Below are positions 1 to 64,000 of a DNA stretch of 64,000 bases, one piece after another (position 1 is the first letter of the stretch; the number at the start of each line of letters is the position of its first letter). Where the stretch lies: NCBI GenBank assembly GCA_026023565.1, contig JAPETS010000001.1, positions 1,054,001 to 1,118,000 on the forward strand. Reading direction: 5' to 3'. The position numbers and the translations under genes were made by a program. The notes beneath the pieces were generated by a model. The model did not search any database. It saw only the letters and a list, made by a program, of their open reading frames with translations, and was not told the DNA's origin. The stretch is from Cirrosporium novae-zelandiae (taxonomy: Eukaryota).

Positions 1-1439
1 TTGGATTGGCCGGTTGCCGGTATGCAATGTTTATTTAATACGCCTTATGGGGGGGATTGGCTAGTATCAATACCCTGGCGCTTGTACATAAGCGAGAATC
101 ATTACTTACGTACGACGTCGTTGTTTTGGATTCTTCTGAAACATTAATCCGTGGAAAGATCAGAATATTTAACTAGGTGATTTTTACTATTATAATCCCT
201 TCTCAAATGTATAACCTTGATTCCAACAACAAGCCCGAAACTTTTATCAGTATTTTATCGAGCTGCGAGCGATTATTTTATTCTAGATGGCACAAACGAG
301 AATCAATGTCCCCTGGTCCAGAAGGGTTGGAACATGGCCAGATACTTGGCACAGTATTTCTCGAAATGAATACGTTGTTCAATCTTACGCAAGTCATTAT
401 TCTAATAATGTGTAGCATGGTGTGCTAACAAGGTTCACCGAGGTTGCTATTTTTTCGTATCGTTAAGAGAGTTTATCATTCATTTCAATTCAAGTGCCCA
501 TTAGGAGTGGACATTTGAGAATCAACGTCCTGTATTTCTTCACGATCTACTCTACAGCTTGCAGCAGCTATTCTAGCTATACAATAAGAGAGAAATATTA
601 AAACATCTTTGGGGAAAAGTTTTAAGGAAAAGAGGGCTCATTAGCCAAGAGTTATCACACCTCAAAGCAGCATTTCGTATTGGCTATATACCAAATTTAT
701 ATTCTCTGAGAACAATTCGGTTCTGTGTTCTCCAACGCCGAGATGAATTATACAAACATGTTACTCATACGCAAGCAAGCTAATTTCCCAATGCTCGAAA
801 AAAGGAACTAGATATCTTCTACCAACATCAACCTTCAAAAAGAAGACAGAAAGAACCCCCCCCAAACTAAACGATATATCGAATACGAATAAAATACCTA
901 GAAGACCCGCTTAGTGGTATCTATGTATCCGAAAATATATTCAGTTTTAGAAAGTGTCTCGATAAGTTTATGAATAGTCTAGGATTTCTTGGCTTTCATC
1001 TATGTAAATCGATATACCCCCTTTGATTTTATATTTCGACATAGAATCTTAGGGATCAGGTTGCGATATGGTCATCCCTTCATAGGGTAGACTAGCTGAT
1101 CATATTACATGCACAGACAAAGAACTCTAACAAAATAGTCCCTCTAATTATAAGGTCCACGTATCAGCATTTCATCGTGAATACTTGAAAGAAGAAGACC
1201 TTTTGTTTGTGTTGGAATGCTTTCGAGCGCACACTCACTAAAGCTACCGTGGACTACTGTTTATTTCTAATTCTTCGACCTTAATTGAACCTAGCTCGGT
1301 TGCATTGCAGAGACTAGGTAGCTCGCCTTAGACCAAAATCGTGAAAGAACCCCGGGCGCATTTTCATCCATTTCACGCCCTCAGTTCATATTCTATTGTT
1401 ACACACAGCCGCATTGCGAACGACTACCTAGGTAGGTTC

Positions 1440-2161
1440 TTAAGCGGTCGATGCCAAATGCTCTCTGTTTTGAATATAGTTCTTCCGGTGAGGATTTTCA
1501 TCCAGCTCTGGAGCTCTATTCAACGCCGTCCATTTCGGCTCGTCCTGGAAGAGTCTCAAGGCCTTGATGTACTATTCGAATACACAAGTAAGCAAATATC
1601 ATCCATTTCCTGTCTCCCCACCCCAATTATCTCCGAATAACTACACCAACACAGCAGGAAAAAGCTTACATTAGTCTCATCCGTTGTGAACCGATGGTAA
1701 ATCCCAGCGGGCAATACCAACAAATCCCCCAATTCCATCTTAACCCTGACCCACTCATCCCCGTCACTCCTAACATCAAAATACCCCTCCCCGTCTAAAA
1801 TATAACGAATCTCCTCATCCTCATGAAGGTGCTCATTGAAGAACATTTTCACCTTCTCCTCATAGATTTCACCCATAGCAGCAGGGGAAACGACGATGGT
1901 ATCGCGGTTCTTGTAGTTGCGAGCTTTGGCGATCTCGTCAACGAGGTGCGGGGAGGTAGGGGGCAGGTGCTTGTAGATTATGCCGAGCTTACGCAGGTAG
2001 TCTTCCGTGACGGGGCGGTTGGAGTCATGGGAGAGGCGTTGGTCGCCCTGATGGATGGAGTAAAATACTATCAGAAATGTCCCCTCTGGCGAGAATCATA
2101 CGCAGAACGGAGAAATAGCTGACTGACTAACCTCTTTATTGTCGTACCAATATGCTCTCAT
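1440..2161 (-). CDS. ADI1: Acireductone dioxygenase (methionine salvage, cupin); 3 exons 2161-2132, 2047-1670, 1571-1440
   Basis: Spliced product [19 protein letters not shown]...[25 protein letters not shown]...[10 protein letters not shown]...[29 protein letters not shown] metal motif; GT-AG introns keep frame. Confidence 0.95.
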
Positions 2162-3127
2162 TTTTGATTTCACTCGGATTAACTTCTGGAGTGGTGATTT
2201 TTTCCTCCCTCCCTTCTTCTCTTGCTAATACAGTATATTGATGAATAAAAAACTACTTAGCTGAGTGGAGAGAGAATGTGTGTTGTCGCAAGAAATAGTT
2301 AAGTGAGAAAACTTCCCCGCCGTGTCAGCACTTATTATTTCATGGAGGGGAGGGAGAGAATTGGGAAGAAGATCACTCTCGGCCGTTAAAACGATGACGC
2401 GAGGGCACGTGCTAGCAAGGGTACGCAACGAAAAATCTAGCCAGTAAGCAGCTTGTTCAATGTCAGCCAAAATTTATTGTTCCTGGAAGCTAAATAAATG
2501 CCTTGTGCTATAAATATACCAAAGTACGTTCTAACTATTATAAAAAGGTATTTTCTATCTCTTATCTAAATCTTCAACTATCAATGGGATTCATCAGAAG
2601 AGTTTACTTTATTTTGAATCGATAATTGAATTAGGAGCTATGTCTGGAATCCTGGTAGCGGGTAGAAGGTAGGAGGAGTCAAAATGATAGTGTACAGAAT
2701 AGAACTATAAAACCACAATTACGGTAGGACTTTATATATATATATATGAGAAAACGTATAGAGCAAGGACATAAGTTACTTCCTCGTGGAACTGGTTGTT
2801 GGACTTAAGAAGTCAACAGTAAGCTTACTTTTAAAAAGATAGTGCCCAAGGCCGCCATTACGAATACATGTAAATATTTGCTGCTGCTGCTAGTATTCCC
2901 ATGACATAGATTCTGCGTTATACATAGACGGAACCCTGATTATTCAAAAAGGCATATAAAATCGTATTGTTGACCTTATATATCACCTATTTAACACCAA
3001 AGACCTAGATTGGATCCTAATTGGCATGTCCGCCATAGCTTATAAGCGACATGTGGACAATAAATTGAATCATCATCATCAGATCCCAATTAACAAACAC
3101 AAATAATGTCCAGGATATTTGTGAACC

Positions 3128-3874
3128 TTAGACAGCCCTAAATGATTGGTTAAGACCCAAAGGTGATGGAGTTCCGGTAACAACCTCCCACGAAAGCTGC
3201 TTCCCATTCTTGTTTGTGCTCAAAACAGCTTTCAAGTCCTCTTCAATACCATCCTGCAACATAACTTCTCCGGAAGCCTTGATGCTAAACCCTTTCTCCA
3301 GCTTGAAATTCTTTATCAGCTCTATAATAGGACCATCTCTGGTGACAAGGGTATGCTGGCCACTAAACCAAGTAAGGCTAAGAGTATTTAACCCAGGAAC
3401 AGTATGGAGATACCTGTCGAGAAAATTACAGATCGCACTCGGGTCGATAGAGCGGTTGTAATCATCAATGAGAACGAGCTTCAAGTTTCTCACGAAACGG
3501 AGCTTCCCCAGAGGAAGCATGAAGTCAGGTGCGTTTTTAACACCAAATGGATTGCGGTATTTAAAGGTGTTGCAGCCATACATGATGATCGTAGCTTCGA
3601 TGTTGATTTGCGAGCATGTCTGCAAGATTTCAAGGAAAATATTCTTAAATTTGGCTTTCTTTACAGCAGACCTCTGAGCGCTCTCCCAAGCAGCTGATCG
3701 ACGGTTTATGTTGTAATACAGGCGGGGAAGTTCAATAACATCAGTAGTGAGAAGAAGACCGTAGACAATATTGCGGATTTCTGCAGGAAGTTGCAAGAAG
3801 GGGAAGGGGTCTTCTTCTTTGAGAGGCTTCTTGTTCTTGCGAGCCTGGCGACTTCTACGAACACAACCCTTCAT
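3128..3874 (-). CDS. Hypothetical protein with N-terminal F-box-like motif
   Basis: 248-aa ORF; FPFLQLPAEIRNIVYGLLL and ILQTCSQINIEATIIMYGCNTF match a common fungal F-box-like pattern; in-frame TAA 8 codons upstream of the ATG. Confidence 0.7.
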   Translation of the reverse strand: MKGCVRRSRQARKNKKPLKEEDPFPFLQLPAEIRNIVYGLLLTTDVIELPRLYYNINRRSAAWESAQRSAVKKAKFKNIFLEILQTCSQINIEATIIMYGCNTFKYRNPFGVKNAPDFMLPLGKLRFVRNLKLVLIDDYNRSIDPSAICNFLDRYLHTVPGLNTLSLTWFSGQHTLVTRDGPIIELIKNFKLEKGFSIKASGEVMLQDGIEEDLKAVLSTNKNGKQLSWEVVTGTPSPLGLNQSFRAV

Positions 3875-5138
3875 CTCTCCTGTTCTGTGTATTTGTTAAA
3901 ACTCCGAATGAGGCCGAGAGCTTGTAAAGCCGTGACTTTCTTCAGACTTGCCCTTGTCTGGGGGGGCTCAGGAGAGGATATGATCTGTAACCCTGACCAG
4001 GATTAGTCAGCCATATCAGTATTAATGTAAGAAATGCGCTACAGCAAATAGAATAAACAATTAAGAGAGGAGACGTAGTACTAACTATAGGATAGCACCT
4101 ACTCAATAATTTTAATATTAGGTTAGAGATGATTTAAGGAGCAACATAGGGAAATAGCCAAAAAATTATCAAGCTGAAGGTGTTGATAAGTAGTGACAGT
4201 GTAGAGTATTTTAGAAATGAGGAAATAATGCTCTTGTAGCAGAAATAGACGGTAGTGCCATCAGGATGCACAGCCGAAGGTAGTTTTAGTTTTAGTTGAA
4301 TTTTGAGTAATATACATGGCTTGATTAGAAATTAATCTATATACACAGTAAATAAATAGGGCGCAAGATATCCTGCGGATCCCTAATTTTTCGGGACAAG
4401 TTCAAGCATTGTATTGGTCGAGATGGGTGTTTGGGAGGCAAGGCAGAAGGGCTCGAGCAACGAGGCTGCCAATCAAAAAAAGGTAAAAAGCCCTAAGGTA
4501 TTTACATTGAAGGTTAGAGTGAGTCTCTAGGTCATTATATTAGAATCATCATATTAAAATAAGCTACCTTTTAAAGACAAGTGATTAGCTACCTTAATCC
4601 CAAGTCCCCCTTCTCACTGCAGAACAGTGACAGAGCATCACATGTCATTGCATGCAATAATAAACCAGCAATTACCACCCTCTGATGTAGTAGCACACGT
4701 GAGCTGAGCAAGAATAGAAGAGCGATAAATTACCTACTAACGACAATGCATAGCATCAACCACTTCCTGAATTGGTTGTCACGCTTCTTATACCCCCACA
4801 ACGCAGTGACTTGTCGAAGGGTTACACCAAAGTCGACCGATTTTATAGTCAAATTATGTATAGGAACCAGATACATGTAAAAAATGTACTGGCTTAATCT
4901 TCCTTGTCTATTCATCGTACTGAACCTTTTGTTTTCGAGCAAACTTTCGAGATCAAGGTTTTGATCGAGTGAGTCATAATTGGCGGATATGTAATAAATG
5001 TTCTGAGCCTTGTATTCAGGACGGCTTTTGAAAGAGAGGAGTTCGGGATGTCTTCGAACTGTAGGATTGACGGCTGGATTAATGACTGCACATGATATAA
5101 GATTCTGTTTCTACCGCATTGTCTTATTAGAAGTTTTG

Positions 5139-6468
5139 TCATATAGACTCCCCTGGCAGCGATCCAGGAATTGATAAGGTAGCTTGACTACCCTGACCCC
5201 TTCTCCATCTCAACCCTTCCATCTCTAGTCTTTCTCTCTCCAACCTATTTTCTTCTTCAATTTCTCGACGAGCTTCTTCCCGCAACTCCCTCTTGATTTG
5301 GGGATCCAGCTCTGCATGCTCACTGTTACCACGGCCTCTGGTATTTTTCTTTCTCGGCCAGATGTTCGGCAGTCGGACTTGCTGGAATCGTGGCTCTACA
5401 CAGCGGTCATCAAACCACGCATGTAGTCGGGATTCAACAAGTTGAGCAATCTTTGGGACGTCTTGAAGGCGCGATCTTGATCCCACTAGAGACCGAACAC
5501 TAAAATCAAGTCGATAGTCGTCAAGGAATGAGAATGCCAAAGTCATAGGTGTCGGGCGTCCATCATCTGTGGACTTGGAAGACGACACAAACGATATCGA
5601 AAGAGTCCCACTAAATCTGACGACCGAAACAGCTAACGCAACAGGAAGAACCGCAACCAATGGCCTCGGATAATTGAGGATAAGTTTTGTCTCGACCCCA
5701 AGAGTGATAAAATCACTTAGATCTACATCCATGCGAGCTTGTAATCGGGTGCCATCTCCCTTCGCTTGTGTCGTCTGAAATCCTTCCTCATCGACTGGAA
5801 TGATGCGACAATTGCTGAATATGGGAAAATCCTCGCCGAGACTTATTTCGGTGACTTTAATGTCTCCAACGAAGGGTGGCTTATGAGGTCCATTAAGAGC
5901 GGATGTTAGACTGCTGAGAATAACGTCGCCTTCCTGGGCATCATTCCTAAACTGCGCGATCATTTGAGCTACAAGCACGTTGAACCAATCAAGGCTCTCA
6001 GGCTGGTGCGAGTCCACATTGTAATATGTCTTACTAAGGATAGATTCAATAGATAGTGAAGGAGTATTTCGTAATATGCTAGAAGCCTTTTTGCGAAGAG
6101 AATTCTTATGAGGAGACTGGGTGCCCAGGTGTAGTGATAGCGAACGTTTATGAGCGAGAGTGCGTTGACGGCGAGCGGTGGCTCGTAGGTCTGCAATTTG
6201 GTCGGGATTGGGTGGGTCGCCAAAGATAAAGAATTTGATGAAAGCCCCAAGTATTAAAACAATAGACAGCTGACCTATGAAGAAGCCTTGCGTAAAGGAC
6301 AAGCTGTGTGGGGATTAGCCATTTCTAAAGCGCTGAACATGTAGCGGAGGAGGGTTTCAGACCTTGACTGGCTTGGGTGTGGGAAATCATCTTCAGACGC
6401 TCTTGCTTAGCAATTGAAAATGGTAATCGATATAAAGAAAGGGCATACATACCTTGAGAAGTAGACAT
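5139..6468 (-). CDS. MMM1: ERMES subunit Mmm1 (SMP lipid-transfer domain); two short 5' exons then main exon
   Basis: Spliced N-terminus [27 protein letters not shown]; motifs [48 protein letters not shown]. Confidence 0.95.
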
Positions 6469-6847
6469 GCTAAGGGGGCCTTCTGGAGATTCTCCCCAAA
6501 TCCATTTCATGAAGTGGTAAATTTTGATTTCGGAACGCGTACCAAGTATTGAAATGCCACGTTATGACGAACAAGCCAAACTCAGAGCTTTATCGCTATC
6601 TGCCGGCTAGTGTCAGTGCGTCGGGAGCCCCCCCCCCTCCCCCATTGATGTCACTTGTTAGGTCTCATTGCTGTGGCGCAAAAGATAGCTTTGTGCGGCG
6701 ACAAAACAGAACGTGAAAAGGAACACCTGGCCGAAAAAAAGTTTTACCATGAGGTTTCAAAAGCTCTGTACTCTCCTTTGAGGAGTTTTACGCAGTTGAA
6801 GATCTATCAGATTTTTCCCACCTTTTCATCAAATTATCCTATTCACC

Positions 6848-7819
6848 ATGAAGATTGCCACCCCCCTCCAAATAGGCCTCCTGGGCATACTTCCACTTTT
6901 CTCAACAGCCTTTGCTCGAAAGCCTTCAGATGCTATCCGACTCTCCAAGGTACATAGCCTTACCCTTCGCACAAATGCTAAAACAACCCATCGCCGAGGC
7001 CCCGCGTTTCCTCAACTGCAGTGTGTAGGTGGCAACGCAAAAGGCCTCTACGAAGTTGATGTCATGCAATGCAAGAACCAGGGATCAGACTACGATGATG
7101 AGAATATTCAGTGGGCATGTACAGCATCTCTGCCAGAGGAATTTAAACTTGGGAGCACAGATGTGATATGTGAGGGATATGACTCACCTGAAGATCCATA
7201 TGTGCTGAAGGGTAGCTGTGGGGTGGAATATCGCTTAATGCTCACACCCTCGGGGGAAGATCGGTTTGGCAGAGATAGAGATCCTGACTGGGATGGTTTT
7301 AATGGCGGGACAACCTCGAAGTGGGTCACTATTATTTTCTGGGTTCTGTTCATCAGTGTTGTCTGTGCTATGATATGGTCTGCTTTTTTTAGCCGAACTC
7401 GAAGACTTGGAGGCAATCTAGGAGGCAATGATAATCCATGGCATGGTGGTGGTGGTGGCGGTGGTGGCGGCGGCGGAGGAGGATGGGGGCCAGGAAATGA
7501 CCCACCCCCTCCATACGACTGGCAGCCTCCTCAGAAGTCGAGAAACAACAATGGTTATAACTATGGAACGAACCGACCAAACCAAGGCGGCCAAGGGTGG
7601 AGGCCTGGATTTTGGACTGGTGCTTTGGGTGGTGCTACCGCTGGATATTTGGCTGGAAATAGGGGACATAACCAGGCCAACAATGGTCGGACAGACAACA
7701 GCACATGGGGTGGAAGCGGCTCTTCGAACAGGGGAGGTTCTTCAAGCTCAGGAAGTTCTGGCCCTTCATTTTCGACACGTCATGAAAGCACCGGTTTTGG
7801 GTCCACTAGTCGACGATGA
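6848..7819 (+). CDS. SARAF/TMEM66-like (DUF1183) single-pass membrane protein
   Basis: Signal peptide, Cys-rich lumenal domain (QCKNQGSDYDDENIQWACTASLP, VICEGYDSPEDPYVLKGSCGVEYRL), TM helix, Gly-rich tail ending STGFGSTSRR. Confidence 0.9.
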   Translation: MKIATPLQIGLLGILPLFSTAFARKPSDAIRLSKVHSLTLRTNAKTTHRRGPAFPQLQCVGGNAKGLYEVDVMQCKNQGSDYDDENIQWACTASLPEEFKLGSTDVICEGYDSPEDPYVLKGSCGVEYRLMLTPSGEDRFGRDRDPDWDGFNGGTTSKWVTIIFWVLFISVVCAMIWSAFFSRTRRLGGNLGGNDNPWHGGGGGGGGGGGGGWGPGNDPPPPYDWQPPQKSRNNNGYNYGTNRPNQGGQGWRPGFWTGALGGATAGYLAGNRGHNQANNGRTDNSTWGGSGSSNRGGSSSSGSSGPSFSTRHESTGFGSTSRR

Positions 7820-8229
7820 TGCTGACTCGATTTTTTACCTCTCACTTACGGTGATGTTTTGTTTATTAGTAAGGATCCTAATGGTAGGGTAGACTATAGG
7901 CCAAGAATGACATTATGATTGAATATGCTTCAGTCTAGAGGTATTGCCGAAGATGATAATTAAAAAGACTATATAGGCTGCTAAGATGCCAAACCAGTGT
8001 ATAATACAAGCACCGGCAGGAGAAAAAAAAATATCCCGGCTGCAACGTGTTCAAAGGAGTTCTTCATAAAGCATCTCCATTAACTTTTTGACCCAGCAAA
8101 ACATATTCTACTCACAGGAGACACGGCCTTTCCACTACGAACGTAACGTTCAATCATTACTCAAGGCATAATGTTCATGGCTCACCTGCAGATGAGGTGG
8201 GCAAAAAACCAAACGCCGCGATACCTTCT

Positions 8230-11200
8230 TTATTTATTAGCCATAACATCGACATAACCCGTTCTCTTCTTGTGTTTCCTAATCGTCCCACCCTTTCGCG
8301 CAGTCGGTGCACCCAATAAATCATCAATGGAGCTCGCATTGCTCAGTGGTGTTGAAATTCTAGAAGGGGGTCCAGATGGTAGTGGTTTATGAGCACCAGG
8401 TGGTCCATTCAATGATGGTGGACCTGTAGGAGTAGAATTATCTCCTGGGGATAAAGCTGAATATCTAGAGTTGGCTGGAGAGATGGACACTGAGGGTGGC
8501 CTTGGTCCAGACGAATTTGTTATGAGAGGAGCTGATGTAGGATCGGGTGTTTGAGACGTCATTGGAGCAGGTATTGCTCGTGGCGGTGCTGAAGCATGAG
8601 AAGACAATGATGGTGAGCTGAATGTCCTTGTAGGGCCTCGTTTCGGCGGGGGCGGAGTCGATGTGGGGGCAGGAGTTGATGATCCAGCTTTCTTGTTAAC
8701 CCACTTCTTCAGGTCTGGATCATAATAGAATGAGCTCTCCTCGCCAAGTTTGGCCTTTATAGGTCCGTTTTGGCTATTTCGTTTAGAAAATAAACTACCA
8801 AACCATCCTTTTTTGTCACCTTGGGTAGAATCTCTTTTGGCTAGTGATTTGTTAGTATTGTAGTCATCAATGCTGGGAAACAAGGCTCACCGTCTGCTTC
8901 AGCAGCTCGCTTAACAGCTTCATCAGCTTCTCTATCTTTGCGAGCCTTATCGGACTTAATAATTGCTGCTGCTTTCGCCTCAAAGTCATCATCATCATCG
9001 TCCATAAATGATTTATTTTTTGGTTTTGGCTTCTCAGATGAATCGTTTTCGTCCTCATCGTTATTCGACTCCGCAGGAGGTGCATAACCATCATCTGCTG
9101 GAGGTTGATATCCGAAGGAAGGTGGCTCATATGATGGTGGATTATAGCCAAGTGAGTTTTCATTTATAGTCGACCCTTGGCCCGAGTCAGAAACGTGATC
9201 CCCCACAACCGAGAATAGATTTTCTGTTGTAGTAGGCTCATAAGACGTCGGCATATAAGGCGTAGAGGGTTCGCTTGGCATAGGCATGTAGCTCTGAGTC
9301 TGTTGTGAAGGAATTGAAGCACTGGTAGGTTGTGGCATAGGGTATGCGGGCTGAGATACTGAGCGAGGAGATACCAGAGGCTCTACGGTTAACCCCCCTG
9401 GAGCATATGGGCTAACTTTGCGAGTTTGGCTGGACTGTCTCTGTTGGTCTGATGATGACCGTGGAGTGTAACGACCATTTGGAACATATCGAGAGTTACC
9501 ATTGGCCTTTGGTGGGCTGTTGCCAATCATTGTGTTATATAAATCGGAAGTAGACGCAGAAGGACTGATATTGGGGGTTCCTGCAAGTTTAGAGAATGGC
9601 CCAACATCAGCATTATTGCTGTTGTTCTTGGCTTTTGATTCTGCATTGTCGTCACCGGAAACAAAGCTGTTAAATAGTTTGGACATCGTGCCAGACATCT
9701 TATCCATGCTTGTTTTTGTAATCCAGGAGGAGTCATCGCTGGGTGCCCGGTGCAATCTGGAGGATAAATCATCCAATATTGACATGAGACCTAGACCAAC
9801 ACTTGGGGAAGGGCTCCTCGCCATTTTGCTAACCACGCTACCGATAATGTCACAATATTGAAGGGCTTCAGAGGTGAATCCGCCCTCAGCTAGCATCAAG
9901 GCATGATACAGTTTGTGGAATTGCATATATTGAAATGTAAGTATAGTCGGCGAGGACGAAAGAACTGACAAGGCAAACTCATAGACCTCGGTGAGAAGAA
10001 TGGCATCGATGTCGCGGGCAAAATCAATAGGTCTCTGGAAGTGGTTTGCCCCAAGAAGAATTAGTGGAAATTGGAGGTCATTAGGTACCCCAGAAACGTT
10101 TGAAGCAGAGGACCGAGCAAAAAGTTGACAGATATGAGCTGCTTCTGTTCTTCCATAGCCCGTAAGTAAACGCGCAAGAGCAGCTAGACCCTTCTCATCC
10201 TCAGGGGTTCGATTCCTCAAAATCAGACTCAAAGTCTCTCGCCATCTGTCTAGGCCATCAAGGGCATTTTTCGTCGGACCAATGCTGGACACTGTGCTCA
10301 CCATTTGAAGACCAGCACGAGCGGAGGGAGGAACAAGCTCATCAATACTATCATCCCAATTACCGGCAAAGATCTCATAGAGCGCGGCAAGAGACTCGGT
10401 ATTGTTCCCGATGATTTTAACTTCTTGTCTCACAAATTCTTGAATAACCTGCTTCCAAACATCTTTGCTCAACGTGGAAGATATTATCATCGCATGGGCC
10501 CAGAGACGGTGGTCAACCGCATGCCATACGGCTTTAGAACGATCCCCATGAAGGAGATATTTCCGTAATTGATTCACGGTGGTAGGATCAACCGGCTCGG
10601 CTCTGACTTCTGTTCCATTTGGGTTTGAGATGCCTGCAAAATCTGCACCCGCCGTAAAAGACGCCTGCCCATTATTATCTTGCTCTAACCCTTGAGGGTT
10701 AAGAACCTCGGCAACAGCTCGATCAACCTTTTCATTTCCGCTAAAGGTACCATCATTTTCGACAAGAACCTTGACTATCTTCCATAGCAGGATTTTCTCC
10801 TCATGTCGCTTCCACGGATCAGGGAGGCTACCATCTGGTTGTAAATTCTGGAACTGCCCCTCAAGACCGGCTATTGCATCGGTCAACCAGTTTAAGACAT
10901 GTTTTTTCTGACCTTTAGATTTAAGTGGCCCAGGGAATTTAGCAAGCTGATCAGGAAGAGGAAATATATCTTTGGCAGAGCGGATGTGCACTTCGCCAGG
11001 GCTACATTTGATCTGTGGAATGACCTGCCCTGCAGAATATCTTGGAGTTTGTTGGGGGAAACTGCTCACGATCGTGCCACCGAAACCAAATACAACGATG
11101 GGACAGCCCCTCCAGCGCTGCAGAGGGTCTTGTTCTCGGCCATCTGTTGGAGGAATAAAGTTTAGCTCCTGAGAAAGCCTAAGTCTGTTGTGTAGCGATG

Positions 11201-13934
11201 AGAACGAAACGTCAACGGTTGGAGACGTTGGGTCGTTCACAGAGGCAGGACGTTCATAAGGTGGGTGGGAAATAATGGGTAAACCCCGGCCTGACATTAG
11301 GCTTGGCGATTGCGTGTGAGCTCGCTGTGGCGGTACAATTGGCATTTCTAAAGTCTGCCGGCCATTGCTAAGACGAGGATAGTGCTGAGGTGCCTCAGGG
11401 CTATACTGAGGAGCAGCAAATGCCTCACGAGGCGGTGACATCATTGGTGGAGCATTTGTGATGGAATTTGAGGCGAAGGTTTCATACGGAATATATGGAC
11501 CAGTTTGTTGAGGTTCAATAGCAGGAATCGAGTTTCCAGTAGCATTTGTTTCCCAGAGATCATCGCTGCGCCTCCTCGTGTTATGTTCAGTACCCTGCTC
11601 AAAGCCAGTGTACACAACCTGATTAGGGAGACTTTGGTTTCGATGAAGGGGATTTGAAGAAGAGGAAGGAGCAGAAATAGTAACCGGTGGATGTTGTTGT
11701 TGTTGTTGTTGTTGTTGTTGAGGAAACGGTTTCGCTTGTGCCAAAGGGCTAGATGTCCTAGGCTGATACGGCAAAGGCCGATGCTGAACAGGAGGGGCTG
11801 CCGGGGGAGCTGCATATTTGGTTCGCCCTGGAGCGACATGGCCCAAAGGCTGCGGGGCTGGAGAGTACCTTGAAGTGTGTGAACTAGGTGCCTGAGGAGG
11901 TGGAAGTGGTTGCGAAGGTTGACTGTAAGGGTTGACTCTCTCAGGGGATTGTAACTGGTATTGGGGATATGGATCAGGAGGTTGATGACCTTGAAATGGT
12001 TGAGACTCACGCCGCCTTGGTGGTGGTGGTGGAATAGATCCTGATCGCGGTAGTGGTGTATTCACCTGGGGAGAATTTCTTCCCGTATGCACTGCTACAT
12101 GCCGTGGCTTGGCATCAATAGGTAAATCTTCAAAGAAACTGCTCGAGCTAGCTTTGGGTTTCAACGCGGGACGGCTCCGGGAGAACTCAGGAAGTTCTAA
12201 TGGTGCTTGAAAAACTTGATCACCATGACTAGACTGTGGGGGCGACATATCTGACGAGGAAGCTATAGATCGGGTTTGGGAAGATATAGGAGCGGGTGGC
12301 ATTGTGGAGGCTTGGCTAGGTCCGAAGGAGCTGCTTCGAGGAGGAGGCTGAGGTCCTGTAGCAAACCCACCTTGATTTCCCTGAGGTTGGTATAACTGGG
12401 GTCTACTAACTCTATGCTTTGGCCGGTTCATGTCAAACGGCAAATCATAAGGAGAATGATAACCGCCCTTAGATTTGTCCACAAAACTTTCGGCCTTTGT
12501 CAGCATGTTTGGCCTCGAAGCAGGCTGCTCAAATGGTGCTCCAGCGAAGTATGGTGATGTTGATGGATTACTGGAGGATATAGTATGATTTGGTCGAGTA
12601 GAAGAGTATGTTTCATGGTTTTGTTCGTAACTAAAACCCCGAGCACCATTTGGGTGTTGGGGGGCTGTATGATTTGATGGTTCCTGGCTCATTTGTGCCG
12701 AATATTGTTGTATTGGGGATGATTCAGCCCCAGCCAAGTCATGAGATATAGCAGCAGCTTCTTCAAGGAAGCCTTCTCCGTCGTCTTCAAAAAAGGCGGC
12801 CGGTTCTGCTGATTCGGCATCTTCATCCAAGAATTCGTCATCACTCAGAGCAGCCTCCCAAAAGGCCGCAGAACTAGCATCACCTCTTCTGATAACGCTT
12901 TTTAAACGACGGTGTCCATGATTACCATGCGATTGAAACCGCATCGAGTTGAGAACATGTGCGGTGTTCTTCCGATCAGGGTTTGGGGGTCTTGTTTCGT
13001 ATGATTCCTTGGAGTTGAGTGGCTTGTTGAAGAAGCCCTCTTCAGCGTCGTTCCCGGATTGGCCGAACGCGCCTATTGCTTCATCCTGGAGGCCAACCTT
13101 GGAAGTTTGAGCTTCATTATCGTGTTCCGATACTAACGGGATACCTTCTTCAAACCTAGCCTCAGCGTCGGATGGAGTCCGTATATGCTCTTCATTTCCA
13201 CCAAATTCATTAACAATATGATTTTCCTCATTGTCACCAAACTGATCTTCAAGCGCTTCATCTAGAGTATGCTTATAGCCATTTCCTTCTAGAGTTGCAT
13301 GGGTTATCTCAATCTTGTTGTCATGGATTGGCTCTGTGCTATGTAAAGGAACTTCCGGAAACGAATTCGTACGCTCGATTGAGTCTAACATTTTGAAGCT
13401 TTCGGTATGAGTTCTTTCCAATCCCCAAGCTGGGTCAATGCCTTTAATTTTTTCCTCATGTGACTCCTCCCAAAAACTAGAATGCGATGTGTTTTCTGTA
13501 AGTGCTTTTGTTTTAGGTGGTTCGGCTGTTGTAGAATTTTGCCCGGCCAGTAAGTTTGGAGTTTCTTGTGCTCCTAGGAGTTCGGGGTCTGAATTTGAGT
13601 CGCTTTTAGATGGATCTAAGGCAGGAGTCTTTGCATCAGAGTCATCTTCCCCTTCCTCCTCCTCTTCGGATTCTTCTTCGGATTCTACCATGTTTCCATT
13701 TGTGTGGTTTTGGTTTCCGACCGATACAGCGACTGGTGGATGAGGATTATCTTTTAACTCGTCATCTTCATTGTCGTCTGATCCATCTGTCTCATCATCA
13801 TCTTCCTCATCACGTATCATGGGAATTTCACGTTCCGTCCTCGATCCCGGAGCAAGGGCCGGAATTGAAGCCCCACTTGTTCCTACCTCCAACTCGCCAC
13901 TTCCACCTTCATTATTTATTATTTCTGAACTCAT
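8230..13934 (-). CDS. SEC16: COPII coat assembly scaffold Sec16; intron 8841-8890
   Basis: Long low-complexity N-terminus; core motifs FGFGG, FPGPL, LWAHAMIISS, WRETLSLIL; C-terminal KAKLGEESSFYYDPDLKKWVNK and GYVDVM; gtgagc...ctaac...tag intron joins the two ORFs. Confidence 0.93.
11692..11720. repeat. (TTG)n/(CAA)n microsatellite encoding poly-Gln in Sec16
   Basis: tgttgttgttgttg... run seen directly. Confidence 0.9.
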
Positions 13935-14937
13935 AACTCAACAATTGCGCGCAGGGATAAACTATACTATAGGCTAGTCAGTTGAAGTCTCCCATGGGAG
14001 GCGCGACTCAAGCCACATGTCAAGTAAAAATTAGCACTTAAAGAGAGTAACGGCCGATACGAGAATCAAATAGGCTGGCCACTGAAAAGCTCCTGAGGTG
14101 GCTATTTGTTTTACCCAAATAAAGGGCCACTCGTGGGTCGTTTTCCGTAAAAGTGCCGTTGTCAACAACTAGGGCATGGCAGGTGTCTGGACATGTGGCC
14201 TGAGGCTTTCGTTCAGGAGTGGTGGGTTAAACTCACATGTACAAGAACAACAAAGGTTTGGATGGAAAGATTTAGAGTGTGATGGTATAAGAAGTAAATC
14301 CAGTGTCGACAATAGCCATGACGAGATCCCGGGACAATCCAAATAATTAATAGGCGCAAGTTGGATGGATTTTCTGAAGAGAATGGAAGAATAGGTTTGT
14401 AGTATCCGAGACAGACAGATTACATGTAATTAGTCTAACAAGAATTCGCCTTGCAAATGATCCCGTCGGGAATAAAATAGCCAAGGGGGGGTGGGCTTAG
14501 TCGGATGATGCCTGAGGCTTAGGCTTCAGGTGGCCTTGTGGTTGGTTTGTGGTAATGTATGTAATAGTATGTAATACCTTATGCACCGGATGTAACCGAG
14601 TTCCTACCTCCGAGTACACCCTACTGCACCTAAGTTAGAGCAGTGTATGGTGTCCTCTAATGTACAGTTGCGCAATGTCTATTAGCGATTACGGATGCCT
14701 ATGAGTACCAGCATACTTTGGTATCTTCTCTTTGATACAGGGAATAGTTAACTACTTTGCTAATGATTCAGGGTGCAAGATATTTACTGATTACTTTACT
14801 TCTTTACTTCTTTTTTCCCACTAACTAGCCTTCATTCCTAACAGAATCCCATTCTATCAGGCCATGTACCCCTTACCGCATCCGCTTCCACTACACCAAA
14901 AATAACCCAAGAGCTACGTGCTACACCCAAATGAAGC

Positions 14938-17900
14938 ATGCCAAACCCAAAGGCTTACAGCGAGCTCAACAATCCAACCAATAATCCCCCCCATGATATT
15001 GACTCTGATGATGATGATCTCGACTTGCAAGAACTAGATCCATTTTCTGAATCAAACTCCTACTCGATACGCGGGCGTACATCGAAAGAAGAGCTTCGGA
15101 ATTACCAAGAGCGCCATGGACTATTCCCCTTGAGAAATCTACCCGCTGGCAGCAGCGAACGTTATGCGGATCAGTTTAGGTCTTTCTCGAAAGGCAGCCA
15201 TTACGAAGAGCATGGTGGAAGTTCACACGGGGTCGAGGACGGACAAGAAAGCCAGAGGGTTTCGCAGGGAGAACTAGAATTTGGTGACGAGGCCCCTCTA
15301 TTGCAGTCAGGAAATACAACAGAACGTCGGCGCAACAAACATGAACGTGGAAGTTTTGATGCAGCTGGCCTTGCATCTAGGCTTCGGCTCCCCAGTTTCA
15401 TGTCAAATCCTCCTCGTCTGACATCGTCGAATTCTCAAGATGAACCTAATAGTGGTCAAAGTAACGATGCCTCAGCAGAAGCTAGGACCATTGCAGTTGG
15501 CCGTTCGCAAACCACCCGGTTTCCACCAAATATTGTTTCTAATGCAAAATACACCCCTTGGAGTTTTCTTCCACGAACTCTATACAATGAATTCAAATTC
15601 TTCTTCAACATGTACTTCCTCTTGGTCGCCTTATCGCAGGTTATTCCCGTCTTGCGGATCGGATACCTATCTACATATATTGTGCCACTGGTGTTTGTTT
15701 TGTCTATTACCTTGGGGAAAGAGGCAATAGATGATGTTGCCCGGCGAAGAAGAGACGCCGAGTCAAATTCTGAAGGGTATACCATTTTAGATTTTAAAAG
15801 TCGTCCTTCATCTCTATATCGTGATGCCAAAGAAGGTCTTCAGCAGGGGACAGATGCGAGTGCGAGGCTGCTGGGTGCAGATGGTGCTAACTCCTCGAGA
15901 CCCCTACATTATCCTATCATTAACGTACCAGAAAAGATAGTCAGGTCGCGCGATTTGAAAGTTGGAGACGTCTTGAAGATTCAAAAAGATCAACGTGTTC
16001 CTGCAGATATCATTATTCTCAAGAGTGTTACAGTTGAGAGTAAGATTGCTGATGGTATTCCCGAAACTCAAGAAGAACAAGAAGCCGCTAAAGGTGTTGT
16101 GGATTTACTTCCAGAGTCATCAAATACCAGCGACCAGGCCACAAGCTCCGAATCTAGTGGTGCTGATGACGGAAAGGGTGATACTTTCATTCGAACCGAT
16201 CAACTTGACGGTGAAACGGATTGGAAGCTTCGTCTCGCATCTCCACTCACACAGGCATTGGCTATCAGCGAGTTCCCTAGATTACAGATTATTGCTGGCA
16301 AACCTGACAAGAATGTCAATGAATTCATTGGCAATGTCCAACTCGAACCGATTACAGGTACTCCATCTCCAGATCATCCTATGAGATCTTTACAGCCTAC
16401 GGAAACCAAAAAGTCTGCACCCCTAACTATCGATAACACTGCTTGGGCAAATACTGTTCTGGCTTCTAGCTCGACCACTTATGCAGTCGTCATCTACACT
16501 GGCACTCAGACTAGATCAGCTCTTTCTACCTCGGCTTCACGATCTAAAACAGGTTTACTCGAATTTGAGATTAATAATTTGACGAAAATACTTTGTGCAC
16601 TGACTTTCGCCTTGTCTATTATCTTAGTGGCTTTGGAGCAAGTGCAATCAACAAAGAAAGAGAAGGAAAAATGGTATGTCGAAATCATGGTATACTTGAT
16701 ACTGTTTTCGACCATTATTCCCATCAGCCTGAGGGTCAATTTGGATATGGGCAAATCTGTCTACTCGTGGTTTATCGAACGTGATCCAGGTATACCTGAC
16801 ACTGTTGTTAGAACAAGTACAATCCCGGAAGAACTGGGCAGAGTGGAATATCTCTTGACTGACAAAACGGGTACCCTAACTCAGAACGAAATGGAACTCA
16901 AAAAGATCCATATTGGAACAGTTTCTTACGCAAATGATGCAATGGATGAAGTTACTTCTTATGTTCGACAAGCCTTTTCAACGGATAGTAACCAGCCAAA
17001 ACTTCTTATAACCCCTTCTACATCTTCGTCTACGGCGGCTGCGGCAGGATCAACGACCCGTACCCGCCGAGAGATTGGATCTCGTGTCCGTGATGTTGTT
17101 CTTGCTCTTGCACTCTGTCACAATGTCACCCCAACCACCGAGGATGAAAATGGACAGAAGATTGTCTCTTACCAAGCCTCTTCACCGGACGAAATTGCCA
17201 TTGTTAGATGGACTGAAAACGTTGGACTACGCTTGGTCCACAGAGACCGCCAGAGTATGGCTCTCCAGTCTACTGACGACGGTCATGTCGCTGTCAGAGT
17301 CCGCATCCTCGACATTTTCCCTTTTACTTCTGAAGGCAAACGGATGGGCATCATTGTTCAGTTTTTTCAAGACGATGATGCTGCTTCAGCGAATCAAGAA
17401 AATGGAGAGATCTGGTTCTATCAAAAAGGCGCAGATACTGTCATGAGTACCATCGTAGCGGCAAATGACTGGTTGGACGAGGAAACCGCAAATATGGCTA
17501 GAGAGGGTCTTCGAACATTGGTTGTTGGTCGAAAAAAGCTTTCCCCACAACAATATGCTGAATTCTCCTCCAGCTACAAGGAAGCATCTCTTGCCCTCAC
17601 TGGTCGAGACGATGGAATGGCTCGAGTTGTGAGAGATCATCTAGAAAGAGACCTTGAACTGCTTGGTGTGACTGGTGTCGAAGACAGACTTCAACGAGAT
17701 GTCAAGCCATCCCTTGAACTTCTCCGGAATGCTGGCGTCAAGATTTGGATGCTTACAGGCGACAAAGTGGAAACAGCCCGTTGCGTCGCTATCAGCGCCA
17801 AACTTGTAGCAAGAGGCCAATACATCCACACCATCGCAAAGCTAAATCGCAAGGACCTTGCTCAAGACTCTCTTGATTTCATTCGCAGTAAAACCGATGC

Positions 17901-18873
17901 CTGCCTTTTAATTGATGGTGATTCGCTATCTCTTATGCTTTACTATTTCCGTGACGACTTCATCTCCCTCACTGTCCGCCTCCCTGCCGTAATCGCATGC
18001 CGCTGTTCTCCAACTCAAAAAGCCGATCTCGCAAACCTAATTCGTGAGTATACTAGAAAACGCATCTGCTGCATAGGCGACGGTGGTAATGATGTCTCCA
18101 TGATACAAGCCGCCGATGTGGGAGTCGGAATTGTTGGGAAGGAAGGCCGTCAAGCCAGTCTTGCTGCCGACTTCTCCATCACCCAATTCTGTCATCTGAC
18201 GAAACTGCTCGTGTGGCATGGCCGAAATAGCTATAAGCGGTCCGCTAAGCTTGCACAGTTCGTCATGCATCGTGGTCTTATTATCAGCGTTTGTCAGACT
18301 TTCTACAGTATTGCCAGCCACTTCGAACCCAATGCCCTCTTCCTGAACTGGCTACTCGTGGGCTACGCTACAGTCTATACCATGGCCCCTGTATTCTCCC
18401 TCGTTCTTGACAAAGACGTCGATGAGTCCCTCGCAAACCTCTACCCTGAACTCTACAAAGAACTCAAAACAGGTCGTTCTCTAAGCTACAAAACCTTCTT
18501 CATTTGGGTGGCCATTTCCATTTATCAAGGCGGTATGATCCAAGGGCTTTCCCAAATCCTTGTTGCCGTCGAAGGTCCCCAGATGGTCGCCGTCTCCTTC
18601 ACCGCTCTCATCCTCAACGAGCTCATCATGGTCGCCTTTGAAATAACAACTTGGCATCCGCTCATGATTGCAAGTTTGGTGGGCACCGGGGCTTTGTATT
18701 TTGGTAGTATTCCGTTCTTGGGAGATTACTTCGATTTGGCGTATGTAGCGAGCTTGGCGTTTGTGTGGAGGGTACTTGCAATAAGTGCAGTGGCGCTGAT
18801 TCCGCCCTATGTTGTCAAGTTAACGAGGAGGACGTTGAAACCACCGAGCTATAGAAAGGTTAGGGGATTATGA
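14938..18873 (+). CDS. NEO1: P4-type ATPase phospholipid flippase, Neo1/ATP9 class; intronless
   Basis: DQLDGETDWKLR, DKTGTLTQN phosphorylation site, MLTGDKVETA, IGDGGNDVSMIQAA, IIPISLRVNLD, C-terminal PPSYRKV. Confidence 0.95.
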   Translation: MPNPKAYSELNNPTNNPPHDIDSDDDDLDLQELDPFSESNSYSIRGRTSKEELRNYQERHGLFPLRNLPAGSSERYADQFRSFSKGSHYEEHGGSSHGVEDGQESQRVSQGELEFGDEAPLLQSGNTTERRRNKHERGSFDAAGLASRLRLPSFMSNPPRLTSSNSQDEPNSGQSNDASAEARTIAVGRSQTTRFPPNIVSNAKYTPWSFLPRTLYNEFKFFFNMYFLLVALSQVIPVLRIGYLSTYIVPLVFVLSITLGKEAIDDVARRRRDAESNSEGYTILDFKSRPSSLYRDAKEGLQQGTDASARLLGADGANSSRPLHYPIINVPEKIVRSRDLKVGDVLKIQKDQRVPADIIILKSVTVESKIADGIPETQEEQEAAKGVVDLLPESSNTSDQATSSESSGADDGKGDTFIRTDQLDGETDWKLRLASPLTQALAISEFPRLQIIAGKPDKNVNEFIGNVQLEPITGTPSPDHPMRSLQPTETKKSAPLTIDNTAWANTVLASSSTTYAVVIYTGTQTRSALSTSASRSKTGLLEFEINNLTKILCALTFALSIILVALEQVQSTKKEKEKWYVEIMVYLILFSTIIPISLRVNLDMGKSVYSWFIERDPGIPDTVVRTSTIPEELGRVEYLLTDKTGTLTQNEMELKKIHIGTVSYANDAMDEVTSYVRQAFSTDSNQPKLLITPSTSSSTAAAAGSTTRTRREIGSRVRDVVLALALCHNVTPTTEDENGQKIVSYQASSPDEIAIVRWTENVGLRLVHRDRQSMALQSTDDGHVAVRVRILDIFPFTSEGKRMGIIVQFFQDDDAASANQENGEIWFYQKGADTVMSTIVAANDWLDEETANMAREGLRTLVVGRKKLSPQQYAEFSSSYKEASLALTGRDDGMARVVRDHLERDLELLGVTGVEDRLQRDVKPSLELLRNAGVKIWMLTGDKVETARCVAISAKLVARGQYIHTIAKLNRKDLAQDSLDFIRSKTDACLLIDGDSLSLMLYYFRDDFISLTVRLPAVIACRCSPTQKADLANLIREYTRKRICCIGDGGNDVSMIQAADVGVGIVGKEGRQASLAADFSITQFCHLTKLLVWHGRNSYKRSAKLAQFVMHRGLIISVCQTFYSIASHFEPNALFLNWLLVGYATVYTMAPVFSLVLDKDVDESLANLYPELYKELKTGRSLSYKTFFIWVAISIYQGGMIQGLSQILVAVEGPQMVAVSFTALILNELIMVAFEITTWHPLMIASLVGTGALYFGSIPFLGDYFDLAYVASLAFVWRVLAISAVALIPPYVVKLTRRTLKPPSYRKVRGL

Positions 18874-19087
18874 TAACTGGGTTTTTTCTCCTTTCTTTGA
18901 TTTTGTTTACTGTTTTCTTGAAGCGCAAGGAGAGTTTCCGGACTACGGTCTTGTATACAATGGCGTTCGCCCAAAGAGGCATGTCTGGGCAAGTTTTCTC
19001 TGCATTAGAGTAGCATACTGATACTTCACAAAAAAAAAACTTTCATGCCCTATCATCTTCTTCAACCCTCTTAATGCCACACCCTCC

Positions 19088-19938
19088 CTAATAATACTGC
19101 CAAGCAGCCGGGTTCTCTCCCTCCCACGAATGCACCTTCACCCCTTTCAACCGCGTACATCCTGTGACATTAAACAGCGGCTCCTGCACATACAACGTAT
19201 AGAGTGGCCCGTCAACACTGCACCCACTAAGCGGGCACGCCAAGACACCTGTATCTGTCCCATTAGGAAGCACGAAGGACCAGTACCCGAGAGCCGGTGC
19301 ACAGTTATAGTGGGGACTGTTTCCGGGGCATAGATCACCGGAGGGGATAGCAAGGGAGTGGAAGGTCCAGATGCCAGTGTCGGCGAGGGCAGGGCCGTTC
19401 GGCATGTAGATGCTGTGGGCTTGCGTGTAGGTCAGGAGGCCGGAGAAGGAAATAAAGGTTTGCTGACCACCGGGGACTTCTACATTCTTTTTTATTTTTG
19501 AGAAAACAGGGTGTTAGTCATGTATGTTAGTAGTAGTAATAGTAGTAGTAGTGGTGTTGGGTGGAGTGGAGCGATTGTTGTTGTACTAACCAGGCCCCAA
19601 TTCGGCCAGTAGACCACCAGTTCTCCGCTGTCGGGACAGGGGTTGACGCCCGTGGGGCAGTAGATTCCTGCACCAGTAGCGCCAAGCACAAATGATAGGC
19701 CGCCGTTTTCGACTTTGAGAGAGTCGAGCCATGGGCGGTCGGGATCCCAGGATGTAAGGGTCCCTAGGCCATATGATTGAGTGGGGGAGGAGGTGGTGGT
19801 GGTGCTTGAGGTAGATGCTGCGTCAGGAGTGGTGGTGGGTGTGGTGTATGTTGAGCAAGGCTCAGACTCTTGGGGGTATGAGAGGGCGCTGGGGAGTATA
19901 GAAAGGTTTAGGAGTAAGGGGATGAGTTTGAAGTACAT
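19088..19938 (-). CDS. Small secreted Cys-containing protein, fungal IgE-binding-protein-like; intron 19487-19590
   Basis: Signal peptide MYFKLIPLLLNLSILPSALS, Thr/Ser tract, YCP...CP, then spliced NVEVPGGQQTFISFSGLLTYTQAHSIYMP; ends AAWQYY. Confidence 0.75.
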
Positions 19939-21041
19939 GTTGGGATTGATGAGGAGATGATATATTTTGGATGCAATGAAGAAATATTGATTCAATTGTA
20001 AAATTGTAGAGGTTTGAAGAACTTGACTACAGGACCTCCCCAGACATGAACCCATGTTATAGATATATTTTAAACCTAGCTATTATCAGCAGCCATTATA
20101 GGGGCCTGTGTGTCCTGTATGATCCTTTTCTCGAGGGATTGTGTTGTTGTACAAAATAGGACTTGCGGCGTTCCACATTCTTGTCACATTTCCACACTAA
20201 AAGTAACACAATAATAAATAAGACCTGATTCGTAGATAAAATTTGCATTGTAAATCGAGGCTGAGACATGCATAATTTCACGTGATATCAAACATTTCCA
20301 TCAGGCAACTGTAGCTGGTAAAAATCATGTAATGGGTTTCCAGAATGATCATTTGATCTATATCCTAGAAGTTTAATTAAGAGGATCATTGATATAAGCC
20401 ATCTCGGTTGCACCTTCTCGTAACCAAGAATGGCCCTGTATTACCTTTATTAAAGGTTCCCCAGCTTACCCCACAGCCGGTACCAGGACTTCATTGTTGG
20501 GGGTGGAAATTTGTCGTCAGATGGTCATACGGTTGTAGACTGATTTCCCAAAATAATGGTTTCCCTTGCCAAGTAACAGGAGGCAAATGAGGATTATTTA
20601 TGTCCTCGACCAGAAACGGCGCGGTCACTGGTCACATTACGTCAAAAAACACATGTGTTCACCTAGGACATGTAGCCAAAGCCAGTTTTCTGGAACACAC
20701 TCCCCCACGTCTCCCTTAGAGTATTGCAAATGCAAAGGAGATGAAAGAGAGTGTGTAAGCTTGAAACGTTTGACGAGTTGGATTGCTAGCGGAGAGATAG
20801 TAACACCTCCGACGCATCATCTAATTTTTTTCTCCGTCATAACGTTTAAACTGGTTCTGGGCCGATGTGACAATGGGCTAGAGCGAGGGGAGGATATAAC
20901 CAGTATTGAAGGTAATTGGGATATCAACGAGATAAGAACTCAATGAGCGCTCCCATGCCTTAGTTTGGTTACTCCATTTAAATATTACAACCGTGAAGCT
21001 GCGATGGAAATCTGCAAAAGCAGACAACGTAGATGGAAAAT

Positions 21042-21574
21042 TCAGATACATTGCATGACAAGATCGAGAAGGTCAAAGAAGCTCTCTCGGTCATGCTCTG
21101 CTTTGTCAAACCCAAAACCAAACACAACCAGGCGTTTCTCTTCAGGATTTTTTCTGACTATTGCACTGGCAATCTGTCTAGCATAAAGATGGCCAACCAT
21201 TTCTCGTTCTTGTGAAGCACCCCCAAGGAGTGTTTTTGGCGTAAGATGGGGTAAAGGAAGGATCATTTCTTGTGCGGCTTCTTGAGCTATGTATTGGTCA
21301 GCTTCAAGGGGACTGGATGAATCTAGTGGTACATGAATCTGTGTTCGTGTTAGAAAAGATAAATATATGAGATTGAATATATTATGCTTGCCCATTGAGC
21401 AGGTCCTCTCCCTTGTGTGACGGTTATCATAATCTTATCCGCAAAGGCAGTAGACATGACGTCTGTGGTTAAACCCCCAACAAGACCATTTGCTTGTTTA
21501 GTCGCGGCAGGGTATGGAAGAGACATTGTTGAAGAATTAGATTCTGGTAGTAAATCTGCTCGTAGCATAGGCAT
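21042..21574 (-). CDS. Proteasome assembly chaperone 3 (PAC3/PSMG3)-like; GC-AG intron 21339-21391
   Basis: TDVMSTAFADKIMITVTQ...QW joined to IHVPL...LTPKTLLGG...LYARQIASAI...LVVFGFG. Confidence 0.8.
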
Positions 21575-21775
21575 CTTCCAGCCTATTAAGGTTGCTGATG
21601 TGCTAGCGTGCTCTCAATAAATAATTTGACTGATAAAAATATTTTGGTGGTTCAAAAGCAGTTGAAAGCACGTACCTTATTACACCACACCGCCTTTGAA
21701 TCCCTGTTATTCAGTGTGGCAGAATAATTTATCAAAGTCCCACTCCAAAAGTTCAGCGCTGCTGCCATCTTCACC

Positions 21776-24700
21776 ATGCCTAAATTCGTCCCTCGACAAC
21801 GCAAGCACAAGGGCAGAGATCAGGACTCTCATAATACTTCAGGTGAGCCGCATAATGGAGCAGACACCAATACTCCAGTTTTGCTCCCCGCATCGAAGAC
21901 CGAGAGAGAGGAAAAGAGGCAAAAGTTGAAGGCCGAGCTTCGAGAGCAGCAGTCGAAAATATCTAGCAAAAAACAAAAGCGATTAGATAAATATATTGCA
22001 CGTCTATATCCCAATTATTATGTTATGAGACTATATTCTAATACAGGTCCAGGAAACCAAATTGCGAAATGATGAAACCCAAGCTCTCATTAAGAAGCTA
22101 TCGCGGCGCAAAGTCGACACAAGCTCCTTCCAAAGTTCTCGAGTCTTAAATTTCAAAAAACAAACTCGTCACGAGCGTCCCCCAAAAGATGGAGGGGTAG
22201 AGTTAGGTGAAGGTGACCATAATTTAACCGATGATGAATCAGATTTTTCTGATGCCCATATCAAGAAGTCTAAACATGGATTGCCTAACCGGCTCACGCC
22301 AGTTTCAGAGGAGCAGAAGCCTATAAGTACTACAAGTATAGGTCGGGGATTGAAACGGCCCTTAGAATTGGATTCGAGTGGAAATCCAGTCATCAAGAAA
22401 CGTACGAAACGACAGAAGTTGAAACAGCCTGTGGCGGAAGAAATTCCTTGGAACGGGCTTAGTGATACAGATGAGGAAGATAATAATGAATATGAGCATG
22501 AGGCTCCCTCAAATCCAGAGGAAGATGACTCTAGTCAGCCAACTGAGTCCGATGAAGATGATGGAGCCGAAGATGAAAGCGGGAGTAATAGTAGTGAAGA
22601 GGAAGAAGAGGATACAGCAAATAAGAAGCCTAGATTTTCAGCATTTAAAGAATGGGCTACTCAGCAAGTCAATGATGCCTTAGGGTTTACTCCTTCAGGG
22701 CCCATCACAACCGCAATGGCTAGTGTAGAGGCCTCGAAGAATATCACATTTGAACCCAGACCTCTAGAGCAAGATCCATTGCCTCAAGAGCTTGAGGTCA
22801 AGGAAACAGCGGATTCGCACAGGAAAGCATATAGTGTTCTAGTCGAACGTTCAGAAGAGATTCAGACGGCGAGACTGAAACTTCCAGTAGTAGCAGAAGA
22901 ACAGAAAATCATGGAAGCAATTCATAACCATAGCTCTGTCGTGATATGGGGTGCTACCGGCAGTGGCAAAACCACACAGGTCCCTCAATTCCTATACGAA
23001 GCGGGTTATGGTGACCCTAATGGCCCTACTCCGGGTTTGATCGGAGTTACACAACCAAGACGAGTCGCAGCGGTCAGTATGGCAGAACGTGTGGCAGAAG
23101 AGCTTGGCAGTTTACGAGACAGAGTTGCACATCAGATACGATTCGAAAGTACTGTGAACAAGAACACAGCTATCAAGTTTATGACTGATGGTGTTCTCCT
23201 CCGAGAAATATCCCAAGATTTTTATCTTACGAAATATTCTGTTATCATCATCGATGAAGCCCATGAAAGAAGTGCAAATACAGATATTCTAATTGGAATG
23301 CTTTGCAGGATCGTAGATCTTAGGGCCAAAGAAAGTCATAATGATCCTAAAATCAAGCCCTTGAAACTGGTGGTAATGTCTGCCACCTTAAAGATATCCG
23401 ACTTTATCGAAAATTCCAAACTTTTCCGCAGGGAACGGCCTCCTCTTATTCAAGCGGAAGGACGGCAATACCCAGTTACTATTCACTTCGCTCGGAAAAC
23501 GAATCATGACTACGTAGAGGAAGCATTCAGAAAGGTCTGTAGAGGTCATCGAAAGTTGCCCCCTGGCGGTATGCTCGTCTTCTTGACCGGACAAAATGAA
23601 ATATCAGATCTGGCAAAGAGGCTCAGGAACGCGTTCCCCATCACCAAAGGGTCGTATACGAAGGACCCTCATGTCGAAGTCGCAGCTCTAGAAACCCCTT
23701 TGGAAATCGAGGATTTTGATATCACTAATAATCAGCCAATTCCAGAAAGCAAAGACGATTTTGACTCAGAGCCAGAGACAGATGAGGAATTCGAGGACGA
23801 GCATGGCTTCAACGTCGGAGAGGGAGTGGTAGTGCAGGGCTCGACTCCTTTGCATGTCCTTCCGCTTTATGCTCAGCTCCCTACCAAGGATCAGCTCAAG
23901 GTCTTCCAGCCTCCCCCAGATGAATCACGTCTAATTATTCTTGCGACCAACGTCGCAGAAACTAGTTTAACTATTCCTGGTATCCGCTATGTTTTCGACT
24001 GTGGACGTGCAAAAGATAGGAAATATGACCAGACAACAGGAGTCCAAAGCTTCGAGGTCGGCTGGATTAGTAAGGCCAGTGCAAGCCAACGAGCCGGTCG
24101 AGCCGGCAGAACAGGCCCCGGCCATTGTTATAGATTGTACTCTTCTTCAGTCTACGAACGCGACTTCGAAGAGTATTCCAAGCCCGAACTTCTTCGGACG
24201 CCCATCGAAAGCATTGTCCTCCAGCTCAAAAGGCTTGGCATCACCAAGGTCATAAATTTCCCCTTTCCGACCCCGCCAGATCGGGAAAGCATCCAGAAAG
24301 CAGAAAGGCTACTCACAAATCTCGGAGCCATATCCCCAGACAACTCAATAACCGAACTCGGCCAAAACCTCTCCATCTTCCCCATATCTCCGCGCCTATC
24401 GAAAATGCTGCTCCTGGGCTTCAAGCTCGACTGCGCGCCCTACGTGATCGCCCTCGTTGCTGCCCTCAGCGTTTTCGACATCTTCATCCCCGAAAACCAA
24501 CTCGACAGCTCCTCAGACGAACATCAACCCGATTTCAACAACAGCATCGAACCTCAAGACCCAGAACAAACCCAGCGCCACAAACGTTACTCCCGCGCCC
24601 ACCGCGCCTTCTCAACAACTGCTCAATCCTCCGACGCCATAAAAATGATGTCGGCCCTATGCGCCTACGCCTGGGCCTCCACCTCCCAAGACCCTTCTAC

Positions 24701-25412
24701 CTTCTGCACCTCCCACTTCTTACGCCCCAAAGCTCTAAAAGAAGCCACCCTCCTCCGGCACCAGCTAACACAAATCGCACATGCAAACTGGAGAGACTTA
24801 ATCCCCAAACCCTCCAACACATCCACCCTAACCCCCCCAGCCGCATCTCAAATCACAACCCTCAAAAAAATCACCGCCGCAGCCCACCTGGACCACGTCG
24901 CCATCCGGGCAGACCTCCTCGGTGAATCCCCGCCCAAAACTCCCCGCAGGCTCATCGATGTCCCTTACATCCCACTCTTCCTATCATACACAGGCCGTGC
25001 TCTCAATCTCATTCAGATTGCGGTGTACATACATCCATCCTCCGTGCTCGCACACTCCACATCGGCGAAATTCGCACCCGAATATCTCATCTATGCGCAC
25101 TTGCAAAAACCACCACCAACAACAACGCTAGAAGACCAACAGCCTGCACGACAACCGAAAACTAGGATGCATCCGTTGACACCAATCAGCGGGACGCAGC
25201 TAGCGGAACTAGCAGCCGGGACCCCGCTGCTAAGATACGGAAAACCGATTGGGAAGATCAGGATGCTGGAGGATGGGGTTAGTAGGAAATGCTATGTGCA
25301 GCCTACACTTGTGGGGGAGGCGGGAGGCAGGGAGTGGGGATTGCCGGCTAGAAAGGTGGTTCAGAGGAGAGTCGCAGGACAGGGATGGGTTACTGAGAAA
25401 GTTGTTGGGTAA
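21776..25412 (+). CDS. DHR1: DEAH-box RNA helicase Dhr1/Ecm16 (DHX37, SSU processome); GC-AG intron 21998-22052
   Basis: N-terminal MPKFVPRQRKHK...KRLDKYI; GATGSGKTTQ, TQPRRVAA, DEAH, MSAT, ATNVAETSLTIPGI, QRAGRAGR. Confidence 0.93.
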
Positions 25413-26012
25413 GGTAGACTGTGGATGAAAAAAAAATGAAGGTGTGATTGTTTAACATCGTAAATGGATAAGATGGATAAAAAATTACGGATATTTCCCT
25501 CATAGAATTTTTTATTTATCAGAGCAACTTGAAACAAAAAGTCTTAAAAAAATAGTTCCTTTTTCTTTTTTCTTTCCATTTGGTATTTATAATCCTTTAA
25601 AATATAATGTAAAAAAAAATAGATAATAGTAATGTTTTCTCTATATAAATACAAATATATGCCTCGTACCTATTGAATCCAAATATATCTTTCATAAAGA
25701 AAATGAACATGAAAAAAATAAGAGTCATCAAAGTCGTATTTGTCCTCATTTCCTTCCTTTCTTTCAAGCTAGCAGACGAAATAAAGTCAGAATAATTCTT
25801 CCCCTGAAAAAGGAATATACATATACATATATGATATAATGCTCCTGCAGGCTCAACAGCAACACACAATCAATAAATCAATCCGCCTATATCCATACAC
25901 CCATCCATGCAAACACCACGCAATCAATGAAAAAACAAAAGATGGTATATCCCACAACGAAAAAAAGACGGCACCGTCGCTAAGGATCCAAGAAGCTAAA
26001 TTAAACTAGACC

Positions 26013-28294
26013 TCATATCCAATTCCCATTTTGGTATCCGGGTACCATTCCGCCCCCATTTCCACTTCCACCTCCTACTATCCTGCGGTGTTCAATTCGA
26101 CTTCTTGAATCGGCAAGAACGACCGGGCTTGGTGGGTGCATTTTTAATCCGGACATGGTTCGTTTTGGGAGGGGGGGACGGGGTCGGCTTTGAGGGTTTG
26201 GTATTGAGGGTGAAGGTTGCCTTTCTTCTTCCTCTCCTTCTTTCTTCTTTTCGGGGTAAGGTGTTGGGGGGTTTGGGAGGTCGGGATTGGAGGATTCTTG
26301 AGGCTGGGGTTTTAGTTTCGGTTTTGGCGAATCGCCAAACTTGAAACTTGGGTTCGGGAGAGGCCAATCTTTTGAAGGAGACTGGTGTAAGTGTTGGGGG
26401 TTCGTCGGGCTTTGGGGTTGGATGAAGAGGGATTCTGTATCCGAGTCTATAGAAGGCCACTCAGTTTTTGCGGGTGAGTGTGCTAGATTTCCCGACTCAA
26501 TTGGTAACTCGAGTGTTGTCGCGATTGAACTTCGTATCGTTGATGCAGAAGGGGACGCAGGCGATCCTATTACGGGAGATTCTGGGGGGTGGGAAATTTC
26601 CACGGTCCGCCGGTTTGTGTTCATCATTAATGGTAAAGGACTTCCTCGAAACGGCGGGGGTGAAAATAAAGGAACATTGACACGTTGAGATGGAGTGAGA
26701 TTGCTTAGACGAAATCCTATTTGTACTGTGGCGCTGCTGACGTCGGAGGAGTAGCGTTTGTGAGAACGGGAAAAGAGGGGCGCGGGGGGCATGAGGGGAC
26801 TGGAGGGGGCAGAAGAGATGATGGAATTATTATCCGAGTAGAAGTTTATGAGAGGTGGTGGTTCGGAGCTTTCGGTAGGAAATAGTGTATAGTTTGAAGT
26901 TTTGCGGGAGTGAATCTTTTTATGGATATTCTCGGAAATAGCAGTTGAAGGGCGTGAAAAGGTTTCGGTAATTGAGGTTTGAGGCCGTGAGATGCGCTCC
27001 ACGTCTGTTGTCGGTGTTTCTGGGGCTGGTGGAGTTGAAGGAGTTCGCGTGGTATTCCCTTGTGATGATAGATGTCGATAATCCGGCGTTACTTCTCCCC
27101 CTTTTGTAGGAACTGGGGCTTTGATAAGTTCCGCAATATCGATATTATCACCAAACCACCGTTGCTTCTTTCCTGACCATGCAGATTTGAGAGGGCGAAT
27201 AGTAGTTGACTGTGTGTTTGTGTGCAAGAAGTGATATGCGAAGCTATGAATTAGTCCTGTGAAAACAATCACAATCTCTGCAAGATGAGAAGTAGCAAGT
27301 GCGGGTTGGTCAATGACTGCTTGTATGAAGAACGGCAGCTGCAGTACCTATAATGCTGTTAGCATGAATCTACAATAACCAAGTATGCACAGGTATATCC
27401 TACCAGAGTAATAATATTGATAAGCAAATAGACCGCATTCCGACTTGCACCTATTCGCTCAGGCTCATCAAGTCTTGTATTTCTCAAGAGTCGGTTGGAA
27501 ATGATAATACCAAGGGCCAAGAAAGCGCCAATAAGAGTGGTGGCAATGATCACCCCGAGTTTCGCATAGTGTGTAACCCACCAGATTAGACTAGCTAGGC
27601 AGGTTTGTCCAGTAGGGTCGAGATTTGTTGGGATCCATACTCCAATTACGAGAAGAACGATGACGAAACAACATATAGGTGTTAGGTATTTGCTGCGATG
27701 GAAGAATTGTGCTTTCAACATCAATTGACATGCCATCTCAGTACTAAAAACGAGAGTAGTAAAATCGACTAGCCAGAGAGCTATAAAATAAAATAACATT
27801 AGTCTTGATATGATGTCATTTTAGGGTGATTACAGCTTACCAGGCCATAGTACTTGTGCTGTCTTGTTGCAATCGGTTGCCCATATCGAACCCAACCCAG
27901 ATGTTTGAATGGTGATGATAATGATCATTTGGATGCTGATAGCTGTACATAGGGCCAGAGGGAGAACATCAGCGGGATAAATGCTATTGATAATCGTGGC
28001 TATTGGGTTATTGCCCAAAGGCTGTTGTGGAACCTTTGTGGAATATGTCTCAGGATCCCGCTTCGGGTTCGTTGACCTCCAGGCTCTGTGCAGGATCTTG
28101 AAAACAGTCACTGAAGTTGCAACGAGACTGAAGCTAGCTATAACGATCAACGCGGTCCGCACAGTTCGATTATTTGAAAGCACGAGACTTTGGATAACTT
28201 CATTCGTCCATGCGTTGCCTCTAGTATTGGTTTGGTTAGAATCAGTCTGATCTGTCTCCCCAACGGACATCAAGCCCAAGCCCAACTCTGACAT
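26013..28294 (-). CDS. Orphan seven-transmembrane protein with long Ser/Pro-rich C-terminal tail; exons 28294-27841, 27780-27404, 27347-26013
   Basis: Three ORFs joined in frame by canonical GT-AG introns; seven hydrophobic segments counted by eye. Confidence 0.75.
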
Positions 28295-29514
28295 CGTTGT
28301 TCAGATGGGGATGTGCTTGACTTAAAGGAAAGACCAAAGAGAGAAGAATCAATTGAGAAGGCGAGATTATACTCCAAACATGTTCTCTAGCCTCGTTTCG
28401 TACCCTCTAAGACGTCAAAGCAAGAAAGATCAGATGGGTAGATCAGAGGTGACAAACGAGGAGAAAGACGGTATAAGGACAATAGACATTAAATATGAGT
28501 AGGAATGAAGCAGTTGCTATATGGAATGACATAGAGCTATAAGGGAGAGGAAAGCATGAAAGAGGCGAGCGGCTCGAGACAAGGCCGGAACGGAAGATGT
28601 CGAATCCAGGCATGGCCATAGTCAGATAATTGCCTTGTAAGTTCAAATAGCTGGCGCAATGGCTGGGAAAAGCCGTCATGGGCTCATGGGAGGCTCAGTT
28701 GGTGGGTCAGAAGATAGTTCTTGGGATCTTTTTGAATTTTCTGCAGAGTTTTGACAGTGTAGCATCTTATCTGAAGTTGACACATCTAGGCGTAGTTCAA
28801 TAGGTAGTGAATTCTTATAAGATGTAATTCTTAATGCAGGAGGAGTAGATCTTAATGCAGAGCATGGAAGGACAGTGGGGCAGAAGCATCGAAGCGCACA
28901 GGTATCCATGGGCCAGTGTTAGCGACGCGACTACTCTTCTCTGAAACTTGGTTGATACCATGACGGTACAATCGTTATGCATTCATATAACATTAGTATG
29001 CCAAGTATAATTACTAAAAAAAGGGCGAATAACTTGAATAACCTAGGATAACTTGGATAGCTTGGCACGTGTTTGGATAACTTGGATGCCAAAGCCGAGC
29101 ATTGACCGATGGTTTGGGGCAGAAATGACCCCTGGAAATAACTTTAGAATATTCCTTAGAACCCGTAACAAATTCACACAAATTAGCTAGGTTTTCCCAG
29201 CTCGCCAATATACTTTCCAGCCCACCACCAAAGTGGCAGCGTTATCCTATAAAGACCTTCCTTCCACCTCTGCTCATCCCATTCCTCGATACTTTACTTC
29301 CCTTTTCAAAATGCCTACGGAACCAAGGCAGTGCACTTGATTATTAAACAGTTCGAATATCATACGATTTTGATATCCATAAAATTTGATTTTGAGACCA
29401 CTACCCCGGTAAACACAATAATTTGCTATTTTTCCAGCCACCAGTGAATTACATGGTAACTAAATTAAATCCCATGATCCATGCCCATATCCCAACTCTC
29501 CGTTCAAAAATGAT

Positions 29515-31012
29515 TTATTTCTCCTCACGCTGACCGTACGCCTTAGTGGCGTAGTCACCCTTGTGAACAATCAAGTCCTCTGGGCGGTAGTCATGTTTGC
29601 CGCTGAAATAGGAGGCCAAGATATTCTTGGTGCCCAATGCATAACGCTTCTGGGCATCTAGAGAAGTTCCCGACATGTGAGGAACCATGGCATTCCCACC
29701 ACCGAAGGGGTTCTTGGCAGTTCGTAGAGGATGCTCCTTAGGAGCGGGTTGTGGGAACCAGACATCACCACCATATCCACGGAGGTGACCAGACTTTAGG
29801 GCAGCAGCGACATCTTCCTTCACAACAATAGCACCGCGAGCGGTGTTGACCAGCCAGGAACCTATGATATAATATTAGTAAGCAAGTCTTAACGTGAAAA
29901 CCTGTTGTTAAATACCTGGCTTCATCTTGGCAATGAGATCCTTGTTGAACAATCCTCGAGTCTTCTCGTGAAGTGGGCAGTTGATAGTAACGACATCACA
30001 CTGTCCGAGCATTTCCTCGAGGCTGTCAACACGGCGGCATCCGATTTCTTTCTCGGCTTCGGGCTTAAGAGGCTGGTAGTCGAAGTATAGAAGCTCCTTG
30101 CAATCGAAAGGCTTCAACCTTCTAAGAACACGCTCGCCAATTCGGCCAACAGCAACAGTTCCGACAACCTTGCCTTCAAGGTCATATTCATTCTTTGCGA
30201 CCTCGGCAACATCCCAGTCACCACGTTCAATTTGTTCATGGGCAGGGACGAAGTTACGGACGAGGGTAAGAATGGTCATGACAACATGTTCGGCGACGGA
30301 AACAACGTTGGAGCCAGTAACTTCAGCGACGGTGACACCACCATTGGTCTTGTTGGCAGCGTTGAGGTCAACATGATCAGAACCAATACCAGCAGTAATA
30401 GCTAGCTTGAGCTTCTTGGCTTTAGCCAGACGCTCGGCAGTGAGGTATCCTGGATGAAATCTGCAATGGAAAGGCTTATATTAGTGGAGTTGTTAGTGAG
30501 AGGGGGGGGGGAGGTTCTGCTGGACTGGGGCGAGCTGATAGGTAAGGTTGAATAAGATGGGAAAACCGGATAATCACGGTGTAGATGGTGTAAACGTGGT
30601 ATATGGAACATACGGTGTAGTAATGATAACTTCAGCATCGACCAATTCTTTGTCGAAAGTGGAAGCTTCACCCTCCTTGTCAGAGGTGGTCACCAAGGTA
30701 TGGCCTTGGTCCTCGAGCCATTTTCGGAGACCGAGCTCGTTCTCGGTAGTGCCTAGGAGCTCAGGTACCTGCTTGGCATGTTCATGGCCCTATTATGGAT
30801 GTTAATTGATTTATCAATAACTTAATTAAGAAATTAAGGGAACTTACATCGTATAAAACTAGCAATACTTTGGACTGGAGTGCGGATGAGGCTGTCAGCG
30901 TTCGTCTCTGCAGCATGCTTGCCCCGCATGATGTCACTGGGGAGAGTGTCTTGGCAGAAAGAACAGAAGAAACTGGCCGTGAGAGGCGGGAAATAGAGCG
31001 AAGAAATACCAT
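29515..31012 (-). CDS. FDH1: NAD-dependent formate dehydrogenase; introns 30790-30847, 30461-30613, 29862-29915 plus optional in-frame intron 30875-31009
   Basis: [68 protein letters not shown]. Confidence 0.96.
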
Positions 31013-31087
31013 TTTGAATGGGAGAGTGGAGTCTTAATCCTTCTAATTGACGAAGTAATAATGCCACTGATGGGTACACCAAGTGAG

Positions 31088-31096
31088 ATATATATA
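31088..31096 (-). promoter_or_regulatory. Probable TATA box of FDH1
   Basis: TATATATAT about 80 nt upstream of the ATG. Confidence 0.55.
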
Positions 31097-34000
31097 GTCG
31101 GTAAAGCTAGGTGGATAGATCGGATAGGAAGGAGTTGGACGAGGCGTCTTCTAGGACCCCCGAGGAGTTAGCGTGGGCATAACTTCATAATCAAGACGCA
31201 GGTGCAGTTAGTTGCATGGGACAGGAGTTCGAGGAGAGGGGGTGAATCGCAGTATAGCTACCCAGGTATGTAGGTAGTGTATAGATACATGCTACAATGT
31301 ACCTAGATAACACAAAGGGGAAATAATATCACCCCCGCTATTCGGTGATAATTGCCGGAAGGAGTGGGACTAACCAGGGAGATGCTTGAATATCAAACAA
31401 AAATCAAAGAGCTTCACTACAGCTGCAAACTTGCCCTCAAAATGCCTTTTTAAAGATTTAGTAAAGATTTGGATTGATTCAACCTGGTTGATTCAAACAA
31501 CTTGTATTGATGATAGAAAAATCTACCCAAGGAAGAGGCAATTGATTCTATTTATCTTGCTCCTGTCCCAGGAAATGCCCCCTCACTGATGTACGTTCCA
31601 GAGGGTGCATTACCCCGCTCTCGAGGGATCCATCTATCTAGAAGAGGAAAGTCTGACATGTCCCACCTTGGCTCATCAATCCCATCTTCGAGTTAAAATT
31701 CAAAATCACAACTACCGCGTTGTACGAGCAATCACTTGGACCTTTGTTTTCTGTCTTGGTGGGTCTGAACTCTGTCAATATCCTATGTTTGATACGGACT
31801 GGACCCGTCTGGGCAAGGCCATGGCATAGGAGCCCCTCAGTAACTATTTACAAATCTTCCGTTTCTCCATCCATGTCCGTGAGCTGTCTGATGTGGTGGA
31901 GGTTGGGGCCGTGTAATGTAATAATTATGAATATCGGAACCGCAACTTCAATCCACAAATTAGACTGTGTAATAAAGAACGTCACTTATAGGAAGCACCC
32001 AACTTATCATTAAGCATATTGGATTTGCATCGGAGGTAATCAATCCCAGGTTCAGTTGCAGCCTTAGAAGGTTCGCTCTATTCTATCACAGGACGTAGTC
32101 TGCAGAAATGTCTAAGACTATGGGCTCTCCGGGTTCAGCTATAAGACAAGCATACATGGGCGTCCATTACATCGGCCATAAAATGCGGAGAGCCTAGTGG
32201 AATCTTGTTGTGGATGTCGTTTCCATCCTTCCGGATATCTAGACTGTACCAGGATCTGGAAAACACAAAGAAATAAAGATCAAAGTCTGTTTGATGCAGA
32301 TGACCGTAGGAGGCGTAATTGTCCGTTGTTGGTAACATTCAAACGTTGAAGAATATATCCTTAGCGAGCTTGGTGTCACGAAATGTCCGAAAAATCCGGA
32401 GAAAATATCGGAGAAAACATCGGAGAACGTCTCGTGAGACGCTGACATAACCAGAACTGCCTCGAACCGAACATTCTGCTCTCCACCTCCATCCAAATAT
32501 CTTGTTCTGGAGGTTTGAAAATTCAAACCATTCTCGATCCTCCTTAACTTATGAACCAAATATCAGCCTCCGCCCAGTCAACCATAATTGTGTTGCATCT
32601 CCGCGGAGCCGAATCTTGATATCCTATCGAAGTAGTTTATTCATCCACAATTGTAGAGCCACGGCGATAGTCTCGGAGTTGCTGTGAAAGTAACGCTTGA
32701 CTCGATGGCACAACCCTTTTTAAATAAAACACCAGCAACACTCCAGGAAAAATATGATATAACATTGGAAAACATTTCGGAATATTTGTCCTAAATGCAA
32801 TACTAACCACTTTGAAGATATCAGCTTATCGTATAGGACATTCGTGGTTTTAACCCATTGTTTCATTTGATGCATCTTGTCGGTACAGGTTTATATCCAT
32901 ATGGATTTTAATATCCAAATCAACGATTGCAAGCGTGGAAACAAAAAATATGCTGCCATGAGGTCATCTCTGAGACCTTTAAATCAAAGTATACTTCACT
33001 GGATGGATAATGCCCTTCTTTTCTATTGGCGTCTTCTAATATATCTTAAAGCCTAGCTGCTGGAGGAACCTTCAGCGCGGTATTCTTCAGTCTTATATTT
33101 TTACCTGACAAAATTCAATTGAAATGACATCACATCTCAGTGCTTGATCTTCTAGTTCATGGTTTCTGCTTCGATGATATTGTATTGTCCATATCGATGT
33201 CATCAAAGGCAAATTCAAAGTCCTCAAACTCTAGATCATCACAGTCGTGTGCCATTTCATGCTTAAATCCCCAGGACTAGCAAATTTATTATGCGGCAAT
33301 CCGACCACAGATTCGACCGACAGTTAGGGAATTCTCGTCCTAATTATGTTAACATCGAAGGTATGTGATATCAGGGCCCGCAAACACTAACTTCCTTCCA
33401 GGCAACCGGTGGAGATGATAAACGACCATTTCGCCAAAGTGCTTCGAGAATTGGATATGTAGAAGCCTAGAATCGTTAAAAGATAATTTTGGGTATAGTC
33501 ATTACTCTAATGGCTCACGGCCATGTAACAGACTGTTTAGGGACAGTAGATTTCTATTGATTAACCACGGCTCCTGTATCGAATTTGTAGGACTCTTCCA
33601 TTTGCTCTACCTGGCCTTCCTTGTAGCTAGACTGGAGAAGAGAATGATACCAAAATTTTTCTTCCTGGTTGCTTCGATAAATCTGCCGGTCTGATGTAGC
33701 TGAGAAAGGGAAGTCATAATCTTTAAAGAATCAATGGGTTCCAAGATCGTTGATTCGGATCCCAAGCCATTTCCTTGCCATGGTCGGCTATAACCCTCCT
33801 TGAGGGTGTGATTTTGATGAGGTACTGGTAAAGGACTGGTTTGGATAGATAAGAATCAAAGTGAGGGGGTTAGAAGATTCATTAACTTTGTAGCTAAAAG
33901 TTTGAAAGCAAATAAGTAACCTTCAAATTGACGATGATTGCACGAACCCCTGACAAGACAAATTCGAGGGAAAAAATTGCTGTAGGGTAGGTAGAACGTA

Positions 34001-35010
34001 CCTTATCCACTATAACTTGGAAGAGCTCTTATTAATACTTCGGAAGTAATGGGATCAATAAGCAGTCAAAAAAATGCTAGTGAAATGTGAAAATAATTGA
34101 ATAATTGGGGAAAATAGTGAGGAAGCAATGTCAGAGGTAAAACTATGGGCTTCTTTGGTAAAATTTAATCCTGTGGGGAAATAAGAATACTTTCCTAGGA
34201 TCTAACAAATTGAGAAAGGTCCCTGAATAGGGTTGAAACCAATGGAATATCTGGTGGGAACTCTTACTTGGGCTGCAGAAGTTACTGAAATTGTTGTTAG
34301 AGACTCTCCCTGTTCAGAATCAATTTTTGTGCTGCTGCATGCTTGACCATAGATTCATCATGACTATCGAATAACCGATCCTTCATTTCAAGAGCCGTGA
34401 TGAAAGATAAGAGGTTGCAAGACTTCGGAATACTTTTGACGGAGCTGGAATCAAAGAGTTGTTTCGGCTTTTAGGATGTATAAAATGATGAAGTGGAGAG
34501 TTGAAGTTTGAAAAACTAACACGGGATGATAACCAAGACTATTTTGTTCTGCTGTCCCTGGCCTGGTTTAATCGAATCTCATTTAAGATCAACACGCTAA
34601 TGCACTGCAGCAAGATAGAACCTTATATACCGCATAGCGGCATCTTATTAACCGTATGTTGCGCATATGAAAATTCAAGCTGTTAGACGCTCTCACATGG
34701 TAGTTTGTATCTGGGCATGGCTGAAAACTTGTCTCTAAGCACTAGTACGGACCATCTGACAAAGAAAAAGGCTGCAGTTTCCAGCCTACTAAAGACATGG
34801 ACGCAAATATGTCTTAAGGAAGAAAATGTGACACCTGAAGTTGTAGATAAAAACCGAATCTGCTTAGAAAGACTAACATTTCAATGTTATAAATGATAAT
34901 AAACCCCAAATGGCTCAAATTCTAGCCCAAGCGACCAGACACCAAATCAATATTTAAGGCTAACCCAAACGCCCTTTCAATGGCATGCCAACCATTGCTA
35001 ATGCATCAAC

Positions 35011-35668
35011 TTAGGTATGCCCATCGTTACTATCTTCATCCTCACTATCATCCCGGAATCCCTCTTCGAGATCCCTGCTTAAGCGTCTCTCATCTTCGAC
35101 CGCATTGCTTCTTCGTCGTTCTAATGCTTCTCTTCTCCTTTCATCCACATCAAAGCCAATCATACCTTCCCCCTCTTCTTCATCAAACAGACTTCCCTCG
35201 ATCTCTCCCCTAGCGTAGCGGCAGTCCTCCATCATTCTATTACGCCATGATGAGGGTAGGAGGATTCTCATAAACGCATTAGAGACGCGATCACGGATAG
35301 TGGAGGTATGCTCTGATATTGTAGTAAGAGGAAGGTACTGGGCATAACGTTGACGATAGCGGCGGAAGAATGGTAGGATGATAAATGTGATGGTAGCATA
35401 GAGGACGAGAGATATTAAAGCAGGAATGAGAACAGTCTGAATCGAGTAAGTTAGTTTGCGCCCTCAAATATCTTTACCGTCTTGAGAAGCCCATGGCTTT
35501 TTACAAGGCAATAGCCAATTCAAAACATACTTTCAAGACACCGAAAAAGGCCCCCATGGTCCCGGATTTGCCTTGGTTGGAATCTGGCGTTTTCGGAGGA
35601 GCATTATTATGAGGTAAACTGCCAGGCAATGAGCGCAGCCCAAGATAGGGAAAAGCGGAGTTAGACAT
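35011..35668 (-). CDS. Small single-pass membrane protein, conserved-hypothetical type; intron 35437-35530; start uncertain (35668 or 35557)
   Basis: MGAFFGVLK joined to TVLIPALISLVLYATITFIILPFFRRYRQRYAQYLPL, ending RRLSRDLEEGFRDDSEDED; gtatgt...ctaac...cag intron. Confidence 0.75.
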
Positions 35669-36164
35669 TAGAAACAGTAAATGGGAGTGGACGAACTTTG
35701 TGTATATTCAAACCGTCCGCATTTCAAGAGCAGAGGTTAAGATGAGAGTCTTGTACATAGCAATTTCCTTGGATTTAAAATAAGTTTTGCAATCCAACGT
35801 TCCTGCCGGATGTAAGTGCAAGTAAAGATATGTTTAGTATGTAAGAAAAGGCGTTAGATGGCATTTCTGCTGACAGGTTCGGCTGTTCCCTTGCATCAGA
35901 GCGACCATGGGATGATGGATGGCAGCAAGTGACTGACTGACTTGAAAGTTAACTGGGCGATACGATAGGCAGAACATGGGAAGGCCACGCTAATCCTATT
36001 TCAATCCACTTTTTTCCCCGTCAGGGGTCTCCATTCACGACCAGGACAGGACAGGACCCCATGGACGACGTCTCATCAAGCGGTCCATCTCTAAACCGAT
36101 AGAGCCGCCCAAAACCCCAAAACTCGTTTGAAGATCACTTAATTACCATTAGCCCTCTCCCTTT

Positions 36165-36186
36165 CCCCCCCCCCCCCCCCCCCCCC
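36165..36186. repeat. C22 homopolymer upstream of the formin gene
   Basis: 22 consecutive C. Confidence 0.9.
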
Positions 36187-36569
36187 ACGGCTTTTGGTGG
36201 TCATTTCGCGAATTTACTTACCAGTCCTATCTCCATCTCATCAACTTCAACTAAAAAAAGTGTTAAAAATCCCTTTTGCTAGCTTACGCACTTTCGCCAT
36301 TTGCCGCCATTGTGAATGGACCCGCCGACTAGTCCTAAAGCACTAGCGACTCTATCAAACCCGGCAGTCCAGACTCAACCCCAACACTGTCAAGGCTGTT
36401 TGGCTCTCCATGGTTCTATTTAGACGAGGAAGGGAGTTTCGGAGTATAAGTGAAGGCTGAGGATTTCTTTGAATAGGAGGATAACTTCAACACCTAAGCC
36501 CCGCAAGTGATTTACCGCCGTCTGCGAACGTGAACCCAACAACAACGCTCCACCCGGTGGGCAGTCCCG

Positions 36570-39500
36570 ATGGACAGCAAGACAAGGCAGTCCTCAGGAG
36601 GAAAATCATTTTTTGGTAGGAAATTGCACAAAGAGAAGGTTGTGGATGTTCATGATGGAAGGTTGGGACCAAATTCTACAAGTCCAGTCGGAAGTACAGC
36701 AGGCTCTCGATCATCGAGACATTCACATAGAGCGTCTACAACATCGGTAGACTTGAGTCTTGGAGACCCCGCAAATCTTTTGGTCACATCAATAGCCTAC
36801 GACAACGTGTCAAATGATGGCAAAACGCCTATTCCGGTGGAATATCTTCCTAAAAATGCCCAAGACGCTCGCGGTGAACCAATGCCACATCATTACAATA
36901 AGAACGGTGCCGAATTCCATCAATATCCAGCCTGGAACCCCCAAAGCCAAAACAATAACAACACTCATGTTCCAGGACCAAGGCCATCTCCAGGAACAAA
37001 TATAACCATGGCTGGAAGTAATAGTGGTGACCGAGGCGCAAGATTACAACAATGGGGTCGCTCCGGAAGTTCTGCCAGCAATTACCATGGAACTGGAAAT
37101 TATAATTCATATTCTACAGCTGATTCGTCAACGAATCCACGTCTATCATTTGATCAACAGAGTATTGCTTCTACAATGTCTTCGCAAACACGAGGGTCTA
37201 GTATTTTCTCTTCCGATAATTCGTCGAGAACTCTTGCGCCCTCACCAACATTTGAAAATAAAAATATCTCCTCCCCATCGTCTTCATCCGGCCGTCATCA
37301 GCAATACTTGCACAATGGCTGGCCAACTGCTCCACCAACCACATTCAACTCGACCACTTCATTCACTCCTGAAGGGTTTAATCTCCAGAAGCCGTCAGAT
37401 GATCGTGTCATCAATGAACAGTTTCTTGCTCTTATGGCCAAGAGAGGTTGGGCCAACCTCCCCGAGCAAGCAAGACGGCAGATGTCAGCTTATCCCGCAT
37501 CAAAGAAGTGGACCTTAGTATATCAGGACAGGTTAGCGGAATGGCAAGGGGAACAGAAACGGCGACAGCATGCAAGGCAAACATACGGCCAAGCAAATGG
37601 GCATGCAGGAATTCTAGCAAGAGCAGATGAGGAAGGAAGCCCCGAGTGGTATGTTAAGCTTATTCACGACGAATCGATCACATCAAAGCAACTTCAGAGC
37701 TTGAGTGTTAGTTTAAGAACTCAGCCTATCAACTGGGTGAAATCGTTTGTTGAAGCGCAAGGTCAAGTTGCTTTGACGAATGTTCTCATGAAACTCAACC
37801 GCCGCCAAGCATCTGGTCCTGCCCCAGCATCTAGCAATTCAAGCGACAAAGACTTGGATCGTGAATATGATATAGTCAAATGTCTCAAAGCCCTGATGAA
37901 CAACAACTGGGGTGCCAACGATGCTTTAGCACACCAACAAGTGATTGTGTCTTTGGCTACATCTTTAATATCGCCTCGTTTGACAACGCGAAAACTTGTC
38001 AGCGATGTCTTGACATTTTTAGCCCATTGGGGCGAAGGCCAGGGGCACTTGAAGGTTTTGCAGGCGATGGATCATGTCAAGAGTGTTCAGGGAGAGAATG
38101 GTCGATTCGATGCTTGGATGCGTATCGTCGAGGTTACAGTAGATGGCCGGGGTAAAATGGGGAGCTTGGTGGGTGCTAGCGAAGAACTCCGGAGTGGGGG
38201 GATTGGAATGGAAAACCTCCTTATGGAATATGCTTTGGCATCCCTATTCTTGGTCAACATGATTATAGACGCCCCGGAACGAGATCTGCAGCTACGATGC
38301 CATATCCGGGCCCAATTTATATCATGTGGGATCAAACGTATACTGACGAAGATGGAAGCGTTCCAATATGATCCAATTGACAAGCAAATTGAACGTTATC
38401 GGGAAAACGAGGCTATTGATTACGAAGATCTCCTCCAGCGTGAGAACAGCAGCATCAAGGATAGCATTGAAGGAGAAGTCAAAGACCTCAATGACCCTGC
38501 CCAGATAGTCGATGCCATCATGACAAAAATCCAAGGCAGTAGGTCGCAAGATTATTTCCTATCTGCTATGCAGCACTTGCTCCTGATCCGGGATAATGAC
38601 GGAGAAGATCGATTAAGAATGTTCCAATTGGTTGACGCAATGCTTAGCTATGTTGCAATGGATCGCAGACTCCCTGACCTAGATTTGAAGCAAAGTTTGA
38701 ATTTCACTGTACAAAGCCTTTTGGACAAACTACATACAGATTCAGAAGCTCGACAAGCCCTCGATGAAGCCACCGAGGCTCGGCGAATTGCCGATTCGGC
38801 AATGGCCGAACGGGATGAAATGAGAGCCCAGGTTGAATTAGGTGCGGATGGTCTTGTTAGCAAGCTCAAGAAACAATTGGATGAACAAGCCAATATCATT
38901 GAACTCCAGAATCGACAAAACGATGCTCTCAAGGCTGAGCTGGCAGAAATGCAACGAGTCCGAGCCCAGGAACTTCAGCGAAATGAGCTGGAAACCCGTG
39001 AATTATATCTTATGCTTCGGGATGCTCAAGATGTTGCTGCTTCCCATGCTAATAAACGCGGCCAAGAAGGGCTAGCTGTTTCGGATCCAGCACAAATGAA
39101 GGGAATTCTTGATCGGCAAAAGTTGATGGAGAGACTCGAAATGCAATTGGAACGGGCAAAAACTCAATGCAAGTTAGAGGGCAAAGTTTGGCAACAGGCT
39201 GGCCCCTCGGATCGACTACGTGAATTGCGGGAACAAATGGATGGGAATGAACAGGAGCTCGAGTTTGAGGAAATTACTCGGCGAAATCTTGTTACCAGCA
39301 CCCTTGGCAGCGTCTCTCGTCCGACTCGTGGACCTCGAAGAGCTGCGGCTGATACCTTAGATGATAACGAAGGAGAGGAAGAAAGTGTTCTCTATGAGAA
39401 ACCCCGCATCGTCGAAATAGGTAAACGGCCACGAATGAACCCAGAGCAGGCAACGGGTCTCCTTGGAGAGATTGCATCTAAGATCAAGAAATATGATGCT

Positions 39501-41989
39501 AGTGACGATGAGGATATGGAAGGAGATGGTGTTACTACTGGACCCTCTCATCCTAGTGTTGAGTCCGAAGCGCCAAAGACTCCGGAAGACGGAGGGTCTC
39601 CGAAGACCACAGAAAGCTTTGATGGACCTCCGCCTCCGCCTCCGCCCCCACTCCCTGGTGTAGCCGGCGGTATGCCGGGATTTTCCGGTGCTCCCCCTCC
39701 ACCCCCACCACCACTTCCTGCTGGGCCGGGGATTATGCCGGGATTTACCAGTGGGCCCCCTCCGCCTCCACCGCCTCCACCGCCTCCACCGCCTCCTGGA
39801 ATGTCCGCATTATCACCTATGCCAGGATTTGGGAGCGGTGCTCCTCCACCTCCTCCACTCCCAGGAGCCGGTCCTTTCATTCCTATGGGAGCCGGCCCAC
39901 CACCTCCTCCGCCTCCAGGAGCACCACCATTGCCGGGTGCTAGGGTAGGCGGATACTTGCCTCATGGTGTGATAGCGCCAACAACTTCGATTGGCCTGCC
40001 ATTTATTCGTCCTAGAAAGAAGCTTAAGGCGTTGCATTGGGAGAAGGTCGATACTCCTCAAGTCACAGTGTGGGCGACTCATGCACCTACCCATGAAGCT
40101 AAGGAGGAGAAGTATGCGGAGTTGTCGAGGAAAGGTGTGCTCGATGAAGTTGAGAAGCTTTTCTTGGCTAAAGAAGTTAAGAAAATTGGGACTAGCAGTG
40201 GTAAAAAGAATGATAAGAAGCAGCTTATCTCTAACGACTTAAGAAAAACCTTCCAAATATCCATGGCTAAATTTTCTCAAATTTCGGTCGAAGATGTTGT
40301 TCGAATGATTATACACTGTGATAAGGAAGTCCTAGATAATACAGTTGTCATGGAGTTCTTGCAAAGAGATGATCTTTGCACAATCCCTGAAAATGCGGCC
40401 AAACTCATGGCGCCGTATAGTAAAGATTGGACAGGCCCAGATGCACTTCAAACTCCTCGAGAACAAGACCCCAATGAGCTTACTCGTGAAGATCAAATAT
40501 ATCTCCATACAGCATATGAGCTGCATCACTATTGGAAATCCAGAATACGTGCTCTAGCTTTGACAAGGTCTTTCGAGCCCGAATACGACGATATAACGAA
40601 TAAGCTCCAGCAAGTTGTTGCAGTTTCAGAGTCAATCCGGGATTCAGTTGCTCTCATGAATGTCCTTGGTCTTATCTTGGATATCGGTAATTATATGAAC
40701 GACTCAAACAAGCAAGCAGCTGGATTCAAGCTTAGTTCCCTTGCTCGCCTAGGAATGGTCAAAGATGACAAGAACCAATCTACATTCGCTGATCTTGTTG
40801 AAAGGATTGTTCGAAACCAATATTCGGAGTGGGAAGGTTTCGTGGATGAAATATCTGGAGTAGTTGCAGCGCAAAAGCTCAACGTTGATCAACTGCAAGT
40901 TGATGCAAAGAAGTACATTGAGAATATTAAGAATATACAGGCTTCCCTTGATTCGGGCAATCTCAGCGATCCAAAGAAATTTCACCCTGAAGATAGAGTC
41001 AGCCAGGTAGTACAACGCTCCATGAAAGATGCAAGGCGAAAAGCAGAGCAGATGCAGCTGTATCTGGAAGAAATGTCACGAACATACGAGGATATAATGA
41101 CCTTCTATGGCGAAGACCCGACAGATGAAAATGGTCGAAGAGACTTCTTTGCGAAGTTAGCTGCATTCGTGACGGAATGGAAGGTAAGCGACATGTACTG
41201 GCCGGCTTTCGTGGAAATTGCTAATCATAGTATCAGAAATCGAAAGAAAAGAACATCACGATTGAAGAAACGCGTCGCCGGAATGAAGCGTCGATGGCTC
41301 GCAAACGGATTAATCCAACAATCGCCAACGGTCTAAACCATATGGATAGTCCCATATCACCTTCCGCTAGCGGAGCAATGGACTCCTTACTTGAAAAACT
41401 CAGAGCTGCCGCTCCTCAGACTCGCGACCAGCGAGATAGGCGTCGTCGTGCTAGACTCAAGGAGCGCCATCAAGTTCGGGTGGCTTCTGGTCAGAAAATT
41501 CCCGACATTGAAATTAAACAAGATGTTGAGGAGGCCAAGTCGGATTTACTTAGTCCTAAAAGCAATGCTAGCGAGACGTCGGCAACCACTACTGAAGGAC
41601 ATTCAGAAGGCGAAGACATTGCAGATAGAGCTGCCAGCATGCTTCAAGGGCTCAGAGGCGATGGTGATAGCCCTGGAGATAACGTCGGAAGGGAAGATAG
41701 CATCCGAGTTAGACGGCGCAGGGAGAGTGCCGACGATGAAAGAAGGAATCGTCGACGAAGAAGAGGAGGTGCTGCAGGACCAGATAGAGAACATGCCTTA
41801 ACACCGCCTAAAGAAGAAGAAGATGCTTCCTCGGAAGTACAAGGAGACGAGAAGCCGGATGTGAAGGACAATTTATCCATTGAGGTAACCAAGGACAGCG
41901 ATGCACCACCAATGATATCTCCCACTGCCCTCGTGTCTCCGCCTCCTGAGGAAGGGTCAGAACAACGGCCAGTTGAGATACCCGACTGA
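36570..41989 (+). CDS. sepA: Formin SepA/Bni1 (GBD/FH3, polyproline FH1, FH2, DAD); intron 41184-41236
   Basis: SLSVSLRTQPINWV, polyproline tracts, KKLKALHWEKV, LDIGNYMND...GFKLSSL, DAD motif AMDSLLEKLRAA after the intron. Confidence 0.95.
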
Positions 41990-42550
41990 GCGTCTTATTT
42001 TGTGGTGTTTCTATTTTATATTATTGCCATTGTCTTTATGTTATACCCTGTAATATTTTACCTCCCTGGTACGGGGTTCATGATATGCATAGATGGCGGT
42101 TTCGATATGATGTTGAGATTTCGTTGGCGTCGAAAGGTCCACTGCACGGTGGATATTCTCAAGTCTATTGGACCGACGGTCACGTCCTTTGGGGGGGTGG
42201 ATTGATGATTGCCCAGGTTCTGGAAGATGAGCAGTGATCTGGGGTGTATACAACAGCGATGGGAGGTCTAGTTAATGATAATGTCGAGGGTTAGTACTGG
42301 AGACTCGACATAGTCTCGTCTATAGACATCAAGTATATGATGCAAATTATTATTAAATCTCATTACTTGGCTTTTATTAAAGCTATGAGAATAATATTTA
42401 AATATCTTGGGATATTATGATAAATTTGAAATAGTACAGTACGTGGTAGATGGTGAGAGCTTGGCGGAAGCTCCGGACGATTCCTTTGATGAGGAAGTTT
42501 TCTTGTGTCGTCTAACATTTACACCCACATCATCACCAAGAAAACTGCTC

Positions 42551-44860
42551 ATGACATCGCTTATTCGCAGAGCGATTGGCATAAGCAGCTATGGAATCCC
42601 TTTACGGATAATTGATACAAGCAGGTCAAGGATTCTTGCACCTGGTTCCTATTTACAACTTCAACTTGTCCCTTCCAGAGTCCGAACACTGGGGAGCTTC
42701 TCTCCTAGCCGAGGCAACGCTGTAAATAGTTCAAGGAATTCCAATCCAGGTGCCTTGAACAATTGGTCCAATAATACTATTTACGCTCTGTCTACAGCAC
42801 CTGGGAGGGCTGCCATCGCTGTAATCAGAATTTCCGGTCTGGCATGTACAGCAGTGAGTGGACCTTCCAATTGACTTCCTACTGGCCACCCACCCATCAC
42901 CTAGGTAACTGATGAACTCCCTCAGATTTACGACGCACTATGTCCAAGTCATCCTCTTCCTCACCCACGACATGCCTCTCTACGCACACTCTACACACCC
43001 GGGCTTCCCCCTTCGCGAGATTCCATTCTCGACCCAGGCTCGCTAGTTCTTTTCTTCCCCGCACCACAAACCGTTACCGGTGAAGATGTCCTCGAACTTC
43101 ATATCCACGGCGGCCCCGCAATCGTCAAGGCCGTCCTAGCTGCAATTCCAACAGTCTCGACCCTTATTGCGCAACAACACGAGGAGATATCCACCCATAG
43201 TATTCGGTACGCCGAAGCCGGTGAATTCACCCGCCGCGCCTTCCTGAACGACAGGATGGATCTACCACAGATCGAAGCGTTGGGGGAAACACTCGCAGCC
43301 GAGACGGAACAGCAGCGTAAACTCTCCATCCGGGGTGCCAACAGTGCTCTCGCAACGAGATACGAACAATGGCGGCAACAGCTCCTCCACGCCCGAGGTG
43401 AGCTAGAAGCCCTGATAGACTTTTCCGAAGACCAGAATTTCGAAGAGTCGGGCCAGGAATTGCTGAAGTCGGTTAGAACCCAGCTTGTTTTGCTGCTGGA
43501 GCAGCTTCGACTGCATGTGAAAAATTCCGAGAGGGGTGAGCTGCTTCGTCATGGAGTTAGTATCGCGCTTCTGGGTGCGCCAAATGCAGGGAAGAGCTCC
43601 TTGTTGAATCAGATTGTGGGCAGGGAGGCTGCCATCGTGAGCATCGAGGAGGGCACCACGAGGGATATTGTCGATGTCAATGTCGACATTGGGGGATTCT
43701 ACTGTCGTCTGGGAGATATGGCTGGATTAAGAACCGATGTCTCCGCACCCGCCGCACCAGCAGTTCAGGCCGCAAACCCCACTGGCAATCGTAACGCCAA
43801 AATCGGAATCGTAGAAAAAGAGGGAATAAAACGCGCCAAGCAGCGAGCCCTAGAATCTGACCTCATCATCGCCGTCTTATCCATAGAGCCCGCGGACCAC
43901 CAAACTAATAACTCTAACTCTAACTCTAACTCCGATCCTGATCCTGGTGACTCTGACTGTGACGGCCGTGACGGCTATGTGGTAAGGCCCGAGCCGGAAG
44001 TCCTAGCCGCCGCCCTCGCGTGCATCAAGGCTGGAAAGCGAGTCCTTTGGGTTGTTAACAAAATTGATCGATTAGTTATTGTGGGAGACCAGGAACGGAC
44101 GAGGGAGAAGGCTGAGGGGGAGGCGAGACGGCAAGCCTTAGGTATCCTTAGGGAGTATGGGATTGTGGAAGCCTTGACCGGGCTAGAAGAAGAAGGAGGA
44201 AAAGAAAGAGAAAGAGAAGAAGAAAACCCTACAAAAAGCCACAAAACCATGCCCATCCTAACAATTTCCTGCAAAGAAGCAGCCCAGACCTCCTCAACCC
44301 CCACCCCATCTCAACCATCCCAACCATCACAACCCCAACCCCACGACCCCGGAAATCTCCACAAGCTCCTAACCCTAATAATCAAAACCCTCACCTCCAT
44401 TTCCTCTCCCATCTCCACCTCATTCACCACCCCCACACCCACACCCCCAACAACCATAAACTTCCACTATTATCAAGAATCCCTAAACGTAACCTACCGC
44501 CAACGTCAGAACCTCGAGCTCTGTATTGGATATCTGGAGGATTATTTACACTTGATGATGGGGGATGGGGAGGTGGAAGGGGTTGAAGGGACAGCGGGTG
44601 TTAATGTTGACATTGCGGCGGCAGCGGAGAATTTGAGATTTGCGGCTAGGTGTTTGGGGAGAATTAATGGGAGGGTTGGCGGTGGTGGGGATATAGGAGA
44701 GGGGGGGGATGTGGAGGAGGTTTTGGGAGTGGTTTTTGAGAAGTGAGTTTATATATATATATTTTTCGTTTTTTTTCACATCTTTTTCTTTGGTGTTTGA
44801 GACGTCTTCTTGGAGAATGGCTAATATGGAATGAAATATAGGTTTTGCGTTGGTAAATAA
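42551..44860 (+). CDS. MSS1: Mitochondrial tRNA-modification GTPase Mss1/MnmE; introns 42854-42925 and 44743-44841
   Basis: TIYALSTAPGRAAIAVIRISG, TVTGEDVLELHIHGG, GEFTRRAFLN, GAPNAGKSS, GTTRD, DMAG, NKID; final micro-exon restores C-terminal FCVGK. Confidence 0.93.
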
Positions 44861-45367
44861 AATCTGGATATTCTATTATTGGTATCGGTCATGTCATGGA
44901 TCTCAGGGCTAAATTGCTTTTTTCCCAATTCTGTTGTTACAGTCTAAAGTCTAAATCCAATCAATGTGTTGGTGTTGATACAAAAATCTCTAAATCGCTA
45001 TCACATCAAAGCAAAAGAAAAAAAAAGAGAAAAAAACACCTTACTCCTCGCCATTTTACCCGCTAAAAATTCAAACGATCGTCATCTTTTCACTTCTTGG
45101 TCTCGTACAAGTCGCAATGCATATGCTTGAAAACAATAAAATAACAAATGGGTACAAAAAAATCCTTCAAATTTCATTTCCCCCTGACTCCCCTGTCCCT
45201 CCGATCCGGAATCGGAGGTTTCATTCGAGTCCGAGTCTGAGTTTTCCGTCTTCGGCGTTTCCAATCCATCATGTGTGGTGAAGGTCTGGCGAAGGTGGGC
45301 GTGTATGTGGTTTTGATGATTTGTTCAGCTGAAGTTCAGCTGGTTGGTTGGCTGTTTGGTTGCAACT

Positions 45368-45391
45368 TTAGTTGTATCCACCTCGGCCCAT
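45368..45391 (-). CDS. Micro-ORF copy 4: MGRGGYN*
   Basis: ATG GGC CGA GGT GGA TAC AAC TAA; context caaccATGG. Confidence 0.7.
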   Translation of the reverse strand: MGRGGYN

Positions 45392-45462
45392 GGTTGGTGA
45401 TTATGAGATGAGATAGGTAGTTGGTTGGTGGGCGGATTTATATGGAAGAAATTGTGCGCTCT

Positions 45463-45486
45463 TTAGTTGTATCCGCCTCGACCCAT
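45463..45486 (-). CDS. Micro-ORF copy 3: MGRGGYN*
   Basis: ATG GGT CGA GGC GGA TAC AAC TAA; context caaaaATGG. Confidence 0.7.
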   Translation of the reverse strand: MGRGGYN

Positions 45487-45553
45487 TTTTGGTGATGATG
45501 AGATAGATAGTTGATTGGTGGACTTCGAGGAAAATATGCGTGTTTTCTTTTTC

Positions 45554-45577
45554 TTAGTTGTATCCACCTCGGCCTAT
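45554..45577 (-). other. Micro-ORF copy 2 with ATA in place of ATG: (I/M)GRGGYN*
   Basis: ATA GGC CGA GGT GGA TAC AAC TAA; near-cognate start or decayed copy. Confidence 0.55.
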
Positions 45578-45984
45578 TTTTAAAATATGTGATTGGATAG
45601 TTAATGGGTTTGTGTCCAGGGAAATTTGTCTTTTTGGTGGGCTGCTGGGAAGCCTGAGATCGTGACTTGCTGAAAGAAGAAATAGAAAACAAGGAGAGGA
45701 GGAAGAGGAAGAAGAAAATATGAGATGAAAAAGTCGTTAAAAAAGTCGATTTTTTGGATGCGCTAGAATGAGAAGGTAGAATAGGATGGTAACAAGACGA
45801 AAACGCTTTTTTTCGCTAATGCTTTTCCCTTGCCGTGAAAATGCTTCGAGACGAAATAATGGTAGGAGGAGGAAAAACTGGTCTTTGACGAAGTTGTGAT
45901 TTATGCAAAAATTTGAAAATCGATGGAAATAGAAATTTCAACGAGACGATTGCTGACGATGGTGATGATATCGAAGAAAACAAC

Positions 45985-46008
45985 TTAATTGTAGCCGCCG
46001 CGACCCAT
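45985..46008 (-). CDS. Micro-ORF copy 1: MGRGGYN*
   Basis: ATG GGT CGC GGC GGC TAC AAT TAA; strong fungal start context ttcacaATGG. Confidence 0.7.
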   Translation of the reverse strand: MGRGGYN

Positions 46009-46277
46009 TGTGAATTTGATGCTTTGGTAATGTGAGTTTGTTGTAGTGGAAGTGGAAATGGTGGTGGTGATGATAGCTGCTTGTTTGGTGGTTGAAGCCG
46101 ATGGAGGAGGTGGTCGATAAGATTATAAGATTAAGACTTGATTTGTAGTAGTAGTAATGGTGAAGAACTCCAATAAATGCAACTAGAGAGGAATGAGAAA
46201 GAAGAAGAAGAAGATTATGAAAATGCTCTGAAATGTTGATGGAGAGAAAAAAAATTCTAAGCAATTGCGAGTGCCTG

Positions 46278-46286
46278 ATATATATA
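46278..46286 (-). promoter_or_regulatory. Candidate TATA box of the micro-ORF transcript
   Basis: TATATATAT followed on the minus strand by a CT-rich leader about 270 nt before copy 1. Confidence 0.55.
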
Positions 46287-46687
46287 CCTGAAATAGATGT
46301 CTGTACCTGCAGGTAAGTAGCGAACGACTCTACCACTGGTGATGTTGTTCCACATCTCAAGATGCTACATAGCAACGGAGATAGAGCATCGGAGTGTCTA
46401 CTCGACTCACCTCGAAAGAGCAGGAGGTACTCAACTCAGCCCTATGACACAATTAGATAGGTATCAACTAAGCCTCACGCACCTTGGTGACTGCGGTTCG
46501 GTGGCCCCCAAGAAGGGGTCAGGTAAGAGAAATGAAAAAGACTAGAGATAAAGAGTAATACATTGAAAGAACCAACTGGAAAGACGAGCCAGAGGATGGG
46601 GAGTTGGACTTGAATGGTGGTACGAGTGGTACGAGGGGCATGGTTGCAGGGTTAAATCGGAAAGAGGTAGAATTCCGACAATGTAGA

Positions 46688-46711
46688 ATGCAGATGCAGA
46701 TGCAGATGCAG
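46688..46711. repeat. (ATGCAG)4 microsatellite
   Basis: Seen directly. Confidence 0.9.
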
Positions 46712-47142
46712 ATGCGGGATGCGATGGATGTATGCATGCAAGTAGGCGAGTTGGGAAGTTGAGAAGTACTCATCAATTAGTCGCGGGTCCCTGAAGGTAA
46801 GAAGAGGTTTTTCAGCCTTAAACAAGGAAAGGGAACTAAGGGATTCGGTAGCGAAGTTTACCTTTGGGATTTCCCTTGGTGTACCCTGTACAGTACAATA
46901 CTCGAGATCGGGGGGGAGGAGTCATGTTGGCTGAGGCTCTCTCTCTCTCTCTCTCTTGGGGGCTGCGGTCACCAGAGATCAGCCCCCACTGGTTAGAGCG
47001 GTTAGAGAGTCAAGTAATTAGGAGATCGGGTCTTTGATAACTTCCCAATTAGGACGGAGGTGATGTTGGTGCCTCAGCTACGAGGGAATTCACCTGCATC
47101 TGAGGGATGAGGCGCAACAATTTCCCAGGGTTCTATTCAGTC

Positions 47143-47185
47143 TGTCACCGTTGTCACCGTTGTCACCGTTGTCACCGTTGTCACC
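47143..47185. repeat. (TGTCACCGT) x4 plus a partial unit
   Basis: Seen directly. Confidence 0.9.
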
Positions 47186-48740
47186 ACTGTAACCTGAAGT
47201 TTCGACTCAGGTACAGTACATTTTGTTGCTCATTGTTGCTTACGATAGATTTAGGGTTGAAGTTTGAACCCTTGGCTGGTGAACGATGTGGCTGGCCCAG
47301 ACCTCCCAAGTACACTTCTGTTAGCTCTTACTTCTCACGGCATCTTAGAAATCTTAGCAATCTGTCAAGTTTCAACCTTTTTTTTTTAATTTTGTTTAAT
47401 TTTGTTTAATTTTTGTTTACCAAACTTTGCTGACTACATACATACATATCTGACCTTGATCTTCTCTTTTCTTCATGCGATATACACCAGCCTACAGCAT
47501 TGCTATTGCTACTGCTACTGCTACTGCTACTGCTACTGTCATTGCCATGTATGTTAGAGTAACAATATATGCAGGTCAAGCCATGGCATGTTATTACTCA
47601 TTTTCACATTGAGACAAATATTTCCTGAGGCGGTGCATCGTAATGGTAAGGCATATCTCCAACACAGGCAGGAAATATTTAGATATCCAAGAAAGGATTC
47701 GGTTCCAAGTATCAAAAACAAAACAAGAAAAACTCGAGGTTGAACCAAAGTTCCCCCAGAGTTCGGCAATTAAAAAAAATAATTAAAACAAAATCTCAAA
47801 ATCTCAAAAAAAAAAAAAAAAAAGTTTCTATTTTTATTTTTAGATTTTTTCCAACTTTGGGGGGATTGGCGACAATGTTGACACACCTTTCCTTTGCCGA
47901 TGGATTCACTTCCCGGTTGTAGGGCTGACCAACCGTCAATCGTATGAAGAACCAAAGGGTCTACCAAAAGGGTCCATCCAATCCCTCCCATCCATCCCAC
48001 AGTGATCAAGACACTAAGCTTCTTACCCTCGCAATCTTTCCCTGTTCCAAAAAACATCGTCACTCGTTGTACAACTCTCCCACTCCCACTTGACCTGTGA
48101 CTCGATTCCTCTCCAGTAACTGTACTGAGTACTTCAGATCCGATCGATGGGAAATGGATAAACGGCCATCGTAACCTTCTTTCTTCCCTACTCCCCTCTA
48201 TCCCGAGATCAAAATACTTACCCGATCCTCTTCCCTTTGTACTGTACCTCTAAATCCAGTCGGGTCCAGAAAAACTGCTTAGAAATTACACCCCACCATC
48301 AATGTTCCTATTAACACCGTCAAATCATCGTCAGAGAAGAAAATGCAATAGCTGGCCTGCTTATTCCATTTCAACGTCAAATCTGTACATACGCATCTAT
48401 TTCATCCATCTATGACTCCAAAGTGCTGCCTACAGCGACCCTGATCTACAAGTCACACGGCACTAGCAACGTCGGTTTCCAAATCACGTATTACAAATCG
48501 TTTATTTAGTCGTTCATTAATCTATTCGTCCCTTGCCAAGCTTCATCCATCCGAGCCTCATCCGTCCATCTCCCACTCTATCAAGAATGAATCACTATCC
48601 TACCTCATATGGGGGAAAAAATAACCCCAAAACGCCTGGAACGCCTTGTTCTCGGAGAATATTCCTTAAAGGTTGCCCTGCATATAGATGACCCAGGGGG
48701 CAAATTATTGGCCTCAAGGGGCGGGAACAACGCCCTAGCT

Positions 48741-51700
48741 TTAGCCCTGCAACAGCTTCGCCATAAGGTTCTCAAAATATTGCATAACAAAGTTCTCTCT
48801 GTAGATAAGGTTAGTGCTACTCAATATTCAAATAAAAAATGCAATGGCGGGGTGGAACAAACGTGTAGAAGCTGTGACTCGAGCTGTGATCTGCTACAAT
48901 ATTGTGCGCCAGTTCATGACATAACGTCACAAACCAATAGACCGTTGCCTGAGCCTTGTCCCCCTGTTGGACTTTCTGAAGATGCAGCTGCTCAAAGAAC
49001 CGGTAGTTGCAAAAAATACTTCCTGATGAATTGAAGGCTATGGCAGGGCCCTTGAGATCGTAGAAGATGTGCAAGCTATCACGCTTCAGAGCAAATATAT
49101 CTGCACATTCAAGCAAAATATTACCAAAGGAATTTATTCCAGAAGCTTGACCTGAGAGAAAAGTTGAGCGCCCATCTTGACCAATACTTTTCTCAACAAA
49201 AATCTTGAGCCCGGAAGAAGAGCTAGCAAGAAACGAAAGGTCATGGGCATTCCTTTCATCACAATATGAACTGGTCTCTTGCACCGTGTTAGTTTCCCCA
49301 GGAGTATACAGGTTTGAAGAACCATGAGGACGAGACTTTTGGATAGCAGAAATGAGATTTTGACGAAGTTGATGTGGTGCTGTTACAGGCTGTTCAACAT
49401 TATGTATGCCAAGAGCATTGTTCTGTGAGGTATTAGGATCATTAGCCGTATAAGGCGGAGGGCTGTCAACTCCCGATGGGCCCCCAAGTAAAGACCGCAT
49501 TTGGTCAGACTGAGGTTGACTATCATCCAACCCAAGACGTTTCGTAATATTTTGAAATAGTCCTCTAATATTCCGCCGTGGTTCTTGCTCAGCTGGCAAG
49601 ATGGTATCCGAAGAACCCCTTGGTCCACCGGTCATCCGGGGAGGAGAATCTGGGAAATTTCCCGGCATAGCCTCTGTTTCTTGTAATTTTGTTTCCCGTA
49701 CAGATTGCCTTTGGGCTTGACTCTCATTCCATTGACGTTCTTGCTCGGCAAGTTGCTTACGCTCTTCCTCTAGATGTGCTCGGCGATTCTCTTCTGCAAT
49801 GCGATTCTCCGCTTCTCGGCGTCGTAAAATACGTGTGACATTGTAACCCCTTGCGCTCAGTATCTTCAAATCGGTCGTGAGAAGAGATTCTAACGTAAGG
49901 GCGGAATGCTCTGTTGGTTTCTTCATCAATATATGGACGACTGCTTGACTAACTTGGTATAAGTCTGGTGATGAAGTGATACTCAAAACCCAACCAGTTC
50001 GAGTAGGATTGCGAGTGATCACAGCGGTGCGCTGCTCCTTGTGCACAAGCCCATATTTCTTCAATGTACGACGGTAGGATATCTCGCGGACCGCCTTGAG
50101 TGACAAATGTCCTTCCAACCATTTAGCATTATGCTTAATCATATCTGGTGATATTCCATGGAGGAAGAGCCTAGAACGTTCAAGGACTCGTTTTTGGAGA
50201 CGCATAGAAACAGTCTGGTCCCCAGTCGGAGTGCCCACATGGGCAGTCTCCTCAACCAATGAATTCAGTGACGGAGTCCCAAGACTAGCGTAGAATGTCT
50301 CAAAAGCCCCTTCCTGGGGAGCTGCTAATAGCTTTTCTTTGAACAGTTGAAAGCCCACATAGTCATCAGCAATGATAATTTCGTTGGCGCTAGCAAGCTG
50401 CCATTCCAAGATTGGTGCAAGATTTTCATCATCATCATCGTCATCGTCAGTGGTATTTGCTTGAGACTTTGACACTACCTCAGCTGTGGCAGGCACCTCT
50501 CTACTAGCAAGAAGAAATCTAGAACTTTGCATAGCTCGAAACAAATCTTTTTGTTTTTTTATATCTGCAAGAATTTCTGCAATCCTCCTTAATAGATCAA
50601 GGTATCTGTCTGTACTCTTGCATGTTGAATAAACCCTAGCTGGCTCTCGAACCATCAATCGCGCAATTTCTATTGTGCTAGGCTCATGTTTTGATCCACA
50701 CTTCAAGAGAAACGAGTTGCCCTCAGATCCGAAGTTAACAAATTCAAAAATCTCTCCGAAGACCTCGCTTTCCCCAAGAAAGCATTCCGCTGGAGCTACA
50801 AAGCGTGGTGTTGACATCTTTCCCTCCGACTTCCCGTCAAATATGGGAACTATGGCAGCGCGGGTTAACCGTTCTATGTGAATTGCATGAATCTCTGCAA
50901 GGCGGCCAGAGAAATAGCCGAAGACCTCTCTTGCAATTTGCTTTGTTTTAGGAGGATCGCGAATTAACCTGAGTATACATTCTTCAATTGGAGGATTGGC
51001 TCTAATACCCAATTTTTGTGCATGGGGGTGTAGAGTTCGTTTCAAAATGTTGAAACCAAGTAAAGTGACCCCATTGTTGGTAAAAACCTGGCTTGGAGTT
51101 GAGAGTTCCTTGTCTGAACCTTCTATTGGAAGAAAGGGAGTGTTAATCCCGGACATGTCGAACGATGCATAACCATTTTGTAGATGATTGAAGAGAAAGT
51201 AAGCAAGTACGTGGTCTCTCTCTGTTGATCGTCCTTCCACTGACGCTTTATTTATGATACTGACAAGCTCGGGGACAGTCGGCTGATTCCTCAAGCCAAG
51301 AAAAGTCAAGAATTTTCCTTCTACGCTTCGAGGATTATAAACGTCAGGCCATTGAAGAATCGGTAAACCGAGATCTCGTAGGGAATCCGTAGGAGCGAAA
51401 AGCTCTTGAACAGAGTATAGTTTGTTAGCTTGGGGGTTCTGATTACCGTTTTCGGCGGGACATATTGGAGTTTTCTTTAGACGCTCAATATCGCTGTTGG
51501 GAATATCATCCCTTACAGAAGCTAGGTACTTGATCAAATCAACATGACTCCACTTGCCCTCAGAAGCTCCACTCTTCTCCCCGGAACCAGTAGGACTTGC
51601 GAGCAGACGCTCGAAAATGACACCAAGTTCAACGGTTTTCCGTACCCCCAAAGTGACGAGGAATTTATCCTTGACCCCGTTTAATCCGCTAACAGTAGGT

Positions 51701-54085
51701 AGATCATCGAACAATTTCACAGAGCTAAAATAGGCCTCAAACGGCTTCCGCATCCCAAGTTTAGTGGGTATAACTGTTCTGGTGCTAAGAGCTTCAATGA
51801 TCGATGATTTTGAAGATGGACTTAACCCGTCAAACTGCTTTGATAGTACAGGTAGCACCTGTTTGGCAAAAATGGGGTTGTCTGTGACATCCTGCTCAGC
51901 ATCAAGAGCGTTTCGGTTGGAAGAATTTTCCAGTAGCCAACGGATCCAAGGGACTACCTGTAGCTCTTGCCAACCAAGTGCTTTATAATGCTTCTCCTGT
52001 AGAAATTTGGTGAATGCAAATGGCATTGTATTAGGAGGCACGGGTAGTTCGGGTGGAATTTTGTTCGCGTTGATGAAACACTCTATTTGGCTAACCATTA
52101 GAGGCTGAGGAGGCAACTTCGATCTCGGTATTCCTTCTGCAACAGTCACACTTAGTAAAGATTGAACGCTGAACTTATCAAGCTCATTTTTGTAAGCTTT
52201 AGGCCCAATCCATTTGATAAATTCCTCAAGCTGTTCAGCAGTCAGCAGTCTTGCCTCCAAGGCCTTCTTGATATCAGAGACAGAGATTTCGGTGATGACG
52301 CCAAAATCAATCAGTTTATTTATAAAATCTCGAGCACCCTCTCTTAGCTTCTCCGGGAGAAGAGGGACACCATCAACGAAACTCAGCTTTTCGGAAGCAA
52401 CCCGGATCTCGTTACTTGGTAGTACGCCATTTGAAGATAGTAAATCAATAGACTCACTTGCACCGCAGAGCCAGAAGGTTTCTTCGATTTTTTGAGAAAT
52501 CTGGGGCAAGGGTGTAGACTCTTCGAAATTAAAATGGTTTAGGATGTTCAGAGCTTCAGGAATTACACCCTCTATGTCCTTTTCGTCGAGCTTCCGCCGA
52601 CCTTCGTTCTGAAGTTGATGAGAAAGCTTACTTTGGATGTTGGACATCTCTATTGACCAGGCAACCCTGCAGGTGATACCGACGGCTCTTAAAAGCTCTA
52701 CATTCCAAGTTCGTACCCACCGAGCATTCAGATCTATACTTTCCCTCTCCACGGTTGGTATCAATGATGGGATAGAAATATGCGCCTTTATTCCGGTGGT
52801 TTGTTGGGTAGGAAAACCTATGAAGATTCTACCTGATTTTGAAGGAAGGACTTTTGTGAATATAACCGGGGATTTTTTGGTGGAGCTCGGTTCGTTTTCT
52901 TCGAAAGAAGAAGTCAAAATTGCAACCTTGGTGGTTTTAGGAGGTGGCTTTTTGGTTGCGCGTTCAAGCTCCTGTTTAAAAGATGAAGTTACCGAAGTCT
53001 GGAGAGAGGCTGTGGTAGTATATAAAAAGGCGATAGCTGTTGAAAGGTCTGTCAGATTTTCGATTGGTTTAGGGCTGCTGTTTTGGTCTTTCCTTGAACG
53101 GTCTCCCAAACTATGCGAGGAGTTCGCAGTCAGCCTTGAAAAAAATGATCGTAATGATTGCCCAGCGTTACTAGCATTCCCACTATCAGCAGAGGGATTT
53201 GGGGTCTCTGATTTCCAGTCTACAGCGTTCATCCAACTCGCATCAAGTTGAGCAATCGCACGATGGACTGCAGTTACTTTCATCATCCCCTCGGCAGTTG
53301 TGGTATGAAGACCCCGAGGAATAGAAACTTGTGTACTTGGGGCTTCTTTTTTTGATAAACTGAGCAGTTTCCAATCATCAAGCCACAACTCAATCTCTTC
53401 CAAGGCGACAAAGGTAAGGCTACTAGCAAGAAATTGGCATAGTGGTAGCAGGCCTGGTATGGGCGAAGTTGTGTTTCTGTAATCCAAGACAAAATTTGTA
53501 TTTGGATTATTATCTTCCTCAGAAAGCACAAGACGTCTTGTGAAGAGTGAGTTTCCCTTCCAGTAGAAAGCTAGGGCCTCTCTTCCAGAGCTGACAAAGG
53601 GCTCCTCGCAATCTGCAAACACACTGTAGAAGCCGACACCGAAAGCGCCTATTTTTGTCTCGTCGGGATTTCCTTCTGCGATTCTTTTAAGCCTCGACCA
53701 ATCGTCGTGACCAAATGGGTGGCCATTATTCGAAATGACTAGTCGCTTGATGGTATGGTATGTTATTGTATGCTTTAACTGGGCAGAGGGATCGGTTGAT
53801 TGGGGCACAGGCACGCTCGGAGATGGTATTGACTCGAACTTTACAGTGACTTTCGAGGCCCCCGCGTCTGCAGCGTTTTGAAGAAGTTCTCGTAGTACAG
53901 TCCTGTATAAATCCAGCCTGTCAGCATACTACCCCAGTAGCCTAAGGACGATAACATTACCATTCTCCTGAATATCTTGCTAAAACCTTATCGATTAGAG
54001 CACGAGTATTTACAGTAACAGCCTCCTCATCCGCAGTTGAGTCAAGGGTACGAGCCTTTAGCTTGTTGAAATCAATAGTTGTCAT
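48741..54085 (-). CDS. Large protein with N-terminal GHKL/sacsin-like ATPase, central DUF3684-like region and C-terminal HExxH motif; introns 53903-53960 and 48799-48862
   Basis: Spliced ALIDKVLARYSGEWTVLRELLQNAADA, NNG, KIGAFGVGFYSVF (GHKL boxes); C-terminal CHELAHN; last exon ENFVMQYFENLMAKLLQG*. Confidence 0.85.
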
Positions 54086-54423
54086 GGTTATTTTGCCGCT
54101 TTGATAGGCGGATACAATATCTCTAATGTTGAAGGAACTTTTTGCAATAGACGAGCTAGGGCCTTATGCATATCTCATAGAAAATAGGGATAGTGGCGAT
54201 GTTTATGGATTTATATAAATAAATAGGCCATTAGGTGTTGACCGTGTCCGAGCGCCTGAAGCAGGCAGGTATTACTGTACTCTATGAATTGAAGGCTCGG
54301 CCTTAAGGACGCAATATCTAAACGCCGAGAAACGCTTGAGAAAAAAATGATAACAAAGTAGTGGGAGTTGGTGAACAAGAAAAAGCTTCAAGTTATCCAA
54401 GTCGAAGGAGAAGAAAGTTATAG

Positions 54424-54567
54424 GTACTGTACTGTACTGTACTGTACATTATTTGTTGATTTAGATAATAGTGAAGCCCCTTGTTGTTGACCTAAGACCC
54501 AATAGATGGTTAGTGTTGATGTTCCCCGTACTCAAGTTTCGGTTGGACCCTGGTACTGTACTGTACT
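54424..54567. repeat. Two (GTACT)n arrays (54424-54447, 54553-54567) in a divergent promoter
   Basis: Seen directly. Confidence 0.85.
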
Positions 54568-54805
54568 CTTAGTAGAAAGTTCCTTGTTCAAAGTTTGGTT
54601 GGCCACACTCAACTTTCTACGATTAACTCGTACATTACCACCTTCCTCCACCACCACAATGGTGTTGGATGTCTCTTTGTGACTTTGACTGCTTACACAT
54701 CAGTAAGCAGTCCATCCTGTGAATTGAATGCACCATCAAATGGATCAATGATCTTGGTTATCTGTCAAATCGCAATCCGTCATCCTGACCAGCCCAAATG
54801 TTACT

Positions 54806-57800
54806 ATGGGACATGACCCTCTTTCACCGGTCTCGCCGGCGCGGCTCAAAGTCCTTCTGGTGCCAGCAGGAAATATCAAGCACACCAGGTTCTCGAGCTT
54901 CATCTCGAGATTAAAACCCCATGATGTTGTTCGTTTGGGCGACGTGAGCCCAGACAAGGAGAATAGAAGTCCGTTTAAACCTTCGCCTTCAATCCCTAAT
55001 TGATTCTCTTTGCAGACTTATAGCTGATAGCTTCTAGATATGTTTTCGCCACTAGCCTTTCCTACAGGTACAATACTATTCGACTTGTGTACCTCTATTC
55101 CTCAAACCTCTTACCAAGATCTTTCTCCCTTCGAACTTTTCAGAGACCCATTAGCTATCATCGGCATCGCGGATGCCCAAGAGATCGGTGCATATGATCA
55201 TACTGACCAGATTCCTGATGGGTATGAGGAAGACGAAAACAGTTCCCCATTCTCGGCCCAAGTAAGGCAACTATCTTTCCAAGTTGAAGACCTCCAAAGT
55301 CAATTTCCCAAAGCCTTACTGCATCATATACTGCTTTTTGACCATGATTTGGCTGGAGAGAATATTACAGCTCCAGAGGGGGTGATATTGGTACCTTCGG
55401 TGGAGAGCTGTACAACGACCACCATGAAGACCGTCATGTGCGATTTGACCTCACTGCTATTAATTGAAATGACCGTCTTTGCCAATGATATACAACTACT
55501 TCCAACACTTGAATCTCCAAAGGATTATTCTAATAAGGGAGGTGCCAACGGACATGTATCGAGATATAGGAGCGCTAGTAGTCTTTCACGCCGAAATTCT
55601 CATGCCACCCTCGGGGATCAGCAAAATCCACCCGATCCAGAATATGTGGATATTGAAAGAATCCGCCATCGCATGTCCATGCCAGTGCATCTTCCTTCGG
55701 TTTCCAATAATTTATCGCGCAGCAGCTCCCGAACAATTTCCCCTCCTAGTGGGCGACAGACACCTCCTATAACTTTTAATGAGATCGCAGAGGGCTTGTC
55801 AGGGGCTCCTCTAGAAAATATCGTGACGAGGTCAAGTGCCGGAGCAGCTTCACGAAGTGGAAGTCGAGACAGGATGTCAGTCCAAGTTTTGGGATCTGGT
55901 AATACAAACGAAAAAACCAAGACCAAAGGGAAGGGGCGAATAGGAGTTGTGATGGGGGCTTTATATCTGTTGGCTGGAAGATGGCCAGATGCTGTCAAGG
56001 AGCTTGTTGATAGTGCTGTGGTGGCCAAAGCTAGTCACGACTACCTATGGCATGCAAAGGCACTTGAGAGTATATTGGTGTGCTTGCTGATGTTAGGCTG
56101 GGCAGGTATAGACTTTCATGTAAGAGCTCAGTTACATATTTCCCGGCGTTAAAGTTTTGTCTACCTATATTACAGAGTAAAAGCTAACCTCATTTGCGAG
56201 TCTTATTACAGATCCCCCAGGTTTGTTATCCAACAAATGAAAAAAATAAGTCCGGTCAGAATACGCCTTCTGGGAGCAACATAGATGTGAGTTCTGGGCG
56301 AATTGCCGCTGCAAATCGTCTTGTGTCTCTTCAGAATTTGACGAATCTACTTCCCGACTTGATGAATATGATTCTTAATCTTTACGAGCGAGCTGAAATC
56401 TCGGGAGAAGGAATACCACAGTTGGCGTACTCCGAAGTAGTCCTCCGCTTTGCAAGGCTCCTTACAGCTATCCAACGATTCAATGGAAAGATCGATGATG
56501 ACGTATTACATCATGTTATCTCTGAATCTCAGTATCCTTCAAACGCTCAACTAGCAATTTCACGAACAAGAGATATCCCTTCACTCAGCGAGATTGCGGC
56601 AATGGTTTTTCGCGCTTTCCCTAGTACAGGAGAGACGGAACTAAATATTTCAGATCATGTGACAATTCTCGCAGGCATGGCTTCAATCCTTTCTGATCTC
56701 GGATTTGAGAGGAAGAAAGCTATTGTTTTGAGGGAACTTGTTGCTCTTTTAATTCCTGGATTGGTAGAAGCACGAAAAGTTGGCGCTGCAGAGATGGGTG
56801 TCCATCCCGCAGCTGGCTTGATGGCTCTAGGTGCACTACAGGGAAATTCTTCCAACTCCGCTTTAGATATAGAAGGATCTGGCCTGGATGGTGGAATTAA
56901 GGGTTTGTTGGATATTCTTGGACAGATTTATGGCACGATTAGATGTCCTGATGTCACAATGGTGATGAACCATATCACTAATGGATCGGACATACAACCA
57001 CAACAACAAGAGGAATCCAAAGGATATCCCCCTGATTCTATGGAAGGAATTGTGGCAAGGGTCTTAAGAAATAGAAGGTTGTGGTATTTTGGCAATCTGA
57101 ACCTCAAAGTTGATATTTTGAAATCATCCATCAATCTCTGCGAAGCGCTGCCCGATTTGCAGGGTGTCTTGCAGTTTACTGTTGATCTTTTGCAAACTGC
57201 TGCGGGTGCAATATTGCAGGCAGCTCCTCTTGATTCCAGCTCAAAATTACTACGGCCGGAAGATCAGGTCCGGCTGTTAAATAATTTAAGACGCACTGTG
57301 AGTGCTGGTTACCAGCTCGGGGTCACGGGTCTGCAAGCTGAATTTTGGGACGAATTCATTGTTCGGAATGTTGAATTCCAAGAACTACCATATCTCAAAA
57401 GATTAGCAGCTCATGAAAAAACGGATTTGGAGCTTGTTGCTGCCCTTGATGAGAAAAAGGAGAAAAATCCCTTTATTCATAATCCTTTCTTGAGAGCAGG
57501 GAATACTGTAACGACCGACCCAGTTCTAGTGGAGGGCGAGGTAGCAGATTTCCGGGTGACGTTACGCAACTTTCTTGATTTTGAAATTGAAATCGAAGAG
57601 CTAAGCCTAGAATCAGAGGGCGTGCAACTTGAGGCATTGGGGACTGGAATTAAAGTAGGACCAAGGCGCACGCAGTCAACCGTTATTGCAGCGACTCCGA
57701 AATCTTCGGGTACCGTCGCCATTACTGGGTGCATTATCAAGGTTAGAGATTGCCGAAAGAGACGATTTTCCATCTTCAAAGATATCTGGAAATTTCGGCC

Positions 57801-59589
57801 AGATGTCAAAATGAAGTGGATCGGGCTTGCTGCAGCCCAGCCTCATACAGGACGCCCAATATCCACCTCGTCGAACCCTAGGCGCAGTAGAGCTTTCATA
57901 CCACAGGAAGGTCCGATGGCCAGTAAATTCAACTTCCAGGTCATCGGGGCTCAGCCTGTTGCTATTGTAGAGTCTACTTCTCTTTCTCAAGCGTCTTTAA
58001 TGATATTGGAAGGGGAGAGCACAACCTTTGACGTTATTTTACGGAACGTCAGTCTTACAACACCTATCGACTTTTTCCTCGTTTCTTTCCAGGATTCATC
58101 CTCCATGCAGCTCGAAGTAGCTCTTTCTGAAAAGGATCTACTACCATCCGAAATTTATGAATTAGAATGGCAACTTTACATGAGACAATCTTTAGCTTGG
58201 CGGCAGGATGAGAAGGATTCACATTCCGTGGGTCCTGGGCGAAGCACAAAACTTCAGATAAATGTGTTTGGAAAGCCAGGTTTATCGACAGCAAAAGTTT
58301 TCATTGATTATGGGCGCCTAGGCAAGCATAAATCTCAGGTGGAGGAAACGTTCTATACACGGCGAGTGGAGATTCCCATCACTGTTACTGTAAATGCTAG
58401 TGTTGAGGTGGTCCGAAATGATGTCTTACCGTTCGCTGGAAATTTCACATGGGCATATCAGAAGACACCCCCTGCCCTGGACAATGGAAGTGCTTCACCC
58501 CTTTCTGGGGATCGAAGAGCGTATAGTGTTAGTGGCATTGAATCACTACTGAGACGCGTGGACCTCAACACTCCTGGCAGTGATCACTGTCTTCTCCTTG
58601 TCGATCTTCGGAACGTTTGGCCCTATCCACTTCGCGTCGCTCTCCAGGTTTGTGAAGCTGTTCCTGGCCCAAAGAGCTCCAACAACGAGCATACTCACGA
58701 TCCTTGGAATCATGCATTCACGGTCAGCGAACTACTCCAGCCTGGGCACACTACCCGTGTCGTACTTCCATTACCTCGACTTTTTGTCAAAAGTCCACAC
58801 GCCCCTATCCCATCCCTAAACCCCTCTTCCCGGCGCCAATTTGTCTTGAGCTCTACCAACAAAATATCCCCAGCAGCTGAACGTACTGTTCGAGAAGCTT
58901 TCTGGTTCCGCGAAGAAGCTTTGAAGCATATTCGTGGAACATGGTCTGAGCAGCATGGTGGTCGTACAGGATCTATCGATCTTCGCGGTCTTCGTTTGAC
59001 ACCTCGCATGGTCGAAGCAATCCGCCTTGATGAACTGGAGATCGGCTTCAGCCTTTCCTCTTCTTCCCCACCATCATCACCAGACCCATCTAATCCTAAT
59101 AACGACTTAATACCTCAAGCCCACCAAGCTGGACCTTCAAGATATATTGTCAAACCTGACAGCTTCTATCTCCTCACAGCCCGTATCCGAAACCGTTCCG
59201 GGGGTCCTGTTCACCCACTTCTTCGCCTATTACCATCCCTTCGCCATCAGCCCTCACCAACAGCACTCGATTTAGCCCGGCGGTTCGCTTTCACCGGAGC
59301 ATTGCAACGGGCTTTGCCAGTCCTAGGTCCTGGGGAAGAAACATCTATCGAAATGGGTGTGTGCGCGTTATGCAAAGGAGAATTCGAGATTGGTGCACTA
59401 GCGGAGGAAATCCGGGTAATGAGCGAAGACGAAAGAAAAAGAGACGAGAGAGCCAGTACGGGTATGTATGGTGGAGTGGGTGAGGAAGTAATGAAAGGAT
59501 CCCGGGAAAGAAGGTTGTGGATTGCAAGGGACCCCTGTGTGATTATTGCGTCCGAGGAAACCGCGTTAGGGCCACTTCCTGAATCCTAG
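54806..59589 (+). CDS. TRS120: TRAPP-II subunit Trs120 (TRAPPC9; HypA-like); introns 54969-55037 and 56120-56211
   Basis: DPLSPVSPARLKVLLVP, VRLGDVSPD...NMFSPLAFPTG, LYLLAGRWPDA, DYLWHAKALE, LGFERKKA, NPFIHNPF. Confidence 0.9.
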
Positions 59590-60036
59590 ATTTTGAAAAA
59601 ATTTTGGTCATAAAGGGAAATTCGAGATTTTGTGCACCACTACGCGTGCTTTCGAAGGCTATTTTGAATGTCATGTAGCGTGGGAAGGAGTGAGTTGGGG
59701 CGTTTCCTGCATGATTCTCGATTACGAGGAGATGGGAGAATGTGTCCAATGACTTGATGTTAAATATCTCTAGATACCCGCCACGACTCTTAATGCATAG
59801 CTGGGTTTAAATATCCTGCATTCATTCGTTCGTTCGCACGTTCACTATGTAATGTTTATCGATAGCATGCTTGGAGGGTGTATGGAGATTTGAGGGACAT
59901 GTTAGACCACACAATACAACAACAGAAGCTTTTAATATATTACACACCACATTTATATAGATAACACTATAGCGGTTGTCTACATAATCTATTGACACGG
60001 GTTATCCATGTAATAAAGACTCAGCACCTTAGAACC

Positions 60037-63132
<3,096 letters not shown>

Positions 63133-63829
63133 ACATGCCGTTTCCAAGAGAACTGCCTACAACCGGGCTGGGAGTCTGGAATAAGGTAATTGAAAATAGA
63201 TAAGTCTTCCATCTTTTTAGTGTTTAAGCTCATATATTCTTTTCCAAAACGGGTTAGTATACTCCAACTTGATAGTAGTTCCTTTGGTTGGATGTCAAAA
63301 TTCCGGCGCCGATGATCTGCATGAACTACCAGAACTTCTCATCAAAAAGGGACAACTTTGTCCAGAATATCTACTCTACACCCTGTTGAGCATGTGCTAG
63401 AAAGTGCAACCGAGGGAACTATATTCTACCATCGTTTTACTTATGACACGCAAGAGTGTCGGACCCAGAATTACACTCTTTTTTTCTCTCTAGCTTTTCT
63501 GCTAGTTATGTATTCATCCTATCTTCTTTAGGGAGCATGATCTTGGAACTCGATGATAGTTCAAATGACCCTCTGTCATGGGAACTGTAATTTTCATTAC
63601 ATAGGGTAACTTTACATGCTGGAACAGGAACTGATGCTAATTACCACATTTTGATAGAAGCATCACATGCAAGCTTGTTCAGAACCTTAATTTCCCGTTC
63701 CAGTTGCTAGACGCCAAGCGCTGGAAGCGAGCGGCTAAAGTACTGTCCTTGTGGCCGCGCTTTCGTCATCCCTTTCAACTTACAACACATCTGCACATGT
63801 AGCCCCAATTTCATCAAGTCACTGCAATA

Positions 63830-64000
63830 ATGGCAGTGGCACGACCACCTTTCTCATATACAACATTCCAACGACTCATTCGATCCTGTGAACCATCAGT
63901 TTCTCGTCCATGGAGAGACTCCACCTCCGGTTTGCGTCAACCACGAGCTGGCTTTCGCTCCTCCGCGAAGCTCGCTGCTCCAGATACCCAATCTCATGGG
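63830..64000 (+). CDS. 5' end of a probable mitochondrial protein, running off the window
   Basis: Open frame MAVARPPFSYTTFQRLIRSCEPSVSRPWRDSTSGLRQPRAGFRSSAKLAAPDTQSHG; Arg/Ser-rich with an RxFxSSA cleavage-like motif; divergent from NAM2. Confidence 0.5.
   Translation, partial: MAVARPPFSYTTFQRLIRSCEPSVSRPWRDSTSGLRQPRAGFRSSAKLAAPDTQSHG

Follow-up and report, generated by a model that had tools for sequence, protein, structure and literature searches.

The closest described systems in kind are the tal/pri/mlpt genes of arthropods, in which one mRNA without a long ORF carries very short ORFs in tandem, encoding near-identical peptides. Their ORFs have 11-32 codons, share an LDPTGXY-type core motif and give peptides with a known target pathway. 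The fungal arginine attenuator peptide (AAP) and the six-codon uORF of S-adenosylmethionine decarboxylase (AdoMetDC) are regulatory uORFs whose action depends on the peptide sequence, and they precede a well-conserved main ORF. In GCN4/cpc-1, ribosomes reinitiate after very short uORFs that are regulatory and whose peptide sequences are unconserved. Multi-copy coding also occurs in fungal precursors, such as alpha-factor type pheromones and the Kex2-processed RiPP precursors of the ustiloxin class.

The 64,000-nt stretch of Cirrosporium novae-zelandiae DNA analysed here (the window) contains a locus that, judging from its sequence, is likely to be an unannotated, deeply conserved polycistronic micropeptide gene, translated by scanning and reinitiation and giving a trans-acting peptide. 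An earlier note on this DNA had drawn a parallel with tal/pri, and the likeness in kind holds: short ORFs for one peptide stand in tandem (at least two units in 25 of 34 non-redundant loci), the peptide motif is conserved whereas the spacers are not, the copy number varies with the lineage, and standard gene finders miss the gene. On other aspects the two differ. The ORFs considered here are fungal, have only 7 codons and encode GRGGYN instead of an LDPTGXY-type core, units are intron-split or fused in some lineages, and a translated, functional product is still putative for the fungal gene, whereas the tal/pri peptides have their pathway. Homology to the tal/pri/mlpt family was rejected for want of the core motif, and the fungal gene is an analogue and not a member.

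All four units of the window lie on the minus strand. Unit 1 (45985..46008) reads ATG GGT CGC GGC GGC TAC AAT TAA, unit 3 (45463..45486) ATG GGT CGA GGC GGA TAC AAC TAA and unit 4 (45368..45391) ATG GGC CGA GGT GGA TAC AAC TAA, each encoding MGRGGYN and a stop, while unit 2 (45554..45577), ATA GGC CGA GGT GGA TAC AAC TAA, lacks the ATG. The positions and sequences of these 24-nt units, three opening with ATG and one with ATA, are as the earlier note gave them; its five variable sites between ATG and TAA are all third codon positions, and its TAA end, A at -3 and G at +4 are present in 4/4 units. A degenerate 24-nt pattern with at most two mismatches matched four times in the window against 0.00 expected (100 dinucleotide shuffles, largest value 0). 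Two further claims stood in part. The flanks, described as strongly diverged, are not fully so, since copies 2-4 have a common upstream block that, together with their spacing of 91-95 nt, shows them to be a local tandem duplication. The interval said to hold no credible long ORF is spanned by stop-to-stop frames of 104-165 aa, but none of them contains an ATG; between the minus-strand ATGs at 46355 and 45272, the three unit starts are the only ones. Tandem Repeats Finder did not report the array in the window because the copies are too distant and the spacers too diverged. Unit 2 is identical to unit 4 at 21/21 nucleotides after the first codon, and no Met was found in its upstream in-frame translation; this copy has probably been inactivated recently or has a weak near-cognate start. 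The missing ATG of this unit speaks against the reading of the locus given above.

A degenerate unit search for clustered homologous copies, which had been proposed as a check and was run on metagenome contigs, found the unit at 57 loci, 19 of them with two or three exact matches; they reduce to 33 genuine non-redundant loci. Prokaryote genomes totalling 596 Gb gave just three single matches. Among 72 units in 34 non-redundant loci, the motif is GRGGYN in 69, GRDGYN in two and GRGDYN in one, a near-invariance conditional on the scan, which needed one perfect unit per locus and to which drifted or lost motifs were invisible. The exact Met-motif-stop form is present in 56 of the 72 units. Loci contain one to four units, and an intron-split unit adds one in a further six loci, five with GRGGYN and L010/L026 with GRGGHN, a variant spotted by eye. 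The Arg of the motif is never replaced by Lys, and Tyr is replaced by Phe once only, in a large repeat protein. Such proteins were not counted as members, whether from Hypoxylon (15 and 5 copies), from Drosera (an MBOAT_2 protein with 8 copies) or of 658 and 274 aa, because the profile would also pull in a repeat that contains the hexamer by chance.

Selection on the peptide was assessed with a paralogue search free of ascertainment, in which 24-mers with at most eight mismatches from the literal unit of their own locus were collected in 35 representative loci. It returned 39 matches on the same strand and one on the opposite strand. Mismatches at codon positions 1, 2 and 3 numbered 19, 23 and 131, and within the six core codons 3, 4 and 108, so that 108 of 115 core substitutions are at third positions. 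The information profile of the 72 units follows the same pattern, with 1.8-2.0 bits at codon positions 1-2, 0.26-0.60 bit at four-fold third positions and 0.02-0.4 bit in the flanks. Codon-level purifying selection acts on the units, as the earlier note had proposed in placing selection on the peptide rather than on the DNA; non-synonymous changes as frequent as synonymous ones in homologous loci, which that note had named beforehand as contrary evidence, did not occur. This constancy suggests that the peptide has been kept nearly unchanged over very long evolutionary time. One of the 39 paralogue matches (L051 position 2988, EGLGGYDD) is probably spurious. The locus pair L021/L045, on contigs of 59-60% GC, was rejected as a chance match, with a 327-aa ORF that ends in the motif and neither a second unit nor MSS1 present; L021 stayed among the 35 representatives, where it contributed no paralogue match and one unit of the information profile.

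The same data bear on the view that the units are a DNA or RNA element, such as a protein-binding site or a structured RNA repeat, or else a neutral repeat of recent origin that mimics an ORF. The recent tandem duplication of copies 2-4 in the window, with partly similar flanks, would agree with it. Against it stand the three-base periodicity, the use of both CGN and AGR codons for the Arg, the differences at four-fold sites in 20-29 of 39 paralogue comparisons (about half to three-quarters), the ATG and stop kept in most units and the lack of any match in Rfam. The motif is, moreover, still encoded where an intron splits it. Paralogue periodicity and intron-split units effectively refute this explanation, which we hold to be the least credible of all.

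Upstream of the units, the sequence has the attributes of a promoter and leader. A putative TATA box (TATATATA, 46279..46286, minus strand) contains TATAWA at 46286 and 46284 (278 and 276 nt ahead of unit 1), and transcription would start somewhere 3' of it. Of the 34 non-redundant loci, 22 have a TATAWA at 201-400 nt before their first unit, and none was found from -1000 to -401 in the 27-30 loci with enough sequence. The putative 5' UTR that follows in the window (46009..46352, minus strand) is ATG-free, G-poor and pyrimidine-rich, and the nearest upstream ATG is at 46355. The TATA box and CT-rich leader described ahead of copy 1 are thus both present, whereas the statement that no TATA lies between copies fails, with a TATAAA at 45442 between copies 3 and 4. 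Leader and spacers of the window (891 nt) contain no ATG against 8.2 expected, a state reached in 0.05% of 2000 shuffles. Across the 34 loci, the 200-nt leaders have three ATGs against 55.9 expected (permuted trinucleotides gave 21-98), and over the final 250 nt of the leader the G fraction drops to 0.06-0.17. The ATG-free leader has a median length of 306 nt and is 200 nt or longer in 30 of 33 loci. Spacers across loci hold 15 ATGs against 32.7 expected, 11 of these being in-frame starts of N-extended GRGGYN peptides, and after the last unit the depletion is absent (92 against 64.7 expected).

From the fused forms, the ATG depletion, the single TATA box and the short gaps, we infer that all units are carried on one transcript. 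The stop-to-ATG gaps between units are 55 nt at the shortest, and spacers range from about 55 to 400 nt. Only 13 of 38 spacers have a length divisible by three, as chance would give, and stop-codon readthrough joining the units was therefore rejected. Poly(A) ends, as a sign of cDNA, were found on none of 19 whole short metagenome contigs.

In some lineages, the last unit has an acidic N-terminal extension, is intron-split or forms a fusion with its neighbour. Five lineages (L005, L012/L039, L011, L025 and L054) have one unit interrupted by a spliceosomal intron, in an ORF that starts at the first ATG past unit 1. The GRGGYN codons are broken after nucleotide 8 by an intron of 54-61 nt with GTAAGT, GTACGT or GTAAGC at its 5' end, a CTAAC, CTGAC or CTAAT branch site and CAG at its 3' end, and predicted splicing alone restores both motif and frame. 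The same search for an intron-split motif gave no match on the opposite strand. Apparent introns at split position 7 in the window and L043 were rejected as artefacts that join two adjacent units. Fused proteins of 37-80 aa contain two or three motifs, as in the MGRGGYN-x(6-25)-GRGGYN forms of L009, L013, L027, L038 and L044, and are annotated in the Eurotiales Thermoascus crustaceus, Aspergillus wentii and A. homomorphus. The motif also persists away from the stop in C-extended forms (...GRGGYN-DVHDDDE or GRGGYN-xP..) and behind N-terminal extensions of 1-16 residues, and in several lineages the downstream 'main' ORF itself encodes a GRGGYN peptide.

The existence of fused and repeat-rich GRGGYN(xP) proteins raises another explanation, namely that the units are degenerate remnants of a gene that once coded for a multi-motif protein. 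The stops between motifs would then be marks of decay, and function would lie with the fused forms alone (Eurotiales, Hypoxylon repeat proteins). Codons past the unit stop do, in some loci, still resemble the x-Pro of the long form. However, units keep their own ATG in good context and their stop across 25 groups with unalignable flanks (window included), the spacer lengths at chance leave no residual frame, and the depletion of ATGs in leader and spacers is maintained. Eurotiales-like loci, too, retain a separate canonical first unit. That the units are such remnants is therefore very improbable.

For the polycistronic micropeptide gene, the following course can be proposed. Driven by the TATA box, Pol II would make a transcript of about 1 kb that has a long AUG-free and G-poor leader and, as coding content, one to four tiny ORFs, each Met-Gly-Arg-Gly-Gly-Tyr-Asn. 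Ribosomes would scan the leader and translate the first 7-codon ORF; scanning would then resume and initiation recur at the next unit, giving several peptide copies per mRNA. The very short ORFs, the AUG-free spacers and the resumption of scanning proposed here recall GCN4/cpc-1, with the difference that the GRGGYN ORFs encode the conserved product. As Met is normally removed before Gly by methionine aminopeptidase, the mature product is probably the hexapeptide GRGGYN, and a free peptide of 6-7 residues may be short-lived in the cytosol. The retention of the motif with or without free ends indicates a short linear peptide motif that would act in trans, in which a single Arg and a single Tyr, spaced by Gly, could bind a conserved partner while copy number sets the dose.

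The peptide resembles RGG/RG motifs in that it consists of one Arg-Gly-Gly unit followed by Tyr; those motifs are many degenerate repeats in large proteins, whereas a single invariant copy makes up the whole product here. Readers of RGG motifs include importin, arginine methyltransferase and translation factors, and by analogy a link of GRGGYN to such readers is a candidate lead. The GRGGYN string also occurs within a PY-type nuclear localisation signal listed for yeast Hrp1 (PMC8140498, Table 1). We lean towards a broader view, held with somewhat less assurance, of an ancient Pezizomycotina polycistronic micropeptide gene in which GRGGYN would be a dose-controlled Arg-Tyr 'sticker' ligand for a conserved machine, with its motif reused multivalently in fused and large repeat proteins. 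It would be the first fungal counterpart of tal/pri and among the shortest stand-alone products of eukaryotic ribosomes.

Multi-copy coding of one short peptide is typical of secreted signals, and the TATA-type promoter suggests regulated, high-level expression, which would both suit an exported signal of pheromone or quorum type, or a RiPP core, acting outside the cell or after modification. The fused Eurotiales-type forms superficially resemble multi-copy repeat precursors, and P0259, a 109-aa database ORF, has a hydrophobic N-terminus ahead of two GRGGYN and one GLGGYN. In most lineages, however, the copies are separate ORFs, unlike the repeats within one Kex2-type precursor, and signal peptide, dibasic processing sites and CaaX are all absent from units and fused forms. 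Spacers of the fused forms have no KR or RR before the motif, with a single QK in L027 and L038. No transporter or tailoring genes were found near the units of the window, and no conserved upstream neighbour across loci. P0259 may be an over-extended gene call, as P0246 demonstrably is, since the L013 leader translated in frame gives its N-terminus. The earlier note's statement that the locus does not look like a pheromone or KEX2-processed precursor is borne out, and an exported or modified product is quite unlikely.

The genomic context of the gene is conserved on one side. In the window, its neighbours are genes for a formin, MSS1 and a DUF3684/sacsin-like protein. MSS1/MnmE, a mitochondrial tRNA-modification GTPase with TrmE_N, MnmE_helical and MMR_HSR1 domains, lies on the plus strand (42905..44746) as the convergent downstream neighbour and serves as syntenic anchor. 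Synteny with MSS1, which had been suggested as a check, was found in 20 of the 21 locus clusters whose downstream sequence reached 1500 nt or more, the sole exception being the false-positive cluster, and the gap from the last unit to the MSS1 stop is just 56-1389 nt. The T. crustaceus genes for the GRGGYN protein and for MSS1 follow each other on one contig, as locus tags 8669 and 8670. MSS1 fragments of the loci match Alternaria tenuissima at 100%, Parastagonospora nodorum at 91%, Pyrenophora at 87%, Paecilomyces variotii at 98-99% and Thermoascus at 79%, and the window MSS1, a 100% match to Cirrosporium novae-zelandiae, has at most 45-49% identity to any other named species. Cirrosporium novae-zelandiae belongs to the class Xylobotryomycetes and has three intact units and the ATA copy. 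This convergent arrangement of the short-ORF gene and MSS1 extends over at least three Pezizomycotina classes. In the window, nothing of the intergenic region except the units matches other loci. A purely trans-acting peptide does not account for the conserved convergent linkage.

This linkage would suit units that act in cis, nascent GRGGYN and TAA stalling or modulating the terminating ribosome while the released peptide has no function. The targets would be translation of a downstream ORF, RNA decay or convergent transcription into MSS1. Under the condition of the scan noted above, every residue is strictly invariant; TAA is the stop in 57 of 66 stop-ended units and a purine follows the stop in 64 of 72, as a nascent-peptide or termination-dependent mechanism would also have it. 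The first ATG past the last unit opens an sORF that is conserved in Pleosporales-like loci. Likeness to the AAP and AdoMetDC uORFs goes further, to very short ORFs conserved in amino acids and not in nucleotides, with a stop codon that matters. Here, however, no conserved main ORF follows: downstream ATG-ORFs cluster within orders only, none is conserved above that level, and in several lineages the supposed main ORF is GRGGYN over again. Motif survival off-stop in fused and C-extended forms, which differs from the AAP and AdoMetDC uORFs, and behind N-terminal extensions is contrary to a tunnel or termination-dependent mechanism, which predicts neither. Regulation in cis with a functionless peptide is thus an unlikely explanation.

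Database comparisons and the literature gave little that touches the gene. Among ten GRGGYN proteins, no Pfam family covers the motif; elsewhere, MBOAT_2 was recognized on the non-repeat part of the plant protein, with sub-threshold GRP and Topo_VI_alpha matches. PDB sequences returned only an irrelevant carbohydrate kinase (E 0.26), and the ESM Atlas one Ascomycota cluster (0.80), a score too low for a useful lead. The GRGGYN string occurs in five papers, none of which concerns a fungal sORF, and literature searches found no description of the gene in work on polycistronic transcripts, sORFs or micropeptides of fungi. A 2024 review devoted to the hidden fungal genome (PMC11413187), a 2019 survey of conserved fungal sORFs (PMC7394265) and an A. 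fumigatus UTR map (PMC12810187) likewise gave no description of it in their text, and their supplementary tables could list the locus.

If confirmed, the locus would represent a fungal gene class new to annotation pipelines, to which it is invisible because its ORFs have only 7 codons. It would also provide a natural and strongly selected system for reinitiation-driven polycistronic translation in a eukaryote, and a minimal peptide ligand with each residue under selection. Alternaria, Pyrenophora, Parastagonospora, Paecilomyces, Thermoascus and Aspergillus, which are model and economically important genera, apparently carry the gene, an attribution that rests on the similarity of locus MSS1 or on annotated fused forms. 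Standard tryptic proteomics is expected to miss the peptide, which would be cut after Arg into very short fragments, and this blind spot is a plausible reason for its having been overlooked so far. AUG-free leaders, variation confined to third positions and a motif-restoring intron could serve as a template for finding similar genes.

The transcript might extend beyond the last unit of the window. There, the first ATG opens a 32-codon, Arg/Lys-rich ORF on the minus strand (45174..45272), perhaps one more sORF carried by this transcript. The downstream ORF of L042 has a Trp and a basic cluster similar to it. The conserved sORF of Pleosporales-like loci, present in nine of them, encodes 34-48 aa with a basic ...RK.R.ERWR motif; any homology of the window ORF to it is conjectural. 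In these Pleosporales-like sORFs, the codons for Arg, Lys and Glu vary synonymously.

Four 24-nt units, each a seven-codon reading frame for MGRGGYN followed by a stop, lie on the minus strand of the window between 45368 and 46008. Numbered 5' to 3' along that strand, units 1 (45985-46008), 3 (45463-45486) and 4 (45368-45391) read ATG-GGN-CGN-GGN-GGN-TAY-AAY-TAA, and unit 2 (45554-45577) begins with ATA; the sequences reported in the earlier note are all borne out, as is its placing of all five variable sites at third codon positions. Searched with up to two mismatches allowed, a degenerate pattern hits the window at these four places and nowhere else, and hits nothing in 100 dinucleotide shuffles. 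The finding is real, and its interpretation as a polycistronic micropeptide gene holds up, at the level of sequence, under every comparative test at hand.

The strong divergence claimed for the flanks does not fully extend to units 2 to 4, whose close spacing (91-95 nt) and partly common upstream flank indicate local tandem duplication. Every base after the first codon is identical in units 2 and 4. With its ATA start and no in-frame upstream ATG, unit 2 looks like a very recent duplicate that has lost its start codon, a user of a near-cognate start or an assembly error, and a base error is possible in a window taken from a metagenome-assembled genome.

A scan of metagenome contigs with the strict 24-nt pattern, which detects only loci keeping one perfect unit, returned 57 loci; 19 of these contain two or three exact copies of the pattern, spaced 80-280 nt apart. 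The same pattern gave three single matches in a control of 596 Gb of bacterial and archaeal genomes; these fall in metagenome-assembled genomes labelled Subdoligranulum, Acutalibacteraceae and Gemmiger and are possibly one conserved gene end. The 57 loci form 34 clusters at 95% identity and, together with the window, 25 groups between which flanks are unalignable by blastn. One cluster (L021/L045) was dropped as a chance match, the seven residues being the C-terminus of a 327-aa ORF, leaving a non-redundant set of 34 loci, 33 metagenomic ones and the window.

These loci are tied together by MSS1/MnmE, the mitochondrial tRNA-modification GTPase gene, which lies convergent to the units in the window (42905-44746, plus strand). 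Of the 21 clusters whose sequence continues for 1500 nt or more past the units, 20 have MSS1 there on the opposite strand and one, the chance match L021/L045, does not. MSS1 is also present at locus L013, with short matches in three more clusters; the gap from last unit to MSS1 stop is 56-1389 nt. Of the two syntenies suggested earlier, that with MSS1 is thus confirmed and that with the DUF3684/sacsin-like gene (1703 aa, 48817-53928, minus strand, upstream of the units) is not: neither this gene nor a 159-aa stop-to-stop frame without Pfam match (47770-48249, minus strand) is syntenic in the other loci. No upstream gene common to locus groups was found, and comparison of the window's intergenic region with the other loci showed no conservation beyond the units and the MSS1 linkage. 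A formin (36534-41336, plus strand) stands directly upstream of MSS1 in the window, the pair spanning 36534-44746. An Aspergillus MSS1 homologue (P0070) is named 'cytokinesis protein sepA' by its source, a hint that conservation of this formin-MSS1 arrangement, or of a merged gene model, extends to Aspergillus.

Loci were placed taxonomically by the similarity of their MSS1 fragments to those named proteins that were returned. The nearest named species are Alternaria tenuissima (100% identity), A. rosae (95%), Parastagonospora nodorum (91%), Pyrenophora (87-88%), Paraphoma (85%), Lentithecium (81%), Paecilomyces (98-99%) and Thermoascus (79%). For several groups, including the intron-bearing one described below, the best named match among the sequences compared is at most about 60-70%. 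The window MSS1 shares 100% identity with an NCBI protein labelled as coming from a metagenome-assembled genome of Cirrosporium novae-zelandiae, a species of the Xylobotryomycetes in the NCBI taxonomy. Against named Eurotiomycetes, Dothideomycetes, Geoglossomycetes and one lichen-forming fungus, its identity is just 45-49%. Such placements indicate that the gene occurs in at least Xylobotryomycetes, Eurotiomycetes and Dothideomycetes.

Since the pattern scan forces one synonymous-only unit per locus, a position-blind test was used, in which any other 24-mer with at most eight mismatches to the literal unit of its own representative locus was accepted. It yielded 39 matches on the same strand against one on the opposite strand. 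Their 173 mismatches are distributed 19/23/131 over codon positions 1, 2 and 3, and 3/4/108 within the six motif codons, which upholds the proposal that selection acts on the peptide and not on the DNA. Four-fold sites differ in 20-29 of the 39 paralogue comparisons, near saturation, and both CGN and AGR codons serve for the motif Arg. In an information profile of 72 units, first and second positions carry 1.8-2.0 bits, four-fold third positions 0.26-0.60 bit and flanking positions at most about 0.4 bit. Of the 72 units counted over the 34 loci, 69 have the motif GRGGYN, two GRDGYN and one GRGDYN; 56 are exactly Met, motif and stop. Among the 66 units ending in a stop, TAA (57) prevails over TAG (6) and TGA (3), and a purine follows the stop in 64 of the 72 profiled.

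Variant architectures also occur. The last unit is often preceded by an extra N-terminal stretch in which Asp, Glu and Ser abound, 1-13 residues long in unspliced forms. At L009 and L013, by MSS1 nearest Thermoascus (79%) and Paecilomyces variotii (98-99%), unit 1 stands separate and a single 42-45-aa ORF joins units 2 and 3, keeping both motifs; shorter fusions occur in L027, L038 and L044. A protein search with the L009 ORF led to a three-motif hypothetical protein (59 aa) of Thermoascus crustaceus; its locus tag (8669) adjoins that of MSS1 (8670), and the contigs carrying the two are equal in length. A profile built from five fused forms and run on 1.84 billion representatives recovered 22 proteins with an E-value of 0.001 or better. 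Among them are hypothetical proteins annotated in Aspergillus wentii (75 aa) and A. homomorphus (80 aa), and some ten proteins of 37-64 aa with two motifs each. Invariance in the fused-form alignment is confined to the motifs, a Pro two residues past the first of them, and the residues Ser-Met-Gln ahead of the last motif and Asp-Val behind it. Separate units are not joined by readthrough, because only 13 of 38 spacers have a length that is a multiple of three. The main rival explanation, a cis-acting sORF dependent on its nascent peptide, would fit the invariance of the motif and the stop-codon preference, but it is left without a conserved main ORF and with a motif that survives away from stop codons.

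Six clusters seemed to hold a single unit. In all six, the first ATG past unit 1 opens an ORF with acidic residues, then Gly-Arg-Gly and an apparent stop or frame change. In five (L005, L012/L039, L011, L025 and L054) the break coincides with a canonical 5' splice site of fungal type (GTAAGT, GTACGT or GTAAGC), followed 54-61 nt on by a branch site (CTAAC, CTGAC or CTAAT) and CAG. The downstream exon reads N-GGN-TAY-AAY, and predicted splicing restores DD-GRGGYN, then a stop or x-Pro-x-x-stop; the sixth, L010/L026, has the same split structure with His replacing Tyr. The split falls after nucleotide 8 of the motif in every case, and a search that tried every split position came up empty on the opposite strand. 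The predicted intron argues for transcription in the proposed direction, mRNA processing and selection on a translated product.

Upstream of unit 1, the putative TATA box described earlier is present (TATATATA, 46279-46286, minus strand, about 275 nt upstream); its claimed absence between copies does not stand, as TATAAA occurs at 45442 between units 3 and 4. About 400 nt upstream of the putative box lies a perfect (ATGCAG)x4.7 microsatellite (46688-46715). In 22 of the 34 loci a TATAWA precedes the first unit by 201-400 nt; none was found between -1000 and -401 in the 27-30 loci whose sequence reaches that far. From about -250 nt the sense strand of the loci compared is pyrimidine-rich, with G falling to 0.06-0.17; G stays low in spacers (0.12) and recovers past the last unit.

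ATG follows a similar course. The 200 nt ahead of the first unit contain 3 ATGs over the 34 loci against 55.9 expected, and counts for the other five orders of A, T and G in these leaders range from 21 to 98. The median length free of ATG ahead of the first unit is 306 nt, and 30 of 33 loci reach 200 nt or more. In the spacers ATG occurs 15 times (32.7 expected), 11 of them in-frame starts of N-terminally extended GRGGYN peptides and only four stray. In the window, minus-strand ATGs between 46355 and 45272 are confined to the three unit starts, with no other in the 891 nt of leader and spacers against 8.2 expected (zero in 0.05% of 2000 shuffles). Depletion ends with the last unit: past it there are 92 ATGs against 64.7 expected, the first lying at a median of 75 nt. 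Scanning ribosomes that have to arrive at every unit AUG in succession would lead one to expect such a pattern.

That first downstream ATG opens another small ORF in the window (45174-45272, minus strand), in L042 and in nine Pleosporales-like loci. In the latter (L002, L006, L007, L024, L031, L035, L043, L051 and L052) it encodes 34-48 aa that include a conserved basic motif, T-L-R-K-x-R-x-E-R-W-R, with synonymous variation in the codons for Arg, Lys and Glu; the ORFs of the window and L042 have in common a Trp and then an Arg/Lys cluster instead. A second kind of micropeptide may therefore be encoded by the transcript.

Insect tal/pri/mlpt genes are polycistronic sORF genes, and the fungal locus is like them in kind, but motif, length and kingdom differ, so it is not a family member. 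Fungal repeat precursors have a signal peptide, dibasic sites and tailoring neighbours; the locus lacks all three, in agreement with the earlier view that it is not of the KEX2-processed type. Searches of Pfam, Rfam and PDB found no entry matching the gene. In the main text of openly accessible papers, the string GRGGYN was found five times over, always in work on other subjects, and passages from topical papers gave no mention of a fungal polycistronic micropeptide gene, in line with the earlier note, which knew of no fungal equivalent. The gene appears to be undescribed so far.

As a micropeptide gene, the locus would produce one mRNA from its TATA promoter, with a 5' leader kept free of AUG and G and hence presumably poorly structured. 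Ribosomes would translate the seven-codon ORF and terminate at a strong stop, TAA then a purine; after so short an ORF, scanning would resume and reinitiation take place 55-400 nt downstream. Such resumed scanning and reinitiation after a very short ORF is the behaviour of GCN4 uORF1. The initiator Met, generally removed before Gly, would probably be lost to give GRGGYN. Retention of the motif in fused proteins and in forms extended at either end makes action in trans, as a short linear motif, most likely, and its copy number or valency would tune the dose. Two candidate leads to a target are the make-up of the peptide, a single RGG unit plus Tyr, and the occurrence of the hexamer within the PY-type nuclear localisation signal given for yeast Hrp1 in Table 1 of PMC8140498.

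Larger proteins (P0245, P0253 (Hypoxylon spp.), P0248 (Drosera rotundifolia, MBOAT_2), P0254, P0255 and P0258) carry 5-15 GRGGYN copies, often as GRGGYN-x-Pro, and may have arisen by expansion of this motif or by chance as repeats grew; the Hypoxylon repeat proteins and the Drosera protein were left out of the member count. One Hypoxylon protein also contains GRDGYN, a variant found in the sORFs, and in P0255 Met still precedes four of the eight motifs.
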